Translations under genes and position numbers: made by a program
Origin: a virus
Virus record (IMG/VR): IMGVR_UViG_3300025127_000009
Span: 96,001 to 160,000 of that record
Reading direction: 5' to 3' (one strand)
DNA length: 64,000 bases
Notes under the pieces: generated by a model
The model's database searches: none
What the model was told of the DNA's origin: nothing
The model's input: only the letters and a program-made list of their open reading frames with translations
Shown: positions 1 through 64,000 of the stretch, in pieces
Layout of the letters: every line of letters starts with the position of its first letter
Numbering within the stretch: the stretch's first letter is position 1

Positions 1-20
1 CCCTCTGTTGTAAATAGTGT

Positions 21-842
21 CTACTCACGTATATGCTTCATATTAGCAAACCAGTTATTTACATTTTCGAGCCAACCAAGCGCTTTTGGGTGAGAATACA
101 AATCTCTACTGTAAGACCTTCCAGCATGAGAAGACAATACCATTTCATCTAACCAATGCTCCTCCCCTCTTGTGCCCTCTTCTAGAAATTGACACTCTTG
201 TCCTGCAGATTTTCTCCTAAGAGGCATTGGAATACCATCATATCCGTTTGTTTTTAAATTATGACAAAGTTGCCAGCCGGTATCCAAATCTAGTTTCATA
301 CCAGGATCATTTCCATATACATGTTGGTTTTCGCTGTTGATATCAATAATTCTTTTTGCATTTTCTTCTGGCTTAAAAGATATATTGCAATCCTTTATTA
401 TTTGTGTTTTGAATATTGACGTTACTACATTTGGAAAATTTTGATATTTTTTTGGTTCACCTTTACGATTAGGATCATACTGCGACCCAACTATCGCAAT
501 GTTATCTTTAATCTTTTCTAACATCAGTTTTTCCCAGTGCTGATTAAGATAGACAATATCACAATCAGTAACCAAGCAATGTTCTGCGTCAACATGTTCC
601 ATCAGCAAATCAAGTGCTTCTCCGTGGCCCATACTAAATTCCCCTGGAGAAATACAATCAAAAACTTCTATTTTATATTTCGATTTTATCTGCTTGGCCA
701 TAGGGATATATTCAGGTGTATCATTGACACCCAATAAAAATCTAAACTTTGTATCAAAATCTGCGGTCAACTCAATTGTATTAACCATCAATTGCACATA
801 GGGCAGAGAGTTTCTTCCACATGCAACTATAACATCAATCAT
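21..842 (-). CDS. GT-A fold glycosyltransferase (putative)
   Basis: N-terminal 'IDVIVAC', DxD motif 'LVTDCD', last gene of the sugar operon (ATGA overlap with upstream gene). Confidence 0.6.
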   Translation of the reverse strand: MIDVIVACGRNSLPYVQLMVNTIELTADFDTKFRFLLGVNDTPEYIPMAKQIKSKYKIEVFDCISPGEFSMGHGEALDLLMEHVDAEHCLVTDCDIVYLNQHWEKLMLEKIKDNIAIVGSQYDPNRKGEPKKYQNFPNVVTSIFKTQIIKDCNISFKPEENAKRIIDINSENQHVYGNDPGMKLDLDTGWQLCHNLKTNGYDGIPMPLRRKSAGQECQFLEEGTRGEEHWLDEMVLSSHAGRSYSRDLYSHPKALGWLENVNNWFANMKHIRE

Positions 843-2314
843 TTTTTATCTCCTATTTTTGATCTTTCAATCCCTATTTGTCGAACTGATTCAGGATCTT
901 CTGGTCTTTTGACAAAAAGCGCCTTACTTCTATTAATTGAGTCTTCATCGCTCATTATACTCCAAGTTATACATTTTCTTAAAAAACTAACTTTTGGAAC
1001 TCCATGATATGATTTATCTGTATTTTGAAATATAACTAATCTGTTTATTCTGGGTTTAACTTTGTGCACACAATAGGTCATATCATCATTCCAACATTCT
1101 AAATCTCCATCACTACCTTCACTGAGGTAGAGGAGGCACGTTATCTCTTTTCTAAGGTTGTTGGTAGGATGTCTCCTAGCATCGCTATGTATAAGTTGAA
1201 ATGATTTTGGTAGCATCATTCTAAGACCAGACCACCTCATTGTTTTGTCTGAAATGAGGTTTTGCACATTTGTTATTTCTGAAATTTCTTTTGTTGTATC
1301 ATCACTATGCACAAAATCTAAAAAGTCTTGCAAGGTATTACTAAGACCATCTTTCGAACTTATTGACAACATTAGATGCTCTAATGTGTTTTCTTTGTCA
1401 CCAACTTTTTTATGGCCTGAGTGCCATAAAGAATCAGATATATCAGGCCACTCATTTAATATTTCATTGAGGGCTTCCTGTTTTAAAAAATTATCAACAA
1501 TCCATATTTTAAAGGGTGATTGAGTGTGTTGTGACAGCCTGTATTCGCCAATGTTTTTATCTTTTCGTTTCATTTTTTTTAATATTCCATCGTCATGAGA
1601 TTCAAGTTTTAAATATACTTTTTTGTTTCCTAATGTTAGATAGGGAGATTTTTTCTTATCAAATGTTAAAGATAGTATTTCATTAAGAAACAATTCTTTG
1701 TCTTTAATAAACTTATTTGAAATTTCATGATTTAAGTCTGAATTTTTAAAATATTTAAAATCTTCATCGTGCGTCATCAGAGATAATTGTGTATGATCAT
1801 TTTTCAGTGTGCTTTTAAAATTATCTTTCAACATCGAAAGTCCTATTTCATTAGCCTTAAAAAATAGATCTTCTGCTGTCTGGTCCCGATTAACCAAAAA
1901 ACATCTTGTGTCTATTATTTTTCCCTCATCTAGTTTTTCATCCATAAAATGCATCGTGCTTCCATGAAATTTTTCTTTATTTCTAATAACCCAAGTCGCA
2001 CAGTGACGTCCTCTGTATTTTAGTCTATAAGAATGATGAAAATTTATTATTCCTCGCGGTACGCGAGTTAATTGTTCTTTTTTTATTATTCTCCAGTAAC
2101 CCAAAGAAAAAATAATGTCTGACTTGTCTATTAATTCTTCAAGTGATTGTGATTCTACTAAATTGATGCAGTTTTCTTTTAGGAAATTAGAATCATTTGT
2201 CAATATTCCAGATATATTAAAGTAATCAGAAGTCTCTTCTTCTAATAAAATCCACTTCAAATAAGAAGCAAAACTATTTTGTTTAGCGTTAAATAATATG
2301 CCGCAGTTTATCAT
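839..2314 (-). CDS. Sugar N-formyltransferase fused to 2OG-Fe(II) oxygenase
   Basis: Formyltransferase motifs 'IINFHHS..KYRG' and 'HFMDEKLDEG'; C-half HxD..H..R ('IHSD','SYHGV','RKCIT'); junction lies on an A8 run. Confidence 0.75.
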   Translation of the reverse strand: MINCGILFNAKQNSFASYLKWILLEEETSDYFNISGILTNDSNFLKENCINLVESQSLEELIDKSDIIFSLGYWRIIKKEQLTRVPRGIINFHHSYRLKYRGRHCATWVIRNKEKFHGSTMHFMDEKLDEGKIIDTRCFLVNRDQTAEDLFFKANEIGLSMLKDNFKSTLKNDHTQLSLMTHDEDFKYFKNSDLNHEISNKFIKDKELFLNEILSLTFDKKKSPYLTLGNKKVYLKLESHDDGILKKMKRKDKNIGEYRLSQHTQSPFKIWIVDNFLKQEALNEILNEWPDISDSLWHSGHKKVGDKENTLEHLMLSISSKDGLSNTLQDFLDFVHSDDTTKEISEITNVQNLISDKTMRWSGLRMMLPKSFQLIHSDARRHPTNNLRKEITCLLYLSEGSDGDLECWNDDMTYCVHKVKPRINRLVIFQNTDKSYHGVPKVSFLRKCITWSIMSDEDSINRSKALFVKRPEDPESVRQIGIERSKIGDKK

Positions 2315-3447
2315 TGTTTGTTAATAACACCTAATAGCGAATCTGCTATGTATTTTACATCTTTTTCTGATAGCCACCAACCACAAGGTAAACTAATTTG
2401 ATGTGCGGCAAACTTGTTGGTGTTAACTAGATCATTTCCAGTCTCTTTAAAGCAATCATATGGATGATTGGGGACGTGAATAACGCCGGTATGAATATCT
2501 AAATTTGCCATATCGCTAATAACTCTGTCACGATTAATAGAAGAATCTAGAAGAACCGTATAAATCCAATAGGCTGGATCCATGTGATTATCAATTTTAA
2601 GCGGAGTAATATTTTTGTTTTTTAAAAAATAATTTTTATAAAGAGCCGCATTGTTTTTGTGAGTTCCTACTATAAAATCTTTTCGCTCTAAATTAGATAT
2701 TCCAATGGCTGCTGAAAGGTTGTTCATGTTTAATTTCCATCCAACCTCTTTTATGTTTGAATCCCATCTACGACCTTTCCAATTTCCATCTTCATCCTTA
2801 AGGCGATCTCTGTCAAAACCGTACCATTTTAGTCTGGCAGCATATTCATGATCATTGTCATTTAGACAAACAATCGCTCCCCCATCTCCGGTCGTAATGT
2901 GCTTTATAGCCTGAAAACTATAGCAAGTTATATCTGCCCAATGACTAACTTCTTTATTCTTGTAAGTGCTCCCGAAAGAGTGCGCAGCGTCTTGGATAAG
3001 TTTTATCCCATTTTCCCTACATATACTTTGCAACTTTTCTAATTTACAAGGGACACCAGCCCAGTTTACGCATATAACTGCTTTTGTTTTGTTGGTTATC
3101 TTTCGTATTACGTCTTCTGGGTCTATGTTTCCTGTTTCATATTCAATATCTGCCCATATTGTTTTTGCACCTAGCCACTCAGTTGAAACGTTTGTCGCAA
3201 CACAAGTCATTGATGGGGCAATTACTTCGTCTCCAAAGCCGACGCCTGCTATTTTCAAAGCCATCATGAGGGATCCGGTGCAAGAACTTGTCATAGTTAC
3301 ATTGTCTTGATCAAGAATCTCTTTTAGTAATCTTCTTATTTCTAATACTTCTCTACCTTCATTTAGAAATCCAGATTCTAAAACCTTTCTAATTCTTGAC
3401 ATTACATCTTCTATATCAACATGAACTTTAAACAAGGGGTATTTCAT
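2311..3447 (-). CDS. DegT/DnrJ/EryC1/StrS PLP-dependent sugar aminotransferase
   Basis: 'IQDAAHSFG' and 'YSFQAIKHITTGDGG' with the PLP lysine. Confidence 0.92.
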   Translation of the reverse strand: MKYPLFKVHVDIEDVMSRIRKVLESGFLNEGREVLEIRRLLKEILDQDNVTMTSSCTGSLMMALKIAGVGFGDEVIAPSMTCVATNVSTEWLGAKTIWADIEYETGNIDPEDVIRKITNKTKAVICVNWAGVPCKLEKLQSICRENGIKLIQDAAHSFGSTYKNKEVSHWADITCYSFQAIKHITTGDGGAIVCLNDNDHEYAARLKWYGFDRDRLKDEDGNWKGRRWDSNIKEVGWKLNMNNLSAAIGISNLERKDFIVGTHKNNAALYKNYFLKNKNITPLKIDNHMDPAYWIYTVLLDSSINRDRVISDMANLDIHTGVIHVPNHPYDCFKETGNDLVNTNKFAAHQISLPCGWWLSEKDVKYIADSLLGVINKQ

Positions 3448-4457
3448 TTTCTTACCTCATCGATGTTTTTCCCCACAAAATCTGAAATCTCTTTGTTCAA
3501 GATTTCTAGGCTTTCTAAATAATCTTTCAATTCTTGTTTTGTGACCAAAGATTTAGAACTATCCATTGAATAATCTTTTTCTTCATTAAAGGGCATTGTA
3601 TATGAAGGTGAAACTGCAAGATATTTTTCTACTTTTCTAGTTCTCAGAGACTCTGAATCATTAATAAGGTCTTCGTGTATTTTTTCACCGGGCCTCATTC
3701 CAATTATCTCTATTGGTTTGCCAGAAATTTCAGAAAATATTTCTGCTAAATCTATCACTTTCATCGATTTCAACTCTGGAATCCAGGTTTCTCCTGTTTT
3801 ACCAAATTTCATAGAAGCATCTATCAAGTCAACACTCTCTTCTAAAGTCATAATATATCTTGTCATTCTTTTGTCTGTTACAGTTATTTTTTCTTTGTGT
3901 TCTGATTGATATTTGAACAAAGGTATAATACTACCTCTAGAATTTAATACATTTCCATATCTGACTGCGACAAAATTAATATTTAAGCCTAAATCACTAA
4001 CAGATGTCACTATTCTTTCCGCAATTGACTTACACATACCATAAACATTTATTGGGGAGCATGCCTTGTCTGTACTGACCATTAAAACCGTTTCTAAGTT
4101 ATTTAACTTCTCATGATTGTCTTTTACAACATCAACAACGTTTTCAATTCCAAGAATATTTGTTTTTATGCTCTCAAGAGGCGATTTTTCACATACATCA
4201 ACATGTTTGAGGGCAGATGCAAGTATTATGTGGGTTGGTTTGAAATTTAAAATTGCATCTTTGCATCTTTGTTGGTCTCTTATATCTCCAACAATAAATG
4301 AAAGATTTTCATGACCCATTTCATTCCTGATTGTCCAATGTTTGGATTCATCTCTAGAAAAAACACAAACCTTGTTACTCAAGATGTACCTTTTGATAAG
4401 CGTCTTACCAAGAGATCCAGTTCCTCCAAAAATTAGTATTTTTTTGTTTTTCATCAA
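3444..4457 (-). CDS. UDP-GlcNAc 4,6-dehydratase-like SDR (PseB/FnlA/CapD family)
   Basis: 'GGTGSLG', 'STDKA..P.NVYG..K', 'RYGNV..SRGS.IP.F', 'RPGEKIHE'. Confidence 0.9.
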   Translation of the reverse strand: MMKNKKILIFGGTGSLGKTLIKRYILSNKVCVFSRDESKHWTIRNEMGHENLSFIVGDIRDQQRCKDAILNFKPTHIILASALKHVDVCEKSPLESIKTNILGIENVVDVVKDNHEKLNNLETVLMVSTDKACSPINVYGMCKSIAERIVTSVSDLGLNINFVAVRYGNVLNSRGSIIPLFKYQSEHKEKITVTDKRMTRYIMTLEESVDLIDASMKFGKTGETWIPELKSMKVIDLAEIFSEISGKPIEIIGMRPGEKIHEDLINDSESLRTRKVEKYLAVSPSYTMPFNEEKDYSMDSSKSLVTKQELKDYLESLEILNKEISDFVGKNIDEVRK

Positions 4458-4509
4458 ATATTCCTAAAATAATCAATGAAATTATATCATAGGTATAAAA
4501 TAATTTTAA

Positions 4510-5406
4510 TTATAAGAGTTCAGTGTCTGGAGTTTCCCTGTATTTCTTTCTTGTTGACTTCATATACTCATAAACTCTTTTTCTTATTCTTTTTTGGTTT
4601 TGTTCTGAGTGATTTTCTATGTTAAATCTGTCATCCCTGTCTGATTCGTAATATTTCGTAATGAATTCTTCTACAAATTGCGCAGGAGTAAGTTCCTCCA
4701 TCCAATACGAATCCCCAGCCTTGGCTTCTCTCTCAAATTGACGAAAAGCCTCAATTAATCTGGCTTGTATCTCCTCTGTGGAGTCAACATATTCTTGAGA
4801 AGTTACATCAAATTGCTTTTTACCGCCCTTTGCCCTATACTGTTTAAAATTTGACCTAACAGAGTTAAGAAAGTGTGTTAGTTCATGATCTAGTACTTTA
4901 ACTAACTGCGATTTGTAAAAATTAAAGACTTCCGTGCCTTTATAAAAATTCTCATCTATTTTTCCTCTGTGGTAGAGATACATAACACCTTTAGAATCCA
5001 TTCCACCGCCAACATCGACTTGGCCGAATGGGTCTACTTGAAATAACAAGATTTTAAAGTTCTTCAAGGCGTTGCGAAAACTCACCATAGAATCAAAGAC
5101 TTCAAGAGAAAGGGGAACTTCCTCGCTGTATTTTAGCCACAGACTTTTAATTACTTCTTCTTTAAGTTCAAAAGCAACGGCCCAAGTTACAGTAAAATCA
5201 CCAATACCCTCTTTTCTGTTCTGCATTGATTCGTATTTGTCAAAAGGTGGCAAAAACCATCGGTCAGAAGCGGGCTGCGCAATTGAATATTTAAAATTTT
5301 CTATTTTTAAAACTCTTCTTACAAAAAAGGCTAAAATATCTTGATAAACATCATCTGTCTTTCTTTCGTTTAGATACTTTCTCCAATTTTCCATCAAAAT
5401 CTTCAC
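4510..5406 (-). CDS. W-leader protein with HExxH zinc-metallopeptidase-like motif
   Basis: N-term MKILMENWRKYLNE; 'DHELTH' plus downstream 'EEIQAR'. Confidence 0.6.
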   Translation of the reverse strand: MKILMENWRKYLNERKTDDVYQDILAFFVRRVLKIENFKYSIAQPASDRWFLPPFDKYESMQNRKEGIGDFTVTWAVAFELKEEVIKSLWLKYSEEVPLSLEVFDSMVSFRNALKNFKILLFQVDPFGQVDVGGGMDSKGVMYLYHRGKIDENFYKGTEVFNFYKSQLVKVLDHELTHFLNSVRSNFKQYRAKGGKKQFDVTSQEYVDSTEEIQARLIEAFRQFEREAKAGDSYWMEELTPAQFVEEFITKYYESDRDDRFNIENHSEQNQKRIRKRVYEYMKSTRKKYRETPDTELL

Positions 5407-5735
5407 TTATACACCTCTGCCAGACCTTCTTTTATAAGTAGTTGATTGATATTGACATTATCTACTAATATTTCGCCCAAACAGCGACCAAATTTGCCAA
5501 CACCTTTAGATTTTAAGATAAATTTTCCGTCAGAGGCCTCTAAAACGGCTTCTAAGCGACGTTTTGATGCTAGTCCAGCCTTCTTCTCGTCTGAATCTTT
5601 TGAGCGCGTCTCAGGGGCGTTAATTCCGAATAATCTAACACGTTTTTTGAGAGAAATACCAAAACCTAAGTCAATTTTGACGTCAATCGTGTCTCCGTCA
5701 ATAATTTTTATTAATTTGGCACGATACTCATACAT
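5403..5735 (-). CDS. Thermonuclease (SNase-like) family nuclease
   Basis: 'IIDGDTID', 'RVRLFGINAPE', 'GKFGRCLG', 'NINQLLIKEGLA'. Confidence 0.85.
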   Translation of the reverse strand: MYEYRAKLIKIIDGDTIDVKIDLGFGISLKKRVRLFGINAPETRSKDSDEKKAGLASKRRLEAVLEASDGKFILKSKGVGKFGRCLGEILVDNVNINQLLIKEGLAEVYK

Positions 5736-6510
5736 TTTCCGTGATTTTTACGGTTAAATGTGATGATGACATCATTTTATCGTAGGATAAGACCTTAAGG
5801 GTTGTAACAATTTCTAGAATTCCATTGTTTCGAAGTATTTTGAATGCTAAATTCTCTGGAGAGTAGATTCCTTCTCTCTCTAGGCCACTTACCCTCATGT
5901 TTTTGGTTTTTTTCTTGAATTTTTCACACAAACTGTAGACTAATTTGTATTCCTTCTCCGCAAAGAGGTCTTGAATCTTTTCTACTTCGTCATTCAGGGC
6001 ACTTGCCTTCTTCTCTGCAGTGAGAAGATCCAATTCAACGTCATCTCTCGATGGTTCTTCAAGCCATTCACCTGTCTTGATAGAGTAGAGGCCCAAAGAT
6101 TTGTGTTCTTCGTTGATATCTTGAAAATAAATTTCAACTTCGTGACCATTTATTATAATTGTGTGGTTTTTGTTCCACAAAGTCTTCTGAGAGTTAAGAT
6201 ATTTACCCACAAGTTCATCATTTTGATCAACATCGGCAAAATCTAGCATAATATGAAGGTCTATGTCAGACAAATTGTGCCAATTATATGACGCAATTGA
6301 TCCGGTGATCGTTATATCTTTAATTTTGCCTTCTAGGTTTAGTTCTGCAATGATATCTTCGGCAATTTTCATTAATTTTCGTCTGACGTTAACGTCTAGA
6401 CGGTCTCTAAACCAAAACTTTGGATGAAGAGTGTCTTTAACTTTCATATCGGAAGTGTCAAACTCTTCTTCTTTAAGAAAATTTTTCCAATTTTTAGCCA
6501 AACTGCTCAT
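5728..6510 (-). CDS. Pol-beta superfamily nucleotidyltransferase with W-leader
   Basis: 'ITGSIASYNWHNLSDIDLHI' (GS..DxD); N-term SLAKNWKNFLKEEE. Confidence 0.7.
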   Translation of the reverse strand: MSSLAKNWKNFLKEEEFDTSDMKVKDTLHPKFWFRDRLDVNVRRKLMKIAEDIIAELNLEGKIKDITITGSIASYNWHNLSDIDLHIMLDFADVDQNDELVGKYLNSQKTLWNKNHTIIINGHEVEIYFQDINEEHKSLGLYSIKTGEWLEEPSRDDVELDLLTAEKKASALNDEVEKIQDLFAEKEYKLVYSLCEKFKKKTKNMRVSGLEREGIYSPENLAFKILRNNGILEIVTTLKVLSYDKMMSSSHLTVKITENV

Positions 6511-6919
6511 CTTTTACTACCTCAATCGCTATTTTTTCGAATTTTGAAGGATTTTGTATCTTCATAACGTCTACAAATGCGTGATCAGTGTGCTCATTGC
6601 TTAAAATTATGTTTCCTTTTTCATGAACTGATCTAAAATATGCAATATTTTCTTTTTTTGTATACAACGTTGCTCGAAATATTTCTAAACCAGTTTCTTC
6701 TTCAACTTCTCTCTTCAATCCATCAAGCATGCTTTCACCTTCCTTAATATGACCACCAGGTAAATCCATTTCACCGGCATATTTTTCCATATAATTTGAT
6801 CTTTTCAAGAAAAGAACATGATTGTGCTTGTTTAAAAGAACTAATTTAACAACTTGCGACGTATCTGGAGATTCATTTTCTAACAAGTACTGTCTCCACT
6901 CTTTAAAAATCGATTTCAT
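6494..6919 (-). CDS. Nudix hydrolase with W-leader
   Basis: Nudix box 'PGGHIKEGESMLDGLKREVEEETGL'; N-term SIFKEWRQYLLENE. Confidence 0.9.
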   Translation of the reverse strand: MKSIFKEWRQYLLENESPDTSQVVKLVLLNKHNHVLFLKRSNYMEKYAGEMDLPGGHIKEGESMLDGLKREVEEETGLEIFRATLYTKKENIAYFRSVHEKGNIILSNEHTDHAFVDVMKIQNPSKFEKIAIEVVKDEQFG

Positions 6920-6933
6920 AAGACAAAAGCCTC

Positions 6934-7125
6934 CTAGATGTCTATAATTATAACTCTAGAAGAAACTTCTGAATCTTCTTCGTCAACGTCATGCGACATT
7001 TCAGGCACTTCTAAATCAATGTGTAGTGGAATCTGGCAGGGTGATTCTTCCTCTTCCGGAAGATCCCACAAATACCAGTCATCAAAATTTAGAAAATGTC
7101 CCATACATTTAATTAGGGACTCCAT
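6934..7125 (-). CDS. Small acidic hypothetical protein
   Basis: GGAG RBS; tight packing with neighbours. Confidence 0.5.
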   Translation of the reverse strand: MESLIKCMGHFLNFDDWYLWDLPEEEESPCQIPLHIDLEVPEMSHDVDEEDSEVSSRVIIIDI

Positions 7126-7436
7126 TTTATATTCTCCTCTATGTTGTCACTAATTCTATTTCCATTTATCCACAAGGAACATACCGGCCCTTCTATTGGG
7201 TTAATAGTTCTTAGTAAATAAACAGCCTCTTCCACCTTATTTAACTGAATTATTCTTATTTTATCAAAAGCACCTTCTGCTTCATCAAAGAAAAAACCGT
7301 ATTTTTTTAAATATTCAGTGTAATTTACTGGGTTGTGTATGACAACGACAACATCTTCGTGATGAAGAAGAGAAATATAATTGCCTATTAGTTCATCTAG
7401 ATCAACATGATAGCATATGTGATCTATTCTTCTCAT
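7113..7436 (-). CDS. Hypothetical protein
   Basis: ATGA-coupled to upstream gene. Confidence 0.55.
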   Translation of the reverse strand: MRRIDHICYHVDLDELIGNYISLLHHEDVVVVIHNPVNYTEYLKKYGFFFDEAEGAFDKIRIIQLNKVEEAVYLLRTINPIEGPVCSLWINGNRISDNIEENIKWSP

Positions 7437-7930
7437 TTGGAGTGTTTATCAGCAACTGTTTGGCTAGCCCATGCGTTTGGTTTAAGTTTGCATTCTAGTC
7501 CATATCCTGATACGTATCCTTTAAGCATCTCCGAATGCTTTGATGTACCATTGTTTGACGCAAATGGTGAGACGTCTAAGTGAAGTTCTATGTTTGATGG
7601 TTCAATATCGTGATTTGTCATTAGTAATTCAGCAACACGGACAGATCTTCTTGTTTCCTCCGTAATTCTTGTTACTAAATTTTTATAACTTGAGGGACTT
7701 AGATTTTCTTTAAAGAAAAAATATCTACCTCTTGTGCCATTTCCGTGAAGACATATTGTAGTGGCAAAACAAACTTTGCCTTTTGAGGGAAAAGAATCAG
7801 ATCCAATATAGATTGTTGCACCTTTTTCTAATCTTTCATCAATAATGTTAAGAATTTCTTTAAAGGTAGTCTTTTTTCTAGAGCCAGTATACCATATAGT
7901 GCTTAAGTATTCTGCGTTATCCTCTAACAT
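7433..7930 (-). CDS. RNase H-like YkuK family protein
   Basis: 'IYIGSDS', 'RITEETRRS', 'IELHLDV', 'KPNAWASQTVADK'. Confidence 0.75.
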   Translation of the reverse strand: MLEDNAEYLSTIWYTGSRKKTTFKEILNIIDERLEKGATIYIGSDSFPSKGKVCFATTICLHGNGTRGRYFFFKENLSPSSYKNLVTRITEETRRSVRVAELLMTNHDIEPSNIELHLDVSPFASNNGTSKHSEMLKGYVSGYGLECKLKPNAWASQTVADKHSK

Positions 7931-8126
7931 AAAAATTGCCTCTCTTCTTAAGTACTACGTTAGTTTTAATATAATTATCTTTATTTTTAATTTCTACATC
8001 GTAGTGACCATCTAAGAGGCCTCTTCTTTCTTCTTCTTTCATCATATGTCTCATAGTGAGGTATATGCTTAACAAAGTGATGATAGAACCCATCATCATT
8101 CCAATTCCTAGAAGTTCCATGTACAC
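7917..8126 (-). CDS. Small membrane protein
   Basis: AGGAG RBS; N-terminal hydrophobic helix. Confidence 0.55.
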   Translation of the reverse strand: MYMELLGIGMMMGSIITLLSIYLTMRHMMKEEERRGLLDGHYDVEIKNKDNYIKTNVVLKKRGNFYVRG

Positions 8127-8176
8127 TCCTTTGTGATGGATCTAATTATAGCATATATCTTTTAGAAAAAAAAGAC

Positions 8177-8983
8177 TTATTTTTCAAAAATTTCAAGGAG
8201 AGCCATTTTTACATGTTTTCTAATTGTGTCCAAGTCCCTTTCTGGCAAATCAGACGTGTTGTCGTTATAGTAAAGTGCATTATCAATATCTGTCATGATA
8301 CTTTCAATTTTATCTTCCGTTGTATCTGCCTGGAATGTTTCAAATAAGTTTTTTAAGAACTCAACGCCTTTCTTCGCTGCGCCTTTCATTTGCCTACCAG
8401 CATCCTCTGCGTCATCTAGAAAAGCATCAACATTTTTCATATATTCAGAATCGGCATAGATATCTTCTTCTTCCTCTTCTTCAGGTTCTTTTTGACCAGG
8501 AGATTCGCCTGTTAACAAAAATTTAATTAATTCTTCTTTTGTAACCTCTTGGCCCATTGGAAAGTCTTCTGATGTGGCACCAAGCATTCTTAGCGACATA
8601 TCTCTGCTTGATCGATCTAGACCTGTAATTCTTTCTGACTCTAGGTGTTCGTTTAGCGCACGAAGTTCCATGTCTAAGAATCTATCGCTTTGAGCCAACT
8701 TTTTCTTTTGTGCGTCGGTCATTTTACCTTTGACAACCATTTGTTCTATTTTGGCTTTAGGTGCGGCTTCCGCACCGCCAGTTGGAGCCATAGGAGCCAG
8801 TACAGCAAAGGCTAATGCCATCGCTTTAAGTGCATTGCTTGATTTTGATGATATTTTTTGCAAGATCCCTTCCTTTACTAATTGTTCGTAGATTATATCT
8901 TGATATAACTGCAAGTTCTCTTCTGTTATCATATCATCATCAATAAATGATTTCCAGTTTTCCATTATAATTTTGTGTTTCAT
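8177..8983 (-). CDS. W-leader protein with internal hydrophobic segment
   Basis: Start moved to MKHKIIMENWKSF (AAGGA RBS just after the upstream stop); 'ALKAMALAFAVLAPMA'. Confidence 0.65.
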   Translation of the reverse strand: MKHKIIMENWKSFIDDDMITEENLQLYQDIIYEQLVKEGILQKISSKSSNALKAMALAFAVLAPMAPTGGAEAAPKAKIEQMVVKGKMTDAQKKKLAQSDRFLDMELRALNEHLESERITGLDRSSRDMSLRMLGATSEDFPMGQEVTKEELIKFLLTGESPGQKEPEEEEEEDIYADSEYMKNVDAFLDDAEDAGRQMKGAAKKGVEFLKNLFETFQADTTEDKIESIMTDIDNALYYNDNTSDLPERDLDTIRKHVKMALLEIFEK

Positions 8984-8993
8984 GTTAATGTCC

Positions 8994-9509
8994 TTACCAT
9001 TTTCTACAGGACCAGTATCTTGCTTTTGTTTTTGGTCCTGGATTGTCACAATTGTGTCTAGCCCTAAATGATTTTCTACGCTTTGGGTTGGACTTCTTAA
9101 TTCTCATGTTTGGATCACCAAAGTTAACCTTTTTTATATTTTTAGTTTTAGGGTCTTTTACAAATACTTTAAACTTTTTTACGTCACCTCTCATTGGCTT
9201 GTTAAGTTTAACTTTGCGGCCACGATATTCTGCTTCTACAACAACATCGTCCCAAAATTCTAGGTCTTCCTCTACAACAGAACCATCTTCATATAGTGCA
9301 TCTGAGATATAAAAATAACTTTCATCTAAGTCATCAATATCATAATTATCGTAATCTTCGTCCTCGAATTCATCATCATCATCTTCTTCGTAATCAAATT
9401 CACGGTCATCTTCATAATATCCTGGAGGTGCCTTAGCAGATCTAGGATCACTCATCTTAAGCCCTTCAGTGAATTTTCTCCAGTTTTCTAGTATAAGTTT
9501 GATACTCAT
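8994..9509 (-). CDS. W-leader protein: acidic N-half, basic conserved phage domain
   Basis: MSIKLILENWRKFTE; 'AEYRGRKVKLNKPMRGDVKKFKV..RRKSFRARHNCDNPGPKTKARYWSCRKW' resembles a family I recall from large-phage hypotheticals. Confidence 0.75.
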   Translation of the reverse strand: MSIKLILENWRKFTEGLKMSDPRSAKAPPGYYEDDREFDYEEDDDDEFEDEDYDNYDIDDLDESYFYISDALYEDGSVVEEDLEFWDDVVVEAEYRGRKVKLNKPMRGDVKKFKVFVKDPKTKNIKKVNFGDPNMRIKKSNPKRRKSFRARHNCDNPGPKTKARYWSCRKW

Positions 9510-9865
9510 TTTTTCTTCCTCTTGGATTTACTTTGTTTAACGTTTTTAGCCTTACCCCTACGATTTGGGTTTGGATCTTCCTTTCTTTTCTTTTTGGCCC
9601 TCTTATCTCTTTCTTTTTTGCTTAATCGTGCGCGATCATCTGGATCTCTGCAATAAGGTTTTGTTTTCTGGCCAGGTTGTTTAGCACAAGGTTTACCGTC
9701 GTATTTACCGCCTGCCTGGACCCATCCACCACCTTTAAACCAGTCTCTGAGGGAATATCCCTTACTTTTAGCGCCTTTGCCGTCTCTTCTGCCGCCCTTG
9801 CGCTTCTTTTCAAGATATAATTTAATTTCTTCCTTGATGATCTCTTCTATCTCTAAATCAATCAT
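9506..9865 (-). CDS. Highly basic putative virion/DNA-binding protein
   Basis: Acidic leader 'LEIEEIIKEEIKLYLE' then K/R-rich body with 'SLRDWF..WV..KPC..KPYC'. Confidence 0.7.
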   Translation of the reverse strand: MIDLEIEEIIKEEIKLYLEKKRKGGRRDGKGAKSKGYSLRDWFKGGGWVQAGGKYDGKPCAKQPGQKTKPYCRDPDDRARLSKKERDKRAKKKRKEDPNPNRRGKAKNVKQSKSKRKKK

Positions 9866-10719
9866 TTCTTTTTCCTCATACGCTGGGTTTTCTTTTTCGA
9901 AGCCTCTTTTCTTTTTTTAGCATAATCATATGCTCTTTTTAATCTTGCTTTTACCTTTGGATCCTTGGCTCTTTTATATGCTGCACGAACACGTTGATGT
10001 ACAAGATTAATTATTTGTGATTGTCTTTTATGGGACTTACTCTTAAAACTAGCCTTAGAAAAGGTATCTCTGATATCAGAAACAGAACTAAATTTAACAC
10101 TTACAGTATCTTTTGGATTTTCATCTGTATAAAGTCTTCTGCTAGAACCTTTTGGCTTTTTACCTGTCCCTTTTTTAGGATCTTTGCCTTCTTCTGCTTT
10201 TACACAATTTCTATATGTGCGACCAAACATTTTTTTTGTTTTTCTGGTTGGGTGCGTTTTATAACCCTTTTGGCAACGTTCCGCTACTTTTTTAGCGGTA
10301 GCAGTAGAAATAGCGTATCGCTTCTCATCTGGCATATCAGGGTTATCTCTTTTCAATGCCGCAGCAATTTCTTTTTTCTTTTTATATTCAGGTTTGCTTA
10401 GTTTTCTTTCTTTGAAATTTTTTTTTTCGTTTCCGGGGGTGGCATCTTCATTTGTTTTTTTGGATTTGTTTCCCCAATTTTTCGCGCCAACTTTTCTGCA
10501 CTTTACGAGTGCACCGGAGGCATATGCGCTAGGCCACACAGCATAACGCGATTTTACCTTGTGATAGCAAGCATCACGCTTGCCTGTCTTTTTCTTCTTC
10601 TTTTTCTTTTTGCGCTTCTTTTCTTGGAGAAATTCTTCGATTTCTTCGGTGATGATTTCGTCAAGATCCCCGGCGAAGCCGTCCAAAATTTTGCGCCAAT
10701 TTTTTGTTGTAGTGTCCAT
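9862..10719 (-). CDS. Basic multi-module W-leader protein
   Basis: MDTTTKNWRKIL; modules 'DACYHKVKSRYAVWPSAYASGALVKCRK', 'CQKGY..NCVK', 'RRLYTDENPKDTV' separated by Glu. Confidence 0.75.
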   Translation of the reverse strand: MDTTTKNWRKILDGFAGDLDEIITEEIEEFLQEKKRKKKKKKKKTGKRDACYHKVKSRYAVWPSAYASGALVKCRKVGAKNWGNKSKKTNEDATPGNEKKNFKERKLSKPEYKKKKEIAAALKRDNPDMPDEKRYAISTATAKKVAERCQKGYKTHPTRKTKKMFGRTYRNCVKAEEGKDPKKGTGKKPKGSSRRLYTDENPKDTVSVKFSSVSDIRDTFSKASFKSKSHKRQSQIINLVHQRVRAAYKRAKDPKVKARLKRAYDYAKKRKEASKKKTQRMRKKK

Positions 10720-10760
10720 ACTCTATAAATAGTATGTTTTGCGAGAAAAAGAAATAACAA

Positions 10761-11189
10761 CTACAGGTCTAAAAAGTAAAAGGCTATTTCTTTGACGCCT
10801 ACATACCAGCCATCATCTCCGTTAGGATAAGATATAAGCATTGTAGGATAGGTTTCTACCCCTACTAACCAGGCTAAATGAGAAGCCCACTTATCTTCGG
10901 CATTAACCCAGACAACTTTGTCATCTAAGCCTCTATGTTTGATAAATTTTTCTAATTGTTTGCAGGGACCACACCAGGGGGTAGTAAATATGACTCTAAC
11001 GGGATTCTCCTTATCGGAGAGCAACCGATCTAGTTCATGTTCACTAACGTATTTGCCTCCAGCCCGATGAACTACCTCACCATCGTAGGCTACAGAGATT
11101 TCGGCTTTTCTTTTTTGTACAGGCCCACCACAGGCCACAACTAACGATAACATAAAGAATCCAATTAAAGCGTATAGAACGTACCTCAT
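10761..11189 (-). CDS. Thioredoxin-fold lipoprotein
   Basis: Lipobox 'LVVAC'; active site WCGPC; GGAGG RBS. Confidence 0.8.
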   Translation of the reverse strand: MRYVLYALIGFFMLSLVVACGGPVQKRKAEISVAYDGEVVHRAGGKYVSEHELDRLLSDKENPVRVIFTTPWCGPCKQLEKFIKHRGLDDKVVWVNAEDKWASHLAWLVGVETYPTMLISYPNGDDGWYVGVKEIAFYFLDL

Positions 11190-11262
11190 AATAACTACCT
11201 CCTAGAGGTAACTATCGGGCAAAGGTAGGATAATGTAGGATATTATTAAACGCGGATATTTT

Positions 11263-11592
11263 TTATCGCTGAGAAATGCGATCAATTGCGAATCGGCCAA
11301 CGACCGCATCGGGCGCGGAGGCTTTATCGCGAGTTTGGATAGCGAACATTTCCCCGTCATGGGAGACCCTGAGAGGATCCCTTCCTCGCATTGGATCGTA
11401 ATCGGCCTTTATACCTTGGCCTTGAAGCGCATCGGCTAGATCGCTTAGTTTACGTATCTCATCTCTATACCCCTGGCGGACCATATTCCTCAACACTTTC
11501 ATCAGATCCGGGGCAAGTTCATCGCCTTCTTGCAGGCTTGTGTCCTCTACTTCATTAACAAACTTTTTCCACTCTTCAAGAATCTTTTTCAT
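11263..11592 (-). CDS. W-leader hypothetical protein
   Basis: Start moved to MKKILEEWKKFVNE. Confidence 0.65.
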   Translation of the reverse strand: MKKILEEWKKFVNEVEDTSLQEGDELAPDLMKVLRNMVRQGYRDEIRKLSDLADALQGQGIKADYDPMRGRDPLRVSHDGEMFAIQTRDKASAPDAVVGRFAIDRISQR

Positions 11593-11767
11593 TGCTGGAA
11601 TTCTCCTTTCCAAAATTATTTAGATAGTTTTCTAACGCCTTCTGGATTTTACCCTCAATCACAATGTGGTGTTCTTCGCTAATCATATCGATCATCTCTG
11701 TGCGATTTCTGGCTGCTTCCCAAGGCGTTAATTTGTTGGCATCTAACCCAACGCAAATTATGCACAT
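11576..11767 (-). CDS. Small hypothetical protein (MCIIC...)
   Basis: ATG lies 1 nt after the stop of the Cys-rich peptide. Confidence 0.55.
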   Translation of the reverse strand: MCIICVGLDANKLTPWEAARNRTEMIDMISEEHHIVIEGKIQKALENYLNNFGKENSSNEKDS

Positions 11768-11768
11768 T

Positions 11769-11864
11769 TTAGCAACACCCAGCCTCGCATGCGCAACATC
11801 CACAACAACAGCAACAGTGCTTAGCATCAAACAACTTAACTAATTTGTGTAGTAATCTCTTCAT
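11769..11864 (-). CDS. 31-aa Cys-rich micropeptide MKRLLHKLVKLFDAKHCCCCCGCCACEAGCC
   Basis: Hand-translated; AGGAG RBS 9 nt upstream; next ORF starts 1 nt after its stop. Confidence 0.7.
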   Translation of the reverse strand: MKRLLHKLVKLFDAKHCCCCCGCCACEAGCC

Positions 11865-11977
11865 CTTTAAAATCTCCTAAAATTTTTCTGGGTGTTTTTT
11901 AGTACACATTTTAAATAGTTTTGCTTATCCCTTATATCTCGGAATTTTCTTAGCCGCATCGTAAACGTCCTTAGCCG

Positions 11978-12037
11978 GCGCGGACGGGGTGTCTGCGCTG
12001 CTAGGGCCTAGTATGCCGGGGGGAGGGGGAGGGGGGG
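11978..12037. other. GC hairpin plus G-tract (G6-A-G5-A-G7 on + strand)
   Basis: GCGCGGAC/GTCTGCGC stem at 11978-11998, CTAG-ggc-CTAG at 12001-12011, G runs at 12018-12037. Confidence 0.8.
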
Positions 12038-12039
12038 TG

Positions 12040-12252
12040 TCAATCAGCGTTTACATGAAACGCCGCCAAAGTATCATAAATGATATCAACATCAACCGGG
12101 GCGTCTGCGTCATTCTCCAGGTCTAACAGTACATCCAACTCTAACTCTTCATCGTCGAGGATATCGGTGATAGTGATATCACCGTCAACAATGCGGGCGA
12201 ACTTAGGAGCGGCGACATTAGCGGCTACAGGGCAAGAGGGGAACAACATCAT
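12040..12252 (-). CDS. Small acidic hypothetical protein
   Basis: 'tctggag' RBS shared with the next gene upstream. Confidence 0.5.
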   Translation of the reverse strand: MMLFPSCPVAANVAAPKFARIVDGDITITDILDDEELELDVLLDLENDADAPVDVDIIYDTLAAFHVNAD

Positions 12253-12279
12253 AATAAACTCCAGATTAATAAAAAACTT

Positions 12280-12657
12280 TTAACAGGCGATGTCTATAGA
12301 AAGGGTCGGATCATCAGCGATGGCCTGAGCGAATGCCTTAAGGTCTAACGAATCATTCGCACACACCCACGCTTTGGATCCCCATGTATCAAGCGACTTA
12401 ATATTGTATTGGTAAAATAACTGTGCATGAAATCGCTTGGCAAGCGCTTTGGTGCTCATGTCAACGCCTGAATTCTTATGCCTGGCCAGATAGCGGTAAC
12501 CATCAACCCACCGCGCACCAAGGCGGTTAACCCGTGCGCACCAAATCGGGCTGTCTTCCAAGCGCTTGAATACTTCATTCCTGGTCTTGCTAGTCTGCCA
12601 AATCTTGATAAATTCAATTGCCTCTCTCTGAACTTCGCAACGAAAGTAAACGGCCAT
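12280..12657 (-). CDS. Hypothetical early protein
   Basis: Start moved to MAVYF (GGAG RBS). Confidence 0.55.
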   Translation of the reverse strand: MAVYFRCEVQREAIEFIKIWQTSKTRNEVFKRLEDSPIWCARVNRLGARWVDGYRYLARHKNSGVDMSTKALAKRFHAQLFYQYNIKSLDTWGSKAWVCANDSLDLKAFAQAIADDPTLSIDIAC

Positions 12658-12673
12658 GATAGACTCCAGACTA

Positions 12674-12709
12674 ATAAAAAAAAATAATGGGGGGACATTG
12701 CGTCCCCCC
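12674..12709 (-). terminator. Rho-independent terminator
   Basis: GGGGGGAC-5nt-GTCCCCCC stem followed by a T run on the minus strand. Confidence 0.8.
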
Positions 12710-12733
12710 GTTGAAGGGCTCACCGGGCGGTGA

Positions 12734-13084
12734 TTAACTAGGGAATAGGTCGGCGGCTGGCTTCTTTGCTTTCGCCTTGCTTCCCTTAGTGGCGGGGGTG
12801 GAATTCTTAGCCTTCGGAGCCTTGCGGGTCAACTGGGCCTCATTGGCATTAATAAAGTTTTGAATGGTGCCGTCTTCTACCATTGCAATGATCTTTTCCC
12901 ACTGGCCAGCGTAAAGGGTGACGGGCATTCGCTGGAGACCATAAACAGAGATCGCCCCCTTCTGAGATACCTTGAGGCGCGCAAGTCCTTTGGTCTTCTC
13001 TTTAAGCGCTTTCAATTCATTCTGCATTGCTTCTAGTTCAGCGATACGGGCGAAAAGGGCTTGATTTGTATTCTCGTTAGCCAT
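12734..13084 (-). CDS. Conserved small protein (LKVSQKGAISVYGL.R.PVTLY motif) with basic tail
   Basis: Start at MANEN (GGAGG RBS); motif resembles a small bacterial conserved family from memory; possibly nucleic-acid binding. Confidence 0.6.
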   Translation of the reverse strand: MANENTNQALFARIAELEAMQNELKALKEKTKGLARLKVSQKGAISVYGLQRMPVTLYAGQWEKIIAMVEDGTIQNFINANEAQLTRKAPKAKNSTPATKGSKAKAKKPAADLFPS

Positions 13085-13156
13085 TGATGGCCTCCATTCA
13101 ATTATGGCCGCGTAGGGCCGGGTTAAGTTACTGTGACAACCGTTAGTCACATTCTA

Positions 13157-13184
13157 ATAATAGCAGATAATTGGTCGCGGTCAA
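13157..13184 (-). promoter_or_regulatory. sigma70-like promoter TTGACC-16-TATTAT
   Basis: Read directly; TGn extended -10. Confidence 0.7.
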
Positions 13185-13222
13185 GTACTTTTAAAAGAAA
13201 AATTAATTTTTTTTTGTTTCGC

Positions 13223-13241
13223 AATGATTACAGGATCTTAG
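13223..13241 (-). repeat. 19-bp upstream box, copy 1
   Basis: + strand aatgattacaggatcttag; 38 nt upstream of -35. Confidence 0.65.
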
Positions 13242-13244
13242 AAT

Positions 13245-13466
13245 TCACGATTCAAGTTCCTTTTCTAAATCGGTGTCGTTAAAGACTGCCACGATTAGCC
13301 CGTTAAGATCCTCTAATTCTTGCTTGGCATGTACACTCAATCGGGACAGTCCAGGCCGTGACCCTTCCAAGGTCTCTTGGCGCTGATGGGTGAAGTCTTG
13401 CACGACCTCACGCAATAGGGCCAACTGAAATGAATTGAGCAGTACACTATGAAGCGAATGATTCAT
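13245..13466 (-). CDS. Hypothetical early protein
   Basis: AAAGGTG RBS before MNHSL. Confidence 0.55.
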   Translation of the reverse strand: MNHSLHSVLLNSFQLALLREVVQDFTHQRQETLEGSRPGLSRLSVHAKQELEDLNGLIVAVFNDTDLEKELES

Positions 13467-13509
13467 ATGGGTTTCACCTTTCAAGTTGTTTTGCCTCGCT
13501 GACTTTCAA

Positions 13510-13538
13510 AGTATCGCAAAACTAAAAACGAATTGCAA
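13510..13538 (-). promoter_or_regulatory. sigma70-like promoter TTGCAA-17-GATACT
   Basis: Read directly; TGC extended -10; same -10 as at 14499. Confidence 0.65.
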
Positions 13539-13566
13539 ATAAAAATTTAATAAATCGTAAAACCGC

Positions 13567-13585
13567 AATGATTCCAAGTACTTAG
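13567..13585 (-). repeat. 19-bp upstream box, copy 2
   Basis: aatgattccaagtacttag; 28 nt upstream of -35; contains the upstream gene's stop. Confidence 0.75.
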
Positions 13586-13836
13586 ACTTTCCATTTAATC
13601 TTCTCTAACCATTTAGGCTCGCAATTATTAGCCAATAAGAGGAAACGGGCCGCCTTGGCCTTACCCTCTGCTAGGGTGTCCGCTTCCCCTGTCCATTCTA
13701 GGTCGTCCGTAGTCCCTACGACTATCGAGTAGTGATCATCCCGAATGCGCTTGATTAGCGCTAAGCGCTGGCATTCATCCCTTGTTAGCCATTCCGCACC
13801 CCATGTTTCATCGTCGTAGCGTTCCCATTCTAACAT
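13582..13836 (-). CDS. Hypothetical early protein
   Basis: Probable start MLEWERY. Confidence 0.5.
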   Translation of the reverse strand: MLEWERYDDETWGAEWLTRDECQRLALIKRIRDDHYSIVVGTTDDLEWTGEADTLAEGKAKAARFLLLANNCEPKWLEKIKWKV

Positions 13837-13900
13837 TCGGTCATTCCCCGTTAATATATTGACGATAAAAAGGGTTAGAAAACTAACGTGCATCCCCTAG

Positions 13901-13960
13901 ATACACCCCATAACACTCATATACACTCTATGCCACTATAAAACACTTTATACCACATAT
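13901..13960. repeat. Six degenerate 10-bp tandem units with phased CAC
   Basis: atacacccca/taacactcat/atacactcta/tgccactata/aaacacttta/taccacatat. Confidence 0.7.
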
Positions 13961-14274
13961 GCGTATGAGCGTAACCCTAACCACTACTCAGCAAAAATGC
14001 TATCGCTTCTTAGTCCTAACCCAACTATTAGAAACGCTCTTTTTTCTGCTCTTATACTTTGCCATAGTTAACCCTTTATTACAAGTAAAAAATGCAAGGG
14101 GAATCTTTTTTTATCTTTACCCCTTATCGGATAACTCTATAGCGCTTGAGATTTTTTGCCTGCATTCTTGCCTATAAAGATTTTCCTCTGTTCTGTTTTT
14201 TCTCTCTTTTTTCTAGGGACCATCACGAATCATTTTTTCCTCCTACGCGAGAGATTTTTCTGTAATCATTCCAG

Positions 14275-14457
14275 TTACATACACGGGCGAGAGATTTTTT
14301 TGTGCTCTCCTAATCTCACAAACTCTACCTTCTCATGCGGGTGGGTGCCTGAGAGATTTTTCTGTAACCATTCCCATCTATCGTGCAACTGTTCTCTATC
14401 TGATGAGATTCGCATGTACTGTTTCTCGCCTATCTTGAACACTAATTCGTACAGCAT
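14275..14457 (-). CDS. Small hypothetical early protein
   Basis: Directly downstream of promoter 14499-14527. Confidence 0.5.
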   Translation of the reverse strand: MLYELVFKIGEKQYMRISSDREQLHDRWEWLQKNLSGTHPHEKVEFVRLGEHKKISRPCM

Positions 14458-14498
14458 TGGTTACCCTTTTTTATTTTTCTTACCTCGCCGACTTTTAA

Positions 14499-14527
14499 AG
14501 TATCGCAAATTCCAAAATTGAATGCAA
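14499..14527 (-). promoter_or_regulatory. sigma70-like promoter TTGCAT-17-GATACT
   Basis: Read directly. Confidence 0.65.
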
Positions 14528-14554
14528 GAAATATTTTAACTTTCTTTTTTGTCC

Positions 14555-14573
14555 AATGATTTCAATTATTTAG
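14555..14573 (-). repeat. 19-bp upstream box, copy 3
   Basis: aatgatttcaattatttag; 27 nt upstream of -35; contains stop of 14562-14825. Confidence 0.75.
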
Positions 14574-14825
14574 CAGTCCAGAAAACTTTGGGTGACCCTG
14601 TGCCTTGAGCGTATGGACAGAATCAACCACTGCAAAGCATACCTTCTTATCTGTTATCCTTTCATTCTCATAATTGTGCAAAGCGATCAAGGTTTGCAGC
14701 GCCCCATCACTATCGCTTGCCGCTTTCTGTACTGCAGTGTACATATCAAGCGCAGCCTCATGATCTCCGCTTGCATACAGTGTTAGCAACTCGTCACCAT
14801 ACTGATTCACGTTTATGTCTACCAT
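14562..14825 (-). CDS. Hypothetical early protein
   Basis: Overlapping, co-oriented operon. Confidence 0.55.
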   Translation of the reverse strand: MVDINVNQYGDELLTLYASGDHEAALDMYTAVQKAASDSDGALQTLIALHNYENERITDKKVCFAVVDSVHTLKAQGHPKFSGLLNN

Positions 14826-15049
14826 TCCATCTCCCTACAAACTTCCTGAAAAAAACTATCTGGATAGCCATTGTAGTTATATAATCGGCAAGTCGTCCCG
14901 TGATCAAAACCATCTAACTGGCCACCGTCGCCACCATTGGCCATATCGATATATTGTCTCTTGACTTCCCTTAACATGGAAGCGCTGGCCATTGATCCAT
15001 GTGCTTGCATCTCCCTGTAATGCTTGACTATTTGATCAACCGTTTGCAT
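14819..15049 (-). CDS. Hypothetical early protein
   Basis: AAGGA RBS. Confidence 0.55.
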   Translation of the reverse strand: MQTVDQIVKHYREMQAHGSMASASMLREVKRQYIDMANGGDGGQLDGFDHGTTCRLYNYNGYPDSFFQEVCREMEW

Positions 15050-15052
15050 TTC

Positions 15053-15343
15053 TTATCCCTTCCTCATGTTATGTAGGAAAGCGCCGTCATCTACGAAATC
15101 GGCATGCATGCGAGCATACCCTACATGTTTGCTGGTGGTCATAGACTGAAACCCATAATTTGTACCGCTAGTGTAATCACGCGCTATCTTTTGGCCGTGC
15201 TCATTAGTGGTGCCAATAAGCAAACTATAACTGTATAAATTCTGGCCATCGGTGCTAAACTGGCCCGTGCTATTTGCCGCGCCCTGATTCATCGCCCAAT
15301 TACCGGCAACGCTTCGTGTATCTGTTTTAAAGATTCTAGACAT
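15053..15343 (-). CDS. Hypothetical early protein
   Basis: Start moved to MSRIFK (GGAG RBS). Confidence 0.55.
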   Translation of the reverse strand: MSRIFKTDTRSVAGNWAMNQGAANSTGQFSTDGQNLYSYSLLIGTTNEHGQKIARDYTSGTNYGFQSMTTSKHVGYARMHADFVDDGAFLHNMRKG

Positions 15344-15569
15344 ATTCATTCTCCATATCCTCAATTGCGGTTTCACGTAGGCTTTCTGTACTCTCGTTAT
15401 CATAACATGCAAAGCCGCGCAATTCAAGATGATTAATCAATTCCTTGCGATTCATGCTCTTTATGCCTTGCCATGATGTCTCTATGAAAGTACCCTTACG
15501 GGTTTCTAAAATACTTTTCACTGGTGTTTTCTCCCTATTCATTCTGATAATCGTTGCTAGATCCCACAT
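15336..15569 (-). CDS. Hypothetical early protein
   Basis: Probable start MWDLAT. Confidence 0.5.
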   Translation of the reverse strand: MWDLATIIRMNREKTPVKSILETRKGTFIETSWQGIKSMNRKELINHLELRGFACYDNESTESLRETAIEDMENEYV

Positions 15570-15571
15570 GA

Positions 15572-15895
15572 TTAATACTCGGCTCCAATCTTTCTTGTTG
15601 CGTGTATGAGATCTTCCTTGCATATGTTAGTCACGTTAATGAATAACCTTATACCTGCGGACTCGCTACCTCCTACCGTATTGCTCCGGATAAACCGTAG
15701 TTCATGCCACAAATCAACCGCTGCCTGGTAGTTCTCACTAGACACGAACGCTTGAATTTGCCTTGTACACATATCAGTCAGAATAGGCATATTCTTTTGT
15801 TTTTCATATATCTCGTCTAGTCTCTCAAGTAAATCGCGCTCTTCATTCATTTTGGCTAACCTTTGCTCGTTCATCTTGTATACATTAAAGCACAT
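15572..15895 (-). CDS. Hypothetical early protein
   Basis: Downstream of promoter 15884-15912; true start probably slightly internal. Confidence 0.5.
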   Translation of the reverse strand: MCFNVYKMNEQRLAKMNEERDLLERLDEIYEKQKNMPILTDMCTRQIQAFVSSENYQAAVDLWHELRFIRSNTVGGSESAGIRLFINVTNICKEDLIHATRKIGAEY

Positions 15896-15912
15896 AAAAA
15901 AAATTGGCGCAA
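15884..15912 (-). promoter_or_regulatory. sigma70-like promoter TTGCGC-17-TTTAAT
   Basis: TGC extended -10. Confidence 0.5.
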
Positions 15913-15940
15913 GAAAAAAATCGCGAAATCGTAAATCGCG

Positions 15941-15959
15941 AATAAAATCAATTACTTAT
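15941..15959 (-). repeat. 19-bp upstream box, copy 4
   Basis: aataaaatcaattacttat; 28 nt upstream of -35; contains stop of the upstream ORF. Confidence 0.65.
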
Positions 15960-16146
15960 CAACCAAACGTAACACCCTTCTATCAATAGTCTTATACTTT
16001 CCTGATATGTGCATGCATTCCCAATAGCCATCAATAACCGTAGAGGGCTTGACCACCAAATAGAGATCATTGGCCCGCTCTTTCTTAGTGCGTCCCGGTA
16101 CTGATTCTAATACCCTGACAAATGCACCTGGTTTGATCTCATCCAT
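15952..16146 (-). CDS. KOW/SH3-like mini-protein (IKPGAFVRV)
   Basis: Start MDEIKPG; family resemblance to the MKxGDLV array. Confidence 0.55.
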   Translation of the reverse strand: MDEIKPGAFVRVLESVPGRTKKERANDLYLVVKPSTVIDGYWECMHISGKYKTIDRRVLRLVDK

Positions 16147-16405
16147 TATTCTTACCTTTCGCCGGGAAATACTGTAGTCTACCCTGTGCAACCGCATTTG
16201 TCAACTTAATTGCACTATCACACTTCTTAGTGTAACGCACCGTGCCACCTAGTGGCTTCTCTAAATGCCATTCTGGGCTCATCAAGACATAATCAACCAA
16301 TTGAAGCGCTGGCCCATTATCCGTATTAGTAACTAAACCCCATGCCCTATGTGGACCAAAGTAGAACATGTCCCCTACTTTATACTTATTAACTGCCATT
16401 GTCAA
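16139..16405 (-). CDS. KOW/SH3-like mini-protein (YKVGDMFY)
   Basis: N-terminal KVGD motif. Confidence 0.55.
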   Translation of the reverse strand: MTMAVNKYKVGDMFYFGPHRAWGLVTNTDNGPALQLVDYVLMSPEWHLEKPLGGTVRYTKKCDSAIKLTNAVAQGRLQYFPAKGKNNG

Positions 16406-16408
16406 CCC

Positions 16409-16705
16409 CTACCAACACTGATGGTCAATAATACAATCACCGAATGACCACCGGACCTCTGCTAGTGTCCAGCAACCAGGACGACGAAACACTCTATCAG
16501 GATCGCATACCTCCACTAGATGGTGACTATCAGGACAGTCAATATCAGTCTGCCCGTAGTCAAAATCACGAGGACTACAACCGTCGTAAGAGTAGACCAC
16601 ATGGCTTGATACCGTTGTACGTCTCCGAGGCGGATTGTATTCCTCTTCTACTGTAAGAGCACACCCAGTGCTTAAGAGCGCTGCAATCGTCAATAACTTA
16701 ATCAT
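16409..16705 (-). CDS. Cys-rich lipoprotein
   Basis: Start MIKLLTIAALLSTGC (lipobox); GAGG RBS. Confidence 0.65.
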   Translation of the reverse strand: MIKLLTIAALLSTGCALTVEEEYNPPRRRTTVSSHVVYSYDGCSPRDFDYGQTDIDCPDSHHLVEVCDPDRVFRRPGCWTLAEVRWSFGDCIIDHQCW

Positions 16706-16735
16706 GCTTTCCTCGTTTTCCTCACCAACAATTGC

Positions 16736-16765
16736 ATTATAGCGCGAAAAAAAATCAAAAGTCAA
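16736..16765 (-). promoter_or_regulatory. sigma70-like promoter TTGACT-18-TATAAT
   Basis: Read directly. Confidence 0.7.
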
Positions 16766-16780
16766 ATAAAAAATTTTCTT

Positions 16781-16799
16781 AATGATTTCAAGAACTTAG
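16781..16799 (-). repeat. 19-bp upstream box, copy 5
   Basis: aatgatttcaagaacttag; abuts the tRNA-Lys 3' end; 15 nt upstream of -35. Confidence 0.75.
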
Positions 16800-16872
16800 T
16801 GGGTCACCCCGGACTCGAACCGGGAACCAGCGGATTAAAAGTCCGATGCGCTACCAATTGCGCCAGTGACCC
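16800..16872 (-). tRNA. tRNA-Lys(UUU), CCA not encoded
   Basis: Cloverleaf GGGTCAC..GTGACCC-A; anticodon loop CTTTTAA; TTCGAGT T-loop. Confidence 0.95.
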
Positions 16873-17043
16873 TAAAGAGGTGGTTTTATTATATGTAGCC
16901 GCATAGCGAGACCACCTAAACTCGCCGGAGGTAACCTTTAAAAACTACTCTGAATTAGAGCGACCATACGATGAAACCCATTTACCATACCTGTTAATCC
17001 TATCAGATCCCCCAATAAAAAGCAACCAATACCTATTAAAATT

Positions 17044-17304
17044 TTATCCATCGCGATTGTCATCCCTTAATGGCACTAACTCCCTGATAACACTCCTCAA
17101 ATCGTTAGCAATAAACCATTTATCATAATCAAAAACATCTACCATGTTATAAACGGCGCGTTCAAAAGAAAGCCTACGGTTTAAAACATCCTCCGCTTTA
17201 CCCCTTAAATCCTTTTCATACCTGTAGCCCTCTGCTAATATCTCCTCTTTATTCCTTAGAATATCCTCAAGACTATCTTGAAAGGTCATATTACCCCTTC
17301 CCAT
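17044..17304 (-). CDS. Hypothetical protein
   Basis: Follows the vWA gene; probable start at 17289. Confidence 0.55.
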   Translation of the reverse strand: MGRGNMTFQDSLEDILRNKEEILAEGYRYEKDLRGKAEDVLNRRLSFERAVYNMVDVFDYDKWFIANDLRSVIRELVPLRDDNRDG

Positions 17305-18568
17305 CTACTGCAATAACCTTTTCACTAGTGTTAAAGTACGGTTGCCTGTAACCATCGGCATCTGTCAACCACATACGCTGACACTTGCTAGGCTTTGGCT
17401 TTGGAGCGTACATATCTGTCAAGATGATGTGGCCATCAAAGTCACCGCGCTGGTTAACATACTCAGTAGGAGCATTGAAACACGTACCGCCACTGAGAAC
17501 TCGCTCATATTTTCTCTTGTCCCCTTTCTTCCATACATAAATCTTACTCTCATCTACTTTTGTATCGAATGGAACGACTGTAAACTCTGCTAATTCAGCC
17601 AGTTTGTTCAATTCGGAAAAGAACATTGCTAACATCTCGTTACTTACAGATCCTGACTGATCAATTGATACCGCAATCTTGGCAACCCGCGCTTGTTTAC
17701 GGCCCGGATGTACGTATGGAAACCTCCTGTTAATCCTCTTGATAGAACTAGACTTGTTGGCACGTTGTGATGTCTTAACAAAATATCTTAAAACCTTCCT
17801 CCAGTCAATGACTGTCTTGATAGAATCCATAATTTTCTGGCGAGTAGACTGTGATACTGAACCCCACCCATTACTGGACGCGGCTTCCTGTGCTGCGTTT
17901 TTTACAATATCTTTTATACGTTCAGAAGCAATATCCTTTATCTCTTGCGGGCATTTACCCCACCCGCTATGATCATCTAAAGATTCCGGTGCAGGAGTAC
18001 CGCTAGAAGCGCCAGAATCGCCGTCTCCGGGGTTTTCTCCACTAGACCCACCATCGGACCCGTCTCCGCTACTACCTTGCCCAGAATCGCCGTCATTTCC
18101 AGATTGTGTAATGGCCTCTGGCAAGTTAGCAAGATACCATTCAGCGGACATACCTTTAGGCAAATCCTCAAACTGATCTTTACCCGGAATGAGACCACCC
18201 TCGGGCAGATTATCAATGTGGCTATTAATTGCTAAATCAGTAGCAATATTCCAATGTTGCATAGGCACGTTATCAGGCATACGGTCAGTAACATGCTTAA
18301 AAATAATATGGTAGAACTCATGCTTAAGCACTGCCAAGCGTTCTTTGCTGGTTAGAGCCTTAAAGAACTCAGGGTTGTACAACATCTCAAACTGTGCTGA
18401 ATCAGGGTTAACCATAACACCGGCAGTAGGCACCGAAAACGATGCACGCTTATCAATGCGCCGCGATATAGATGCAAAAAATGGCTCTTCTAAAAGCAAT
18501 TTTGCAGTGTGCATATTGAGATCAAAGGTCTGCTCATCCATAACTGTAGTCTCTTGTTGCGTTGTCAT
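17291..18568 (-). CDS. Metallopeptidase-like (HExxH) plus vWA domain protein, MoxR partner
   Basis: 'VLKHEFYH', G/S/D-rich linker, MIDAS 'IDQSGS', 'GGT.F'. Confidence 0.85.
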   Translation of the reverse strand: MTTQQETTVMDEQTFDLNMHTAKLLLEEPFFASISRRIDKRASFSVPTAGVMVNPDSAQFEMLYNPEFFKALTSKERLAVLKHEFYHIIFKHVTDRMPDNVPMQHWNIATDLAINSHIDNLPEGGLIPGKDQFEDLPKGMSAEWYLANLPEAITQSGNDGDSGQGSSGDGSDGGSSGENPGDGDSGASSGTPAPESLDDHSGWGKCPQEIKDIASERIKDIVKNAAQEAASSNGWGSVSQSTRQKIMDSIKTVIDWRKVLRYFVKTSQRANKSSSIKRINRRFPYVHPGRKQARVAKIAVSIDQSGSVSNEMLAMFFSELNKLAELAEFTVVPFDTKVDESKIYVWKKGDKRKYERVLSGGTCFNAPTEYVNQRGDFDGHIILTDMYAPKPKPSKCQRMWLTDADGYRQPYFNTSEKVIAVDGKG

Positions 18569-18574
18569 GATTGC

Positions 18575-18603
18575 ACTATAACCCTATCCAGAACAAATGT
18601 CAA
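18575..18603 (-). promoter_or_regulatory. Promoter TTGACA-17-TATAGT, 6 nt before the ATG (leaderless candidate)
   Basis: -35 overlaps the MoxR stop; no RBS before the vWA ATG. Confidence 0.7.
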
Positions 18604-19676
18604 TTATTTTCTACATCGCCAAGGATTTCAACCAGGAAATCCGACACTGAACGACCATCAACCGATGCCTGATGTAGACTAACAAGATTATCTCTTGCTG
18701 ATTCATCCTCCACTGAACCCATAACCGTCCACAATTTCATAGCAACCTCAGAGGGAAGCATAAAGAAATACCTTGCCACGTTATCCATTTGCTCTTGCGG
18801 CAAGACACTGTGGAAAGTCTCCGCTGATTCAAACTTGGCCACCATAGCAGTATGCTCATTGATACCAAAGTCTGCTAACTTAGAGAAGTCACCCTTGATA
18901 AGAATATCCTCAATAGACACTTGCCTGTCATAGTTAGCAATAAAATCCTTGAATGCTACCGCAGCCTCAAAACCAACAAAAGCACTGGTTAACTGAAACA
19001 ATAGAGCACCATCCTTGCTCTCATAAGCATTGGCATGCTGTAAACACTCGTCTAAACGCTCCCAAGAACGACGGGAAGGATAGACCTTGTTTGGCTCATA
19101 GTCATCGCTATGCTCAAGATGATTGTGGTTATGATTAATAAAATCCCACACTTCCGAGGACAAGCCGGTATCCTTGGCCCAGTTAAGCCAATCATCTACC
19201 GATGGTTCAATATCAAACACAGTCCACCTGTCAAGTTCAGCGGGATCCATCTCGCCTACCTGGTATTGGGCACCGTGCTCGCCACCATTAACAGCAGCAA
19301 ATACAAGGGTGTCATCATGTAGACAGTGGCCATTCAGTTTTCGACTATCTGTCAACTCAAAAATACCCTGACGCACCTCAACTGTGGCACGGTCTACCTC
19401 ATCCAAGAATAGAACAACTGGCTCATCACATGCACGCTTAAACCAATCCGGTGGATTAAAGGAAGTACTATTCCCATTGATAACAGGTAGACCAACAAGG
19501 TCACCTTCGGTCATCTGAGATGCGCGGCGTTCTACCACAGGCAACCCAATGTGGTCAGCATACTGATATACAACGGTAGACTTACCAATACCGTGACGGC
19601 CACGTAAGAGAACTGGCTTGCGAACACCTGTAACGTAACCGACGACGCTACCAAAAGTCTTGAAGTCAACTGCCAT
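18600..19676 (-). CDS. MoxR-type AAA+ ATPase
   Basis: Walker A 'GRHGIGKS', Walker B 'LFLDEVDR', 'AAVN', 'MDPAELDRW', 'PSRRSW'. Confidence 0.9.
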   Translation of the reverse strand: MAVDFKTFGSVVGYVTGVRKPVLLRGRHGIGKSTVVYQYADHIGLPVVERRASQMTEGDLVGLPVINGNSTSFNPPDWFKRACDEPVVLFLDEVDRATVEVRQGIFELTDSRKLNGHCLHDDTLVFAAVNGGEHGAQYQVGEMDPAELDRWTVFDIEPSVDDWLNWAKDTGLSSEVWDFINHNHNHLEHSDDYEPNKVYPSRRSWERLDECLQHANAYESKDGALLFQLTSAFVGFEAAVAFKDFIANYDRQVSIEDILIKGDFSKLADFGINEHTAMVAKFESAETFHSVLPQEQMDNVARYFFMLPSEVAMKLWTVMGSVEDESARDNLVSLHQASVDGRSVSDFLVEILGDVENN

Positions 19677-19727
19677 GATGATTTACTCCTAATGAAAAGC
19701 AGTTAGTTTTTCGTTCTATCTTTTTTA

Positions 19728-19756
19728 ATTATGCACAAACGATTTACATATTGCAA
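19728..19756 (-). promoter_or_regulatory. sigma70-like promoter TTGCAA-17-CATAAT
   Basis: Read directly; upstream of MoxR. Confidence 0.65.
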
Positions 19757-19783
19757 ACAAAAAATGAAAAATCGTAAAAACAA

Positions 19784-19802
19784 AATAAATTCAATTACTT
19801 AG
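19784..19802 (-). repeat. 19-bp upstream box, copy 6
   Basis: aataaattcaattacttag; 27 nt upstream of -35; contains stop of 19799-19978. Confidence 0.75.
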
Positions 19803-19978
19803 CGACTACAACTTTTACAGACATAGCCACCCCACTCTGGCCGTTTAGCATTGGGGAAGTATTCATGGCAATAGAGACAATCCATACCGTAATTATTATC
19901 ACCGTTATGGTATCCCGTATCCCTATCGAACTGGAGACGGTTAGCCCTTGCAACAAATCGTACTCTAGCCTTACCCAT
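19799..19978 (-). CDS. 59-aa zinc-ribbon protein (not in ORF track)
   Basis: Hand-translated MGKARVRF..CLYC..CKSCSR; start coupled to the upstream stop. Confidence 0.65.
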   Translation of the reverse strand: MGKARVRFVARANRLQFDRDTGYHNGDNNYGMDCLYCHEYFPNAKRPEWGGYVCKSCSR

Positions 19979-20271
19979 TAGTCGTCATCCTCTTCTGGCA
20001 TTAATGGTAACAATCCAGCCTTTTCTAACTCCTGCATGTACTCATCAACTGACAAGCCATACTCACTAGCATTATCTGTCATCGCTTGCAGGAAGTCAAG
20101 AATTATTTTTCTAACCGCGTATTCTTTGTTGTCCTCGTCATCTTCAGGGCCACTATCTTTTAAAAGGTTTAATATGCGTTGCCATTCCCAGTTCTTGTGT
20201 TTGCCATTCTCACTCTTATTAACAAAGTCTGTTATTGAGGTAACATTATCCTTGTCGTCATCATCTTTCAT
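19978..20271 (-). CDS. Acidic hypothetical protein
   Basis: GGAGG RBS; coupled stop/start. Confidence 0.55.
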   Translation of the reverse strand: MKDDDDKDNVTSITDFVNKSENGKHKNWEWQRILNLLKDSGPEDDEDNKEYAVRKIILDFLQAMTDNASEYGLSVDEYMQELEKAGLLPLMPEEDDD

Positions 20272-20471
20272 TATTTACCTACACCTTTGGCCATATCAAC
20301 TGAAACAACATACTGATAAGCACCTTTATTATATGCTGGCGCTGTACACTTAGCCTTGCGGGCTGTCTCTACGCGAGCATTAGCAGCGCCGCACTCTAAG
20401 CAGGTCTTATAACCTAACGCTTTTCTTTTGGGGTTGTATTCTTCCCAGCATTCAACACAGATGGCTATCAT
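20271..20471 (-). CDS. Small zinc-finger protein
   Basis: CVEC..CLEC; 'PAYNKGAYQY'. Confidence 0.65.
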   Translation of the reverse strand: MIAICVECWEEYNPKRKALGYKTCLECGAANARVETARKAKCTAPAYNKGAYQYVVSVDMAKGVGK

Positions 20472-20475
20472 AATA

Positions 20476-20658
20476 TTATACCTTTCGCGCTTCGCTGATT
20501 ACTTCCATTTGGTTTTTAGGGTTTGAGGTAGTCATAACTTTTGGCCTGAACCATCTCACCACTCTCACCTCTTCCGTGCCTGGTATTTCCCTGATCACGA
20601 CACCGTGCCAATAGTCCCAAGGCGGCGCTTTATACTTTACTAGGTCACCAACCTTCAT
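20476..20658 (-). CDS. MKxGDLV mini-protein
   Basis: Start MKVGDLVKY; ends EVISEAR. Confidence 0.7.
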   Translation of the reverse strand: MKVGDLVKYKAPPWDYWHGVVIREIPGTEEVRVVRWFRPKVMTTSNPKNQMEVISEARKV

Positions 20659-20689
20659 TTGTTTTCCTCTGCAATCTTTGTATATTTGT

Positions 20690-20718
20690 ATTAAACCAAA
20701 ACAAAAAACAAAATGCAA
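20690..20718 (-). promoter_or_regulatory. sigma70-like promoter TTGCAT-17-TTTAAT
   Basis: Read directly. Confidence 0.5.
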
Positions 20719-20735
20719 GAAAAATTTATTTATTT

Positions 20736-20754
20736 AATAAATTCAAGAACTTAG
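20736..20754 (-). repeat. 19-bp upstream box, copy 7
   Basis: aataaattcaagaacttag; 17 nt upstream of -35; contains stop of 20743-20937. Confidence 0.75.
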
Positions 20755-20937
20755 CACTTCTTTGATAGCAAAGGTTGAGAACACTAAACCCTCACGATGC
20801 CAATCCGGAGCCTTATCCACCCATCGCACCTTTACACCATCAACTGGTGAATTGGGATGATCAGGATACATGTACTTAACATAAGTAACAATGCCCCTCT
20901 CGCCCTTGTTGGTCTCAATTAAATCACCGATTTTCAT
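20743..20937 (-). CDS. MKxGDLV mini-protein
   Basis: MKIGDLIE. Confidence 0.7.
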   Translation of the reverse strand: MKIGDLIETNKGERGIVTYVKYMYPDHPNSPVDGVKVRWVDKAPDWHREGLVFSTFAIKEVLSS

Positions 20938-21130
20938 CCTGCCCCCCTTTAAGTTCTCTTACACAGTCTTCTGGTAGCCACAACTTTTTGCCACTTGTAA
21001 GTAAAACCTCATAATGATACTCATCATCATCGTCGTGATACTCTATATCGTATGAAATTATTACTCCAGTAGAAGAGGCCCACTCACCTAGATCATACCA
21101 TTCTGCGTCAACTAAATCACCGATTTTCAT
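20924..21130 (-). CDS. MKxGDLV mini-protein
   Basis: MKIGDLVD. Confidence 0.7.
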   Translation of the reverse strand: MKIGDLVDAEWYDLGEWASSTGVIISYDIEYHDDDDEYHYEVLLTSGKKLWLPEDCVRELKGGQDENR

Positions 21131-21294
21131 GCCAACACCTCAAATTCATAACCCCACCATTTTTCTTTCTTTCCGCTACCAGCAACCATAACACACCAAA
21201 GGTTAGTTTGACCGTAGGCATTACCGTGGGCATTTCCTGTTATTATCCCCACCTCGCGTCTCATAACGTGTTCAACCAAATCACCGACGTTCAC
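21127..21294 (-). CDS. MKxGDLV mini-protein, 55 aa (not in ORF track)
   Basis: GTG start, MNVGDLVEH..FEVLA; ATGA-coupled. Confidence 0.65.
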   Translation of the reverse strand: MNVGDLVEHVMRREVGIITGNAHGNAYGQTNLWCVMVAGSGKKEKWWGYEFEVLA

Positions 21295-21460
21295 TGATAA
21301 CCTCCAGTAAACTAGTCTCTACAGGCATTGATGAATAATCATAAAGCAATACATAGCCTTGTAGTGGTGCAGATTTTCTAACAATATGTATTTTTCTAGT
21401 TTTCTCTTGGGTTCTGTTAAAAGGATTCGGTCTAAATCTTACTAAATCACCGGCTTTCAC
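21281..21460 (-). CDS. MKxGDLV mini-protein
   Basis: GTG start VKAGDLVRF within the junction repeat. Confidence 0.7.
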   Translation of the reverse strand: MKAGDLVRFRPNPFNRTQEKTRKIHIVRKSAPLQGYVLLYDYSSMPVETSLLEVISERR

Positions 21461-21647
21461 TGATAACCTCCACTGTATCTTGTGTACACCAGAATACACC
21501 GTAGTTAAACCAATTTACTTTTATTGGGTCTGGCTTGTCTAATTGAGTGTACGGCATTACATCTACCACAATACCGTGTACGTTGTCAAGATAAGGTACG
21601 CCAAACTTGTTGTGTTTTTTTACTAGTGTTCCGACCTTGATTTTCAT
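21447..21647 (-). CDS. MKxGDLV mini-protein
   Basis: MKIKVGTLV; ends EVISESR. Confidence 0.7.
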   Translation of the reverse strand: MKIKVGTLVKKHNKFGVPYLDNVHGIVVDVMPYTQLDKPDPIKVNWFNYGVFWCTQDTVEVISESR

Positions 21648-21892
21648 GGCAAACTCTCAATTTCTACTGTTGAATCCCAAGTTACATCGCCGTTCTGCCA
21701 AAGTATTTTATGTCTAACTGGCCTCGATTCCTTTTCACCGTGCGGTTTCATCCACTGTGAATCTAGTATGATTCCAAATGTTCTACTTTTCCATAATCTA
21801 TCAGTTCCACAAAATATATCATACTGACGAGAGGACTCGCTCCACTGCACAGAATCACCTTTCTTTGGGTGATGTGAAATTGAATCAGTCAT
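21644..21892 (-). CDS. KOW-like mini-protein
   Basis: 'KKGDSVQW..FGIIL..KILWQNG'. Confidence 0.6.
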   Translation of the reverse strand: MTDSISHHPKKGDSVQWSESSRQYDIFCGTDRLWKSRTFGIILDSQWMKPHGEKESRPVRHKILWQNGDVTWDSTVEIESLP

Positions 21893-22078
21893 CTTTGTTC
21901 TTCTTCATTTTTGAAGTGAACCTACCGTAGTTACCCATGCCATCGTAGTCCATCGTATCCTGGTTTGGCTCATCTCGCTTTTTTTCTTTTTGAATGTTAT
22001 CACCTGATTTAAAAAAAGTCAAGCCTTTAATTAGTGATGTCCAAAAATCAATCATTAACTTCCCTCGCTATTTTTTAA

Positions 22079-22107
22079 ATCATACTAAACAAAATTTTGA
22101 AAGTCAA
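22079..22107 (-). promoter_or_regulatory. sigma70-like promoter TTGACT-17-TATGAT
   Basis: Near-identical promoter at 27599-27627. Confidence 0.6.
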
Positions 22108-22349
22108 CATTTTTTTAAATTTTGTTTAGTCGCCAGGACTATATCCTTGTCATCAGCGGGCCACCAATTAGCGTTATTAACCGCCGCTGTCCAACTGCCA
22201 AAGTCTTTAACATCGTCAAGCCATACTATCAAGAACTCTTCAATATTACCATCGGCCCACTGTTCTCTTGATTTGGTCACCAGGCCCATTGCACCCGTGC
22301 CACAATAGTGATCATGAGGCTTGTATATCACTAGATCGCCTACCTTCAC
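22104..22349 (-). CDS. MKxGDLV mini-protein
   Basis: GTG start in the junction repeat. Confidence 0.7.
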   Translation of the reverse strand: MKVGDLVIYKPHDHYCGTGAMGLVTKSREQWADGNIEEFLIVWLDDVKDFGSWTAAVNNANWWPADDKDIVLATKQNLKKC

Positions 22350-22542
22350 TGATAACCTCCAGTTTATCTTCTTCGTGCCACATTACACTAGAGTGAACTG
22401 TATTCCACCTTACGCGAACGTTTCTATGGTTGTCAGGGCCGTGAAGGGGACTAAACTCTAAGACTATGCCAACGTATTGATTATGTACACGGTCTGATAT
22501 ATACCTGCTCTTCTTGTACGCTATCAGGTCACCGACTTTCAC
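22312..22542 (-). CDS. MKxGDLV mini-protein
   Basis: GTG start VKVGDLIAY; contains EVISEGR near the C-terminus. Confidence 0.7.
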   Translation of the reverse strand: MKVGDLIAYKKSRYISDRVHNQYVGIVLEFSPLHGPDNHRNVRVRWNTVHSSVMWHEEDKLEVISEGRRSSDIQAS

Positions 22543-22732
22543 TGATAACCTCAAACTCGCTTGGCTTATGTAGTTCGGGCTTGCGACCAGGATAAGCCAC
22601 TTTTATCAATCTTCCTGTGCCTAATATGCCGCCTGAATCTGCATCTGTACTTAAGCAAATTGCTACGGCTCTTTTTTGTTGGTGCAACTGTAACATGCCC
22701 CAGCGCTTTACTACTAAATCACCTTTTTTCAT
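22529..22732 (-). CDS. MKxGDLV mini-protein
   Basis: MKKGDLVV; ends EVISESR. Confidence 0.7.
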   Translation of the reverse strand: MKKGDLVVKRWGMLQLHQQKRAVAICLSTDADSGGILGTGRLIKVAYPGRKPELHKPSEFEVISESR

Positions 22733-22842
22733 CTCTTAAACTCCCAATACGCTACTGATAACGCTATCAACATTAGTACACCAAGGATTACATACTCGGT
22801 GAATCCGTCTATCTGCATACTAACCATTGCGGCTTCATTCAT
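22729..22842 (-). CDS. 37-aa single-TM peptide (not in ORF track)
   Basis: MNEAAMVSMQIDGFTEYVILGVLMLIALSVAYWEFKR; GAGG RBS; ATGA-coupled. Confidence 0.6.
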   Translation of the reverse strand: MNEAAMVSMQIDGFTEYVILGVLMLIALSVAYWEFKR

Positions 22843-22945
22843 TTTTACCTCTGTATCCCCAATACAAACTACCAAAGAAGAGGAAGTCTGCTATAGCACC
22901 GTAGAGTAGCGGAGCGTCTAATATATACTGAGTTAAAGTAAACAT
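22835..22945 (-). CDS. 36-aa hydrophobic peptide (not in ORF track)
   Basis: MFTLTQYILDAPLLYGAIADFLFFGSLYWGYRGKNE. Confidence 0.5.
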   Translation of the reverse strand: MFTLTQYILDAPLLYGAIADFLFFGSLYWGYRGKNE

Positions 22946-22946
22946 T

Positions 22947-23117
22947 TTATTGTTTCATTGGATAGATATAATCAATATGTGATTCTATCTTTTTACCGTC
23001 GCGACCCAGTAATTTTATCCATTCGCTATCTTCCTTTACTGGGCCAAGCGAAAGAAACGGACCTTGAAATCCGAGCGCTTCACCATAATCTACTCTTACT
23101 AATGTTCCCGCTTTCAT
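22947..23117 (-). CDS. MKxGxLV mini-protein, 56 aa (not in ORF track)
   Basis: MKAGTLVRV; AAGGA RBS. Confidence 0.6.
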   Translation of the reverse strand: MKAGTLVRVDYGEALGFQGPFLSLGPVKEDSEWIKLLGRDGKKIESHIDYIYPMKQ

Positions 23118-23128
23118 GACTAATTCCT

Positions 23129-23704
23129 TTACGCGCTCTTTTTATTCTCTCTGTTAATCTCTACCAGTCTCTCAAACGCCCACTTTCTAATTTGATCTCT
23201 GGGATATGTAGTCATCTTAACGCAGGAATCTACACTAAGATTTGGATGATTTATAACTTCTCTCGCTATCCTGTTACCCTCATAAGAAGAATTAATTTCT
23301 TTATCATCCAATATCCAATTAGTGATATCATCAACTATATGCACCGGAGCGCGTAAACCGGCGTTACGCAAGAAACAACTGCTTAATCGCCAGCGGCCCA
23401 TATATGAACTTAGAAACTTCTTTTTATGATCAGAGTATAACTCTTCATATTTACTGATGTTATTTTCGTAGTGTCTATTAATAACCAACGTAGCCTTTAG
23501 AACATAAGATCTCTTAGTGCCGTCATTCCACAGCATTTCTTTCACGCTATCGCACAAGAATGGGTTTTCTGCTAAATACAAGTTAGCAACCTTATAGCCT
23601 TGTTCATATATCCTTACCTGCATGAACTCATCAATCCAGCGATTCTTAGCGAGATTGTTAAGTTCTGTATTGCACATGGATTCAACATAATTGGCTAGTG
23701 ACAT
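23129..23704 (-). CDS. Helical-repeat-like hypothetical protein
   Basis: 'LAENPFL', 'INHPNLS' repeats. Confidence 0.55.
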   Translation of the reverse strand: MSLANYVESMCNTELNNLAKNRWIDEFMQVRIYEQGYKVANLYLAENPFLCDSVKEMLWNDGTKRSYVLKATLVINRHYENNISKYEELYSDHKKKFLSSYMGRWRLSSCFLRNAGLRAPVHIVDDITNWILDDKEINSSYEGNRIAREVINHPNLSVDSCVKMTTYPRDQIRKWAFERLVEINRENKKSA

Positions 23705-23907
23705 TCCCTCTCCATTTCTTCCAATACTTCTAAAAGCATATCTTTCATGTCAAACGAACCGTAACCCCATCTAGGAGTTTTATACGGATCAATTCCTTCG
23801 ATCTTGTTTTTAATGATAGATGAAATTTTATCAAAAGTCAAATGTTTTTTTTCTTCGCTGGGTTCAATTTTAACTTCTGGGTGCAAACTAAACGGATCTA
23901 ACTTCAC
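23695..23907 (-). CDS. Hypothetical protein
   Basis: Coupled overlap with neighbours. Confidence 0.5.
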   Translation of the reverse strand: MKLDPFSLHPEVKIEPSEEKKHLTFDKISSIIKNKIEGIDPYKTPRWGYGSFDMKDMLLEVLEEMERECH

Positions 23908-24518
23908 TTTCGCCCCTTTACTGCTTTTATTTCCTTCTCAATAACTTCGGCAATACGACCGACTTTTATGAACTTTACCCTGTAAGGTATTGCTCCCTTA
24001 CACGCCCTTGTAATAGGGCCATAATTAACTGATGTGACAACACCAATGTCACCCTTATAATATGTATTTGGTCTTCCCTCTACCAATTGACCTACACTGT
24101 ACTTTGGCTTATTCTTGTATTCGTTTAACACCTTTACAGCGTACTTGTTGGCGCACATCTTGTCAAATTCCACCTTGGAAAGCACATGACCCTTTGGATC
24201 ATCTAATACCTTCTTGACAGTGAAACTAAAGTATCCTTCTTCCGATGCCTCGTAATATTTGGCACACTTAACAGCAACATCACGGAGGTCATCACTGTAA
24301 GAAGTACTCCAGTTTTTTGCTTCTTCAATGGCTTTGTCACTGTAAATCCCCTCTATGCTTTCCAGGTATCTTTCTTGGCCAGGTGTCAAGTATCCTCTAT
24401 CATCGTAAAAACATTTGACATCATTTAAAAAATTAAGGTGTCGTTCTTTTCTGTAATGGTTTATAATTGTATCCGCAGCAATTGCATTTTTTGTGATTTT
24501 CGAAATTCGCTCAAGCAC
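23904..24518 (-). CDS. Hypothetical protein with C-terminal KOW-like domain
   Basis: GTG start (AAGGA RBS) VLERISK; 'YSVGQLVE..DIGVV'. Confidence 0.6.
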   Translation of the reverse strand: MLERISKITKNAIAADTIINHYRKERHLNFLNDVKCFYDDRGYLTPGQERYLESIEGIYSDKAIEEAKNWSTSYSDDLRDVAVKCAKYYEASEEGYFSFTVKKVLDDPKGHVLSKVEFDKMCANKYAVKVLNEYKNKPKYSVGQLVEGRPNTYYKGDIGVVTSVNYGPITRACKGAIPYRVKFIKVGRIAEVIEKEIKAVKGRK

Positions 24519-24693
24519 TGAATTTTCCTTTCTCCATTTGTTCACATGCAATAATATCAAAAATTGTTTTTGTTTTCAACCTTTTTTTTAAAATATATGC
24601 GGCCTGTCTTTTTGAAATGGCTATTGAAACTTTGAAAACGGAATATGCTTCTTGTGATTGATCCAGTTTATAACACCAAGTTCTAAAAAGCAT
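24511..24693 (-). CDS. Small hypothetical protein
   Basis: GGAG RBS. Confidence 0.45.
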   Translation of the reverse strand: MLFRTWCYKLDQSQEAYSVFKVSIAISKRQAAYILKKRLKTKTIFDIIACEQMEKGKFSA

Positions 24694-24738
24694 GATTGTT
24701 CTCCACTAGATATCATTACTATAATTAGAGGCAAGATT

Positions 24739-24815
24739 TGGTCCACCCCCAGAGAATTGAACTCTGCTTTAGAACGCTTATAAGACGCCCCCTGACCACC
24801 AGCCAGCCGGGGTGG
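24739..24815 (-). tRNA. Atypical tRNA-Ile(UAU) with encoded CCA
   Basis: Acceptor CCACCCC/GGGGTGG-A-CCA; anticodon loop CTTATAA; good T-arm; G at position 8 and GU-rich anticodon stem. Confidence 0.65.
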
Positions 24816-24821
24816 ATAAAG

Positions 24822-24894
24822 AGCCCGCGATAGGACTTGAACCTACAACTTATTGATTACAAATCAATTACTCTACCAATTGAGTTACACGGGC
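24822..24894 (-). tRNA. tRNA-Thr(UGU)
   Basis: Canonical cloverleaf; loop TTTGTAA. Confidence 0.95.
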
Positions 24895-24927
24895 AGAACC
24901 CCTTAGAAAAACTAAGGGGCATTGACC

Positions 24928-25017
24928 TTACTTGCCCTTTGGTGGGTTATTGTCACGACCGCCGCCGCTTGGGTTTCCAGTTGTTGATGGCCAACCACCG
25001 TTGTTACCACTAGACAT
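24928..25017 (-). CDS. 29-aa G/N/P-rich micropeptide MSSGNNGGWPSTTGNPSGGGRDNNPPKGK
   Basis: Strong AAAGGAGGTGA RBS; followed by an 8-bp hairpin at 24899-24919. Confidence 0.65.
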   Translation of the reverse strand: MSSGNNGGWPSTTGNPSGGGRDNNPPKGK

Positions 25018-25062
25018 ACAGCATCACCTCCTTTCATTAATTAATTTCACACTCACAAACAG

Positions 25063-25145
25063 TAGGGACGGAGGGACTTGAACCCACACGGCCAATAGCC
25101 GGGAGATTTTAAGTCTCCTGCGTCTACCTATTCCGCCACGTCCCC
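25063..25145 (-). tRNA. tRNA-Leu(UAA)
   Basis: Long variable arm; loop CTTAAAA. Confidence 0.95.
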
Positions 25146-25253
25146 GTTTGATCTTTTTTCAACTTGATCGTGCCTAATCTTAGTATATAAAATAAAACTT
25201 GTCAAGCCAAAAACAAGAAAAAAAGTATAAATAAATTCTATAAAATTCATACT

Positions 25254-25430
25254 CTAATCCTTAAAATACACCGACATCCCCATTAACGTTGGTGCCCAAA
25301 GACCAATAAAGATACCAAACCTTTCGGCATGTGCAGGATCCTCCCCTGCGATTACCCACGTTGCAATCGACGCTGCAACAGACACCAGTGATGCGATAAA
25401 GCATCCAGATGAAAGTGTTTCTCTGTTCAT
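25254..25430 (-). CDS. Small two-TM membrane protein
   Basis: Start MNRETL (AGGAG); 'HAERFGIFIGLWAPT'. Confidence 0.7.
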   Translation of the reverse strand: MNRETLSSGCFIASLVSVAASIATWVIAGEDPAHAERFGIFIGLWAPTLMGMSVYFKD

Positions 25431-25473
25431 TTTCACTCCTCTTCTGGTGGTCTAACCACCTGCTAAATTAAAT

Positions 25474-25550
25474 TGGCACCCTGGGCAGGATTCGAACCTG
25501 CGACCTGCGGATTAGAAGTCCGATGTTCTATCCAACTGAACTACCAGGGC
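25474..25550 (-). tRNA. tRNA-Arg(UCU) with CCA
   Basis: Canonical cloverleaf; loop CTTCTAA. Confidence 0.95.
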
Positions 25551-26503
25551 ATAATCTTCTTTACTTCTTGAATTATATTTTCTCTTCTTAGGGAATCTCT
25601 GTATTCCAAAAGAGCCAACTCTTTCTTTTTACACTCTAGCATCATATCGTAAGTTTGTCCATAACTTTTTACAGGATTCTTAATATAATCTGAATGCGCT
25701 TGTGGCTTAATTTTATCGTCACCATATTCTAGTGCTCTTGACTCAGATAAGTGAACCACAGGACGAATACCGGCGGGCCAAGTAGACACCGCTAGTTTAA
25801 GCGCCTCCTCTTCTGTTTGACCACCAGTGCAAAAACGGTGATGATGATAATCAAAAACAATTGGTACTCCGACTTCCTTAAAGATGTATTCATAAAGATG
25901 CTTTGTAGACCACATGCTCGCCTTGTCATCATTCTCAAGTGTCAATCTCTTCTGACAATTCGCATCTAGTCTTTTGAATGCCTCGCACCATCGCTTGGCA
26001 GTCCCTTCAAAGTCACCGCCATACGTGCCACCAACATGAATGTTAATCTTGTTATAGTGGCTTGGGATAAATCCCATCATATCAAATATCTCTGAATGAT
26101 TATTAAGTTCGTGAATTGCTTTCTCTACAACATCTGGCCTTGGAGACCCCAGCACATTGAATGGACCAGGATGAAACGTCAACCGTTGCCCAGTCTCAAA
26201 TGCATACTCGCCTGCTAAGTCAAGTTGATAGCAGATATTGTTGTAGTCTGGCAAGTCGCTAAACTTATACTCTGACATCCAGGGAAAAATATCTGAGGAC
26301 ATACGATAGAACTTAATGTCATGCGCGTGATTCCATTCTAAAATCTTGAATAGATCCTTAACATTCAATAGAGAAATCTCTGAAGCATACTCTATCCCCT
26401 TGCTTTGAAATGTCTTTTTAATCATAGACCTATTTGTTGTGATGCGCTTAGACTTAGGCACATCAGATAGTGTCATGTTTATACACGCATAACCCAAGTT
26501 CAT
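25541..26503 (-). CDS. uvsE: UV DNA damage endonuclease
   Basis: 'LGYACIN', 'FYRMSSD', 'RLTFHPG', 'NIHVGG', 'LENDD', 'VFDYHHH', 'AHSD'. Confidence 0.93.
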   Translation of the reverse strand: MNLGYACINMTLSDVPKSKRITTNRSMIKKTFQSKGIEYASEISLLNVKDLFKILEWNHAHDIKFYRMSSDIFPWMSEYKFSDLPDYNNICYQLDLAGEYAFETGQRLTFHPGPFNVLGSPRPDVVEKAIHELNNHSEIFDMMGFIPSHYNKINIHVGGTYGGDFEGTAKRWCEAFKRLDANCQKRLTLENDDKASMWSTKHLYEYIFKEVGVPIVFDYHHHRFCTGGQTEEEALKLAVSTWPAGIRPVVHLSESRALEYGDDKIKPQAHSDYIKNPVKSYGQTYDMMLECKKKELALLEYRDSLRRENIIQEVKKIMPW

Positions 26504-26598
26504 TACTTCGACCTCCACCAATCAATCATCATTTGGCCTACCCAAATGCCAACTGCAATTGTAATCACAGTTCCAATAAAATCCATTATACACTCTCC

Positions 26599-27267
26599 TT
26601 AATAAATGTCAACAAAAAGTTTTCCGTTTTTCATATATCTCTCAAGCGCTTCAATGGCATGAGCATCTTGCCACTTATCATGTTCGCGATATGATTCAGG
26701 GATAATATTTGTTCTATTATAAACCTGCTTATCATAATGATTCGCTTTCTTGAGAACTTTTTTTACTTCCTCATGTGAATCTAGGTGTTCCGCTTTAAAA
26801 CTTGCAACTCTATTCACGGGAGAGAGTAAAGTCATTAACACATCAGGGTTTTGATAAGTCTTGCCTAAAGACCTTGCTGAACTCCAATCGCCCTCAGTTA
26901 CTCTATTTATAATGTCATTGAACTCCTCCGGTAACGTAGAGAAAGAGTGATAAATAGTTTTACCGCTCTTAGGGCCTGTCATGCACATTATCGCAACACG
27001 CCCGATACGACCTTTGGAAATAGGACTTACATCGTTTAGGCCAATTTCTTTAATCATTCCAGTTATAAGTTTTCTTTCGCGTGCGTAAGTTCCTTCTCTA
27101 AAAGAGACAAGAGCACCAGGACCAAACCCCATTTCTTCAAACTTTTGCTTTAGTTGTGATCGGTACTGATTAGTTGCTTTTTGCACCAACGCAGCGTCCT
27201 TCTTTAGCGTAGGACATGTTCTGCGGTTGTGCGTATATTGTGTGCAGTATGAACAGGCTTTTGCCAT
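26599..27267 (-). CDS. Protein with N-terminal CCHC zinc knuckle
   Basis: MAKACSYCTQYTHNRRTC; promoter TTGACA-17-TATTAT at 27304-27332. Confidence 0.65.
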   Translation of the reverse strand: MAKACSYCTQYTHNRRTCPTLKKDAALVQKATNQYRSQLKQKFEEMGFGPGALVSFREGTYARERKLITGMIKEIGLNDVSPISKGRIGRVAIMCMTGPKSGKTIYHSFSTLPEEFNDIINRVTEGDWSSARSLGKTYQNPDVLMTLLSPVNRVASFKAEHLDSHEEVKKVLKKANHYDKQVYNRTNIIPESYREHDKWQDAHAIEALERYMKNGKLFVDIY

Positions 27268-27328
27268 GATGCTACCTTTCAAGTGTTGTTAAAACGTGAA
27301 TCTATAATATAATTTAAAATTGTTTTTG

Positions 27329-27592
27329 TCAAGAAGAAAATTTTACTTTCGCTATTTGCTTTAACCATTTTGCACGGATCCACTGTGTTTCCTTAGATGC
27401 CTCTGGATCTGGAGACTTCAACACTTTTATCATACAAGTATATTCGTCGTCATGCCACCTTTGCTCGCTGGTGTTTGTTTGAGGGTTGATTAGTTTAGTT
27501 TTGACGACCAAACCTAATAGTTTAGAGTTTTCCTCACTATAAGGAACGTCAACTTCAACCAGATCGCCTATGTCAAACTTTTGTCTAATCAT
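27329..27592 (-). CDS. KOW-like mini-protein
   Basis: FDIGDLVEV; promoter at 27599-27627. Confidence 0.6.
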   Translation of the reverse strand: MIRQKFDIGDLVEVDVPYSEENSKLLGLVVKTKLINPQTNTSEQRWHDDEYTCMIKVLKSPDPEASKETQWIRAKWLKQIAKVKFSS

Positions 27593-27627
27593 ATCTAAAT
27601 CATACTAAATAAAAATTTAAAAGTCAA

Positions 27628-28062
27628 TTAAAAACCATCATCATCCATCAACCAACTAAAATCGAGGTCATACTCGCCCGTGTCATCAGGGTCTTTTACG
27701 TCTTTCTTGGCGACGTACCTTTTCTTTTGTACTTTTTTTTTATACTCTGGAACAATCGGTTGTTCATGTGCTGAATCATGATTTTGAATTATTCCATCAG
27801 ACATGGCTGGTAGATAAGAAGGATCTCCGCCTGGAAATACCCTGATCTTTTCTCCGTTGTCTAAAGTCATGACGGGATCTCCATTCTTTATCTCGTCATT
27901 TTCCATAACTTCTTTTGCAGTTAGATATTTATATTTCATCTTTGGTCTGCCATCTTGCATGTAAGAAGTTATGAACTTAAACTTACCCGCTTTGCTTGCC
28001 TTTACAGAAACCCTTTGCCCTTCCTTTATGAAGGATATATGTAAAATCTTTTTTTTACTCAC
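27628..28062 (-). CDS. Hypothetical protein
   Basis: Operon packing. Confidence 0.55.
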   Translation of the reverse strand: MSKKKILHISFIKEGQRVSVKASKAGKFKFITSYMQDGRPKMKYKYLTAKEVMENDEIKNGDPVMTLDNGEKIRVFPGGDPSYLPAMSDGIIQNHDSAHEQPIVPEYKKKVQKKRYVAKKDVKDPDDTGEYDLDFSWLMDDDGF

Positions 28063-28279
28063 CTTTCTTTCTCTCTAGTCTTTTACTTATAGAGTATTTA
28101 ATACGATCTTTGGCCAACAAACTAAGCGCATAAATACTACCAGCAGCCAGTACAGGAAACATTTGCACCAGCAATATACACGTATCATAGTGCGGTAGTC
28201 TTAGATTGTTTTTAATCTTCATAAGTATACTCAAGCATCCTAATGTTCTTACAAAACCTAACAAACCTAACTGGAGCAA
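28055..28279 (-). CDS. Small membrane protein
   Basis: Hydrophobic segment; true start probably internal. Confidence 0.45.
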   Translation of the reverse strand: MLQLGLLGFVRTLGCLSILMKIKNNLRLPHYDTCILLVQMFPVLAAGSIYALSLLAKDRIKYSISKRLERKKGE

Positions 28280-28517
28280 AGCCTGGTTTCTTTCTCTTTA
28301 AGATCGACGCTCTTGGCTCGCACCATTCATGAGTATCCGGCAAGTAAACTAAATATTTACCACCATCTACCTCTCTGTAAAACATGCCCTCTTTATCTTT
28401 TGCGTTATAACCAAAAACTTCGTAGTCATCAGTAAATATGACAACTTCGCCTTTTTTTAGTTTAACTTCTGACATATTATTCACTCCCCAATATATAACA
28501 CAAATATGTAAACACAA
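28212..28517 (-). CDS. KOW-like hypothetical protein
   Basis: 'LKKGEVVIF'; probable start MSEVK. Confidence 0.5.
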   Translation of the reverse strand: MCLHICVIYWGVNNMSEVKLKKGEVVIFTDDYEVFGYNAKDKEGMFYREVDGGKYLVYLPDTHEWCEPRASILKRKKPGFAPVRFVRFCKNIRMLEYTYED

Positions 28518-28583
28518 ACAAACCTATGATTAGCAGATAGGATACTGTACCGATCTCGGCTATCATAAGATCACCGATTGCCT

Positions 28584-28805
28584 CTAGTATTTCCTTAACT
28601 GCCAAATCCATACATCTTCTACCTGCCCTGTATTCCAAACAACTTTATATTTTTTTGTTAAGTTTGGATTCGTATCATCTAAAATTCTCTCAATAATAAT
28701 TCCTCTAAGAGGCATCTTCTCGGGCTTAACATGCTCAGAATACCTCTTAAGGTCTGGTCTGACAAGAAGCCCTGGCTTGGCTTCTCTGTCTTTTATTCTA
28801 CCCAT
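28584..28805 (-). CDS. KOW-like mini-protein
   Basis: 'KPGLLV..RGIII..YKVVW'. Confidence 0.55.
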   Translation of the reverse strand: MGRIKDREAKPGLLVRPDLKRYSEHVKPEKMPLRGIIIERILDDTNPNLTKKYKVVWNTGQVEDVWIWQLRKY

Positions 28806-29079
28806 TCTCGTAAAAGTTCATATTCTTTGAAATGTGTCTGGCCAATGCCTGAGAGGCGCTTAAGACATCATCCTGGTTATCACAGCACCAGGAGCCCTGC
28901 ATTGTGAGCATGTTACGGATATCAACAAACAACCTCTCAAAGGTCCCGTCAGCATCTTCTAGGCTCTTCGTGTCTAAATTATCATTTATATATCCATAAG
29001 TCTTTTGGGTATGCGTCTCGTCTACCCATTTGTATTGTGATCCACTGCGCTCTTCTGAAAAGTCATATCTGTTCTTCAT
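28798..29079 (-). CDS. Hypothetical protein
   Basis: Operon packing. Confidence 0.5.
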   Translation of the reverse strand: MKNRYDFSEERSGSQYKWVDETHTQKTYGYINDNLDTKSLEDADGTFERLFVDIRNMLTMQGSWCCDNQDDVLSASQALARHISKNMNFYENG

Positions 29080-29257
29080 TTAAAACTAAACTCCAAAATT
29101 TAAATTTAAGTATCTTGCCTTCGTTAAGGCCATTGTCCATAAGGACGTTATAATAATCGTTACCCAATACACCAACAATGGTGCCGCTTATATTCAGTGG
29201 TCTACCTAGCGGGTAGTCCGTTATGTATACTTTATCTCCCTTTTGATAGTCGGCCAT
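29063..29257 (-). CDS. KOW-like mini-protein
   Basis: 'YQKGDKVYI..GTIVGV'. Confidence 0.6.
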   Translation of the reverse strand: MADYQKGDKVYITDYPLGRPLNISGTIVGVLGNDYYNVLMDNGLNEGKILKFKFWSLVLNEEQI

Positions 29258-29317
29258 CTTTATTCATACTCCGATGGCCAGTTTGTTTTTACATTAAAAC
29301 AAAAATTTTGAATTATG

Positions 29318-29527
29318 TCAAATGTTTTTTCTATTATCTGCATAATCTTTTGCTTCCCTGAGTAGTTCACAGGTAGCATCAAGATTAAAGCGCTTTGGTA
29401 TTTGAATCATTGGGAGAATCCCGTGAACAATGAAGAAGACTGACCGACAAAGGAAACCTAATCCTATTGAGCATGCAAATTTTAAATGTGATAGGTATGT
29501 TTCGTTATTGTCAATCAAGTGCTTCAT
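29318..29527 (-). CDS. Small conserved hypothetical protein ('ETYLSHLKFA..HGILP')
   Basis: Motif typical of a small bacterial/phage DUF family (from memory). Confidence 0.6.
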   Translation of the reverse strand: MKHLIDNNETYLSHLKFACSIGLGFLCRSVFFIVHGILPMIQIPKRFNLDATCELLREAKDYADNRKNI

Positions 29528-29534
29528 ACACTAA

Positions 29535-29795
29535 CTAGATCGAATAATCAGATCTTTCTGAGGAATCATCACCACCTATCGGGAAGTGAATCGTAACTTC
29601 TGGAGTTTGATCCTCCACAGTCAACGCAATACATTTAAATGTTGTTCCCTCTGGTGCGATATTCATACCGCAAACAGAACCGCGATTGCAAACGACCTGA
29701 TCAGATCTGCAATCATCTTGAATCTCCTCAAAGGAACCCTCCTCATCACCACAACCGATAAACATACACGCCAACAAAACTAAAACCGTCTTCAT
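29535..29795 (-). CDS. Small Cys-containing lipoprotein
   Basis: MKTVLVLLACMFIGC lipobox; AGGAGG RBS. Confidence 0.65.
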   Translation of the reverse strand: MKTVLVLLACMFIGCGDEEGSFEEIQDDCRSDQVVCNRGSVCGMNIAPEGTTFKCIALTVEDQTPEVTIHFPIGGDDSSERSDYSI

Positions 29796-29818
29796 AGTAA
29801 CCTCCTTTCTGTTTGTAT

Positions 29819-30328
29819 TTACAGTTTTAAAAATTTCTTATAATAATCTGGAAAATTTTGAAAGTATTTAGTCTGCATGAGATTTTTATGCGCCTTATTT
29901 AACACATCTTTTTTTATAATACTTACCAAAAAATACGGGGCTTGGCCCCTTGGATTAAACTCATCTATACTATATGTGTCGTTAGGATTGATACATATAG
30001 TTTGATACCCTTCAATGTTGTTTTTATCTAAAGACTTATTAAAAATATTCTGGAGTTTTTTAGTATACTCTCCCTCAACTTCAACCGGCTGATCATCCTC
30101 AAAAAGAGCCCAAAGTCCCGATTGATACCCGTCATCCTCCATATCTTTTACCACTTGAGCAAAAGTAGTATAACTAGGATCATATACATCAATCAATAGA
30201 TCACCGCTCACCCTTTCGGCTTTCGCGTAAGGACAAGCAGCAAACCCAGAAAATTCTTCTCTTGGTTGTTCTAAAACTTCGATCAAATATGTAATGATCT
30301 TACCGACTATTTGTTTTTTTTGCAACAT
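29819..30328 (-). CDS. Hypothetical protein ('FAACPYAK' family)
   Basis: 'LEQPREEFSGFAACPYAK' motif. Confidence 0.6.
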   Translation of the reverse strand: MLQKKQIVGKIITYLIEVLEQPREEFSGFAACPYAKAERVSGDLLIDVYDPSYTTFAQVVKDMEDDGYQSGLWALFEDDQPVEVEGEYTKKLQNIFNKSLDKNNIEGYQTICINPNDTYSIDEFNPRGQAPYFLVSIIKKDVLNKAHKNLMQTKYFQNFPDYYKKFLKL

Positions 30329-30333
30329 CTTTT

Positions 30334-30913
30334 TTATTTAAATGAATTAATTAAACTTCTTTGTGCCTTTCTTTTTTCAACCAAATAAGAAAACTTACTT
30401 GTTGAAAAAACTTTATCCTCTGGGGATTCATAGATCATGTGTACTTTTGACATAGGAAACCCTTTTAAAGTTACACCATCACCCTTAAATTCTAAATACT
30501 CTTTTGTTAAGTCAGAAGAGTTTATATAACCGGAAGAGTAAGACTTTGGATCTCCAGTGTCTACCAACAACAAAACATCAAATTTTATAACATCAGAAAT
30601 AGACCTGGCCGAAGCATCACCTAAAGAATTCATTAGTTTAATACCGCTAACTACGTTTTTGATATTACCTTTTTCACTCTTTAAACAATGCTTTTGGCTT
30701 TTCATTTCAATTTTAAATTTCGCACTCATGATCCCAACCTTGCTTGTCTACATGAATTATCTTTCCATCAGAAAAAGTTTCAACTGCCAATTCAAGAATA
30801 TCTGATTTATCAAACCTATTCTTTCTAGTGTTCAATTCATCTCCTATATTGTAAACCATATCAAAAAATTTTGACCACTCAACTTGGCTAAAAATATTAT
30901 CTATTTTCTTCAA
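30334..30913 (-). pseudogene. Probable frameshifted PD-(D/E)xK nuclease-like gene (ORFs 30713-30913 and 30334-30729)
   Basis: 'GWDH' and 'IEMK' catalytic-type motifs lie in adjacent frames; removing one A from GAAA joins them. Confidence 0.5.
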
Positions 30914-30988
30914 TTAAAAAAACTCCTTTCCAAACACTGTGGAATAATAATAGCAAAAATTTATTACTAATGCAACATAAAAAATCAA

Positions 30989-31468
30989 TTAAAAAGGCTG
31001 TAATTCAAAAACAACTAGTACGTTCACCCTACCATGATTATTTGTTGGATTAATAGATAATCCGATTACATCATGAGCGCTGAATGTCGCAGAGTTTGAA
31101 AATGTTGCTTTAACCACTGTATTCGCTGTGGATAAATCTATAGTCTGAGTTTCTGTTGCCGTTGAATTTATTTGTTCTGTACCGTCAGAAGACTTGTGAA
31201 AACCAACCTCCGTACTCCCTGGGGTTGCGTCAGACCTAATCAACACATGCTTCAATGTCCCATTTGAAGGCACAATAAACTTATTATTAACACCTGGACT
31301 TGTAGTAGAACCGGTATCAACTGGTCTAATAAATATCTTACTGCTCCCGCCTGTATTTGTATACTTTGCACTAAAAAAATGTTTCAGCACTAATGTACTT
31401 TCGTCTATATCATCACCAGTAACAGTATCGTCTGTTATTTGTTTTCCGTCTATTCCTGTTCTTGCCAT
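30989..31468 (-). CDS. Putative virion structural (beta-rich) protein
   Basis: T/S/G-rich; 'GIDGKQITDDTVTGDDIDES' N-terminus. Confidence 0.45.
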   Translation of the reverse strand: MARTGIDGKQITDDTVTGDDIDESTLVLKHFFSAKYTNTGGSSKIFIRPVDTGSTTSPGVNNKFIVPSNGTLKHVLIRSDATPGSTEVGFHKSSDGTEQINSTATETQTIDLSTANTVVKATFSNSATFSAHDVIGLSINPTNNHGRVNVLVVFELQPF

Positions 31469-31497
31469 ATCTTAATTAATCTCCAAAATAAGAAAAT

Positions 31498-31785
31498 TGG
31501 TGGAGGTGGCGGGACTCGAACCCGCGTCCAGAATTTCTCAAATAGTACGTCATTCACAAGGTTAGTTAGTTTTAGGCTCTAACAAGCACACGCGACAAAA
31601 GACAAAAAATTTGCAACTTTGGGTTTCAAGGTTGTTGCCACCCCGAGACAATTAAGCAGCGAGTGCGAAGTCGTCTAATTCAACGTCATTATTTGCGTTT
31701 ATATTTTTTGGGTATTTTTACTGTGCCTACCCACACAGCCTTGCACGCAGTATTATCCTCACCCTGTCGAAACCAAGTCACCCCC
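31498..31785 (-). ncRNA. ssrA: tmRNA, tag ANNDVELDDFALAA
   Basis: 5' GGGGGTGAC..TTTCGAC; 3' GGTTCGAGTCCCGCCACCTCCACCA; G3-U70 pair; tag ORF 31652-31696. Confidence 0.95.
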
Positions 31786-31786
31786 T

Positions 31787-32260
31787 TTATTCTCCAATTT
31801 CCACTAGTTCAATTTCAAAATTCAATGGTTGACCGGCCATAGGGTGGTTAAAGTCGATGATAACAGATTCATCACTTACCTCTTCAATAGAACCGCGAAC
31901 TTGATTGCCATTGATCGAACCCTCAACAACTACACCAGTTTCAAACTCAAAATCTTCTGGGAAAGATGTCTTTGGCACTTCTCTAACGGCTTCATCAATT
32001 CGCTCACCATATGCTTCGTCAATCTCAAGATTAACTGTCTTTTTTTCACCAACTGTCATTCCGTTAACGGCTGCGTCAAAACCAGGGATCATCTGGCCAG
32101 AACCAACTGTAAATTCAATTGTTTCATTCCTATCATAAGAACTATCAAATACAGTTCCGTCGTTTAAAGTACCCCTATAGTGGACCTTAACGTTGTTGCC
32201 CTCACCAGCAGTAGGTGTGGTCTTCTTGGTGCTCTTCCTCTTTCGCTTCGTTGTGCTCAT
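31787..32260 (-). CDS. FKBP-type peptidyl-prolyl isomerase (SlyD-like)
   Basis: 'VKVHYRGTL.DGTVFDSS', 'GQMIPGFD', 'DFNHPMAG..LNFEIEL'. Confidence 0.93.
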   Translation of the reverse strand: MSTTKRKRKSTKKTTPTAGEGNNVKVHYRGTLNDGTVFDSSYDRNETIEFTVGSGQMIPGFDAAVNGMTVGEKKTVNLEIDEAYGERIDEAVREVPKTSFPEDFEFETGVVVEGSINGNQVRGSIEEVSDESVIIDFNHPMAGQPLNFEIELVEIGE

Positions 32261-32337
32261 GGTATCTCCTTTATAATTGTTGGCACGTTCACATCATACA
32301 ATTGTAAAACAATTATATAATAAATTCAAGTTTTTTT

Positions 32338-32661
32338 TTAATGTTTGCGCTTTATTCTTAATTTTCTTTGTTTTGATTCTCTTAGTCGCGATCTTGCTTC
32401 TTGTACTTTAACCACTTCAAAGCCTAACTTCTTCAGAGTGTTAACATATGAATCCCAAGGATACGGGCTGGGTTTCCAGCCTCTGATGCGCCTTCGTGCA
32501 ATCTCGTTGAGAGCCCATCGTTCACTATAATCTTCTTTATCTTCCGGTGGATTCTTTATGGCTGCAGCAGTCTCTGGATAGACATTTTTAACAGTTAAAA
32601 TATCTTCGTCAATCTTTTGACCATCACGGACTACACGATATTTTATCTTAAATGCTGGCAC
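32338..32661 (-). CDS. Hypothetical basic protein
   Basis: C-terminal 'RLRESKQRKLRIKR'. Confidence 0.55.
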   Translation of the reverse strand: MPAFKIKYRVVRDGQKIDEDILTVKNVYPETAAAIKNPPEDKEDYSERWALNEIARRRIRGWKPSPYPWDSYVNTLKKLGFEVVKVQEARSRLRESKQRKLRIKRKH

Positions 32662-32685
32662 TGTATCTTTCTCCCTTTTTTGTAA

Positions 32686-32871
32686 TTATGCTCTTTTTAG
32701 AAAATGATCTGGCAATACTGCAATCTGAGTTAAAACCCCAAAACAAACTTGCACCATATACCAATTTGAATCCCCTACTCGTCTAACGACTGTAGCATTA
32801 ATTACTGGCTCCTTACTTGACATAAGGTGCTCCGCTTCCTCTTTCACCAGGACGGAATCTCCTGCCTTCAT
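32686..32871 (-). CDS. KOW-like mini-protein
   Basis: MKAGDSVLV. Confidence 0.6.
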   Translation of the reverse strand: MKAGDSVLVKEEAEHLMSSKEPVINATVVRRVGDSNWYMVQVCFGVLTQIAVLPDHFLKRA

Positions 32872-32873
32872 TT

Positions 32874-33326
32874 TTAATCCTCCCCTTTTGAGACAATTCT
32901 TATTATTGGACGATAAGGGCTGGGAGGAATTTCATCTTGTACGAAAAAGATGTAACCATCATCCCTTAACAATTCCTGAACAAACTCTAACCTTTCTTCG
33001 TCTTGTCCTATCAATATTTTACATGGTAACTCCACAAAGTCGAGGAAATTATTTAAAAAATCTTCACTCTTTCTGTTAGAAAGACCTGACAAGTTTAAAC
33101 TTCGATTTGTAGTTTTTAATCTACGGTACTTATTGTTTCTGCCGTATTTTATTTCAATAGAACCTATGTCTATCATATCCCACAATTGAGATTTTCTAAC
33201 CCTTGCTATTTTATTTTTAAAAAGATAGTACCAATAAGTGCGAGTTTTTCTAGTAAGAATACCGATCCCCATTGCAGTTATAATCGCATCACCAGTTTTT
33301 AAACTATATTTCGCTGAGTTAAACAC
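32874..33326 (-). CDS. Hypothetical protein (KOW-like N-terminus)
   Basis: 'LKTGDAII..GIGIL'. Confidence 0.5.
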   Translation of the reverse strand: MFNSAKYSLKTGDAIITAMGIGILTRKTRTYWYYLFKNKIARVRKSQLWDMIDIGSIEIKYGRNNKYRRLKTTNRSLNLSGLSNRKSEDFLNNFLDFVELPCKILIGQDEERLEFVQELLRDDGYIFFVQDEIPPSPYRPIIRIVSKGED

Positions 33327-33558
33327 TTGATTCTTTTACTTCGTCATCTTTGTTATTAAAAATAACACCCCACTTAGTTTTATACCAAGTTCTCTCATGT
33401 AAATAGTACAGCACAGTCTTTGTTATAGTCTCTAAAATACTTAGAGAAGCGCCCATTTTCATAGAGCCAGTTATAAGCCAGCCTAACAAAAAAGTATCAG
33501 CACTTCCTACAATACGCCAAGTAACAGCCTTGGCTAAATGTCTTTTTCTCTGTATCAT
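33319..33558 (-). CDS. DUF2061-like small membrane protein
   Basis: 'KRHLAKAVTWRIVGS.DT..YYLHER.W'. Confidence 0.8.
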   Translation of the reverse strand: MIQRKRHLAKAVTWRIVGSADTFLLGWLITGSMKMGASLSILETITKTVLYYLHERTWYKTKWGVIFNNKDDEVKESSV

Positions 33559-33591
33559 ATGTTCCTAATATATCAAAAGATTTTATACAAG

Positions 33592-34209
33592 TCAACAAAA
33601 ATTTAAATCTTTTTCTTCAATGAGTGTATAAGTAAATTTATTTCCCCATCTATCCTTCGAAAGATTACATATTTTCATAAACCTATCAAAGTCTCTCGCA
33701 CTCTTAAACACCTGGCATCCAGCACTAGATCCTCCCGTGTCCGTTCTTGTGTCCGGACCTGAGTGTTTGTGTATGTTAATACCATACCAACCTTCGTCTT
33801 CTGGCCCCACGTAATCTGGCTCACTGTCTCTGTTGTTGTCTCTCCAGACCTTAACAGTGCCACCTCTCTGACAGAGTGCAGGATAGGTTTTATGTATATC
33901 AATTTTGTAAGCGCCCCTATATTGATCCGGCACCAATATCGCTGTGCCTTTCTCGTTTATGGGTCTCTTGAGTATTTTCCAGCCAGGTTCAGTGGTGATT
34001 TGGAAACAATCCCAAATCCAATTCCCTCTAACCTTATAGAACATATTCAGGAAATCATCAAATTTGCTGGCGTCTCCAGATGAGTTCCTTACGCCAATGA
34101 TATTTAAATTATAGTCTCCTGATTCAAAAAAAGTATATCCCTTTGTTTCCATAGACTTTTTAAACTTTAGCGCCATGACCCTTGCAGCCAAACCTTTTAC
34201 TGTTGCCAT
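33592..34209 (-). CDS. Putative peptidoglycan-acting enzyme, L,D-transpeptidase-like His/Cys
   Basis: 'GINIHK..SSAGCQVF', 'TTEPG', 'RDNNRD'. Confidence 0.55.
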   Translation of the reverse strand: MATVKGLAARVMALKFKKSMETKGYTFFESGDYNLNIIGVRNSSGDASKFDDFLNMFYKVRGNWIWDCFQITTEPGWKILKRPINEKGTAILVPDQYRGAYKIDIHKTYPALCQRGGTVKVWRDNNRDSEPDYVGPEDEGWYGINIHKHSGPDTRTDTGGSSAGCQVFKSARDFDRFMKICNLSKDRWGNKFTYTLIEEKDLNFC

Positions 34210-34213
34210 TGTT

Positions 34214-34570
34214 CTATCCCCTCAACCAAGCATAACGAACTCTTTTTGAAAGATATTCTTTATCATGCTCGTTACCATGTGCCTCTTTTTCAGCCCTTAT
34301 ATTCTTATAAGACTGTGCCCCGCTGACACCTTTTAGTATACTTTTAGCATAGTCCCAAAGATAAATCAAGTAAAATCCTAGAACACCAGTTTCTAATTGT
34401 TGTTGAAAGTGTATTGTTTCGTGTCTTTTTGTATCTTCTGACATTTCGCCTACGGAAAAAACAAACGGGAACAGGGCTATGGCTCCAATTTTAATCGGCG
34501 CGAATCTTGATAAAAATACTGGAACCTTGCTATTTTCGATCATTATTGGTTTTAATTCTTTTATATTCAT
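34214..34570 (-). CDS. HExxH-containing hypothetical protein
   Basis: 'RHETIHFQQQLE', 'EKEAH'. Confidence 0.6.
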   Translation of the reverse strand: MNIKELKPIMIENSKVPVFLSRFAPIKIGAIALFPFVFSVGEMSEDTKRHETIHFQQQLETGVLGFYLIYLWDYAKSILKGVSGAQSYKNIRAEKEAHGNEHDKEYLSKRVRYAWLRG

Positions 34571-34850
34571 GCTTTCTCCCTTTATCCATTATATAAAGCC
34601 ACTTGCAATAAATCCAACCTTGTCCTAGCCTTGCATCAGCCTTACCTAGATTATAAAAGTAATCTTGATATTTAGTGCCTGGTATTATTTTTACCAGCGC
34701 TTTTTCACTATCATATTTCTCAGTGATTGTGCATTTTTCACCTAATAGATGTAATTTTAGCACTAGTCCTATCCACTCTCTAGTATGCAAATAGTGACCC
34801 ACTAAATCCCCTACCTTGAATCCCTTTGGCTTTTGGAAGGAGAATGTCAT
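34530..34850 (-). CDS. KOW-like protein
   Basis: 'FKVGDLV..IGLVL'. Confidence 0.6.
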   Translation of the reverse strand: MTFSFQKPKGFKVGDLVGHYLHTREWIGLVLKLHLLGEKCTITEKYDSEKALVKIIPGTKYQDYFYNLGKADARLGQGWIYCKWLYIMDKGRKHEYKRIKTNNDRK

Positions 34851-34984
34851 GAATTAACTAGTCTTCGTAAACTTGATTAATACTAGCGTTTTCGATGTTT
34901 CTATTGTCGTCACAATCTTTTATCATGAACACACCAAATGTTAATATTGCAGACCACAATATTAAAGATAGTCTTTCTAAAATT

Positions 34985-35536
34985 TTATGTGATAGTTGAA
35001 TAGTCGTTTACCTCCACTACCTGACCTAATACATAGGTATATCGGCTTAAGACATCACCTCTTCCTCTATCCTTCGCATCTTCTATAAGATGCCTCATTC
35101 TATGAAACAAGGTCTCGCAGTTTATATAAAAAGACAAAGCATCTACTAACGCCGTGACACCTGTCAGGCCCATTGAGGATCCGTTAGAAGTAAAATCTGT
35201 GATGTATCCTCTTGAGTTTTTAAATTGTATCTTTATTCTCATGTTAGACTTTAAAATTTCTGCTTTGTGGTCTATCTGGAAATAAGCATCGTGAAGCGCC
35301 AAAGTGTTCAGAGAAGTGTGCTTTTTCTGATAGTGAGAAAACAATGCGGAATACGCAGAATCAAGGAGGCCGACACCTGAACCCTTAAGAGTCCTTGCTT
35401 TCTCGCCCTCTTTAACTTTAATTTTTATTGTGGATTCACTATCTGCAAATTCTTGTAGACTGTAATCTAACAAGTCTAATGTAAATATGTCTTGTAAGTA
35501 TTCCTGAAAAAATTCACGGAGTTGTTCTTTGTTCAT
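34985..35536 (-). CDS. Stand-alone LeuA allosteric (dimerisation)-like domain protein
   Basis: 'GSGVGLLDSAYSAL..LHDAYFQ..ALVDALSFYIN' resembles the GxGxGPVDA..AL pattern. Confidence 0.45.
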   Translation of the reverse strand: MNKEQLREFFQEYLQDIFTLDLLDYSLQEFADSESTIKIKVKEGEKARTLKGSGVGLLDSAYSALFSHYQKKHTSLNTLALHDAYFQIDHKAEILKSNMRIKIQFKNSRGYITDFTSNGSSMGLTGVTALVDALSFYINCETLFHRMRHLIEDAKDRGRGDVLSRYTYVLGQVVEVNDYSTIT

Positions 35537-37869
35537 AGATCGGCCTTTTCAAATCCTGCAGAGATTTTAAATATCCTAACTACTCCCTTTGTTTTTCTTA
35601 TTGCTTGTAGTATCTTCACCTTAGCATCTTCTGGCGACCTTAGTATACCCGGTATGCTTGGAATGAATTTTATCTTGAGACCAGCGATAAAATCAGTTTC
35701 ACTGATTCTCTGGTTCTTGATCTTAACATCAACAACTGTAACACTTGGGACAGCGCGAATATCTGCCACGATATCTTCAAGACCTCTCATCTTGTCATCT
35801 GTGTCTTTGGCAGGGCGATATCCAAGCATGAGATAGAAAGCATATATTTGTGTTTGCCTAGATCTTTCACTAATCATTTCATTAAAATAATTTGAAACGT
35901 CCTCTTCTATATCCTCGCTATCATAATTTACCCACGATCCAGGCTCATATGTTCTCATATAGTCTTCAATTGCAGCATCAAAACTTTCTTTAAAGAACGC
36001 CTTATTTCCATCTATTAGTTTCATGAGATTTAAGAGCGCCATCACATCCTCGTCATCATGCTTATAGTTAATTTCTATCACAGGAAAAAGTTCTATTGAA
36101 CTCTTGTCCTGGCTATCTTCATAATCATCCATGTTCCACGTATTGGCACGAAAAGAAAAGCCTCTGCTGCGTTCAGGCATACTATCGTCTAGAACTGATA
36201 CTATGCTATCTAGTCGGTCTGGCGGTGCAACTGACTTAACCCGCTTAAGCATATGCTTTTTTAGCACTTTCATTAACTGACGAGACTTCTTTGTCAGTGC
36301 ATCGGACTGGGCCTGATCCCAGGGATTGGGAGGAAACTGATAGTTTTCGTTGTCAGTCTCATATTCAAACCTACCGCCAACGTATTTTTTAAATGCATTC
36401 TCAGTTGGATAACCATCTATATACCTGATACCGCGATCTCTTATAAAACTATCTAAACCCTTTGTGACCTTCTCTTCATTTGAAGCAACGGTGTAAAACA
36501 AATTTGCTTTTACTACACCCTTTTGTATAAGTTCTTGCTTTATGGACGCTTCAATGTCCATTCCGAAACCTTGTGAGATTGTTCTATATCTTAGAAATTT
36601 TTTAAAACTTTCAATGCTCATGTCGAATGCATCTCGCGATCTGCTGACTGCGTTTTGATTAGTAGTAAATTCTGGTGTCAAATCAAAAATAATTTTGTTT
36701 TCTTTTGTGGAAACAATAACGGCATCGGATGCTCCTATTCTTCCACTCCCTAAATAGAATCCTGCTACGCCAGCAAACATATCTGCAATTGAACCTAACA
36801 AACCCTTTGACTGTCCTATTAAGGGGTCGCCACCTTTATCTTCCGTGAATTCTCCTGGTGCAAACTGCATTGTATACATCGCACCAAATTGAATACCCGG
36901 TTGGCCATCTTTTCTCTTTGTGTAAAAAACATCAAAATTGCTGTGAAAATTTGACCTGGCGGTGTTCAACACACTTTTCGCTTCTTTCATTTCCTGTTCG
37001 GTTGTGTCTGGTGGATTGGTCCTCGCATTTTCTAGCGCGGCTCTGGTTATATCATCATATAGATCGCCTACGTCAGTCCCCTTTAAACCTGAGAGTTTGA
37101 GGGCTGCAGGCAGTACATCCTCTACTTGATAATCGTTGTCCGGTGAATCCCAAGCATCGATAATTTCATAGTTGCCCGTGTCCTCTTTGCCTATACGAAG
37201 TGCAATCCTGTGAAGCGGATTGTCTGTTGGAATTTTTGGAAACCTTATAATAGCAAAAACATAACCCTGTTTAGTGTAATTTATGAATTGATTTTCAAAA
37301 TCTAAATTATCCTCATCTGTGCCTGAGATGCACCATTTAGTGTTCCTACCAAGGAAACAAGATGCTTCAGTAGTGTGAGGACGTTGAACTACTGCGATTT
37401 GATCTCTATAAAGTTCATCAACATCTTGTTTCAAAACTTGTTCCGTTTCGCTGCGACTTGGACCCACTTTCATCACAGCATTTTCTAAATCTACAGGCTT
37501 TTTATATTTCATGATATCTTTTTCTGGAATCTTTGATATGTTCTTGTCGAATTTTTGAACTAAATTTAAAAAGTCTATAGCGGTTTCTTCTATGTCTTCA
37601 ATAGCATCGTCTTCTTCATCTAAAGGTTCGTCAGGATCATAATCTGAAACTTTATTTTGGAAAGCGTTCTGCATTGACATCGTAAGCCACTCAATGTATT
37701 TAGAAACTTTCAATTTCCTTTTTGTTAACTCACGCACGAAGAGGTCTATTACGTTCCAAGTGTTCCAGTGTGGATATTTAACCTTTACATCTTTAATCCT
37801 GGCCTCAGTGAGGAGATCAAAGGAATTATCATTTAAGAATTTTTTCCAGGCTCTAGTGCTATAAGACAT
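35533..37869 (-). CDS. Large W-leader putative virion/ejection protein
   Basis: MSYSTRAWKKFL..LLTE; 'PHTTEASCFLGRNTKWCIS'; C-terminal module after 'ISE'. Confidence 0.7.
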   Translation of the reverse strand: MSYSTRAWKKFLNDNSFDLLTEARIKDVKVKYPHWNTWNVIDLFVRELTKRKLKVSKYIEWLTMSMQNAFQNKVSDYDPDEPLDEEDDAIEDIEETAIDFLNLVQKFDKNISKIPEKDIMKYKKPVDLENAVMKVGPSRSETEQVLKQDVDELYRDQIAVVQRPHTTEASCFLGRNTKWCISGTDEDNLDFENQFINYTKQGYVFAIIRFPKIPTDNPLHRIALRIGKEDTGNYEIIDAWDSPDNDYQVEDVLPAALKLSGLKGTDVGDLYDDITRAALENARTNPPDTTEQEMKEAKSVLNTARSNFHSNFDVFYTKRKDGQPGIQFGAMYTMQFAPGEFTEDKGGDPLIGQSKGLLGSIADMFAGVAGFYLGSGRIGASDAVIVSTKENKIIFDLTPEFTTNQNAVSRSRDAFDMSIESFKKFLRYRTISQGFGMDIEASIKQELIQKGVVKANLFYTVASNEEKVTKGLDSFIRDRGIRYIDGYPTENAFKKYVGGRFEYETDNENYQFPPNPWDQAQSDALTKKSRQLMKVLKKHMLKRVKSVAPPDRLDSIVSVLDDSMPERSRGFSFRANTWNMDDYEDSQDKSSIELFPVIEINYKHDDEDVMALLNLMKLIDGNKAFFKESFDAAIEDYMRTYEPGSWVNYDSEDIEEDVSNYFNEMISERSRQTQIYAFYLMLGYRPAKDTDDKMRGLEDIVADIRAVPSVTVVDVKIKNQRISETDFIAGLKIKFIPSIPGILRSPEDAKVKILQAIRKTKGVVRIFKISAGFEKADL

Positions 37870-37911
37870 TTAGTGTACCCTTTTTCAACTAATTAGTGCT
37901 ATTTTATAAGA

Positions 37912-37935
37912 AAAGAGGAGCAAATGCTCCTCTTT
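37912..37935. terminator. Intrinsic terminator (bidirectional-type)
   Basis: AAAGAGGAGCA-AA-TGCTCCTCTTT. Confidence 0.8.
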
Positions 37936-37962
37936 AATTATACAGGTTGCGGGTTATATTTT

Positions 37963-38361
37963 TTAGGATACAGTAATACTTCTGGTATTTATACCAGCCT
38001 CTGTCTTGGGCACTGTTACTGTCAGTATACCATCTTCCGCAATTGCTGTAATGTTCTCTACGTCAACATTCTTTGGCAACGTCCACGATTTACTAAAAGA
38101 CCTTGTGGCAACGGAGTTGGCTGTAGCCTCTTCCTGTTTATAAGAAACTGTTACCAAATTGTCTTTTACGTCAACCTTTACCTGGTCCTTTGGCACACCG
38201 GGAACTGCTAATTGAATATCATAGCCGCTCTCGGTTTTATTTACGTTAGTCGCCACTTGCGTGTTTGATAGTGGCCTTGTGCTTACAAATCCGTCAAATA
38301 AAGAATCGGTAAATGTATCAAAAATATCTCTGTTAGGGTTCCAATGTGCAAGAAAACTCAT
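37963..38361 (-). CDS. Hsp20/alpha-crystallin small heat-shock protein
   Basis: 'LAVPGVPKDQVKV', 'SFSKSWTLP..VD...I.A..EDGILTVTVPK'. Confidence 0.93.
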   Translation of the reverse strand: MSFLAHWNPNRDIFDTFTDSLFDGFVSTRPLSNTQVATNVNKTESGYDIQLAVPGVPKDQVKVDVKDNLVTVSYKQEEATANSVATRSFSKSWTLPKNVDVENITAIAEDGILTVTVPKTEAGINTRSITVS

Positions 38362-38397
38362 AGTTAATCCTCCTTGTTGTTATTTCCTTGTGTTTAT

Positions 38398-38425
38398 ATT
38401 ATAAGCACGTCTGGAAATATGTCAA
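38398..38425 (-). promoter_or_regulatory. Consensus promoter TTGACA-16-TATAAT (hsp20)
   Basis: Read directly. Confidence 0.85.
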
Positions 38426-38763
38426 TAGCGAATTTGAATATAAAGTATTAAAAGTGCGAGAAAGAGACAAGAAAGCGTTTTGGGATTCAACATAGACTCT
38501 CCCAATATTGTCCATGTTAATGCGCCAAAAACTACCACCCCAACTGCTTGAGCAATAAATCTTGCGGCCCACACGGATTCTGAATCAACCCATATTAGAC
38601 GCCAACCATACCAAAATGCAATAGAACAAGGAATCCCCATGACCATCGCGGAAATCACTGGCTTATCTTGCCACCACTCAGATAAAAATTGAGAATTTAA
38701 TTGAAACCAGGCTAAGGTTTGGCCAATGAAAAAAAATATAATTGCTTGTATTAGGTTGCTCAT
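38422..38763 (-). CDS. Four-TM small membrane protein (DMT/SMR-like)
   Basis: Four hydrophobic helices; 'LGES'. Confidence 0.6.
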   Translation of the reverse strand: MSNLIQAIIFFFIGQTLAWFQLNSQFLSEWWQDKPVISAMVMGIPCSIAFWYGWRLIWVDSESVWAARFIAQAVGVVVFGALTWTILGESMLNPKTLSCLFLALLILYIQIRY

Positions 38764-39107
38764 TGTAAAGACAAGTGTATTCCTCTATCTTTAAGTTCTT
38801 GCTTCGATTCTACGAGGGCTATAACACACTTGCTAACATTTAAAACCTCGTCTGTTTCTAATGAATACAAATTTTCAACATCTAGTTTCTTAGTTTTTAT
38901 TAGTTTGCTTAGATATTCCAGAAACAAATATGAATTTGAATACAACTTAGTTATCTCAAAAAAATGTTCTTCAGAATAATTGTTTTGGCCAATAAAGTGA
39001 TCAAACATTAATCTTTTGCAGAAATCCATATTCTGCTTGGCCATCTCTGAAAATGCTTTTGCTTCTGCAGGAGATACCTTTACACCAAATTTAGTTTTCT
39101 TATCCAA
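38760..39107 (-). CDS. Hypothetical protein
   Basis: Operon packing. Confidence 0.55.
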   Translation of the reverse strand: MDKKTKFGVKVSPAEAKAFSEMAKQNMDFCKRLMFDHFIGQNNYSEEHFFEITKLYSNSYLFLEYLSKLIKTKKLDVENLYSLETDEVLNVSKCVIALVESKQELKDRGIHLSLQ

Positions 39108-39492
39108 TTATTCCTCTCCCCCAAAAATGTTTGTTCTTTCTATCATTAGTAACTAGTAAAGCCAAAATAAGAATTTTATCTTCCTCTTTTTTAATTTGTG
39201 CTTTATACAGTTCTAGTTTGCCGAATTTAGGAACTGGCTTCTTTTTTTGATACTTTTTTCTTGGAGGAGGTTGATTAATATAATCAACACAACCTTCGAT
39301 TAATTCATTGTCTGATGTATTTTCTGGAACTTCATCCTCGACTAGGATTCTGGCTGCAACAACCCACTTTTTAGATGCAAAGCCTGGAATATCCCAAAAC
39401 ATGCTCCCATGATATCTGCCTGATTTTGTTTTTGCCTCTAGGTGCCCCAAAGACTCATACTCTGACATAGGTATAAAACTACATTTAAACAT
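39100..39492 (-). CDS. Hypothetical protein
   Basis: Operon packing. Confidence 0.55.
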   Translation of the reverse strand: MFKCSFIPMSEYESLGHLEAKTKSGRYHGSMFWDIPGFASKKWVVAARILVEDEVPENTSDNELIEGCVDYINQPPPRKKYQKKKPVPKFGKLELYKAQIKKEEDKILILALLVTNDRKNKHFWGRGIIG

Positions 39493-39724
39493 CCAGATAT
39501 TCTTTCAGGTTGTCGCAACCACCTATTAATGTAACTTTACCAGTATTTTTATTATTTTTCAACACAATTGGTACGGTTGTGCGATTATAAAACTGCTTTG
39601 CCTCTTCTAAGTGTTCCGGTTCCAAATCAAAAAAGTGATGTTCTATTTTTAAATTCTTAAGAACTCGAACCGCCTCTACACAATAATTGCACGTAGACCT
39701 ACCATAAACAAAAAATCTAACCAT
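39485..39724 (-). CDS. Glutaredoxin
   Basis: CNYC, 'TVP', 'IGGCD'. Confidence 0.9.
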   Translation of the reverse strand: MVRFFVYGRSTCNYCVEAVRVLKNLKIEHHFFDLEPEHLEEAKQFYNRTTVPIVLKNNKNTGKVTLIGGCDNLKEYLDV

Positions 39725-39995
39725 AAAGCACTTCCTTTGATCTTTTGATTTTATTAGAAAGTTTCATAAAGTTACCTAAAGCCACGACAGTTTTCGTTTC
39801 ATTGCCAAGAGAATATGTTATTTCTGTAAACTCTTGAATGTGTGCGTCTGGACCTCTCAGTTGCCTATACTCCCAAATACCATTTTTAATAGGGCGCATT
39901 GTTACAATTGAGTTAGGATTAATCGATAAAAAAGTCGTATCACCGCTTTGGTGTCTAGAATCCTCAAGCACTTCTAGATTTAACATTTTCTTCAT
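39717..39995 (-). CDS. Hypothetical protein
   Basis: Operon packing. Confidence 0.55.
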   Translation of the reverse strand: MKKMLNLEVLEDSRHQSGDTTFLSINPNSIVTMRPIKNGIWEYRQLRGPDAHIQEFTEITYSLGNETKTVVALGNFMKLSNKIKRSKEVLYG

Positions 39996-40311
39996 TCTCC
40001 TGACTATTTTCTTTTAATTGATGAATCTTATTCTGAAGTTCCTGATCGTCTTCGGGTGTCACGACAGGGACCATTGTTCTCAGAAAACCCGCGAGTATGG
40101 AGGCACAATCTGCATAGTTTTCTGAAAGAGACGCTGTTTTTTCTGCTAGTGTTTCTAGTTTCTTGTGCGAAGAAACGCCATAATCACCAACGCACAAGTC
40201 ATCATTAAGGTCTGTCAATTGCGACAAGACCTCTGCATTTTTATTTATTAGTTGTCTTAATACTTCTGGGACTTCACTTAAATCAACTGCATACGAAACT
40301 TTAACTTTCAA
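39964..40311 (-). CDS. Hypothetical helical protein
   Basis: TTG start after an AGG RBS. Confidence 0.55.
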   Translation of the reverse strand: MKVKVSYAVDLSEVPEVLRQLINKNAEVLSQLTDLNDDLCVGDYGVSSHKKLETLAEKTASLSENYADCASILAGFLRTMVPVVTPEDDQELQNKIHQLKENSQENEENVKSRSA

Positions 40312-40312
40312 C

Positions 40313-40591
40313 TTAACCTCCTATAGTTTTTAATACGAAAGCGCTGGCTAGGCCAACAAGAGCAGTGAAGAGTGTCCACAACATCTTGGAAGACGTAGAC
40401 TTCCAACTCTCTAGTGCTCTAATTCTAGCATATAAGCCTTCATCTGGATTATACACCGCTTCTTTAATTTTTGCAACATTTTCTACCATCTCATCCTGCC
40501 TCTCTTTCATGGAATCTATAGAGTTGCATAATTTATCTAACTTTCTTGTTAGTTCTAATACAAATTCGTTACTAATTGGCGTTTCTGACAT
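40313..40591 (-). CDS. Coiled-coil plus C-terminal TM (XhlA/holin-like)
   Basis: 'RIRALESWK..MLWTLFTALVGLASAFV'. Confidence 0.55.
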   Translation of the reverse strand: MSETPISNEFVLELTRKLDKLCNSIDSMKERQDEMVENVAKIKEAVYNPDEGLYARIRALESWKSTSSKMLWTLFTALVGLASAFVLKTIGG

Positions 40592-40682
40592 TGAAAGGAC
40601 CTCCTGCTTGGTGTGGTTAAATTAACAAAAACAGCGACCCATATAGAAGTGACAACCTACAAGATAAATAGACTTAAATATC

Positions 40683-42278
40683 TCAGTTTTCTTTATTATC
40701 TTGAATAATCGCAAAATTAGTTGTTAATAAAGTTCCAGCCGCAGAAACTGCATTTCTTAGCGCATTAACTGTGACCTTGCAAGGATCTATTATTCCCTCC
40801 TCAAACATGTCAACCACTTCACCAGTCAAAAAATTAAAACCGACACTATTATTATTTTGTTCTAAAAGAATTTCATTAATCTCAGAAAAATTTAGGCCGG
40901 TATTTTCGATCATAGTTGAAATTGGAGATCGCAATACTTTTAAAAATATATCAACAGCAAAAGACTGTTCATTGGATAATTCCAACTCCTCTACATCTGT
41001 TTCTAAAGATTGTGCTATTCTATAAAGCGTCATGCCACCGCCAGGAACAATACCCTCCTGTTGTGCTGATCTAACCGCCTCTAGAGCATCTTCTATCCTG
41101 TGTTTCTTTTCAATCATTTCAATTTCAGTTGCAGCGCCCACTCTAACAATGGCGACACCGCTAGACAGTCTAGTCACTCTTTCTTGAATTTGCTCTGCAT
41201 CTACTAAACTTTCAGAATCTTTAACTTGCTGTCGAAGGTCGTCAATTCTATCAGATAGTTCTGATGTGTCTGCTGCGCCACCCACAATAATAGTATTGTA
41301 TTTCGAAATCTCCACGGTCTTGCATGTACCAAGATCGTTAATTGTTGCCGTCCGTAAATCATCACCAAGCATAGTTTTAAAGTATCTAGACCCAGTTGCA
41401 ATTGCCATGTCCTGCATTATCGCCCTGCGCTCCTCTCCGTATCTTGGAGATTTAACGGCAGCAACCTTCATTGAGCCACGCGCTGTGTTCATAATAAGAG
41501 CACTTAAAGCCTGACCTGCAATATCATCTGCAACTATAACAAGTGGTTTGTTCTCTCTGGCTGCAATTTCTAACACAGGTAAAATTTCTTGAACATTCTC
41601 AATCTGCGAGTCGCACAAGAATAAAAGTGGATTTTCATATCTACAAACATTTCTTCTTTGATCTGTAACAAAATAATTTGAAACAAAACCAGAGTTAAAT
41701 CTAAAGCCCTCAACAAGATCAAGAGTGGTCTCTGTAGAACGGCCATCTTCAATAGTAACAGACCCTGACTTACCAACCTTATCAACCGCAGTGGATATAA
41801 GATCACCAATAACTGGATCGTTGTTCGCTGATATCTTTGCGACGAAGGCGATATCTTCAACGCTAGAAATAGGACGAGAAACCTCTCTTATTTTATCGCA
41901 TACAAGCCCACAAACCTTGTCTAAGCCACGTTTTACCTCAATAGGAGATATACCCTTACTCAGCAATTCAAGAGAGTTAGAGAACAATTCTCGCGCTAAA
42001 ATGGTAGAAGTTGTAGTACCATCACCAGCATCTGAATTAGTTCTCTCTGACGCTTGCTTAACAATTTCAACTGCCACGTTTTGAAAAGGATTTTCTAATT
42101 CTACAAACCTAGCAACTGTAACACCATCTTTTGTTATGATGGGAGACTTACCTTTTTCTTTTATTATTACATTTCGGCCACGGGGACCGTATGTAGATGC
42201 TACATTGTCGGCTAGTGTGTTTACACCCTCCAACATTAATTCATGCAAACTCTTTCCATTAGAATAACTCTTGGACAT
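40683..42278 (-). CDS. groEL: Chaperonin GroEL
   Basis: 'GPRGRNV', 'ITKDGVTVA', 'GDGTTT', 'GIVPGGG', 'GIIDP'; no GGM tail. Confidence 0.97.
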   Translation of the reverse strand: MSKSYSNGKSLHELMLEGVNTLADNVASTYGPRGRNVIIKEKGKSPIITKDGVTVARFVELENPFQNVAVEIVKQASERTNSDAGDGTTTSTILARELFSNSLELLSKGISPIEVKRGLDKVCGLVCDKIREVSRPISSVEDIAFVAKISANNDPVIGDLISTAVDKVGKSGSVTIEDGRSTETTLDLVEGFRFNSGFVSNYFVTDQRRNVCRYENPLLFLCDSQIENVQEILPVLEIAARENKPLVIVADDIAGQALSALIMNTARGSMKVAAVKSPRYGEERRAIMQDMAIATGSRYFKTMLGDDLRTATINDLGTCKTVEISKYNTIIVGGAADTSELSDRIDDLRQQVKDSESLVDAEQIQERVTRLSSGVAIVRVGAATEIEMIEKKHRIEDALEAVRSAQQEGIVPGGGMTLYRIAQSLETDVEELELSNEQSFAVDIFLKVLRSPISTMIENTGLNFSEINEILLEQNNNSVGFNFLTGEVVDMFEEGIIDPCKVTVNALRNAVSAAGTLLTTNFAIIQDNKEN

Positions 42279-42302
42279 TATACCTCACTTTGTTATATTA
42301 AT

Positions 42303-42330
42303 ATTATACACACTATATCATGTGTGTCAA
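42303..42330 (-). promoter_or_regulatory. Consensus promoter TTGACA-16-TATAAT (groEL) with ACACAC-N8-GTGTGT inverted repeat
   Basis: Read directly. Confidence 0.8.
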
Positions 42331-42710
42331 GGATTATTTTTATTTTTATAATCTTCTATCGCTGCTCTTATCGCATCTTCGGCCAGCACCGAGCAATGAA
42401 TTTTCACTGGTGGCAAACAGAGGTGTTCTGCTATATCTTTGTTCTTTATTTTTATTGCTTCGTCTAGTGTCCTACCCTTTACCCACTCTGTAACAAGTGA
42501 AGATGAAGCAATTGCGGATCCGCAACCATAAGTTTTAAACTTAGCGTCTTCTATTAGGCCGTCATCATTGACCTTAATTTGCAGCCTCATGACATCTCCA
42601 CAAGCAGGAGCGCCGACTAAACCAGTGCCGACGCTTTCATCTTTCACATCTAAAGAACCAACATTTCTGGGATTCTCGTAGTGTTCCAAAACTTGCTTTG
42701 AATATGGCAT
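42327..42710 (-). CDS. iscU: Fe-S cluster scaffold IscU
   Basis: 'GAPACGDVM', 'FKTYGCGSAIASSS', 'LPPVKIHCS'. Confidence 0.96.
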   Translation of the reverse strand: MPYSKQVLEHYENPRNVGSLDVKDESVGTGLVGAPACGDVMRLQIKVNDDGLIEDAKFKTYGCGSAIASSSLVTEWVKGRTLDEAIKIKNKDIAEHLCLPPVKIHCSVLAEDAIRAAIEDYKNKNNP

Positions 42711-42717
42711 ATTATAA

Positions 42718-43704
42718 CTAATTAGTTGTTTCTATATCTTGGGCGCTTGCTCTAACCTTTTCGGCTTTCTTTTTCGCAGCGCCAGCAGACTGCTTAGTTT
42801 CTTTATCATCTGTGGCTGAATACAATAGGTCGTCTACTTGGTTGACAAGATCTTGCATCTCTCTTAGAAGACCTTGAAACTTTTTGTCTAAGGCTTCAAA
42901 TACTTTTTCTGTAACCTCTAAACATCCTCTTAAATCTAGAGGAGAATTGGATAACTCCTGAAATTGAAACTTGTCTGCATACTCTGGTGAACGTAATTTT
43001 TTTATACTGAAATTCATTTGGCCTTTCTTGGTCACTGGTACAGAATCAAAGTTAGCACGGTCAACCACAAACAAGAAGAAACGAACAACACCTTGTTCTT
43101 TGCCTTTACCCTTGGTACCAACTAAATAACTTACACTGCCATCTTTGTCCACTGTTGTTTGCATTTCAATCATGGAGCCTTTGATAACACCACCTGGCTT
43201 AATAAATTTAGCAGAGATACTAACCCTATCTCCAGGAAAATGAACATCTGTTATTCCAGGCTCTCCTTGTGCTGGAATCACCCTACCCCCAAAGACGTGT
43301 GCTAAAAAGTGCTCAAAGTCGTATCCCTTGCTCTGCTCATTGGGAGAAGTCAACAAGTGGTAGAAAGTTCTCAAAACGTCAACTCGCGATATCGCCTCCG
43401 AATGGTTTGACGCATCTATTGGCTGTGAAACAAAATTATTCATCGCACCAAGAAACTCGTCAATGTCTGCTATTCCTGTTACTCCAAGGTTGTTGATTGC
43501 TTTTTTGAGTTTATTATATTGTGCATTTGATGTTGCCGCAGCCTCATCATTCATCCAATTCCGATCAATTGTAATTGGAGTGTACCTTAATACTATGTCT
43601 TCACTTTGTTCTTCAATGTTTTGTTCAGCAACCATTGGCAAACTAACAACTTTGGCCAGTTCTTGCAGTAGTTGATCTCTATAGTGGTTAAGTATATCAG
43701 ACAT
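42718..43704 (-). CDS. Hypothetical protein with PD-(D/E)xK-like core
   Basis: 'GYDFEHFLA..GG..ITDV..ISAK'. Confidence 0.45.
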   Translation of the reverse strand: MSDILNHYRDQLLQELAKVVSLPMVAEQNIEEQSEDIVLRYTPITIDRNWMNDEAAATSNAQYNKLKKAINNLGVTGIADIDEFLGAMNNFVSQPIDASNHSEAISRVDVLRTFYHLLTSPNEQSKGYDFEHFLAHVFGGRVIPAQGEPGITDVHFPGDRVSISAKFIKPGGVIKGSMIEMQTTVDKDGSVSYLVGTKGKGKEQGVVRFFLFVVDRANFDSVPVTKKGQMNFSIKKLRSPEYADKFQFQELSNSPLDLRGCLEVTEKVFEALDKKFQGLLREMQDLVNQVDDLLYSATDDKETKQSAGAAKKKAEKVRASAQDIETTN

Positions 43705-43706
43705 AA

Positions 43707-44372
43707 CTAAAAAATCTCGTCAGCGATCCCGTGTTCAATCGCTTCCTCTGCAGATAAATAGACATCAACATTAGGAATAAGTAGTTTTTTTACTTTGGCC
43801 TTAGTCAACTTGGTATGGCTACACAAGTAGTCAAAGAACATTTCCTGAAGAGCCTTGGTCTCTTTCATCTCGTTCTCCAAGTTAGCAAATGACCCGTGCT
43901 GTCCTGCATTAACACTGTGAAGCATTACCCTGCAGTTTCTGCCTATCTTTCTTTTACCCTTCGTACCTGATGCCAAGAGTAAGACACCTGCCGACATCAC
44001 CTTACCGAGACCAATTGTCTCAATGGCACAACGGTTTTTGATATCATCCATCACATCAAGAATAGAGAACATATCATTCACTATGCCGCCGTGAGTGGAA
44101 ACATACATTTTAATTGGCTTGTTGATTTCCATTGTCTCACCGCTTTTGGTTTCAACAATTTCTTTACTTGTATGATCGAAGTACAACAAAGCCTGCAAAA
44201 CTTCAGTTGCCATCGCTTCGTTGATATCGCCATAAAGTGTGATACTCCTAAGTGAATCACGACCGTCACCCTTATCGCCAGAGTCAATATTATTAATTAT
44301 GTAAATTGGTTGTTGTTCTTCTATTGTAGCAGCGTCTGGTAACTGCATATTATCTGATAACTTTATCTGCAT
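43707..44372 (-). CDS. clpP: ClpP protease subunit
   Basis: 'ITLYGDI', 'STHGG', 'GKVMSAG' (Ser), 'VMLH', 'YLSAEEAIEHGIAD'. Confidence 0.92.
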   Translation of the reverse strand: MQIKLSDNMQLPDAATIEEQQPIYIINNIDSGDKGDGRDSLRSITLYGDINEAMATEVLQALLYFDHTSKEIVETKSGETMEINKPIKMYVSTHGGIVNDMFSILDVMDDIKNRCAIETIGLGKVMSAGVLLLASGTKGKRKIGRNCRVMLHSVNAGQHGSFANLENEMKETKALQEMFFDYLCSHTKLTKAKVKKLLIPNVDVYLSAEEAIEHGIADEIF

Positions 44373-44649
44373 TATAAACCTTTTCTTTGTTTCGCTTTGA
44401 TTTCTCTACAATTCTATATGGAAATTGTTTAAGAAACTTTTTCCATAGGTAATCACTTTTAAATTCTTTTGTAAAAAGCAATATTGCGTCTTTACTAACA
44501 TGACTATAGCCTTCGCCAGATTGACGCCAATCACTTAATTGTTTTAAAACAGTTTTGATTGTTCTGCCATCTTTATAAGAAACTTGAATCATACACTTGA
44601 TTTTATCATCGTTTAAAACATTTTGCTTCCAACCAACAATATCCATCAT
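44350..44649 (-). CDS. Hypothetical protein
   Basis: Operon packing. Confidence 0.5.
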   Translation of the reverse strand: MMDIVGWKQNVLNDDKIKCMIQVSYKDGRTIKTVLKQLSDWRQSGEGYSHVSKDAILLFTKEFKSDYLWKKFLKQFPYRIVEKSKRNKEKVYNADKVIR

Positions 44650-45005
44650 CTCTTTCTCCCTTTCTTTTTAACAAGAGGTGAATCTTCAAAAAACACTCTA
44701 TACTTTTCTGGAAGACACTCCAGCATAATTTTGAATGAAACAACTTCCCAGTTGTCTATTACATTATTATCTAGTTCTTTAATTTTGTCAAGTTGTTTTT
44801 TATCTATATCTGTTGAATCTAATGCTTGGTGCTTTAAATTATAGCCACCTCTGATTTCTTTTTTAAGTTGGGTTATTAAGTAAGTGAAAGTTGCAACTAA
44901 TCTTACGATAATGTTGCGTTGCTCGTTGAAGTGAAGTGTGCTTTTAACTGCGAGGGCTGCAACAGCCCCCGCAGAAAACCACAAAAAGGAGAGTATCATT
45001 TCCAT
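44646..45005 (-). CDS. N-terminal TM hypothetical protein
   Basis: Hydrophobic N-terminus. Confidence 0.55.
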   Translation of the reverse strand: MEMILSFLWFSAGAVAALAVKSTLHFNEQRNIIVRLVATFTYLITQLKKEIRGGYNLKHQALDSTDIDKKQLDKIKELDNNVIDNWEVVSFKIMLECLPEKYRVFFEDSPLVKKKGRKR

Positions 45006-45046
45006 TTTTCAAATGTAGCACACTTTATAATATTAATCAAAACTAA

Positions 45047-45748
45047 TTAATCTTTTTTGTCTTTGTTAACTTTTCTCTTAAGTGCTTCCTGAATTTTCTT
45101 TGCAACACGACTTGCAATTCTTTCTGCAACTTCTTCTAATTCTTCTTGATCGACCTCTTCTAGGGGTTCTTCGCTGTCAATCTCATCCAAAGACTCCTCG
45201 TCTAAAGGCTCTTCTTCATCAAGATCCTCATCACCCATGTCCATATCGTCTTCATCGCCGCCGTCAAGAGCAGCAAGAATTTGGTCTAGGACATCTCTAG
45301 CGGTCCTCAATGAGGCGGCATCAGACTCGGGAACATCAACTTCGATGTCGTCACCGTCGTCCATGTCATCTTCCATGTCCATGTCGTCGTCGCCCATGTC
45401 CATGTCGTCACCCATTTCATCTTCAGCAGCGCCGCGCATGTCGCCTTCGTCAACCTCGTCCTCGTCTTCGGCTGCGCCACGCATCATTCCCTCATCAACT
45501 TCGTCTTCGTCTTCGGCTGCGCCTCTCATAGCGCCTTCCTCAACTTCGTCTTCCTTCTCGCCACGCATTGCGCCTTCGTCAACTTCTTTTTCATCGTCTT
45601 CTGCAGCGCCGCGCATACCCTCTTCGATCTCCTCGTCTTCTTCAAAGACGTAAGACTTCTCATTAATAGGCCTTAAGCCTGCGAGTTTCCAAAACCTACG
45701 GGTTGTGGTCTCGTTCAAAATTGCTTTCTTGGTTTTCTTATCAGACAT
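45047..45748 (-). CDS. Very acidic repeat protein, scaffold/core-like
   Basis: Five 'EGxMRG..EDE' repeats; 'LNETTTRRFWKLAGL'; C-terminal helix. Confidence 0.6.
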   Translation of the reverse strand: MSDKKTKKAILNETTTRRFWKLAGLRPINEKSYVFEEDEEIEEGMRGAAEDDEKEVDEGAMRGEKEDEVEEGAMRGAAEDEDEVDEGMMRGAAEDEDEVDEGDMRGAAEDEMGDDMDMGDDDMDMEDDMDDGDDIEVDVPESDAASLRTARDVLDQILAALDGGDEDDMDMGDEDLDEEEPLDEESLDEIDSEEPLEEVDQEELEEVAERIASRVAKKIQEALKRKVNKDKKD

Positions 45749-45830
45749 GTCACTCTCCTTTTATTAAAAGAAATAATTTTGTGCTAACACTAATATAAAT
45801 AGACTAAATAAAAACAAAAAGAATATTAAA

Positions 45831-46094
45831 TTATAGTTCATTATAGAACAGATTTTTAAGTTCCTTCTTAAAATTAAGTCTTTTCAGTGCTCGAATTTCT
45901 ATTTGTCGAACTTTTAAATAATTTATCTTTAATCTTTCTGCCACCTCATGTAGGGTTAACCCCTTTTCCTTATCATCTATCGATATTAAGCAGCAGTTTT
46001 TTTCTTCTGGGTAATCAATCCACATTTTACAATCAGCAACTGGACACCCAACGCCCAGTTCTTTACATCGTTTAGAACATTCTGGTAGACTCAT
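45831..46094 (-). CDS. Stand-alone sigma70 region-4 HTH with Cys-rich N-terminus
   Basis: 'LTLHEVAERLKINYLKVRQIEIRALKRL' matches the region 4.2 pattern; six Cys upstream. Confidence 0.75.
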   Translation of the reverse strand: MSLPECSKRCKELGVGCPVADCKMWIDYPEEKNCCLISIDDKEKGLTLHEVAERLKINYLKVRQIEIRALKRLNFKKELKNLFYNEL

Positions 46095-46423
46095 TATGTA
46101 TCATCTTCTCCTCTTTCAATTAAATCATAAACAAAATCTAAATCCTCTTCTGTCAATCCCAAGTCTTGCAAAGTTTGATTCCCTTTTTCTATAAGAGATT
46201 TTTGCTTTTTCAATTTGACTTTACCAATAAGTTTTTTCTTTTCTTTAACTGAAGATATATAAGAAACTATATTTGGATCATTTTCTATATATCCTGTCAC
46301 AATAGATTTAAAAAACTCAACTTGAGATAGACCGTCTCGCCTCAACTTCAAACGTAGATCTGCATGACGCTTGTCAGTATCAGCGAACATTATCTTTTTT
46401 TCTTCTTTGCCGTACCTATACAT
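46094..46423 (-). CDS. Hypothetical protein
   Basis: Coupled stop/start. Confidence 0.55.
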   Translation of the reverse strand: MYRYGKEEKKIMFADTDKRHADLRLKLRRDGLSQVEFFKSIVTGYIENDPNIVSYISSVKEKKKLIGKVKLKKQKSLIEKGNQTLQDLGLTEEDLDFVYDLIERGEDDT

Positions 46424-47453
46424 TTTTATTTAGAATATGCGTTCCACTTTCTACACGGCCTGCGGCAGTTTGAGTTATAAATTCACAACGCGACTGCAAC
46501 TGTGTTATATTCCTAACACCAGTATATGATAATCCAGATCTTATATTCATCGCTAAGTTGCTTAATATTTTTTCAACTGAACCTTTAAAGGGTATTGTGG
46601 TAGAGACTCCTTCTAATGAGCGAGCATTTCCTCTCCATGCCACCTGCGCCTCTACACTTGCCATGCCTCGATAGACCTTGTATCTTTTTCCATTCGATGC
46701 CGCGAACACAGAGCCAGGACTTTCCTCTGTTCCTGCCAGCATTGAACCAAGCATAACAAAATCTGCACCGGCTGCCAAAGCCTTTACAATATCCCCCGCC
46801 GTCTTGATGCCGCCATCTGCGATTATCGCTGCACCGTCCGTATACTTGCAATCATACACAGATTGAAAAGTCGGGACTCCATGACCGGTTTGAATTCTTG
46901 TTGAACATATAGATCCTCCACCGATACCAACCCTAACTGCGTCGGCCCCCCACTCTGATAGATCTAAATAGGCCTCTTTTGTCGCAACATTACCCGCGAT
47001 AATAGCAATATTCGAATCCCACTGGTTTCTTATCTTCTTAATAGCATTTTTAACTAGTTTGTGATGACCGTGGGCCACGTCAATGCAAAGTATGCGAGCG
47101 CCAACATTGTACAATTCCTGGGCTCGTTCAAAAAAGTCTCCAGATGTTCCAATTGCTGCAGAAATAGAATTAACTTGTTGACTCTGCTCTTCTTCTAACG
47201 TGTTCCTTATGTCGCCAACCATTGCTGTTTGTTCTTGAATAGTACTATATCTATGTACAATACCAAGACCCCCCGCTTTAAACATCTTCAATGCCATATC
47301 GGTCTCAGTTACAGTATCCATAGGGCTAGATATTATTGGCAGATTAAAACTTACATCGGTAATTTTTCTTTCCAAACTTACTTCACTTCTGGAATTTATG
47401 TCACTGCTTTGCGGTACTAGCAAAACATCATCAAAACTAAGTGTTTGTTTCAT
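46416..47453 (-). CDS. IMP dehydrogenase / GMP reductase family (no CBS domains)
   Basis: 'SPMDTVTE', 'VGIGGGSICSTR', 'IADGGI', 'YRGMAS', 'EGVS'. Confidence 0.92.
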   Translation of the reverse strand: MKQTLSFDDVLLVPQSSDINSRSEVSLERKITDVSFNLPIISSPMDTVTETDMALKMFKAGGLGIVHRYSTIQEQTAMVGDIRNTLEEEQSQQVNSISAAIGTSGDFFERAQELYNVGARILCIDVAHGHHKLVKNAIKKIRNQWDSNIAIIAGNVATKEAYLDLSEWGADAVRVGIGGGSICSTRIQTGHGVPTFQSVYDCKYTDGAAIIADGGIKTAGDIVKALAAGADFVMLGSMLAGTEESPGSVFAASNGKRYKVYRGMASVEAQVAWRGNARSLEGVSTTIPFKGSVEKILSNLAMNIRSGLSYTGVRNITQLQSRCEFITQTAAGRVESGTHILNKNV

Positions 47454-47709
47454 TTACGTGCTCCTTTAACTGTTCTAAAAATTCCTTTGCATTATTCCAA
47501 CATGTTGGGCAGTATAGATTTACCTTTTCCTGTTTCTTTCTGACCACTACACTCCAAGTGGTAACATGCTCTTTATTATTTTTATCATACGGTTCTCCAC
47601 AAGTCAAGCACATATTAGGTATTTTATCAAATAGACCCAATGTTTCTTGCATCTTCTTTTTTGCTTTTTTAAGTTTAGTTCGTCTCAACTTTCTATTGGC
47701 AGAAGACAT
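47437..47709 (-). CDS. Small zinc-binding protein
   Basis: CLTC..CPTC. Confidence 0.6.
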   Translation of the reverse strand: MSSANRKLRRTKLKKAKKKMQETLGLFDKIPNMCLTCGEPYDKNNKEHVTTWSVVVRKKQEKVNLYCPTCWNNAKEFLEQLKEHVNETNT

Positions 47710-48158
47710 TAGTATAATCCTGTAGAGCCAAAACCACCAGCACCTCTTTCAGTTTCAGTGCCATAAATATCATCTTCATTGATTTGTTCAATCTCTGGAG
47801 TGACGATTGGAACTAGCACAGCCTGCGCTATTTTTTGTCCCGGTTTCAATACTTGTACATCTGTACCGATGTTGTGAAGGTTAACAAACACCTCGCCGTT
47901 ATATCCATTGTCAACCACGCAAGCACCAACAACCAATTGCTTCTTGTATGCTACGCCTGACTTGTTTTTAATTTCAAGCATGTGATTAGGTGGCACAGAA
48001 ATTTTTAGCCCAGTAGGAAACAATTCAGTTTTACCTGAATAAATATTTTTTGGTTGGTTGTTTTCCGGACAGAAAAACAAATCCATTCCCGCATCTGTTG
48101 AGTGCGCACGCACTGGTAACTTAGCATTTTCTCTAACTTTATAAACCTTAAGTCTCAT
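47709..48158 (-). CDS. dut: Trimeric dUTPase
   Basis: 'DAGMDL', 'KSG', 'VVDNGYNGE', 'KIAQAV', 'RGAGGFGSTG'. Confidence 0.96.
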   Translation of the reverse strand: MRLKVYKVRENAKLPVRAHSTDAGMDLFFCPENNQPKNIYSGKTELFPTGLKISVPPNHMLEIKNKSGVAYKKQLVVGACVVDNGYNGEVFVNLHNIGTDVQVLKPGQKIAQAVLVPIVTPEIEQINEDDIYGTETERGAGGFGSTGLY

Positions 48159-48174
48159 TTTTTCTCCTTTCTAC

Positions 48175-51100
48175 TTAAGCCAATAATTTAAACATTTTTC
48201 TAACAGATCTAGTGCTAAAGCCCCACTGAGGATCCCAATCGAGTCGGGCCATGTAGGGCCTATTCACAAAAACAAAGTCTTTCTCTGGTTTGACTCCCCA
48301 ACACTTAATTGTGTTAGTTTCTGAGTTTGAATCAACAACCCTAACAATATAAAAGTCTTTACCGTTGCGTGTCTTCTTGACTATAACTTCGCGAGGTATA
48401 AACCAACACACTTGAAGTTCGGCGTCAAACTCAGATATCGGAGGTATCATTAAACTATCAATTTTGCTTTGCAAATTTTCATTCATTACTAAACTAATTG
48501 GAAACACTCCGATTAAATCTACAAGGTATTGTATTTTTTCTTCTTCGGTGAAGTCCCCTTCATCTCTATAGTTGTTGATGTTCTCCAAAAGATTTTTTTC
48601 TTTCCTCGGCCTATCAACCGCGATTGAAGACCAAAAATGCTTAAGACCTGTAAATCTTTCATCCATCAGGCAGTTAAGCGCTTGGCTTCTGCAGAGTGCA
48701 TCTAATGACTTTTTATTCAATTTAGAATACACAATATTATCATTGAATATAAACTCCTCTATTGTGTCGAAAGGCCTATTTTCTATAATTTGCTTTATCG
48801 CTGAATCGCCTAACCCCTTTATAGAGGACAAAGGCTGAATCAAAGTTTTGCCATCGCTGCTAATCTCCCACACTACACCAGAAGTATTAACGTTTAACGG
48901 CTCTATAGAAAAGCCATAAGACTTGGCTATGTTGATAGCCTTCTCTTTTCTGCTATCTGGCTCTTTATCAAGGAATGCAGCCATCCAACACTCAGGATAA
49001 TAATTCAACAACCAAGCACACTGGAAAGACAGAACACAATAGGAAACCGCATGAGATTTATTAAAGCCGTATCCTGAAAAGTACTCAAACTTATCCCATA
49101 TTTCTTTTGCCTCATATACTTTCATTCCTTTCTCTATGCACCCATCTTTAAACTTGCACCAAATTTTATCTTTTTCTTTTTCGACCTCGCCTGTGCCTTT
49201 CTTTGTCAAAAGTTTGCGCAACTTGTTGCCTTCGTCTAGACTTAGATCTTTACCAAGTTTATGAGCCAACAAAGCAATCTGCTCTTGAAAAATAAGAAAG
49301 CCGTAAGTTTCTTCAGTGACTTCTCTTACATAATAGTTTAAATACTCTACCTCATGCGGATTTTGTTTTGCCCCAACATAAGCCTTGTCTACCCCTGCCG
49401 ACAAAGGACCGGGCCTATATATGGAAGTAATAGCAGCAAGATCAGTTATATTATCTGGCTGTGCCTGTTTGCAAAAAGACTGCGCTCCACCCTCTGTAAA
49501 CTGAAATATTCCAGCCCATTTACCTTCATGGAATATATTTTGCCAAACCTGTTTATCATCCAAGTTTAGCCTTTCGGGATGCAAGTTGTTTTCATAAAAG
49601 TTTTTTATATCTTCAAAACTAGGATCCTCTATATCGTGATATCTTTTCAAGACATGTCCTATCGCACCCTCTATCATCCTAAGAGATGCCAGACCCAATA
49701 TGTCAAACTTAATAAAACCCATTGGCTCCAAGTGTCTGACATTCATACCTTCTGACCAAGGAGTTTGGGTGACACCACCACTGTTTATAAGAGGCATCCA
49801 TTCATTTAAATTTTCACCAACCACTACACCACCAGCATGCCTAGATGCTGACCTGGTTTGTCCGTAAAGCGCATTAACATGTGTTTTAACATCTGGATAT
49901 TTATCCAAGAACTTTTGTAAAGATTCAGAATATTCCATAAGTTCTTCAAATGTTGGATTGTAAACACCTGCACTAATACCGTGCGCCTTCTTCGCCAAAG
50001 GGGTTGCTTCGTGGACCATCTTATTTGTAACGGCATTAACTTCAGTAAATTCTATACCATAAAATTTTGAAATATCTTTTATTAACGACCTTAATTGAAG
50101 CGTATTCCAATTGGTTATCGGGACAACAGTTGTGCTCCCCCACTCCTCTATCAATTGTTCTTTGAGAACCATTGGATCAGATACATCATAGTCAATATCA
50201 GGATAGCCTGAGCCACCCTTTGTCAAGAATCTTTCAAATTGAAGTCCGTGACGTATTGGATCAACCTGCGTAATCCCAAGGGCATATGCAACTAATGATC
50301 CTGCTGCTGAGCCTCGACCCGCACCCGTCAGTTGCATTAACGTTGCTTTATCAGCAATTGCTTTCATTGTCAAAAAGTACTTTGAAAAACCTCTCTCTTC
50401 AATTACGGCAACCTCTCTTTTCAACCTGCTGACATACGCGGACTTATTGTGAAAGCCTTTTTCTTTCGCCCCAGATATACAAAGCATAGCCAATGCTTGC
50501 CCTGGAGTTTGTCCTTCGGGCACGACAAAATCAGGCAAGCGAACTGTATTGTCGGGAAGGAAAGATTCTATTCTATCAAAGGCTATCTTGTGCGTCTCTT
50601 TTATTGAATTTAAAATTAGTTCATCATCATATTCGACTCCACACATTTTAGAGTATTTCTTATAAGAATCCCACATCTGATCACCATTCTTGGGGTACAG
50701 TTCATAGCCAATCTCTTCAACGTCAATCGGTAGTTCGCTGCTAAGCCATTCTGGCCTCTTACCTAAGAAGCCCAATCTCTTGTATAGTTCTCTATCTTTC
50801 CAAGCATCTGGAGAATAGTAATGAGAATCAGCGGTTGATATAAGTTCTATTCCAAACTCATAATGCATTTGTATTATATATTGATTTAATTCGTGTTGCT
50901 CAGGCACATTATTCCACTGTAATTCACCATACCACCTGTCTCCAAATATAGATTGCATTTTTTGTGTGGTGTGCCTCATTGCGTCTACAATAGCATCTTG
51001 ACCGGCGTCACGATTTTGCCAGTAATTGCCTGCATAAACCCCCCCAAGACATGCACTGGCAGCAATAACACCCTCGTTATGTTTCTTCAACATTGCATAA

Positions 51101-51606
51101 TCAATACGAGGATATCGATAAAAGTTTTCTGAACTGTATGATTTTGAAATCATTTTAAAGATATTCTGTAGGCCCGTTTGATTTTGGGCTAAAAGAATAA
51201 GATGACTTCTACGATTCAAAATAGACTTCATCTTCTTTTTAGAAGCCTCATTTTCAATTGTCGCGCCTGATCTAACATCATCTAGTTGCTTTTTGCTTTT
51301 AGCATCTTCTTTCGCTTTATTGTAATCTTCCCTCCAATTAGCAATTGATGGAATAAAATATGCTTCACAGCCAAAAATAGGCTTGAATTCTTTACCTTGA
51401 TCTTGCATCTTCTTGGCATGAAGTACCTGATATGCCAAACCATTTGCATTGCCATGATCTGTAAGCGCCAATGCATTCATTCCATTGTTGTATGCATAAT
51501 CCATATGCTGCTGTGGATAACCCAGAGCATCAAACAATGATCCTGCAACGGAATGTGCATGTAAACCAACGAAAGGTATAGATGGATTTTCTCGGTTCTC
51601 TGTCAT
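48175..51606 (-). CDS. dnaE: DNA polymerase III alpha subunit
   Basis: PHP 'LHAHS..ALTDHG', 'GRGSAAGSL', 'PDIDYD', 'KFDILGL', 'YGFNKSHA'. Confidence 0.97.
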   Translation of the reverse strand: MTENRENPSIPFVGLHAHSVAGSLFDALGYPQQHMDYAYNNGMNALALTDHGNANGLAYQVLHAKKMQDQGKEFKPIFGCEAYFIPSIANWREDYNKAKEDAKSKKQLDDVRSGATIENEASKKKMKSILNRRSHLILLAQNQTGLQNIFKMISKSYSSENFYRYPRIDYAMLKKHNEGVIAASACLGGVYAGNYWQNRDAGQDAIVDAMRHTTQKMQSIFGDRWYGELQWNNVPEQHELNQYIIQMHYEFGIELISTADSHYYSPDAWKDRELYKRLGFLGKRPEWLSSELPIDVEEIGYELYPKNGDQMWDSYKKYSKMCGVEYDDELILNSIKETHKIAFDRIESFLPDNTVRLPDFVVPEGQTPGQALAMLCISGAKEKGFHNKSAYVSRLKREVAVIEERGFSKYFLTMKAIADKATLMQLTGAGRGSAAGSLVAYALGITQVDPIRHGLQFERFLTKGGSGYPDIDYDVSDPMVLKEQLIEEWGSTTVVPITNWNTLQLRSLIKDISKFYGIEFTEVNAVTNKMVHEATPLAKKAHGISAGVYNPTFEELMEYSESLQKFLDKYPDVKTHVNALYGQTRSASRHAGGVVVGENLNEWMPLINSGGVTQTPWSEGMNVRHLEPMGFIKFDILGLASLRMIEGAIGHVLKRYHDIEDPSFEDIKNFYENNLHPERLNLDDKQVWQNIFHEGKWAGIFQFTEGGAQSFCKQAQPDNITDLAAITSIYRPGPLSAGVDKAYVGAKQNPHEVEYLNYYVREVTEETYGFLIFQEQIALLAHKLGKDLSLDEGNKLRKLLTKKGTGEVEKEKDKIWCKFKDGCIEKGMKVYEAKEIWDKFEYFSGYGFNKSHAVSYCVLSFQCAWLLNYYPECWMAAFLDKEPDSRKEKAINIAKSYGFSIEPLNVNTSGVVWEISSDGKTLIQPLSSIKGLGDSAIKQIIENRPFDTIEEFIFNDNIVYSKLNKKSLDALCRSQALNCLMDERFTGLKHFWSSIAVDRPRKEKNLLENINNYRDEGDFTEEEKIQYLVDLIGVFPISLVMNENLQSKIDSLMIPPISEFDAELQVCWFIPREVIVKKTRNGKDFYIVRVVDSNSETNTIKCWGVKPEKDFVFVNRPYMARLDWDPQWGFSTRSVRKMFKLLA

Positions 51607-52434
51607 TTATAAATGCCTTTCAATCTTTTTTATATTTCCAGTAAATAAACTTTTCCAAAATGGTATCGATTCAAAACTTAAACCTTGTTTAAAAAATGTT
51701 TGATACCCTTTCCAATCTTTTATATTAAAGTAACTATCAACATGACTCGTAGCCATATTTTCCCTCATTATATCATCGCCAAAAATAATGTCAAGACTAA
51801 ACTGAGTTTTTGTGTTCATTCTTTTGTATAAATAATTGCAATGTTTAAATTGTTTCGGGCTTAAACTAAAACCTAAATGATCATTTGTAAATACACTTTT
51901 ATTTTCAAAGTTAAATACGAACGAATCATGTGATAATATCTTATCTCTTTGCTCTTTGATGAGATAAGGGTCATAAACTCCATAAGGACTTGAAACATAA
52001 TATCTTTGTGGCACAACCCATTTAGATATATTACTACTAACTGCAAAACAAGCAGTTATACCATCTAATACTGAAACCCCTAATCCTTCCTTGTTTTGAT
52101 TTTTATACGACAAAGGAGAATAAAATATCGGTATTGATTTTAGATTCTCTTGAGGAAAAACTTTGTATTTAGAATTAATAATCGCGATTGGATCTTGTAT
52201 AAAGTCTCCGCAGATCTTTTTTATCAAAGGAGCAATAGAGTCGTCGCAGACAACCCATATCGTCTTACACCCAGCAAAAGCGCACTCTACAATACTTCTT
52301 TGTATAGCATAAAAACCATTATCTATAGGCATAACACAGGGGTGGAAAATCAAATCAAAATCAGAATTAATTTTAGATACTGGGACAATCCCTGCGATAT
52401 GCTTGCTCAATGCGTTTTTCGTCGTCGTATCCAT
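51607..52434 (-). CDS. Degenerate NTP-transferase-like protein
   Basis: 'AGIVPV', 'AIQRSIVECAFAGCKTIWVV' resemble the sugar-phosphate nucleotidyltransferase N-terminus. Confidence 0.5.
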   Translation of the reverse strand: MDTTTKNALSKHIAGIVPVSKINSDFDLIFHPCVMPIDNGFYAIQRSIVECAFAGCKTIWVVCDDSIAPLIKKICGDFIQDPIAIINSKYKVFPQENLKSIPIFYSPLSYKNQNKEGLGVSVLDGITACFAVSSNISKWVVPQRYYVSSPYGVYDPYLIKEQRDKILSHDSFVFNFENKSVFTNDHLGFSLSPKQFKHCNYLYKRMNTKTQFSLDIIFGDDIMRENMATSHVDSYFNIKDWKGYQTFFKQGLSFESIPFWKSLFTGNIKKIERHL

Positions 52435-53146
52435 AATTCTTTATCTTTTCGCTGCTTTCAAACACAGTTTTTTCGATTGTCTCAACGTGCCTAGAAGTTA
52501 CGACCAAAAGAGGTTTTTTTCTATACTTGCCGTCTTTAGTCGCTGGTGCTGTTTCAATGTTTAAATCTTTTAATATCTTCTGCAAAACAAATCTAGACAT
52601 TGTGTCAGAATAATTAAAATCTAATAACTGCTCTTTATTTAAAACAGAAACGCACACAGCATTTCTTGGGCCTTCAAACAATATTTCTTTTATAAAAGTG
52701 TCAGTAGGACTAATGCCATCTAATTCCGAAACATTGCAATAAGATATCTTAACAAAGTCCAAAACTTTATACAAGCCTAAATTTATTATCTTCTCAACAT
52801 TATTAATGCATTTGATCTTAGAATCACTAAACAGTAAACACTCCTTATATTCAAGAGAAATTTTCTTCTTCGATAAATTAAAAAGTATTTTATCCTCCAC
52901 TCTAACATAATCTGGATTTGAATGATTCCTAAGTAACCCTCTCTCTGAAACAATAAATTTTAAAAATTGCCAGCAATCAAAGTGCTTTGTAAAAGAAATA
53001 TTTTCTACTATCAGTGGCTCTAAAAATCGCTGGTCAACAGAAGGTGCTTTAAAAGAAGACAAAACTATTGGTATATTCTTGTGATAAGATAAAAGCAAAG
53101 CGCTCAAACTTGAGCCAACTATTATCTTGTCATCATTCACAGGCAC
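52373..53146 (-). CDS. Hypothetical protein
   Basis: 'IIVGSSLSAL' Rossmann-like start. Confidence 0.55.
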   Translation of the reverse strand: MPVNDDKIIVGSSLSALLLSYHKNIPIVLSSFKAPSVDQRFLEPLIVENISFTKHFDCWQFLKFIVSERGLLRNHSNPDYVRVEDKILFNLSKKKISLEYKECLLFSDSKIKCINNVEKIINLGLYKVLDFVKISYCNVSELDGISPTDTFIKEILFEGPRNAVCVSVLNKEQLLDFNYSDTMSRFVLQKILKDLNIETAPATKDGKYRKKPLLVVTSRHVETIEKTVFESSEKIKNYGYDDEKRIEQAYRRDCPSI

Positions 53147-55389
53147 ACTAACCCTATGTAATCATAACGATGTGCTACAAAGTTAACTGGCTGTGTCTCG
53201 TTGTTTGATTGCTGCCCTGAATTGTCAGATGGCCCTAGACATGCTTCATCGATTATGGACATTAAATTTTCGTACATCTGATTTTGATTCCAAGTTAGTT
53301 CAAAGGACCTGCCGCCTGTTTGAATCGCCCAGTCTTCCCAATTAGCAGCGTTGTGAGGGTTTATAAAAGTATAAAGTTTAAATCTATTGATTCCTCCTAG
53401 CGTCGTTGTTATTAAGTCTTGTGTTATTTCAGGATCGAGCCAAGATTGATCTTCTTCGTCAGTAAAAACAATTGCAACTCTATCTACGTTCTGTCTCCAA
53501 TTAATCTTGAAGTTCTCTTTACTTGGAGTTGATGCAGTGTCACTAAGCCAAATAGAGTTTCTAACATCAAAATTAGCATTTGAAGATATATCTCTCGTAA
53601 CAAAATACAGAGCATCCCTGAGCATTTCCTGGCTAGTATCCATACCTTCAGCATCTAACGCTGCGAAAGACGAAAGAAAATCTTCAAAAGGAGATATATC
53701 AGTTACCAAGTACAGTCTCTCTCTTTCGCGATCATCTTTCTTAGGACCAATTACAAGGCCCCAATGAAGTTTATCTTCTGCCTGAAAATGTGCTGCAAAA
53801 CGATTTAATGCTGATCGAACCGCTGTTATCTCCTCATCCATTGAACCTGACCAATCAACAATGAACAAAATATCTGTTTCTTTAATCTCTTCTCCGTAGT
53901 CTGTTTCTCCGTCGCAGTCATTATCTGCACCATCACAAACTTCTTGTTGTGGGGTAATTTCATCTTTACAAAGGTCTCTACGGAAACGATCCCACCTATC
54001 GAAATTACCCCACTGTCCTTGATTGCAAACCATGTTTCCAGCAATACAAACCCCGACATCCAAAGTTCCATCTGGCCCTGTATAGCACGCTACCATCAAC
54101 TCCTCATCAATATTTTGGTCGCAGTCTTCATCAAAATTGTTACATATTTCATTTTGTACTGCCATGCCCGCATAACGGTCACATTCTTGATTAGCCAACG
54201 TTTCTAACTGTGCACATAACGCAAGACATTCTGACATCCCTAATTGTGTGCATTCAGGAGGATCATTGCAAGTGCAAGTTTTAAATCCTTGGCCACACCT
54301 TAAAGGTGGTTCAGTGCAAGGAATCAATACTCCAACATCTTGCACAGTGCAATCGCAGTTAAGACCTTCATCAATTAACCCATCACAATCTTGGTCTATA
54401 CCATCACAAGGATCAACCTCTTCTTCTGGTTCAGGAACAGTGCAAGATATCCAATTACCAGAAGAACAAGTCTCAAAACCAACACCGCAAGCAGTTTCAC
54501 ACTCACGAATTAAATCTTCATCAACACTGCCGTCGCAGTCATTATCTTGTCCGTCACACTCATCAGCAGGGACTGGGCCGCATTTGTCGCACTCATTGCG
54601 CTGACCCTCGTCTACTCTTGAGTCACAATCATTATCTTCATAATCACAAACTTCTTCGTTGGGGAAGGGTGCATCGCAATCTATGATCTGTTGGTCAACA
54701 CAGAATCCCCAACCCGTACCACATTCACTTTCGCAGAGAAACCTACCCTCGTCTACCCTATCATCGCAGTCATTATCTTCTCCATCACAGGATTCATCCT
54801 GACAAGGCCGACAAGGGCCGTGAATCAAATTTCCTTTATTGCAAACAACTCTCTGTTTGCCAAACCGACCATCAGCCAACTCACAGTCAAACCACTGAGT
54901 TTGATTAATCTCTGTGTTAGGGGGACACTCGAAAGCCAGTTCACACTCTTCTCTTCGAATAATTTGAGGAGGAGGACAACCTTCATCAAAGCCAAAATCA
55001 CAAGGTTGGCTAGTTTCGTCACACACAGAAACAGTGACTCTTGATCTATGAATCTGGTTATCCGGACGAGGTGGGCAATACCATTGCTGCTGTTCACAAC
55101 ACTGTGGATTACACCTACAATAAAGTTCGAAATCTGAAGGATCCTCGTCTCCTTCGCACTCACTAGTGAAGCCTACCTCGCTCACTGGTGGTAAGTCTGT
55201 GCCTGCCGTGCTCAAAGGAGTAAAAACATCAATTGGCACAGACCCAGCAGAAGACTCTTCAATTGGTAATTCAGGAGGAATTGCTAGGCTTGGTTCACCT
55301 GCCGCTTGAACTTGAGCGTATTCAGATGATGCCGTCTTATCATTACAAGATAACAATGAAAATAAAATTAATATTGCTAAGTACTTCAC
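53137..55389 (-). CDS. Lipoprotein with six CDGxDNDCD (MopE-related) repeats and a C-terminal vWA domain
   Basis: Lipobox 'LLSC'; six repeats; MIDAS 'VDWSGSM'. Confidence 0.85.
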   Translation of the reverse strand: MKYLAILILFSLLSCNDKTASSEYAQVQAAGEPSLAIPPELPIEESSAGSVPIDVFTPLSTAGTDLPPVSEVGFTSECEGDEDPSDFELYCRCNPQCCEQQQWYCPPRPDNQIHRSRVTVSVCDETSQPCDFGFDEGCPPPQIIRREECELAFECPPNTEINQTQWFDCELADGRFGKQRVVCNKGNLIHGPCRPCQDESCDGEDNDCDDRVDEGRFLCESECGTGWGFCVDQQIIDCDAPFPNEEVCDYEDNDCDSRVDEGQRNECDKCGPVPADECDGQDNDCDGSVDEDLIRECETACGVGFETCSSGNWISCTVPEPEEEVDPCDGIDQDCDGLIDEGLNCDCTVQDVGVLIPCTEPPLRCGQGFKTCTCNDPPECTQLGMSECLALCAQLETLANQECDRYAGMAVQNEICNNFDEDCDQNIDEELMVACYTGPDGTLDVGVCIAGNMVCNQGQWGNFDRWDRFRRDLCKDEITPQQEVCDGADNDCDGETDYGEEIKETDILFIVDWSGSMDEEITAVRSALNRFAAHFQAEDKLHWGLVIGPKKDDRERERLYLVTDISPFEDFLSSFAALDAEGMDTSQEMLRDALYFVTRDISSNANFDVRNSIWLSDTASTPSKENFKINWRQNVDRVAIVFTDEEDQSWLDPEITQDLITTTLGGINRFKLYTFINPHNAANWEDWAIQTGGRSFELTWNQNQMYENLMSIIDEACLGPSDNSGQQSNNETQPVNFVAHRYDYIGLVCL

Positions 55390-55392
55390 TTC

Positions 55393-56097
55393 TTACTCCA
55401 AGTCATACTTTTTTCTATACGCCTTAACAGAAAAAGGGAAATGCTTTTCTGCTATTTTCAAACAGGCTTTCGCAACTTGTTGAATTTCCCACTGTGCTCC
55501 TTCGTGTACACGCAAAGAAACAAACTTTAAAAGGTTGTGTAAATTTACCGTGCCATAATATTGAGTATATAAATTTTGAGGCAACACACCTCTTGCTTGC
55601 TCTCTACAGACCCCTGCTTTTAGCATTGAATCAAAAAGTTTTACACATTCTCTGTGATGTGCAGATACTAAATTTGAAGCCGTTGAAGATACAGGCCATC
55701 CGGCCCTGTTGTATTCCAACAAAGGGTCGTTTGTTTCATCAGTGCTTGCCTGACGATTAGACTTGTGTTGTGTCCTAAAACTTTGTGGCTCGTAGAACTG
55801 TAAGTCAACACTAGTATATCTCCTGCTAATCTCATTGTAAGCCCAAGTTCTATGCCTGTGGTGTTGGCTTCTAATAAAAAGAGGTACCACAAACTTCATA
55901 GTTATAGCACAGTGCTCAAAAGGGCTTGTATGATTGTGATTCATAAGATAGTTAATTAACTTAACATCTTTATCGTCCACCGCTTCCTTCTCTACATTAA
56001 AAGAAACGCGAGCAGCATTGACAACAGAGAGGTCTGTTCCCATGTGAGATATGTATTCAACTGACCCAATACCGTCTTCAAAAATATCAATTTTCAT
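55393..56097 (-). CDS. thyX: Flavin-dependent thymidylate synthase
   Basis: 'HTSPFEH', 'RSQHHRHRTWAYNEISRRY', 'EQARGVLP', 'AQWEI'. Confidence 0.97.
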   Translation of the reverse strand: MKIDIFEDGIGSVEYISHMGTDLSVVNAARVSFNVEKEAVDDKDVKLINYLMNHNHTSPFEHCAITMKFVVPLFIRSQHHRHRTWAYNEISRRYTSVDLQFYEPQSFRTQHKSNRQASTDETNDPLLEYNRAGWPVSSTASNLVSAHHRECVKLFDSMLKAGVCREQARGVLPQNLYTQYYGTVNLHNLLKFVSLRVHEGAQWEIQQVAKACLKIAEKHFPFSVKAYRKKYDLE

Positions 56098-56413
56098 CTA
56101 AGCCCCTAAAAATACCCATAACATAGTTTTCCAATATAAAATAGTGAACCTTATCTTTTAAGACTACTTCTTCAATCATAGTCTTATCAACCACAATTAC
56201 ATTGTTTTCGGGGAGAGAAGTAGTTTTCAATCTTTGAAAAACAGTTGCACAGTCTGGCGCTACCTTCACCACTGTTGCTAATATATATCTATCTTCTTCT
56301 GGTTTAAAATCTTCTGGTAGTAGTACAGGGGAATCAGGCTCCCCCTTATTAAAATGTGGTACAATCGTTATGTGACGATTGACTGGATTTAACGCACGCA
56401 AAAACCTAGACAT
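56087..56413 (-). CDS. Divergent GroES-like co-chaperonin
   Basis: 'LNPVNRHITI', 'PVLLPE', 'ATVVKVAP', 'HYFILENYVMGI' align by eye with GroES. Confidence 0.65.
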   Translation of the reverse strand: MSRFLRALNPVNRHITIVPHFNKGEPDSPVLLPEDFKPEEDRYILATVVKVAPDCATVFQRLKTTSLPENNVIVVDKTMIEEVVLKDKVHYFILENYVMGIFRGLDEN

Positions 56414-56466
56414 GAATCCTCCTTTCTTTATAGCATAGACAATTATATCATCAATGTCAAATGGTT

Positions 56467-58329
56467 TTATACAAATTTAACTTCGCATGCTCCACCAGAG
56501 CAAGCGACTTCGCCGGATAAATTAGTGTTATCCTCTACTTCGGATACCTTTGTGAGATCTACTTCCTTTAAAGATTCCATCAATACATCATAGGTTTCTT
56601 TTGAACAATCCTCAAAGGGCGCTTGTGTGTAAGTGCCACCATCATATGGCAACACAGACAAGCCGTTATAAGAACTTCTATTTTCCCACATCCACTCACC
56701 AACGTCAGCCCACTCAGCATCTTTAATAGATATTGTAGCGGACACATTGTGTGTGTTTTGGCCTTTCCTGAAACCAGGCTTTATCCAATTTTGAGTAACA
56801 TGATCAACTCTCTTTAATAATTGAAGAGCAGACTCTGTTCTATATATGGCACCCTCTGGGGACTTCTGAGGAACAGAAATAACCGCCGTCGTATGAGGGC
56901 TAAAGTACTCGTCTTCAACCAACTCAGGGTGATTTTCAATTAAATAATTATAAATTGATTCGTTTTTACCCACCCTAAGACGTCTAATATAAAAATCATT
57001 GTGCCATGCATGGATTCCAGAACTGGTTCCAAGAACCAAGGATGTTGTTCCTGCTGGTTTGACGCAAGTTGTTCTTGCTGCTGGTCGTATGTTTATTAAA
57101 TCTGCGACTCTTTTGTTTTCATTCTTAACTGCATTCGCTGCCGACTTCATATCAAGTTCTAAGACCTTACCAGAAGCGATACCGGTCATACTGACGCCGA
57201 TAAGGGCATCTTTTTCAGTGGTTCTACGCCACACATCTCGAAGGTAATGAAAATCAGTGTAACTAGCCTGCAACGTACCAATAAAAGTTGCTGCTTTTAC
57301 TCTTTCCTCTAAGTCTTCTTGACTTTCCAAGTTTGAAACATTTACTTCCGTTAAGTTACAAAATTGATACGGACGAAGACCAATCTCACAACACGGATTC
57401 GTGCCCCAATCTTTGTCATTGGAAAAATAAAATCCTGGCTCGCCTGCGCCAGATGCCTTTACCCTTTCCCACAACCCCATGAAATATTCTTTATCTATTT
57501 TATGTCTCAACAAAACAACAGAATTATTTGCGCGGCCTCTTTGAGGGTTTTTCTCCCACCAATTACCAGACTTTGCAGATATCATATCGTTATCGTCTGC
57601 TGAGAAAAGGGATATCAAGGCTGCTCGTCGAATACCACCAGCCAAGACTGCATCGGCTATGTGACAGACCATATCATGAACTTCGATTGGAATAAGTTTA
57701 TCTCCATCTTCTTTTTGAGATAACAATCCCTCTAACTTAACCAAGCATTCGCGAAGCGGTTGAGGTCCTGGTGCTTTACCTCCGGAAGTTATAAGTTGCG
57801 CACCCTTTGGTCGAATATCAGAATAATCAAATCTTAGCCTAGAGCCACCAAAAAAATATGACCTTATCAAAGCCTTAACTGCATCAGCCCAGCCTTCAAT
57901 CGAATCTGCAATAAGAAACCTTCTATTTCTTTTCATGTTAGGCTTTCTTATTTCAGGAAGTTTATCTACGTGATGGTTTTGTACGCTGAAACCTACGCCC
58001 GTTCCGCCGAGAAGTAAAAACATCGCCTCGCTAAAAGAACGCCAATCGTCAATCGGCATATAAGCACAATTAAATATTCTATTTGGTGCTACTTCTATTG
58101 GCTTTCCCCCGAATTGAAGCGATCTCATAGATGGTAGTACCTTCTTTTCAAAAACAAATTTGTAGTTTTTGATAATCTGAAGTTCTAATTCAGGATACTT
58201 CTTGAGATGCATATTCATATTTCTAGTAACCAATTCTTCCCACGTTTCTCTTCGGTTTTCCTCTGCTATATATTTAGCATATTTCATGTGTACAGTGATG
58301 TCTGATAAAATGTCATTTGATAAACTCAT
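56467..58329 (-). CDS. nrdJ: Class II (B12-dependent) ribonucleotide reductase
   Basis: 'LLLGGTGVGFS', 'TNPCCEI', 'CNLTEVN', 'VKPAGT', C-terminal 'ACSGGACE'. Confidence 0.93.
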   Translation of the reverse strand: MSLSNDILSDITVHMKYAKYIAEENRRETWEELVTRNMNMHLKKYPELELQIIKNYKFVFEKKVLPSMRSLQFGGKPIEVAPNRIFNCAYMPIDDWRSFSEAMFLLLGGTGVGFSVQNHHVDKLPEIRKPNMKRNRRFLIADSIEGWADAVKALIRSYFFGGSRLRFDYSDIRPKGAQLITSGGKAPGPQPLRECLVKLEGLLSQKEDGDKLIPIEVHDMVCHIADAVLAGGIRRAALISLFSADDNDMISAKSGNWWEKNPQRGRANNSVVLLRHKIDKEYFMGLWERVKASGAGEPGFYFSNDKDWGTNPCCEIGLRPYQFCNLTEVNVSNLESQEDLEERVKAATFIGTLQASYTDFHYLRDVWRRTTEKDALIGVSMTGIASGKVLELDMKSAANAVKNENKRVADLINIRPAARTTCVKPAGTTSLVLGTSSGIHAWHNDFYIRRLRVGKNESIYNYLIENHPELVEDEYFSPHTTAVISVPQKSPEGAIYRTESALQLLKRVDHVTQNWIKPGFRKGQNTHNVSATISIKDAEWADVGEWMWENRSSYNGLSVLPYDGGTYTQAPFEDCSKETYDVLMESLKEVDLTKVSEVEDNTNLSGEVACSGGACEVKFV

Positions 58330-59711
58330 TCTTTACTCCCCTTATTTTTAAACTTTTTATACTTCTCTGTCAATAAATCCCTTTGTTTTTTTGCCGCGTT
58401 CTTTACCACATCTTCCATGTCTTCACTGCTAAGCGGTTGTTCTAAGACTTTTATCTTTACATTGCTTGTGTCCATAAATATTGGATAGATCAATCCATCT
58501 GGGCCGTTTCTATTTTTAGCAATAAAAATCCGCCCACCGTTTGTTTGCTTGTCTTCAATAGTTCTCGAAACCGAAAAAATAAAATCTGCAACGAAGCACT
58601 TATTGAATGCTTCGGAAATGGATTCCATAGTTATAACCTCGGCATTTAGACCCGACCGATTCGTTTGAGAAGCGGTCCAAATAGGGCACTCATAGATTTG
58701 TGAAATACCCCGTAACTCCTCATAAATAGTTTCCAACTGATGTCTTTTCTCGTCTTTTGAGAACTTTTCAGGTTTTATTAGGTCTCCATAATCGACAATA
58801 ATAAGGTCTGGCTTAAAGTCATGATTCTTCATTTTTTCTAAATGATTTTTAATTGTCTCAACAGTTGCAGATCTAGTTGGATACTCTTTTACAACTAATT
58901 TGCCAGGCACTTCTTTAACTTTATCATAGATCTGCTCTTTAAACACACGTAGATCTTTAAGATGATATCCTGTAATTAAACTGTCATATCTGCCAGCAAC
59001 CACTGTGTCTGCAAGTTCTAATGTGTAATGCACTACATTTTTACCACGCAACAATGCATGAGCACCTAAATGCACTAAAACCATTGACTTTCCTGCACCA
59101 GTAGGCGCTATTACTACGCCCAGTTCCCCTGAACCTAAACCACCTTTTGTTAATTTATCAACAGGTGTCCACCCTGTGCTTATCGGATTTCTTGCTTTTA
59201 GTTCAAAGCGCCTCTCAAAATCAGCCAAATAATCATAACCTATATCATTACTTGTACCAAGTTTTAGAGCGTCATTAATAACTTTAGCAACTTCATCAAA
59301 AGAAGATTTTTTAATTAAATCAACAGACTGAATCATAGCCTCCTTCAATTTCTGTTTTTTGCAGAAATCTAGCGCAGTATCTTTGATATATTCAGTGCCG
59401 TCTATTTCATCTTGCTTTGCCAAAATCCTAGCAAAATAATCACGAAGCAACTTTTGAACGGACTCTTGTTCAGAAGTCAAACCAGTTCTCATTATGCTGG
59501 TCATTATTTTTTTACTAGGATGCACACCATATTGTTTTTTATATTCTTGAATCTTCTTTACAAAAACTTTTAGATAAGTGAGTTCTAAAAAATTAATATC
59601 TAGAACCTCAAATATTTGATCTGCAAATGGCCTATCTTCAAGAATCAAATGACACAGACTTTCTTGAAAAGACTTTCCAAATTTTGAAAAATCTTCTTTT
59701 GTTTGAAGCAT
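58326..59711 (-). CDS. Replicative SF4 helicase (DnaB/gp41-like)
   Basis: 'APTGAGKS', 'IIVDYGD', 'WTASQTNR', 'KNRNGPDG'. Confidence 0.93.
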   Translation of the reverse strand: MLQTKEDFSKFGKSFQESLCHLILEDRPFADQIFEVLDINFLELTYLKVFVKKIQEYKKQYGVHPSKKIMTSIMRTGLTSEQESVQKLLRDYFARILAKQDEIDGTEYIKDTALDFCKKQKLKEAMIQSVDLIKKSSFDEVAKVINDALKLGTSNDIGYDYLADFERRFELKARNPISTGWTPVDKLTKGGLGSGELGVVIAPTGAGKSMVLVHLGAHALLRGKNVVHYTLELADTVVAGRYDSLITGYHLKDLRVFKEQIYDKVKEVPGKLVVKEYPTRSATVETIKNHLEKMKNHDFKPDLIIVDYGDLIKPEKFSKDEKRHQLETIYEELRGISQIYECPIWTASQTNRSGLNAEVITMESISEAFNKCFVADFIFSVSRTIEDKQTNGGRIFIAKNRNGPDGLIYPIFMDTSNVKIKVLEQPLSSEDMEDVVKNAAKKQRDLLTEKYKKFKNKGSKE

Positions 59712-60709
59712 TAATTAAACCCTATTCCTTCCTGAATCATAGCATTGAATCGTCTAACCAAACAATCTAGGTTTGTGGACATCATCCCGTCAGATGATAG
59801 CATTTTCCTAACCTCTGTCATGTTTAGCATTGGCTCATACTCTTCAAATGTTTGATTAATATATAAAGCAGATTGCACCGATATAAGCGGAGTTGCAAGT
59901 TGCATTATAGAGTAATTATTACACACTTTCTGATAATCTTCAAGCACTTTGTTATAAATTTTTAATTTAGATTCTTCTATCATTTCCTCAGAATAAATTT
60001 TAATATCTGATAGTAGATAATCTTTATCATTCGCTAAAAAAGGAAAAGCCTTAGACACTGTTTTTAATCCAACACCTGGTAATCCATCGATGTTGTCACT
60101 TTTATCACCAACCATCGCCCTTGCTAAAGCAAAATTATTAGGATGAATAGAGTGTGTTTCTAAAATACGATTCGTGTTCAACACTTCTTCTTGAGTTGGT
60201 CTAAACAACAAAGTTTTTTCATCCAACAACTGAATAAAATCTTTATCACTTGAGACTACAACTTTTTGCCACTCAGAGAAAATAGGCATCGACTTAACAT
60301 ATGATATGACATCATCAGCCTCAACGTTGGGTTCTCTAAATTGAATAATTGGCATTTGATTTACGTATTCAATTGTTCTAAGTTGTTGCCATAATCTATT
60401 TTCTTCTACTTCTTCCTGTGACATCTCATTTATCCACCTATTTAAGCGCATCTTGGATTGGCTTTTGAGTTTAGGTGGTTTTCTGCCCATTTTATAATTT
60501 TTGTTTTGCGCCCTCCTTTGCGTAGAACCGCCTTCCCCATCCCAAACCACAACAAACAAATCTGGTTTTATTTGATTGCACAATTTGTTCAATGTATGTA
60601 AAAAACCCACAGTGCCACCGATTGGAAAACCATTTGGTGTCATAGTGGGATTAACAATATACGAGCGGATAAACTGGTTCTGCGCGTCTATTAACATTAA
60701 TCTTTTCAT
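59711..60709 (-). CDS. 5'-3' exonuclease (Pol I N-terminal/T4 RNase H-like)
   Basis: 'LIDAQN', 'VVWDG', 'EADDVI', 'SSDKDFIQL', 'GDKSDNIDG..GVG.KT'. Confidence 0.94.
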   Translation of the reverse strand: MKRLMLIDAQNQFIRSYIVNPTMTPNGFPIGGTVGFLHTLNKLCNQIKPDLFVVVWDGEGGSTQRRAQNKNYKMGRKPPKLKSQSKMRLNRWINEMSQEEVEENRLWQQLRTIEYVNQMPIIQFREPNVEADDVISYVKSMPIFSEWQKVVVSSDKDFIQLLDEKTLLFRPTQEEVLNTNRILETHSIHPNNFALARAMVGDKSDNIDGLPGVGLKTVSKAFPFLANDKDYLLSDIKIYSEEMIEESKLKIYNKVLEDYQKVCNNYSIMQLATPLISVQSALYINQTFEEYEPMLNMTEVRKMLSSDGMMSTNLDCLVRRFNAMIQEGIGFN

Positions 60710-60724
60710 ATTTACTCCTAAAGA

Positions 60725-60748
60725 AAACCCCCTATTTCTAGGGGGTTT
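60725..60748 (-). terminator. Intrinsic terminator after recA
   Basis: AAACCCCCTA-4-TAGGGGGTTT followed by a T run. Confidence 0.8.
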
Positions 60749-60754
60749 GTTTGT

Positions 60755-61894
60755 CTACTCTTCTGTAGAATCTGAACCTTCTGGTTCGTCTGGTTCGTAA
60801 AAATCAGACGCATTTCCTGTTCTGTCACTAAATTTCTTAATAACATCTTCGTCCATAATATGAAGAACTCTTTCTTTAAACTTATCATTCTCCAGTTTTG
60901 ACAGCCAATGTGCTCTTTGAAATTTTTCTTTAGTGCCATCTTCATACACAAGAGCATACCAAGCGCCGGATTGTTCAAGATTTTCTGAAATTTGGATTGC
61001 ATCAAACCAACTCTCTCTATCTTGAATACCGACATGATCGGTCACATCCCAAAGGATTTTAAAGTTGCAGGTTCGGCCAGTTGAGCCAAAGCGAGACTTT
61101 TCAATCTTACACTTCACCTCTGACCCGATCCTAAAACCATTATCATCCAAAACAAAAGATGCCTTTGCTTTGCGACCAGTTAGCCAAATTCTTAACGAGT
61201 AAGAATATGGGAGCGTTTTACCGCCAGGAGTCATATAGGGTGTCGTCATTGCTTCGGAAGGGCTCCTTGTGATGTTGGTCTTTAATTGGTTCAACACCAA
61301 CAAGCAGGCCCCTGCGTTTGCAATTGGTTGCACTAATTTGGGCATACCCTTTGAAAGAATCCTCGCTTTCATAGCCATTGAAGATTGAGGATTGTAGTCC
61401 GATTCTATATCGTGCTCAGAGGGCGTGAGAGCAAGCGAATCCCAAATGAATAACCACTTTTCAGGAATCTTTAAAAGATCTTCTATTTGAGCCAGCACAC
61501 TTTCTACAGAAGTAGCCTGGATATAAACTAGATCGTCTAAAATACATCCGGACCTTTCAAGAAAGTTGGAATCAATTGCTGACTCTGAATCAAAATAGGC
61601 TACTCTAAAACCTTTTTCTTGTGCGTTGGCTGCAATTTGAGCCGCCATGAATGATTTACCTGTAGCCTCAAGTCCAGCGATTTCAGTGACCTTTCCCACT
61701 GGAATTCCTGCAAGTTTTCCTTTAGCGATAATAGAATCAAGCCAGCGAGAGCCTGTTGAAATCCAATCCTTAACATCCGTTGGATTTTCTTCTTGTAAAT
61801 CATAAGCAACGCTAACCCCCGCACGTTTATTTAGTTGCGAAATAATGTCTTTTGTCGATATTTTACCAGATTTCAATTTTGTTACCTTATTCAT
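60755..61894 (-). CDS. recA: RecA/UvsX recombinase
   Basis: 'ISTGSRWLD', 'GLEATGKS', 'FIWDS', 'PGGK'. Confidence 0.94.
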   Translation of the reverse strand: MNKVTKLKSGKISTKDIISQLNKRAGVSVAYDLQEENPTDVKDWISTGSRWLDSIIAKGKLAGIPVGKVTEIAGLEATGKSFMAAQIAANAQEKGFRVAYFDSESAIDSNFLERSGCILDDLVYIQATSVESVLAQIEDLLKIPEKWLFIWDSLALTPSEHDIESDYNPQSSMAMKARILSKGMPKLVQPIANAGACLLVLNQLKTNITRSPSEAMTTPYMTPGGKTLPYSYSLRIWLTGRKAKASFVLDDNGFRIGSEVKCKIEKSRFGSTGRTCNFKILWDVTDHVGIQDRESWFDAIQISENLEQSGAWYALVYEDGTKEKFQRAHWLSKLENDKFKERVLHIMDEDVIKKFSDRTGNASDFYEPDEPEGSDSTEE

Positions 61895-61900
61895 CTTTTA

Positions 61901-62650
61901 TCAACCCAGCAACTCGTTGAACGCCTTTTCCACATCATCTGTGTTACTCTGCTCAACAACCGGCTTTTCACCAAACTTTTCAATCTGCTCAGATTCACCG
62001 GACAAATGTCCGTCTAGAATCTGCTGGACTTCATCAGACGTCTTCCTTTCAAAAATAGTATCAAAGTTAGGAATTGTTTCTAGCAACTCTGCACAACGCT
62101 CATCACCTCCGACTGCATCATCACATAGAGCAGACTTTCTAGGCCGAGGTCGAATATCTGTAGTGGGGAAAGACGCACCAGGAGCCTTTCCATAAAGTAA
62201 CTTAAGATCGTTGCCATCCGTAGGGTCTGTAATATCTCCATAATCAGGATCCAAAACAATACCAAGCAACTTCTGATAGGCTAACTTGCCATAGCCCCAA
62301 ACCCTAACACCTTCAGACTCCTCACCCCGTACCAACACGGGAGAGAAAAATCTCTGCTTGGCAAACATGGTCTTAGCCAAATTCTTGCTATCATCCGAAT
62401 TTTCATTCCAGAGTTGATTTGCGAAGTCGCACACTGGGCAACTATCGCCAAAATTTCGCTTTGGGCATAAGAAACTTTGACTTCCTACATTGTAGTGAAA
62501 CCATCTTTCCTTAAAAGGATCTCCATCTGCAGTTGGAACAATACGAATATTATTCTCTCCATCTTCTGGACGCCAGAAGTTCTTCTTCTTTTCGCCCTTG
62601 CCCTGTAGGGCATTCATCTTTTGTTTCATCAAATCAATATTTAAAGCCAT
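61901..62650 (-). CDS. Single-stranded DNA-binding protein (gp32-like)
   Basis: Start MALNID (CAGGAG); 'RIVP', 'HY..CPK..CPVC', acidic 'AFNELLG' tail. Confidence 0.85.
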   Translation of the reverse strand: MALNIDLMKQKMNALQGKGEKKKNFWRPEDGENNIRIVPTADGDPFKERWFHYNVGSQSFLCPKRNFGDSCPVCDFANQLWNENSDDSKNLAKTMFAKQRFFSPVLVRGEESEGVRVWGYGKLAYQKLLGIVLDPDYGDITDPTDGNDLKLLYGKAPGASFPTTDIRPRPRKSALCDDAVGGDERCAELLETIPNFDTIFERKTSDEVQQILDGHLSGESEQIEKFGEKPVVEQSNTDDVEKAFNELLG

Positions 62651-62722
62651 GTTTTTCTCCTGTTGTTTTTTTGCTCTTTGGCTAAAGCAGGTCAGCAAAT
62701 TTCCTGACCAACTGAATCTATA

Positions 62723-62759
62723 ATACTAAATGTTTTTTTGTTTGTCAACTATTTTTTTT
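62723..62759. repeat. 37-bp direct repeat copy A, containing promoter TTGACA-17-TATTAT
   Basis: Identical to 63945-63981. Confidence 0.9.
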
Positions 62760-63915
62760 CTTTCATAATGCCGTTTTTGTCTTGCACAAAATGCATTCCT
62801 TTATCAGAATTATGATTTAATTGTTTTACCCAGTAGACTTCCTTAATTTGAGCCCAGTTATTTTTTCTAAGTCTGGTATTTAACACATCAATCTTTGATG
62901 ATACAAAATCTCTCCTTTCCTTTTCAAGTGCTATGGGGTTAGTAGACGGTGAATTAACCTTCATTAATAACTTAATGCCTTTAGTTGTGCCCATGGCTGT
63001 GTCTAAATGCTTTTCCGTCAACTCTAATAAAACCTTCTCTTTTAGTTTGTTTCCGTTTGTAGAAACGGTAGTAATGTTTGTGTTATCTGCTGGATCAAAC
63101 CACTCATTAAAAGACATCCTTGATGGTTTCTTGTTACCTGGCTTTACTCCCGAAGGCCAGCCTCTTGAGGTTGCTGCGTGAGTCCAATCTGCAAATTCGA
63201 CCGGCTTAATTATTGATTTTCCTTTACCAGCCTTTTCTCTAATCTTGGTCCTTGTGCCTTTGCTAAGGAATTGTTTCGGGTGAAGTTCGTTCATTATATT
63301 ATCGAAAGGACCTTCGTTTTCTTCAAACCAATCTCCAGTCGGGTTTAAACCACGAAAAGTAGGATCAATATTGTAAAGTCTTCTAATTTGCTGACCAATA
63401 CATTCCATAGTGTATGGGTTGTTTGGAGGAGCACTATTGCTGCCAATTTTTGCTATCTCATCTTCAAATTGGTTATCCTTGCAGAGGGTATAAGTGCCAT
63501 CGTCATTTTCTAAATAAGGCTTTGATATCTCAAGAAAAGGCAATTTTTCACCTGGATATATTTCCATTAGCACTGGATACCTATTGTGGCCCGTTTCTAG
63601 AGTTTTTTGACTGTTTATATGGCAAACATAATGTAGACCTTCCTTTTCGATAAGAGGTTTAAGTTGTGCTTGACAATAAATAGGATCATAGTCCTTGTCT
63701 CTGACTTGAGATTTTTTTACCTGCGAAGGGTCTAAATAAAGAAAACTAGTAATAAATTTTCTATACTTCCGCCCATCGAAAGAGGTAAAAACAAGGCTTC
63801 TCAAATGGCCTTCATCCTTTCTGGGGTCTTTATAACCGGCTTTGATCAATTTTTGAACTGCCTTGTTTTCGGCAACCTCCATAGTGGGGATTTTTTTGTT
63901 TGCTTGTGCGCTCAT
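62749..63915 (-). CDS. Hypothetical protein with possible ParB/Srx-like N-terminal domain
   Basis: 'LKPLIEKEGL..LETGHNRY' (GxxR motif); start MSAQAN. Confidence 0.5.
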   Translation of the reverse strand: MSAQANKKIPTMEVAENKAVQKLIKAGYKDPRKDEGHLRSLVFTSFDGRKYRKFITSFLYLDPSQVKKSQVRDKDYDPIYCQAQLKPLIEKEGLHYVCHINSQKTLETGHNRYPVLMEIYPGEKLPFLEISKPYLENDDGTYTLCKDNQFEDEIAKIGSNSAPPNNPYTMECIGQQIRRLYNIDPTFRGLNPTGDWFEENEGPFDNIMNELHPKQFLSKGTRTKIREKAGKGKSIIKPVEFADWTHAATSRGWPSGVKPGNKKPSRMSFNEWFDPADNTNITTVSTNGNKLKEKVLLELTEKHLDTAMGTTKGIKLLMKVNSPSTNPIALEKERRDFVSSKIDVLNTRLRKNNWAQIKEVYWVKQLNHNSDKGMHFVQDKNGIMKEKK

Positions 63916-63944
63916 ATTATAACGTCCTTTCATTGTTTTGTAAT

Positions 63945-63981
63945 ATACTAAATGTTTTTTTGTTTGTCAACTATTTTTTTT
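63945..63981. repeat. 37-bp direct repeat copy B (promoter)
   Basis: Identical to 62723-62759. Confidence 0.9.
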
Positions 63982-64000
63982 GTAATGTTTAAAACATCTT

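Follow-up and report, generated by a model that had tools for sequence, protein, structure and literature searches.

A Trp-centred N-terminal leader on unrelated proteins of an uncultured marine phage is probably a capsid-targeting propeptide of the T4 kind

Eight proteins encoded in a 64,000-nt stretch (the window) of the 192,597-bp (193-kb) genome of an uncultured marine phage start with the same short leader built around a Trp residue, and we consider that this leader is probably a T4-type propeptide for capsid targeting, in a version specific to this lineage. The leader occurs at N-termini only, and its end is likely the cut site of the T4-type head protease of the phage.

The general pattern of the eight leaders was x(5-9)-[EK][NE]-W-[RK]-x-[FY]-[LIV]-x-E, in which the last Glu (W+6) varies, and the Trp was residue 8 in six of them and residue 10 in two. 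As the original prediction had claimed from the window sequence, all eight N-termini were present at their predicted starts on the minus strand (Table 1), and their bodies were indeed unrelated, comprising a NUDIX hydrolase, a Pol-beta-type nucleotidyltransferase, basic proteins of phrog_727 and phrog_7595, and others without a family. A strict regular expression applied to the six frames of the whole genome gave nine matches, eight of which were the N-termini in the window, and a looser motif gave seven N-terminal matches where the rate of internal matches would predict 0.17 (Poisson P = 6e-10). A ninth carrier outside the window, a 729-aa protein beginning with MSKDTKLIFENWNKYQ... (genome positions 3999-6188), is encoded between the prohead protease and scaffold genes. 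The motif had also been described as usually followed by Glu, and this residue occupied W+6 in five of the nine local leaders; the remaining four had hydrophobic-x-Glu 7-19 residues farther downstream, and their missing W+6 Glu counts against a T4-type reading. The tag was absent from replication proteins, so the equal frequency there that the prediction had named as counter-evidence was not observed.

Table 1. Features of the leader cluster and related elements in the window (a slash marks the putative cut position)
Feature	Position	Strand	Details
HExxH-family leader protein, 298 aa	4510..5406	-	GTG start; MKILMENWRKYLNE/RKTD...; unknown fold
Staphylococcal-nuclease homologue, without leader	5403..5735	-	Inside cluster
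Nucleotidyltransferase leader protein, 260 aa	5728..6510	-	MSSLAKNWKNFLKE/EE...; Pol-beta/NTP_transf_2-like, phrog_36119
NUDIX hydrolase leader protein, 141 aa	6494..6919	-	MKSIFKEWRQYLLE/NE...; PF00293, E = 1.9e-14, residues 23-131
Leaderless cluster gene	6934..7125
Leaderless cluster gene	7113..7436
Leaderless cluster gene	7433..7930		RNaseH-like
Acidic leader protein, 268 aa	8177..8983	-	MKHKIIMENWKSFIDDD..ITE/E; ATG at 8983, 11 nt past the stop of the upstream gene; family search: none found
Leader protein, 171 aa	8994..9509	-	MSIKLILENWRKFTE/G...; acidic middle, basic C-terminal phrog_7595 domain
Second-leader protein, 119 aa	9506..9865	-	MIDLEIEEIIKEEIKLYLE...; very basic (pI ~10.5), phrog_727 body
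Very basic leader protein, 285 aa	9862..10719	-	MDTTTKNWRKIL..., then second-leader copy LDEIITEEIEEFLQE/KK; phrog_727 body
Promoter-like box	10726..10733	-	ACTATTTA; 14 nt upstream of the 9862-10719 gene start
Leaderless cluster gene	10761..11189		Thioredoxin-like lipoprotein
Leader protein, 109 aa	11263..11592	-	MKKILEEWKKFVNE/VE...; family search: none found
Promoter-like box	11912..11919	-	ACTATTTA; cluster head, 89 nt upstream of ORF 11576-11830
Terminator-like hairpin	12689..12709	-	9 pairs (7 G-C) and T run; separates upstream small-gene region from leader cluster
Leader protein, 778 aa	35533..37869	-	MSYSTRAWKKFLND..LLTE/AR
Promoter-like box	37890..37897	-	ACTAATTA; 28 nt upstream of the 778-aa leader gene

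Among relatives of the phage in IMG/VR, a search pattern from which Glu14 had been left out yielded 62 non-redundant carriers with bodies in 45 unrelated clusters, arranged in arrays of up to 14 genes. Their 14-residue consensus was MKLL[LF]ENW[RK]KFLxE, with Trp at residue 8; Glu was present at W+6 in 51 of the 62 and Leu at W+4 in 49, and no conservation was seen past Glu14. For the 260-aa nucleotidyltransferase, the alignment with homologues in other lineages of phages starts only at about residue 22. The view of the leader as a portable tag was also borne out: besides its spread over unrelated bodies, it is missing from one NUDIX homologue (in relative G001) and has been exchanged for a second leader on one body. 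The leader is an amphipathic helix. Because its charges recur every two to four positions (K2, E6, R9, K10, E14) and no hydrophobic core of 10 or more residues is present, a Sec, Tat or lipoprotein signal peptide was rejected; by contrast, the lipoprotein encoded within the cluster has a real signal with an uninterrupted hydrophobic core.

The second, acidic leader, an N-terminal sequence of about 22 residues with the form MKITKxQLKQIIKEE...LxE, was confirmed in the 119-aa protein and inside the 285-aa protein, where the prediction had placed it, and it recurs at N-termini in this genome and in relatives. Every homologue of the 298-aa HExxH protein carries a leader, which is of the first type or, in relative P0009, of the second, and L12 and E14, just before the conserved ERKTD, are invariant, as are H174, E175 and H178. 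The L-x-E was retained when the second leader replaced the first on the homologous HExxH body. In an AF2 model of the 298-aa protein, the pLDDT was about 35 for residues 1-13 and averaged 75 in the body. Of the ten longest contigs that the second leader alone brought up, nine encode an S77 protease, a co-occurrence with a high base rate because many large marine phage contigs are T4-like.

The genome encodes a Peptidase_S77 (gp21-type) prohead protease (PF03420, E = 2e-28), a gp23-type capsid protein (PF07068, E = 4e-72) and a gp20-type portal (PF07230, E = 7e-81); the head genes are in T4-like order, with a coiled-coil protein at the scaffold position. A bS21 ribosomal protein gene lies within this head module, and GroEL is also encoded in the genome. 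In the capsid-protein alignment, the T4 column FLTE/AE, which we take to be the cut site of gp23, reads ELLRE/AS here, QLLKE/AS in G001 and QIVSE/AN in phage immuto. T4-family proteases cut after Glu (PMC5694885), and the T4 tag MKTYQEFIAE ends in I-A-E (PMC8442874), with residues 4 and 7 governing targeting and residues 8 and 10 processing (PMC9026906). The leader ends in hydrophobic-x-Glu, the shape of the prohead-protease cleavage motif.

Carriers lie directly beside the protease gene in relatives L082, L103 and L112, and in G001 a 14-gene leader array with 4-nt overlaps, including three paralogues of the 778-aa protein, abuts genes just upstream of those for the terminase, portal, protease, scaffold and capsid protein. 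Head loading is, however, disfavored by the large distance between leader cluster and head module here and in most relatives, and by the small number of real carriers within 10 kb of the protease (80 loci). In four genomes, a promoter-like box, ACTA[AT]TTA, was found 12-90 nt upstream of sheath, tube, scaffold and baseplate genes. It also stands upstream of the first leader-array gene in G001, G002 and G004 and of two leader genes here, and was absent upstream of the genes for polymerase, helicase, primase and ribonucleotide reductase. This distribution suggests that the leader genes may be co-regulated with virion genes, although the box occurs upstream of a small number of non-structural genes as well (such as IscU-like and PhoH/PIN-like genes), which counts against head loading. 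So do the leaderless genes inside the cluster (nuclease, RNaseH-like, lipoprotein), owing to which the cluster is not purely cargo, and the absence of the tag from the closest cultured relatives searched (immuto, Mel-JY01 and RM378).

Most carriers have a single domain and a length of 80-400 aa, and some are very basic, with a pI above 10. Their domains include ART-PolyVal, S-AdoMet lyase, NTP_transf_2, the poly(A)-polymerase/CCA head domain, NUDIX, HD, HAD_SAK_1, NT5C and metallopeptidase-like domains. In T4, the ADP-ribosyltransferase Alt is packaged and injected, and such domains have been predicted as injected cargo (PMC5512222). Several of the cargo enzymes could, however, act equally well as ordinary cytoplasmic proteins, which speaks against head loading.

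If the leader is a propeptide of this kind, its amphipathic helix would dock late-made proteins on the scaffolding core of the assembling prohead through a hydrophobic face formed by L4, W8, F11 and L12, and the gp21-family (Peptidase_S77) prohead protease would cut after Glu14 of F-L-x-E, with a second possible cut after Glu6 of L-F-E. The freed cargo, made up of single-domain enzymes and very basic proteins that can be swapped for one another, would remain in the head with the DNA and enter the next host alongside it, and the second leader would do the job of the first. By analogy with T4, we infer that the tagged proteins bind to the core, are cleaved, are present in virions and are ejected. 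Tentatively, it is also possible that an abundant uncultured marine phage lineage (about 160-195 kb) uses the two interchangeable tags to pre-load a fast-changing arsenal of stand-alone enzymes for co-injection with its DNA. This arsenal would include SAM lyase, ADP-ribosyltransferase, NUDIX, nucleotidyltransferases, RNA-repair phosphatases and HExxH proteins. IMG/VR contains 480 contigs with a close relative of the protease.

The leader could instead be a docking helix for another partner or compartment, such as the tail or baseplate, the phage GroEL, a membrane or a hub protein, with no head-loading propeptide involved. Its amphipathic nature, a putative late co-regulation that would suit any virion part or late function, the location of most leader clusters away from head genes, and the GroEL gene all agree with such a role, but we regard it as unlikely since it leaves unexplained the conservation that ends exactly at hydrophobic-x-Glu, the retention of this sequence across the swap of leader types, and the carriers in protease-flanking slots of several genomes. 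A role in timing or stability, in which the leader would act as a degron or protease-recognition tag and limit the lifetime of accessory enzymes without packaging, appears quite improbable: in all systems studied, the S77 protease belongs to the prohead core (PMC5694885), and the tag is also carried by very basic, internal-protein-like proteins and by one head-module gene, even though SAM lyase, NUDIX and nucleotidases are cytoplasmic in other phages and the phage does encode a Glu-specific protease.

A shared start could also arise at the RNA or DNA level, as a translation-initiation enhancer, possibly linked to bS21, or as a linker at which cassettes are exchanged by recombination. This would agree with the AT-rich sequence of the leaders and their position at gene starts in tightly overlapped arrays, and the bS21 gene of the head module would fit the former role. 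However, nucleotide identity was 75% over the 42 nt of the leaders versus 32% in the 24 nt upstream, and synonymous codons vary (TTG, CTT, CTC, CTG and CTA for Leu; AGA, CGG, CGA and CGC for Arg) while the residues are fixed and the single-codon Trp is invariant. Selection therefore acts on the peptide, and we consider an RNA- or DNA-level origin very improbable. Paralogy does occur among a few carriers (the phrog_727 bodies and the 778-aa family), as would be expected if the shared start were a remnant of ancestry, or mere chance, with no function of its own. This explanation is effectively refuted by the N-terminal enrichment in each of five genomes (Poisson P of 1e-9 to 1e-14), by the number of unrelated body clusters, and by the N-terminal position of about 32 of 39 pattern matches in IMG/VR.

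The capsid targeting sequence (CTS) of T4 internal proteins was reportedly described by Mullaney and Black in 1996. It is carried by IPI, IPII, IPIII and Alt and removed by the gp21 prohead protease (PMC9026906, PMC3012670). Both systems use a short N-terminal tag on unrelated proteins (10-19 residues long in T4, and 14 or about 22 in this phage) that starts with MK, has aromatic residues in its middle and ends in hydrophobic-x-Glu, and in both a gp21-family protease is accompanied by a gp22-like scaffold and a gp23-type capsid protein, with basic proteins and an ADP-ribosyltransferase among cargo whose gene sets vary between relatives. On the other hand, the present tag, known from sequence alone, is built around an invariant Trp and has no similarity to MKTYQEFIAE past the general shape, which counts against a T4-type reading, and the strict leader pattern was absent from the T4 genome. 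It also has many more clients (arrays of up to 14 genes, and 45 types of body across the lineage), mostly enzymes, and comes in two interchangeable types. In phiKZ, 201phi2-1 and SPN3US, inner-body and ejection proteins have propeptides that a gp21-related protease removes by cleavage at (S/A/G)-x-E (PMC5694885, PMC10052503). These phages share with ours the related protease, cleavage after Glu (here predicted) and N-terminal propeptides inferred to target the prohead, but their propeptides mostly exceed 100 residues without a single short common motif, and P3 is a small residue rather than Leu or Ile. Encapsulin cargo-loading peptides resemble the leader in its proposed role, as short conserved tags through which unrelated enzymes enter an HK97-fold shell. 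They differ from the proposed system in being usually C-terminal, in not being removed, and in involving no protease, DNA or delivery to another cell. Polyvalent proteins of phages and conjugative elements contain domains predicted to be injected with DNA (Iyer et al., 2017; PMC5512222). The carriers have the same domain repertoire (ART-PolyVal, NUDIX, metallopeptidase, nucleotidyltransferase and RNA-repair HAD), but polyvalent proteins fuse many domains in a giant polypeptide whereas the carriers are separate small proteins, each tagged; membership in that class (2-15 disparate domains per polypeptide) was rejected on account of their mostly single-domain makeup and size.

Injected phage proteins are normally found only through virion proteomics of cultured phages. 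Since their action precedes all phage gene expression, they are the first to be considered for roles in counter-defence and host takeover. With a tag to mark them, metagenomic data could be used to predict which proteins uncultured marine phages inject. Such a tag would represent an alternative to giant polyvalent proteins, with many small tagged cargo proteins in arrays that gain and lose genes, and it would draw attention to new enzyme families that merit testing, the HExxH and 778-aa families among them. A second, unrelated packaging tag for engineering capsids as protein carriers would follow, as with the T4 tag. If the two tags do pre-load such an arsenal throughout the lineage, sequence data could directly reveal the injected proteome, and probably with it a set of counter-defence enzymes that act in the first minute, for thousands of phages that resist cultivation.

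All eight N-termini listed in the original prediction were found where it had placed them. When aligned on Trp, they follow x(5-9)-[EK][NE]-W-[RK]-x-[FY]-[LIV]-x-E, with Trp as residue 8 in six and as residue 10 in two of the eight. A six-frame regular-expression search of the whole genome gave nine matches, eight of which are these N-termini. A ninth carrier, a 729-aa protein (MSKDTKLIFENWNKYQ..LDE) with the prohead protease on one side and the scaffold protein on the other, had been missed because it is encoded outside the window. With a looser motif, seven N-terminal matches were obtained in this genome where the internal rate predicts 0.17 (P = 6e-10), and the N-terminal excess in four related contigs had P values of 1e-9 to 1e-14. 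The bodies that follow the leader are indeed unrelated, as had been claimed: they are a NUDIX protein, a Pol-beta-type nucleotidyltransferase, two phrog_727 basic proteins, a phrog_7595 protein, and four proteins without a family. As expected from the predicted packaging role, the motif occurs in none of the replication or nucleotide-metabolism proteins of the genome. The Glu at the sixth residue after Trp (W+6) is missing in four of the nine local leaders, which have I-T-E, L-D-E/L-Q-E, L-T-E or L-D-E further downstream instead. The products of two adjacent genes of the leader cluster have pI values above 10. Leaderless genes within the cluster encode a staphylococcal-nuclease homologue, an RNaseH-like protein, and a thioredoxin/glutaredoxin-like protein with a lipoprotein-type signal (..LSLVVACGG). 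The T4 tag has been used to package foreign proteins, staphylococcal nuclease among them, into T4 heads. The adjacency of the cluster to the glycan island was rejected as meaningful because arrays (tandem leader genes) sit at other places in relatives.

Four long contigs (G001, G002, G004, and G005) come from the same lineage, their core proteins being 45-65% identical, and contain leader clusters of 5 to 14 genes. The lineage is common, since a close relative of the protease is present in 480 IMG/VR contigs. A degenerate DNA pattern for L-E-N-W-[RK]-K-F-[LF] detected 39 sites in 33 IMG/VR contigs, and about 32 of these sites have an ATG four to nine codons upstream and none further up. After deduplication, 62 carriers with 45 body clusters (defined at BLAST E < 1e-4) gave the consensus M-K-L-L-[LF]-E-N-W-[RK]-K-F-L-x-E. 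The W+6 residue, which was absent from the search pattern used to collect the carriers, is Glu in 51 of the 62, and no position beyond it is conserved. Complete relatives found via the protease have two to five strict-pattern matches each, often clustered, against zero or one for control patterns. The nearest cultured phages, i.e., Flavobacterium phage immuto (capsid protein 38% identical), Microcystis phage Mel-JY01, and Rhodothermus phage RM378, are all distant, and the strict motif, searched as a DNA pattern for the intended motif only with no further difference tolerated, was not found in these three, in Maribacter phage Molly, or in T4. With immuto as the closest phage in culture, Flavobacteriia are the most probable hosts of the lineage. 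A megablast search with the leader cluster gave no match among GenBank phages, the 729-aa protein and the nucleotidyltransferase as single IMG/VR queries retrieved their own genome or nothing, and none of the relevant papers among those searched contained the motif strings. Synonymous sites under the leader vary freely, both here and in relatives; across the leaders of one 14-gene array, the 42 nt show 75% identity with nearly fixed residues, while identity over the upstream 24 nt is only 32%. Judged from these substitution patterns, the leader is conserved as a peptide, not as nucleic acid. The consensus leader also contains an extra hydrophobic-x-Glu (L-F-E, residues 4-6; Glu in 55 of the 62 carriers), and the scaffold and capsid proteins begin with MSSLLE and MSVLEKLTE, respectively. 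Taken together, these N-termini hint at trimming at several sites.

The second, acidic leader proposed in the original prediction was also real. It begins a 119-aa basic protein, lies behind the first leader inside the protein starting at window position 10719, and begins a further protein of 67 aa. G001 has six N-terminal copies and zero internal ones. The pattern Q-L-K-Q-I-I-K-E-E matched at least 120 IMG/VR contigs; among the matches listed, an ATG stands exactly 4 or 6 codons ahead of 169 of 179 sites, the consensus reads MKITK[SQE]QLKQIIKEE[LI]xxVLxE, and in 82 of 145 distinct sequences the first hydrophobic-x-Glu past residue 16 has its Glu at residue 21 or 22. An S77 protease is encoded by nine of the ten longest contigs among the matches listed, among them each of the four with a completeness of 90% or more, a co-occurrence that is supportive and not decisive because many large marine phage contigs are T4-like. 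A tblastn search of GenBank phages with a 30-residue second-leader query gave nothing meaningful.

In several families, homologues differ in the type or the presence of the leader. Homologues of a 298-aa HExxH protein have the first leader followed by a conserved ERKTDxLY in all but one (P0009), whose N-terminus, MQIKRSQLVKLIRESLRGNRLLLE|RKTD, is of the second leader type; throughout this family, L12 and E14 do not vary. The NUDIX protein has about 10-14 N-terminal residues more than its G001 homologue, which lacks the leader and is encoded just beyond the G001 array. For the nucleotidyltransferase, the alignment with homologues from cyanophage S-CRM01, Maribacter phage Molly, and Lak megaphages starts no earlier than about residue 22, and the two N-termini that were read (S-CRM01 and Molly) differ from the leader. 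Pfam domains among the carriers include ART-PolyVal, S-AdoMet lyase, NTP_transf_2, poly(A)-polymerase/CCA head domain, NUDIX, HD, HAD_SAK_1, NT5C, and metallopeptidase-like domains. When the HExxH family was modelled with AF2 (pLDDT 75), the first 13 residues scored about 35, a value that fits an exposed tag and is no proof of one. Foldseek found no match with E < 0.5 for this model in the PDB, and a single-sequence AF2 model of the NUDIX carrier was uninformative (pLDDT 39).

Prohead proteases of the T4 family cleave after Glu (PMC5694885). The T4 tag MKTYQEFIAE ends in I-A-E, and internal proteins are cut once beside it (PMC8442874); residues 4 and 7 serve targeting and residues 8 and 10 processing, and an Asp at position 10 prevents processing yet leaves targeting intact (PMC9026906). 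The first leader ends in F-L-x-E, and its conservation ceases at the final Glu. In the alignment of capsid proteins, the column of FLTE|AE in T4 gp23, which we take to be its cut point, reads ELLRE|AS here, QLLKE|AS in G001, and QIVSE|AN in immuto. The gp23-type capsid proteins of these four phages also share an invariant N-terminal LLNKW.K..LLEG (alignment A2) that resembles LL.ENW.K.L.E of the leader. The leader may mimic the scaffold-contacting part of the capsid-protein propeptide.

The record is 192,597 bp long, with the window at bases 96001-160000, and carries nearly all of its genes on the minus strand. Its products include a large terminase, a portal of the gp20 type, a prohead protease of the T4 gp21 family (Peptidase_S77), and a major capsid protein of the gp23 type. 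A coiled-coil protein takes the scaffold position, and at genome 1-14 kb the genes for portal, protease, scaffold, and capsid protein are ordered as in T4. The replication genes are unlike those of T4 (DnaE-like polymerase and DnaB), and GroEL is also encoded. A gene for a bS21-like ribosomal protein lies between the protease and scaffold genes. The two record ends carry diverged copies of one gene pair (MGKRRKRLTM..., MSKLGRYSADRKKVES...), each preceded by a promoter-like box, and are not identical terminal repeats. The leader cluster is far from the head genes in this genome and in most relatives. In one compared locus (L082), an orthologue of the 729-aa carrier occupies the same slot between protease and scaffold; in another (L103), the protease gene has a second-leader gene directly before it and a first-leader gene directly after it, and in a third (L112), a second-leader gene immediately precedes it. 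The G001 array of fourteen leader genes, many with 4-nt overlaps, abuts genes just upstream of those for terminase, portal, protease, scaffold, and capsid protein.

Intergenic DNA is enriched in the 8-mer ACTA[AT]TTA (often ACTATTTAT). This box is located 12-90 nt upstream of genes for sheath, tube, scaffold, and baseplate wedge (G000, G001, G002, and G004), and it is also seen before the first array gene in G001 (30 nt), G002 (36 nt), and G004 (32 nt), before two leader genes of the present genome (at 14 and 28 nt), and before several second-leader genes. It was not found upstream of polymerase, helicase, primase, and ribonucleotide reductase genes, and it also precedes a few non-structural genes. 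As a candidate promoter for late or structural genes, the box is dissimilar to the T4 late promoter TATAAATA, which was not enriched before structural genes and has just two of its nine coding-strand copies upstream of a gene. A strong terminator-like hairpin has the cluster on one side and the upstream small-gene region on the other; within the cluster, sigma-70-type promoters and terminators were at chance level. Three genomes encode a protein of about 200-233 aa that has a third conserved N-terminus, ..LNE(T/N)T(T/I)RRF(W/M)KLA.., with the same or a near-identical box before each copy (CTATTTAT here).

Coordinates of the features described in the text
Feature	Sequence	Position	Strand
Leader cluster	window	4510-11592	minus
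Staphylococcal-nuclease homologue	window	5403-5735	minus
Second-leader protein, 119 aa	window	9506-9865	
Thioredoxin/glutaredoxin-like protein	window	10761-11189	minus
Terminator-like hairpin	window	12689-12709	
Box ACTA[AT]TTA	window; also many genome sites and loci L044-L062	10726-10733, 11912-11919, 37890-37897	
Third N-terminus protein	window	45047-45748	minus
Third N-terminus protein	G001	22298-22891	
Third N-terminus protein	G002	38493-39113	
729-aa carrier	genome	3999-6188	
Prohead protease	genome	7516-8118	
Second-leader protein, 67 aa	genome	18560-18763	
bS21-like protein gene	genome (L001)	6859-7083	minus
End-copy gene pairs	genome (L001, L007)	33-914, 191634-192493	
Capsid-protein segment	L001	1046-2809	
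Shared N-termini, immuto	L065	4730-6030, 287-1045, 10454-10675, 12340-12567	
S-CRM01 g127	L067	180-1037	
Shared N-termini, Molly_1	L068	2899-3696, 6090-6599	

Immuto and Molly_1 have shared N-termini of their own. Near its head genes, immuto has MADNFNLRSFLTENKLT and MENFDLKKFLVENKLT just before the terminase, MKKSQLRQIIKEAL and MKKSQIVKAVQEVLEE, and MENNFDIHKWQAKFLKE beside the protease, all of which may be lineage-specific tags of a cultivable phage. In Molly_1, the nucleotidyltransferase homologue and another protein both begin with MNLK(T/S)LVE(T/S). Synechococcus phage S-CRM01 g127, two genes before the nucleotidyltransferase homologue, has the T4-tag-like N-terminus MKLFNQFFKEAE.

By analogy, the leader is closest in function to the T4 capsid-targeting sequence. 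Both systems have a short shared N-terminal tag, a protease motif at the tag end, and T4-type head genes. However, the leader has a different motif with no sequence homology to the T4 tag, its clients differ in number and enzymatic nature, and two interchangeable tags and tandem arrays are found here. T4 Alt, an ADP-ribosyltransferase, is packaged and injected. T-even internal proteins are a diverse set with only the targeting sequence in common (PMC3012670), and polyvalent proteins, predicted to be injected with the DNA, have the same domain repertoire as the carriers (PMC5512222). The leader is thus best read as a head-loading propeptide, which we consider fairly probable; that the full chain would extend to injection of a counter-defence toolkit is a more tentative proposal, conceivable but somewhat doubtful.

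Follow-up and report, generated by a model that had tools for sequence, protein, structure and literature searches.

The locus lies in an uncultured 193-kb marine phage, within a 64,000-nt stretch of its genome (hereafter the window), at the distal end of a leftward region that promoter type and gene content suggest to be early. A 19-bp box, CTAAGTNNTTGAWWTYATT, recurs here on the coding strand in seven copies, six of them strong and one degenerate, all within 7.5 kb of the 192.6-kb genome. The initial annotation had counted seven copies, and all are found at the coordinates it listed. A pattern search of the window recovers six minus-strand copies with no more than one mismatch (at 13567, 14555, 15941, 16781, 19784 and 20736), where 0.28 are expected by chance and none of 100 shuffles contains six; the copy at 13223, CTAAGATCCTGTAATCATT, is weak, with three mismatches, and is counted as a member by context alone. 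Across the whole 192,597-bp genome, sites with two mismatches or fewer occur nowhere beyond the known copies, and the twelve three-mismatch sites found elsewhere, scattered on both strands, are read as background.

Each of the seven boxes is followed by a sigma70-like promoter, and the gaps from box to -35 hexamer (38, 28, 27, 28, 15, 27 and 17 nt from 13223 to 20736) agree exactly with those reported earlier. On the minus strand, the first module (20690..20754) consists of box 20754-20736 (CTAAGTTCTTGAATTTATT), a 17-nt spacer, a -35 element TTGCAT (20718-20713) and an extended -10, TGGTTTAAT, which ends at 20690; the genes under the control of this module are 20718..19799, and the upstream gene (20937..20743) has its TGA stop at box positions 10-12. 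The second (19728..19802) combines box 19802-19784, a 27-nt spacer with TTTTACGATTT, TTGCAA (19756-19751) and CATAAT (19733-19728), and drives an AAA ATPase gene (19676..18600) and a DUF2201/VWA gene; the gene before it (19978..19799) stops with TAA at box positions 2-4. A partial eighth module (18575..18639), placed within the 3′ end of the ATPase gene, has a partial box at 18621-18639 with the half-box TTGAAATCCTT at 18631-18621, a gap of 17 nt, and a promoter (18603-18575) made of TTGACA (18603-18598) and TATAGT (18580-18575). The third module (16736..16799) carries a perfect box (16799-16781), a 15-nt UP-like spacer, AAGAAAATTTTTTAT, TTGACT (16765-16760) and TATAAT (16741-16736). The fourth (15884..15959) has box 15959-15941, ATAAGTAATTGATTTTATT, a 28-nt spacer with phased CGATTT units, TTGCGC (15912-15907) and an extended -10, TGCTTTAAT, with the TAA of the upstream gene (16197..15952) at box positions 6-8. 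The fifth (14499..14573) comprises box 14573-14555, a 27-nt spacer, TTGCAT (14527-14522) and GATACT (14504-14499), the upstream gene (14825..14562) ending in TGA at box positions 10-12, and the sixth (13510..13585) comprises box 13585-13567, a 28-nt spacer again with TTTTACGATTT, TTGCAA (13538-13533) and GATACT (13515-13510), after a gene (13893..13582) whose TAA occupies box positions 2-4. The seventh (13157..13241), in which the preceding gene ends 3 nt short of the degenerate box (13241-13223), has a 38-nt spacer, TTGACC (13184-13179) and TATTAT (13162-13157). The -35 is thus of the sub-optimal TTGC- type in five of the seven box promoters. The promoters and Shine-Dalgarno sequences are canonical. 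A strong intrinsic terminator on the same strand (12689..12709; GGGGGGACGCAATGTCCCCCC followed by a T-run) closes the region.

The ORF coordinates confirm that five upstream genes have their stop codons inside a box (20736, 19784, 15941, 14555 and 13567), and a tRNA-Lys (UUU) gene (16799..16872, minus strand) does adjoin the third module, its 3′ end at 16799/16800 coinciding with box position 1 or the preceding base. Across related phages, upstream genes in all three frames stop within the box in 22 of 40 clusters. A terminator scan found no intrinsic terminator between the box units and no hairpin at the boxes. Every upstream cistron has the box at its 3′ end, the tRNA has it immediately behind its discriminator base, and the units lack terminators between them, which could suggest that the box acts as RNA, as a processing site or 3′-end signal of the upstream transcript or tRNA. 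This is exceedingly improbable: inspection shows the box to be neither self-complementary nor able to form an inverted repeat or hairpin, a search of Rfam gave no match, and an RNA element would leave unexplained why the box is phase-locked to the next -35 at multiples of 10.5 bp.

This phasing is seen well beyond the window. Uncultured marine phages related to this one carry the box too, with 47 coding-strand against 18 antisense occurrences across 80 related loci, and the equivalent region of one relative (G001) holds eight coding-strand copies within 16.6 kb. These later box sets were defined by consensus-mismatch or half-box criteria; an early iterative PWM drifted to the KVGDL gene starts and was not used for later analyses. 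Non-redundant gaps fall into classes of 15-19 nt (21 clusters), 26-28 nt (17) and 38 nt (4); the period that fits them best is 10.25-10.75 bp (Rayleigh p ~6e-7, n=29; none of 20,000 null draws reached the observed value). As the promoters are paralogous, inheritance from a small number of ancestral modules could account for part of this grouping. In separate metagenome contigs, 18 novel clusters peak at 27-28 nt (R=0.61, p ~0.002). A minor series with gaps of 12 and 21-22 nt, displaced from these classes by roughly half a helical turn, is also well conserved. The spacers consist of one to three T-tract units of ~10.5 bp each, and within a gap class their length is constant while their sequence varies. 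If transcription starts 7 nt past the -10 hexamer, the box centres lie near -62, -73 and -83.

The box itself is sharply delimited and maintained. When only the 3′ half-box is searched for, a promoter follows 54 of 132 coding-strand matches and 3 of 78 antisense matches, and since 35 of 44 in-phase sites from this search also carry AA at box positions 3-4, the 5′ half is no artefact of selection. Conservation begins abruptly at box position 2. The modules are clearly paralogous and have been copied within genomes, and a functionless box could have been repeated through duplication of whole modules from a few ancestors. We regard this as very improbable, given that the box is conserved where the adjoining spacers and promoter details have diverged, that it is kept across phages with only 65-76% ATPase identity, and that spacer length persists through changes of sequence.

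The box is confined to one clade, that of uncultured marine far-T4-like phages. An exact-box scan of IMG/VR returned mainly single, scattered matches, a megablast of the region against GenBank phages gave no match, and protein searches found distant relatives only. The nearest cultured phage by TerL shares 43.5% identity and infects Flavobacterium. Promoters of the canonical TTGACA/TATAAT type and the strong Shine-Dalgarno sites nevertheless argue against a Bacteroidota host. A host search found no bacterial relative of the DegT-like gene, and the 3′ end of the tmRNA has exact matches in 21 genomes from many phyla, with no match at full length.

The positions of the boxes at gene junctions had led to the proposal that they are recombination junctions which build promoter-plus-gene cassettes, by analogy with T4-type mobile early promoters or through site-specific exchange. 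The region is indeed hyperplastic, gene content between conserved anchors differing in nearly all relatives, and further features would fit a recombination junction: besides the stop codons in all three frames, two modules of L141 share almost the same sequence between box position 9 and the -10 hexamer, set in unrelated flanks, and a 700-bp gene insertion that distinguishes L135 from L141 ends inside a box, while the tRNA-Lys is followed by a box-promoter module in this genome and directly by a gene in the relatives checked. The L135 case is the one insertion between relatives that ends in a box, in a data set where close pairs with boxes are almost absent (the nearest relative in the metagenome scan has ≤85% amino acid identity). 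Nevertheless, recombination is not supported as the primary function and is improbable. Tyrosine and serine recombinases (PF00589, PF00239) are absent from the entire 192.6-kb genome by a search that was positive in control genomes, extending what had been noted for the window, and gene order is conserved as often at box junctions (0.41; 95% CI 0.26-0.57) as at box-less promoter junctions (0.40; tight junctions, 0.57). Genes also come and go inside box-to-box units, the gene inserted in L135 brings neither a box nor a promoter with it, the indel junctions that are clear from comparing near-identical contigs fall at another repeat, the KVGDL gene start, and not at the box, and helical phasing to the -35 would serve no purpose in recombination.

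What stands of the analogy is that the unit from box to -10 is copied within genomes, which makes a side effect resembling that of PeSL plausible. PeSL are the promoter-early stem-loop cassettes of T4-type phages (PMC2839356, PMC4122927). Both are composite modules that recur among the small genes of hyperplastic regions in T4-related myoviruses, both run from an element through an AT-rich tract and sigma70-like -35 and -10 hexamers to a Shine-Dalgarno sequence and start codon, and both are copied between sites where gene content varies. The promoter, Shine-Dalgarno sequence and start codon that mark PeSL are accordingly found here, repeated in a hyperplastic region; in place of the terminator-like stem-loop of PeSL stands an asymmetric 19-bp box without a hairpin. 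The box is phased to its promoter, whereas the portions of PMC4122927 considered make no mention of helical phasing for PeSL, and the box adds no synteny breakage beyond that of the promoter itself.

The sequence of the box resembles a site for integration host factor (IHF). The core consensus of IHF sites is WATCAANNNNTTR, with the complement YAANNNNTTGATW (PMC8942017, PMC5963220). Box positions 2-14 read TAARTNNTTGAWA, in which all but one position fit YAANNNNTTGATW, and box 15959-15941 matches it perfectly. Among 42 non-redundant boxes, the fitting bases are T2 (37), A3 (41), A4 (39), T9 (35), T10 (38), G11 (38), A12 (36) and W14 (all 42); the deviant position is 13, where IHF expects T and the boxes have A in 28 cases, T in 10 and G in 4, so that the A of WATCAA is mostly T. 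Downstream, flank positions +1 to +15 read gAgnTTTTACGATTT, and in the long gap classes a T-tract occupies +5 to +8 after the box; read on the opposite strand, this is an A-tract lying 9 bp from WWTCAA, like the dA+dT tract that IHF sites carry. Box and flank together span ~34 bp, with the layout A-tract-N9-WWTCAA-N4-TTA on that strand. The lambda attP sites H′ and H2 are built alike: H′ reads A6-N8-TATCAA-TTTG-TTG, and H2 has a similar layout. Shared with these sites are the YAANNNNTTGAWW core, the A-tract 8-9 bp from the WATCAA side, the overall length of ~34 bp and the asymmetry, and the placement of a site upstream of a presumably early phage promoter is shared with IHF-stimulated promoters, of which lambda pL and Mu Pe are examples. 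The box differs in the one deviant consensus position and in further conservation at RT (positions 5-6), T-Y-A-T-T (15-19) and an ACGA core in the flank, all outside the consensus of Escherichia coli IHF. Compared by eye, the consensus sites of CRP, Fis, OmpR, Lrp, DnaA, LexA and MarA do not fit the box, and an overlapping upstream promoter was likewise rejected, a -10-like hexamer following TTGAWW only in some gap-17 copies.

The conserved positions past the IHF consensus could instead reflect another specificity, that of a phage-encoded or virion-injected regulator, either a class-I-type activator of a delayed-early set or a later shut-off repressor like SPO1 TF1. The restriction of the box to one clade would suit such a protein, as would its presence on only a subset of sigma70-like promoters, the remaining promoters, both of this genome and of the far clade, offering no more than an A-rich UP-like tract beside a perfect TTGACA, and so would the location of the box promoters, which form the far end of the leftward early region, ahead of a terminator. 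We consider a phage regulator unlikely. No HU/IHF-family gene (PF00216) was found in the phage, Pfam recognises no DNA-binding domain among ~47 proteins of the window that were scanned (a weak argument, most being ORFans), and -62, -73 or -83 would be an unusual site for a simple repressor. A variant links the box to the KVGDL gene starts, where cassette exchange is demonstrable: the 5′ ends of KVGDL paralogue genes have 12 of 15 specified positions in common with the box (AAGTnnKTGAWWT), and an unknown phage-specific protein other than IHF, injected or immediate-early, might read both, coupling promoter control to cassette exchange. This is improbable, and if true would mean that one system both regulates and diversifies early ‘ORFan’ genes.

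Of the earlier proposal that the box is an activator site on one face of the DNA, the geometry is borne out by orientation, the sharp 5′ boundary, conservation, the whole-turn gap classes and the second contig set, and the sequence points to a host IHF-type protein in place of an injected one. We therefore favour, with somewhat better than even confidence, a portable promoter module in which the box is an upstream site, dependent on helix face, for an architectural activator, host IHF being the likeliest. The box would be the distal element of a module of ~65-95 bp that continues with one to three T-tract units and sigma70-type -35 and -10 hexamers and serves a subset of host-RNAP, probably early, promoters of the far-T4-like clade. 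It would most likely bind a sequence-specific, DNA-bending architectural protein, with host IHF as the leading candidate, and would be tolerated only at whole-turn distances because the bend must lie on the same helix face relative to RNA polymerase. Together with the phased T-tracts, the bend would wrap the DNA lying upstream onto the enzyme or onto its alpha C-terminal domains, and promoters with a sub-optimal -35 would gain strength; the presumed effect is activation rather than repression. Being repeated, the module is also copied or converted between sites, and upstream genes flush with it borrow its TAA or TGA as a stop codon; both are read here as consequences of the module and not as its function.

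The geometry has precedents. Class I activator sites such as those of CRP are centred at -61.5, -72.5, -82.5 and -92.5, and the box centres likewise advance in one-turn steps; the main gap classes fall near -61.5 plus whole turns, with the 12/21-22 series as the exception. CRP sites have a dyad, whereas the box is asymmetric, lacks the CRP sequence and has this minor out-of-phase series. UP elements and phased upstream A/T-tract curvature, as in the rrnB P1 UP element and SP82 Alu156, also place A/T-tract runs by the -35 with a repeat of ~10 bp. An UP element is a generic A/T tract, whereas the box has a specific 19-bp sequence and lies farther out than the UP region.

The surprise is modest, IHF-assisted and upstream-activated phage promoters being already well known, but hardly any work exists on early promoters in uncultured marine phages. 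The modules show that a far-T4 lineage has PeSL-style portable promoter modules in which a box, a putative protein site, replaces the stem-loop. With boxes at 17, 27-28 or 38 nt from the -35 through the addition of T-tract units, they provide a natural face-of-helix experiment, a set of compact natural promoter parts and a testable rule for spotting a promoter subclass in metagenomic phage genomes, and they hint at IHF as a host factor and hence at the type of host.

The 19-bp box lying upstream of sigma70-like promoters is a real, conserved and phased feature. In the window, a pattern search recovers six copies of CTAAGTNNTTGAWWTYATT with no or one mismatch, at 13567, 14555, 15941, 16781, 19784 and 20736, all on the coding (minus) strand, where 0.28 would be expected by chance. 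The seventh copy of the initial annotation does sit at 13223, but it is a weak match with three mismatches. No further site with two mismatches or fewer turned up when the whole 192,597-bp genome was scanned, and an eighth, partial copy (TTGAAATCCTT, 17 nt from its −35) is found in the 3′ end of the AAA ATPase gene, upstream of the promoter of the next gene. Each copy is followed 3′ by an AT-rich spacer, a TTGAC or TTGCA −35 element, a −10 element, a Shine-Dalgarno sequence and a start codon; the −35 and −10 elements are 16–18 nt apart, and some −10s are of the extended TGn form. The box-to-(−35) gaps of 38, 28, 27, 28, 15, 27 and 17 nt were reproduced exactly, as were the adjoining tRNA-Lys at one copy and the stop codons of five upstream genes inside the box (TAA at positions 2–4 twice, TGA at 10–12 twice and TAA at 6–8 once); one other upstream gene ends 3 nt short of it.

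The source record, an IMG/VR virus entry of which the window covers bases 96,001–160,000, has 37.8% GC and is rated complete by CheckV. It encodes a terminase, portal and major head protein of T4 type, together with DnaE, DnaB, GroEL, a class II RNR, five tRNAs and one tmRNA, and every large ORF is on the minus strand. Among cultured phages, Flavobacterium phage immuto (43.5% identity) and Microcystis phage Mel-JY01 (42%) come closest by TerL, followed by T4-like cyanophages (32%). The canonical TTGACA-17-TATAAT promoters, the strong Shine-Dalgarno sequences on early genes and the FALAA end of the tmRNA tag point, by inference, to a host that uses sigma70 and Shine-Dalgarno signals in the standard way, and away from Bacteroidota. 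The tmRNA itself (window 31498–31785) is of the one-piece type with the tag ANNDVELDDFALAA; its 3′ 32 nt match exactly in 21 bacterial genomes from many phyla, and nothing matches it over its whole length. Megablast of the region found no GenBank phage near at the DNA level; many relatives, with an ATPase 58–85% identical, are present in IMG/VR and in metagenome collections.

Among these relatives, the box is a family feature and not a peculiarity of one genome. Variants with at most two mismatches number 47 on the coding strand and 18 on the antisense strand of 80 related IMG/VR loci, whose orientation was set by the ATPase gene, and the eight coding-strand copies of one 192,821-bp relative all fall inside 16.6 kb. 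The 3′ half-box TTGAWATYATT alone has a promoter downstream in 54 of 132 coding-strand matches, compared with 3 of 78 antisense ones; since 35 of the 44 in-phase sites found by this half-box search carry AA at positions 3–4, the 5′ half is also part of the motif. The consensus of 42 non-redundant instances is nTAARTnnTTGAaATYATT, with conservation starting sharply at position 2 and, in the longer gap classes, extending as gAgnTTTTACGATTT to a total of about 34 bp.

The helical spacing proposed in the initial annotation also stood up. When box-plus-promoter instances were collapsed to 55 sequence clusters, which are not fully independent because the promoters are paralogous, the gaps grouped at 15–19 nt (n=21), 26–28 nt (n=17) and 38 nt (n=4), besides two 12-nt clusters and a few scattered ones, whose boxes are mostly weak. 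The best period is 10.25–10.75 bp; the 29 boxes with no more than two mismatches give R=0.70 (Rayleigh p ~6e-7), and out of 20,000 uniform null sets not one was as phased as the observed gaps, period scanning included. Metagenome contigs yielded 18 clusters dissimilar to the first set, with gaps of 17, 18, 21, 22, 25, 27 (five), 28 (five), 37, 41 and 59 nt, which repeated the pattern (R=0.61, p ~0.002). A minor but real series at 12 and 21–22 nt runs about half a turn out of phase. Within a class, spacers vary in sequence and keep their length; they are built from one to three T-tract units. If transcription starts 7 nt past the −10 hexamer, box centres fall near −62, −73 and −83.

That the box is primarily a recombination junction assembling promoter-plus-gene cassettes, the second of two readings proposed earlier, now appears improbable. 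The box region is indeed hyperplastic, its gene content varying in almost every relative; modules are copied, two of those in one related locus (L141) being near-identical from position 9 of the box through the −10 hexamer between unrelated flanks, and comparison of L135 with L141 reveals a 700-bp gene inserted in L135 after a gene's stop codon and before the 3′ half-box. Upstream ORFs stop inside the box in 22 of 40 clusters, with every frame represented. However, the lack of a tyrosine or serine recombinase, first remarked for the window, extends on search to the whole genome, and over 156 loci the adjacency of unique gene pairs shows a conservation of 0.57 at tight junctions, 0.52 at gaps, 0.40 at promoters lacking a box and 0.41 (95% CI 0.26–0.57) at box junctions. 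Promoter-bearing junctions break more often as a class and the box contributes nothing extra. The clean indels seen among near-identical contigs, and the mosaic joints, sit instead at a different repeat, GAGGTnATCAGTGAAAGTCGGTGATTT.

This repeat is the conserved junction joining small paralogous genes that start M/V-K-V-G-D-L-V (window 20476–23117). Clean whole-gene indels fall exactly on it in the near-identical contigs L153, L154 and L155 (L153:1265–1279, L155:129–329 and near 5660 in L154/L155), and mosaic blocks of L179/L186, in a distant clade, also terminate there. The 5′ ends of these genes (window 20920–20937, L154:5640–5665) have 12 of 15 specified positions in common with the box (AAGTnnKTGAWWT), and a first PWM of the box drifted onto them; the likeness may be due to chance (rough post-hoc p ~0.03) or to common descent. 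Behind the tRNA-Lys (window 16799–16872), a box-promoter module and a lipoprotein-like gene stand where L140, L144, L145 and L149 have a small membrane-protein gene (..CFFASL..AHAERFGIFIGLWAPTLM..) that comes straight after the tRNA with no promoter; this genome lacks that gene.

The most fitting reading of the box is an upstream site for an architectural protein within a portable promoter module, with IHF as the leading candidate protein. Box positions 2–14 are YAANNNNTTGAWW, and the IHF consensus WATCAANNNNTTR reads YAANNNNTTGATW on the opposite strand (PMC8942017, PMC5963220). All positions of that consensus, which is the E. coli one, are conserved in the box except one, where A exceeds T. 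On the opposite strand, an A-tract flanks WWTCAA at 9 bp. The lambda attP sequence has A6-N8-TATCAA-TTTG-TTG at H′ and a similar layout at H2. Not accounted for by IHF are the conserved RT at 5–6, the T-Y-A-T-T at 15–19 and the ACGA core of the flank. The phage has no HU/IHF gene, and a host protein would therefore be used. The earlier proposal of a protein acting from one face of the DNA fits the data well, with host IHF now suggested as the protein. A −35 of the TTGC- type in five of the seven boxed promoters of the window is consistent with a need for an upstream helper, and is equally compatible with a delayed-early set switched on by an activator of the phage's own; no DNA-binding domain was recognised among ~47 window proteins scanned against Pfam.

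The box is missing from many sigma70-like promoters, both here and in a more distant clade, which carry only an A-rich UP-like tract with a perfect TTGACA. A second promoter subclass, without the box (far-clade L162–L173 and window 24551–24579), consists of the A-rich tract AAAAAAGTTAAAAAAGTTC, TTGACA, 17 nt ending in TGA, and GATAAT as an extended −10, and shows great uniformity throughout the far clade. The motif ACTAWTTAWT (ACTAATTAAT, ACTATTTATT), a candidate late promoter, recurs genome-wide just 5′ of the Shine-Dalgarno sequence of late-type genes, in intergenic DNA upstream of structural genes (window 37870–37962 and 40592–40682; genome 915–1045 and 3914–3998). Window 13894–14274 is a 380-bp stretch with no convincing minus-strand ORF and no match in related loci; its three plus-strand repeats GAGAGATTTTTCTGTAAYCATTCC (14249, 14351 and a shorter copy at 14287) are possibly iterons or a small RNA. 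Just past the promoter of the degenerate copy at 13223, a perfect palindrome, GTGAC-N8-GTCAC, opens the 5′ leader (~13133–13150, minus strand) and is followed by a GGCC...GGCC hairpin, together a possible operator or RNA structure. Right after the box-region terminator, a 209-bp intergenic gap holds the C-rich run CACCCCCCCTCCCCCTCCCCCCGG and GC-rich DNA (11990–12035, minus strand).

The closest known system, by analogy, is the promoter-early stem-loop (PeSL) cassette of T4-type phages, which consists of a stem-loop, AT-rich tract, sigma70 promoter, Shine-Dalgarno sequence and start codon repeated in hyperplastic regions (PMC2839356, PMC4122927). The box module has all of these features in common with PeSL except its defining stem-loop, in place of which stands a box that is asymmetric, resembles a protein site and keeps helical register. 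In its proposed mode of action, the module recalls class I activation and phage promoters assisted by IHF or UP elements.
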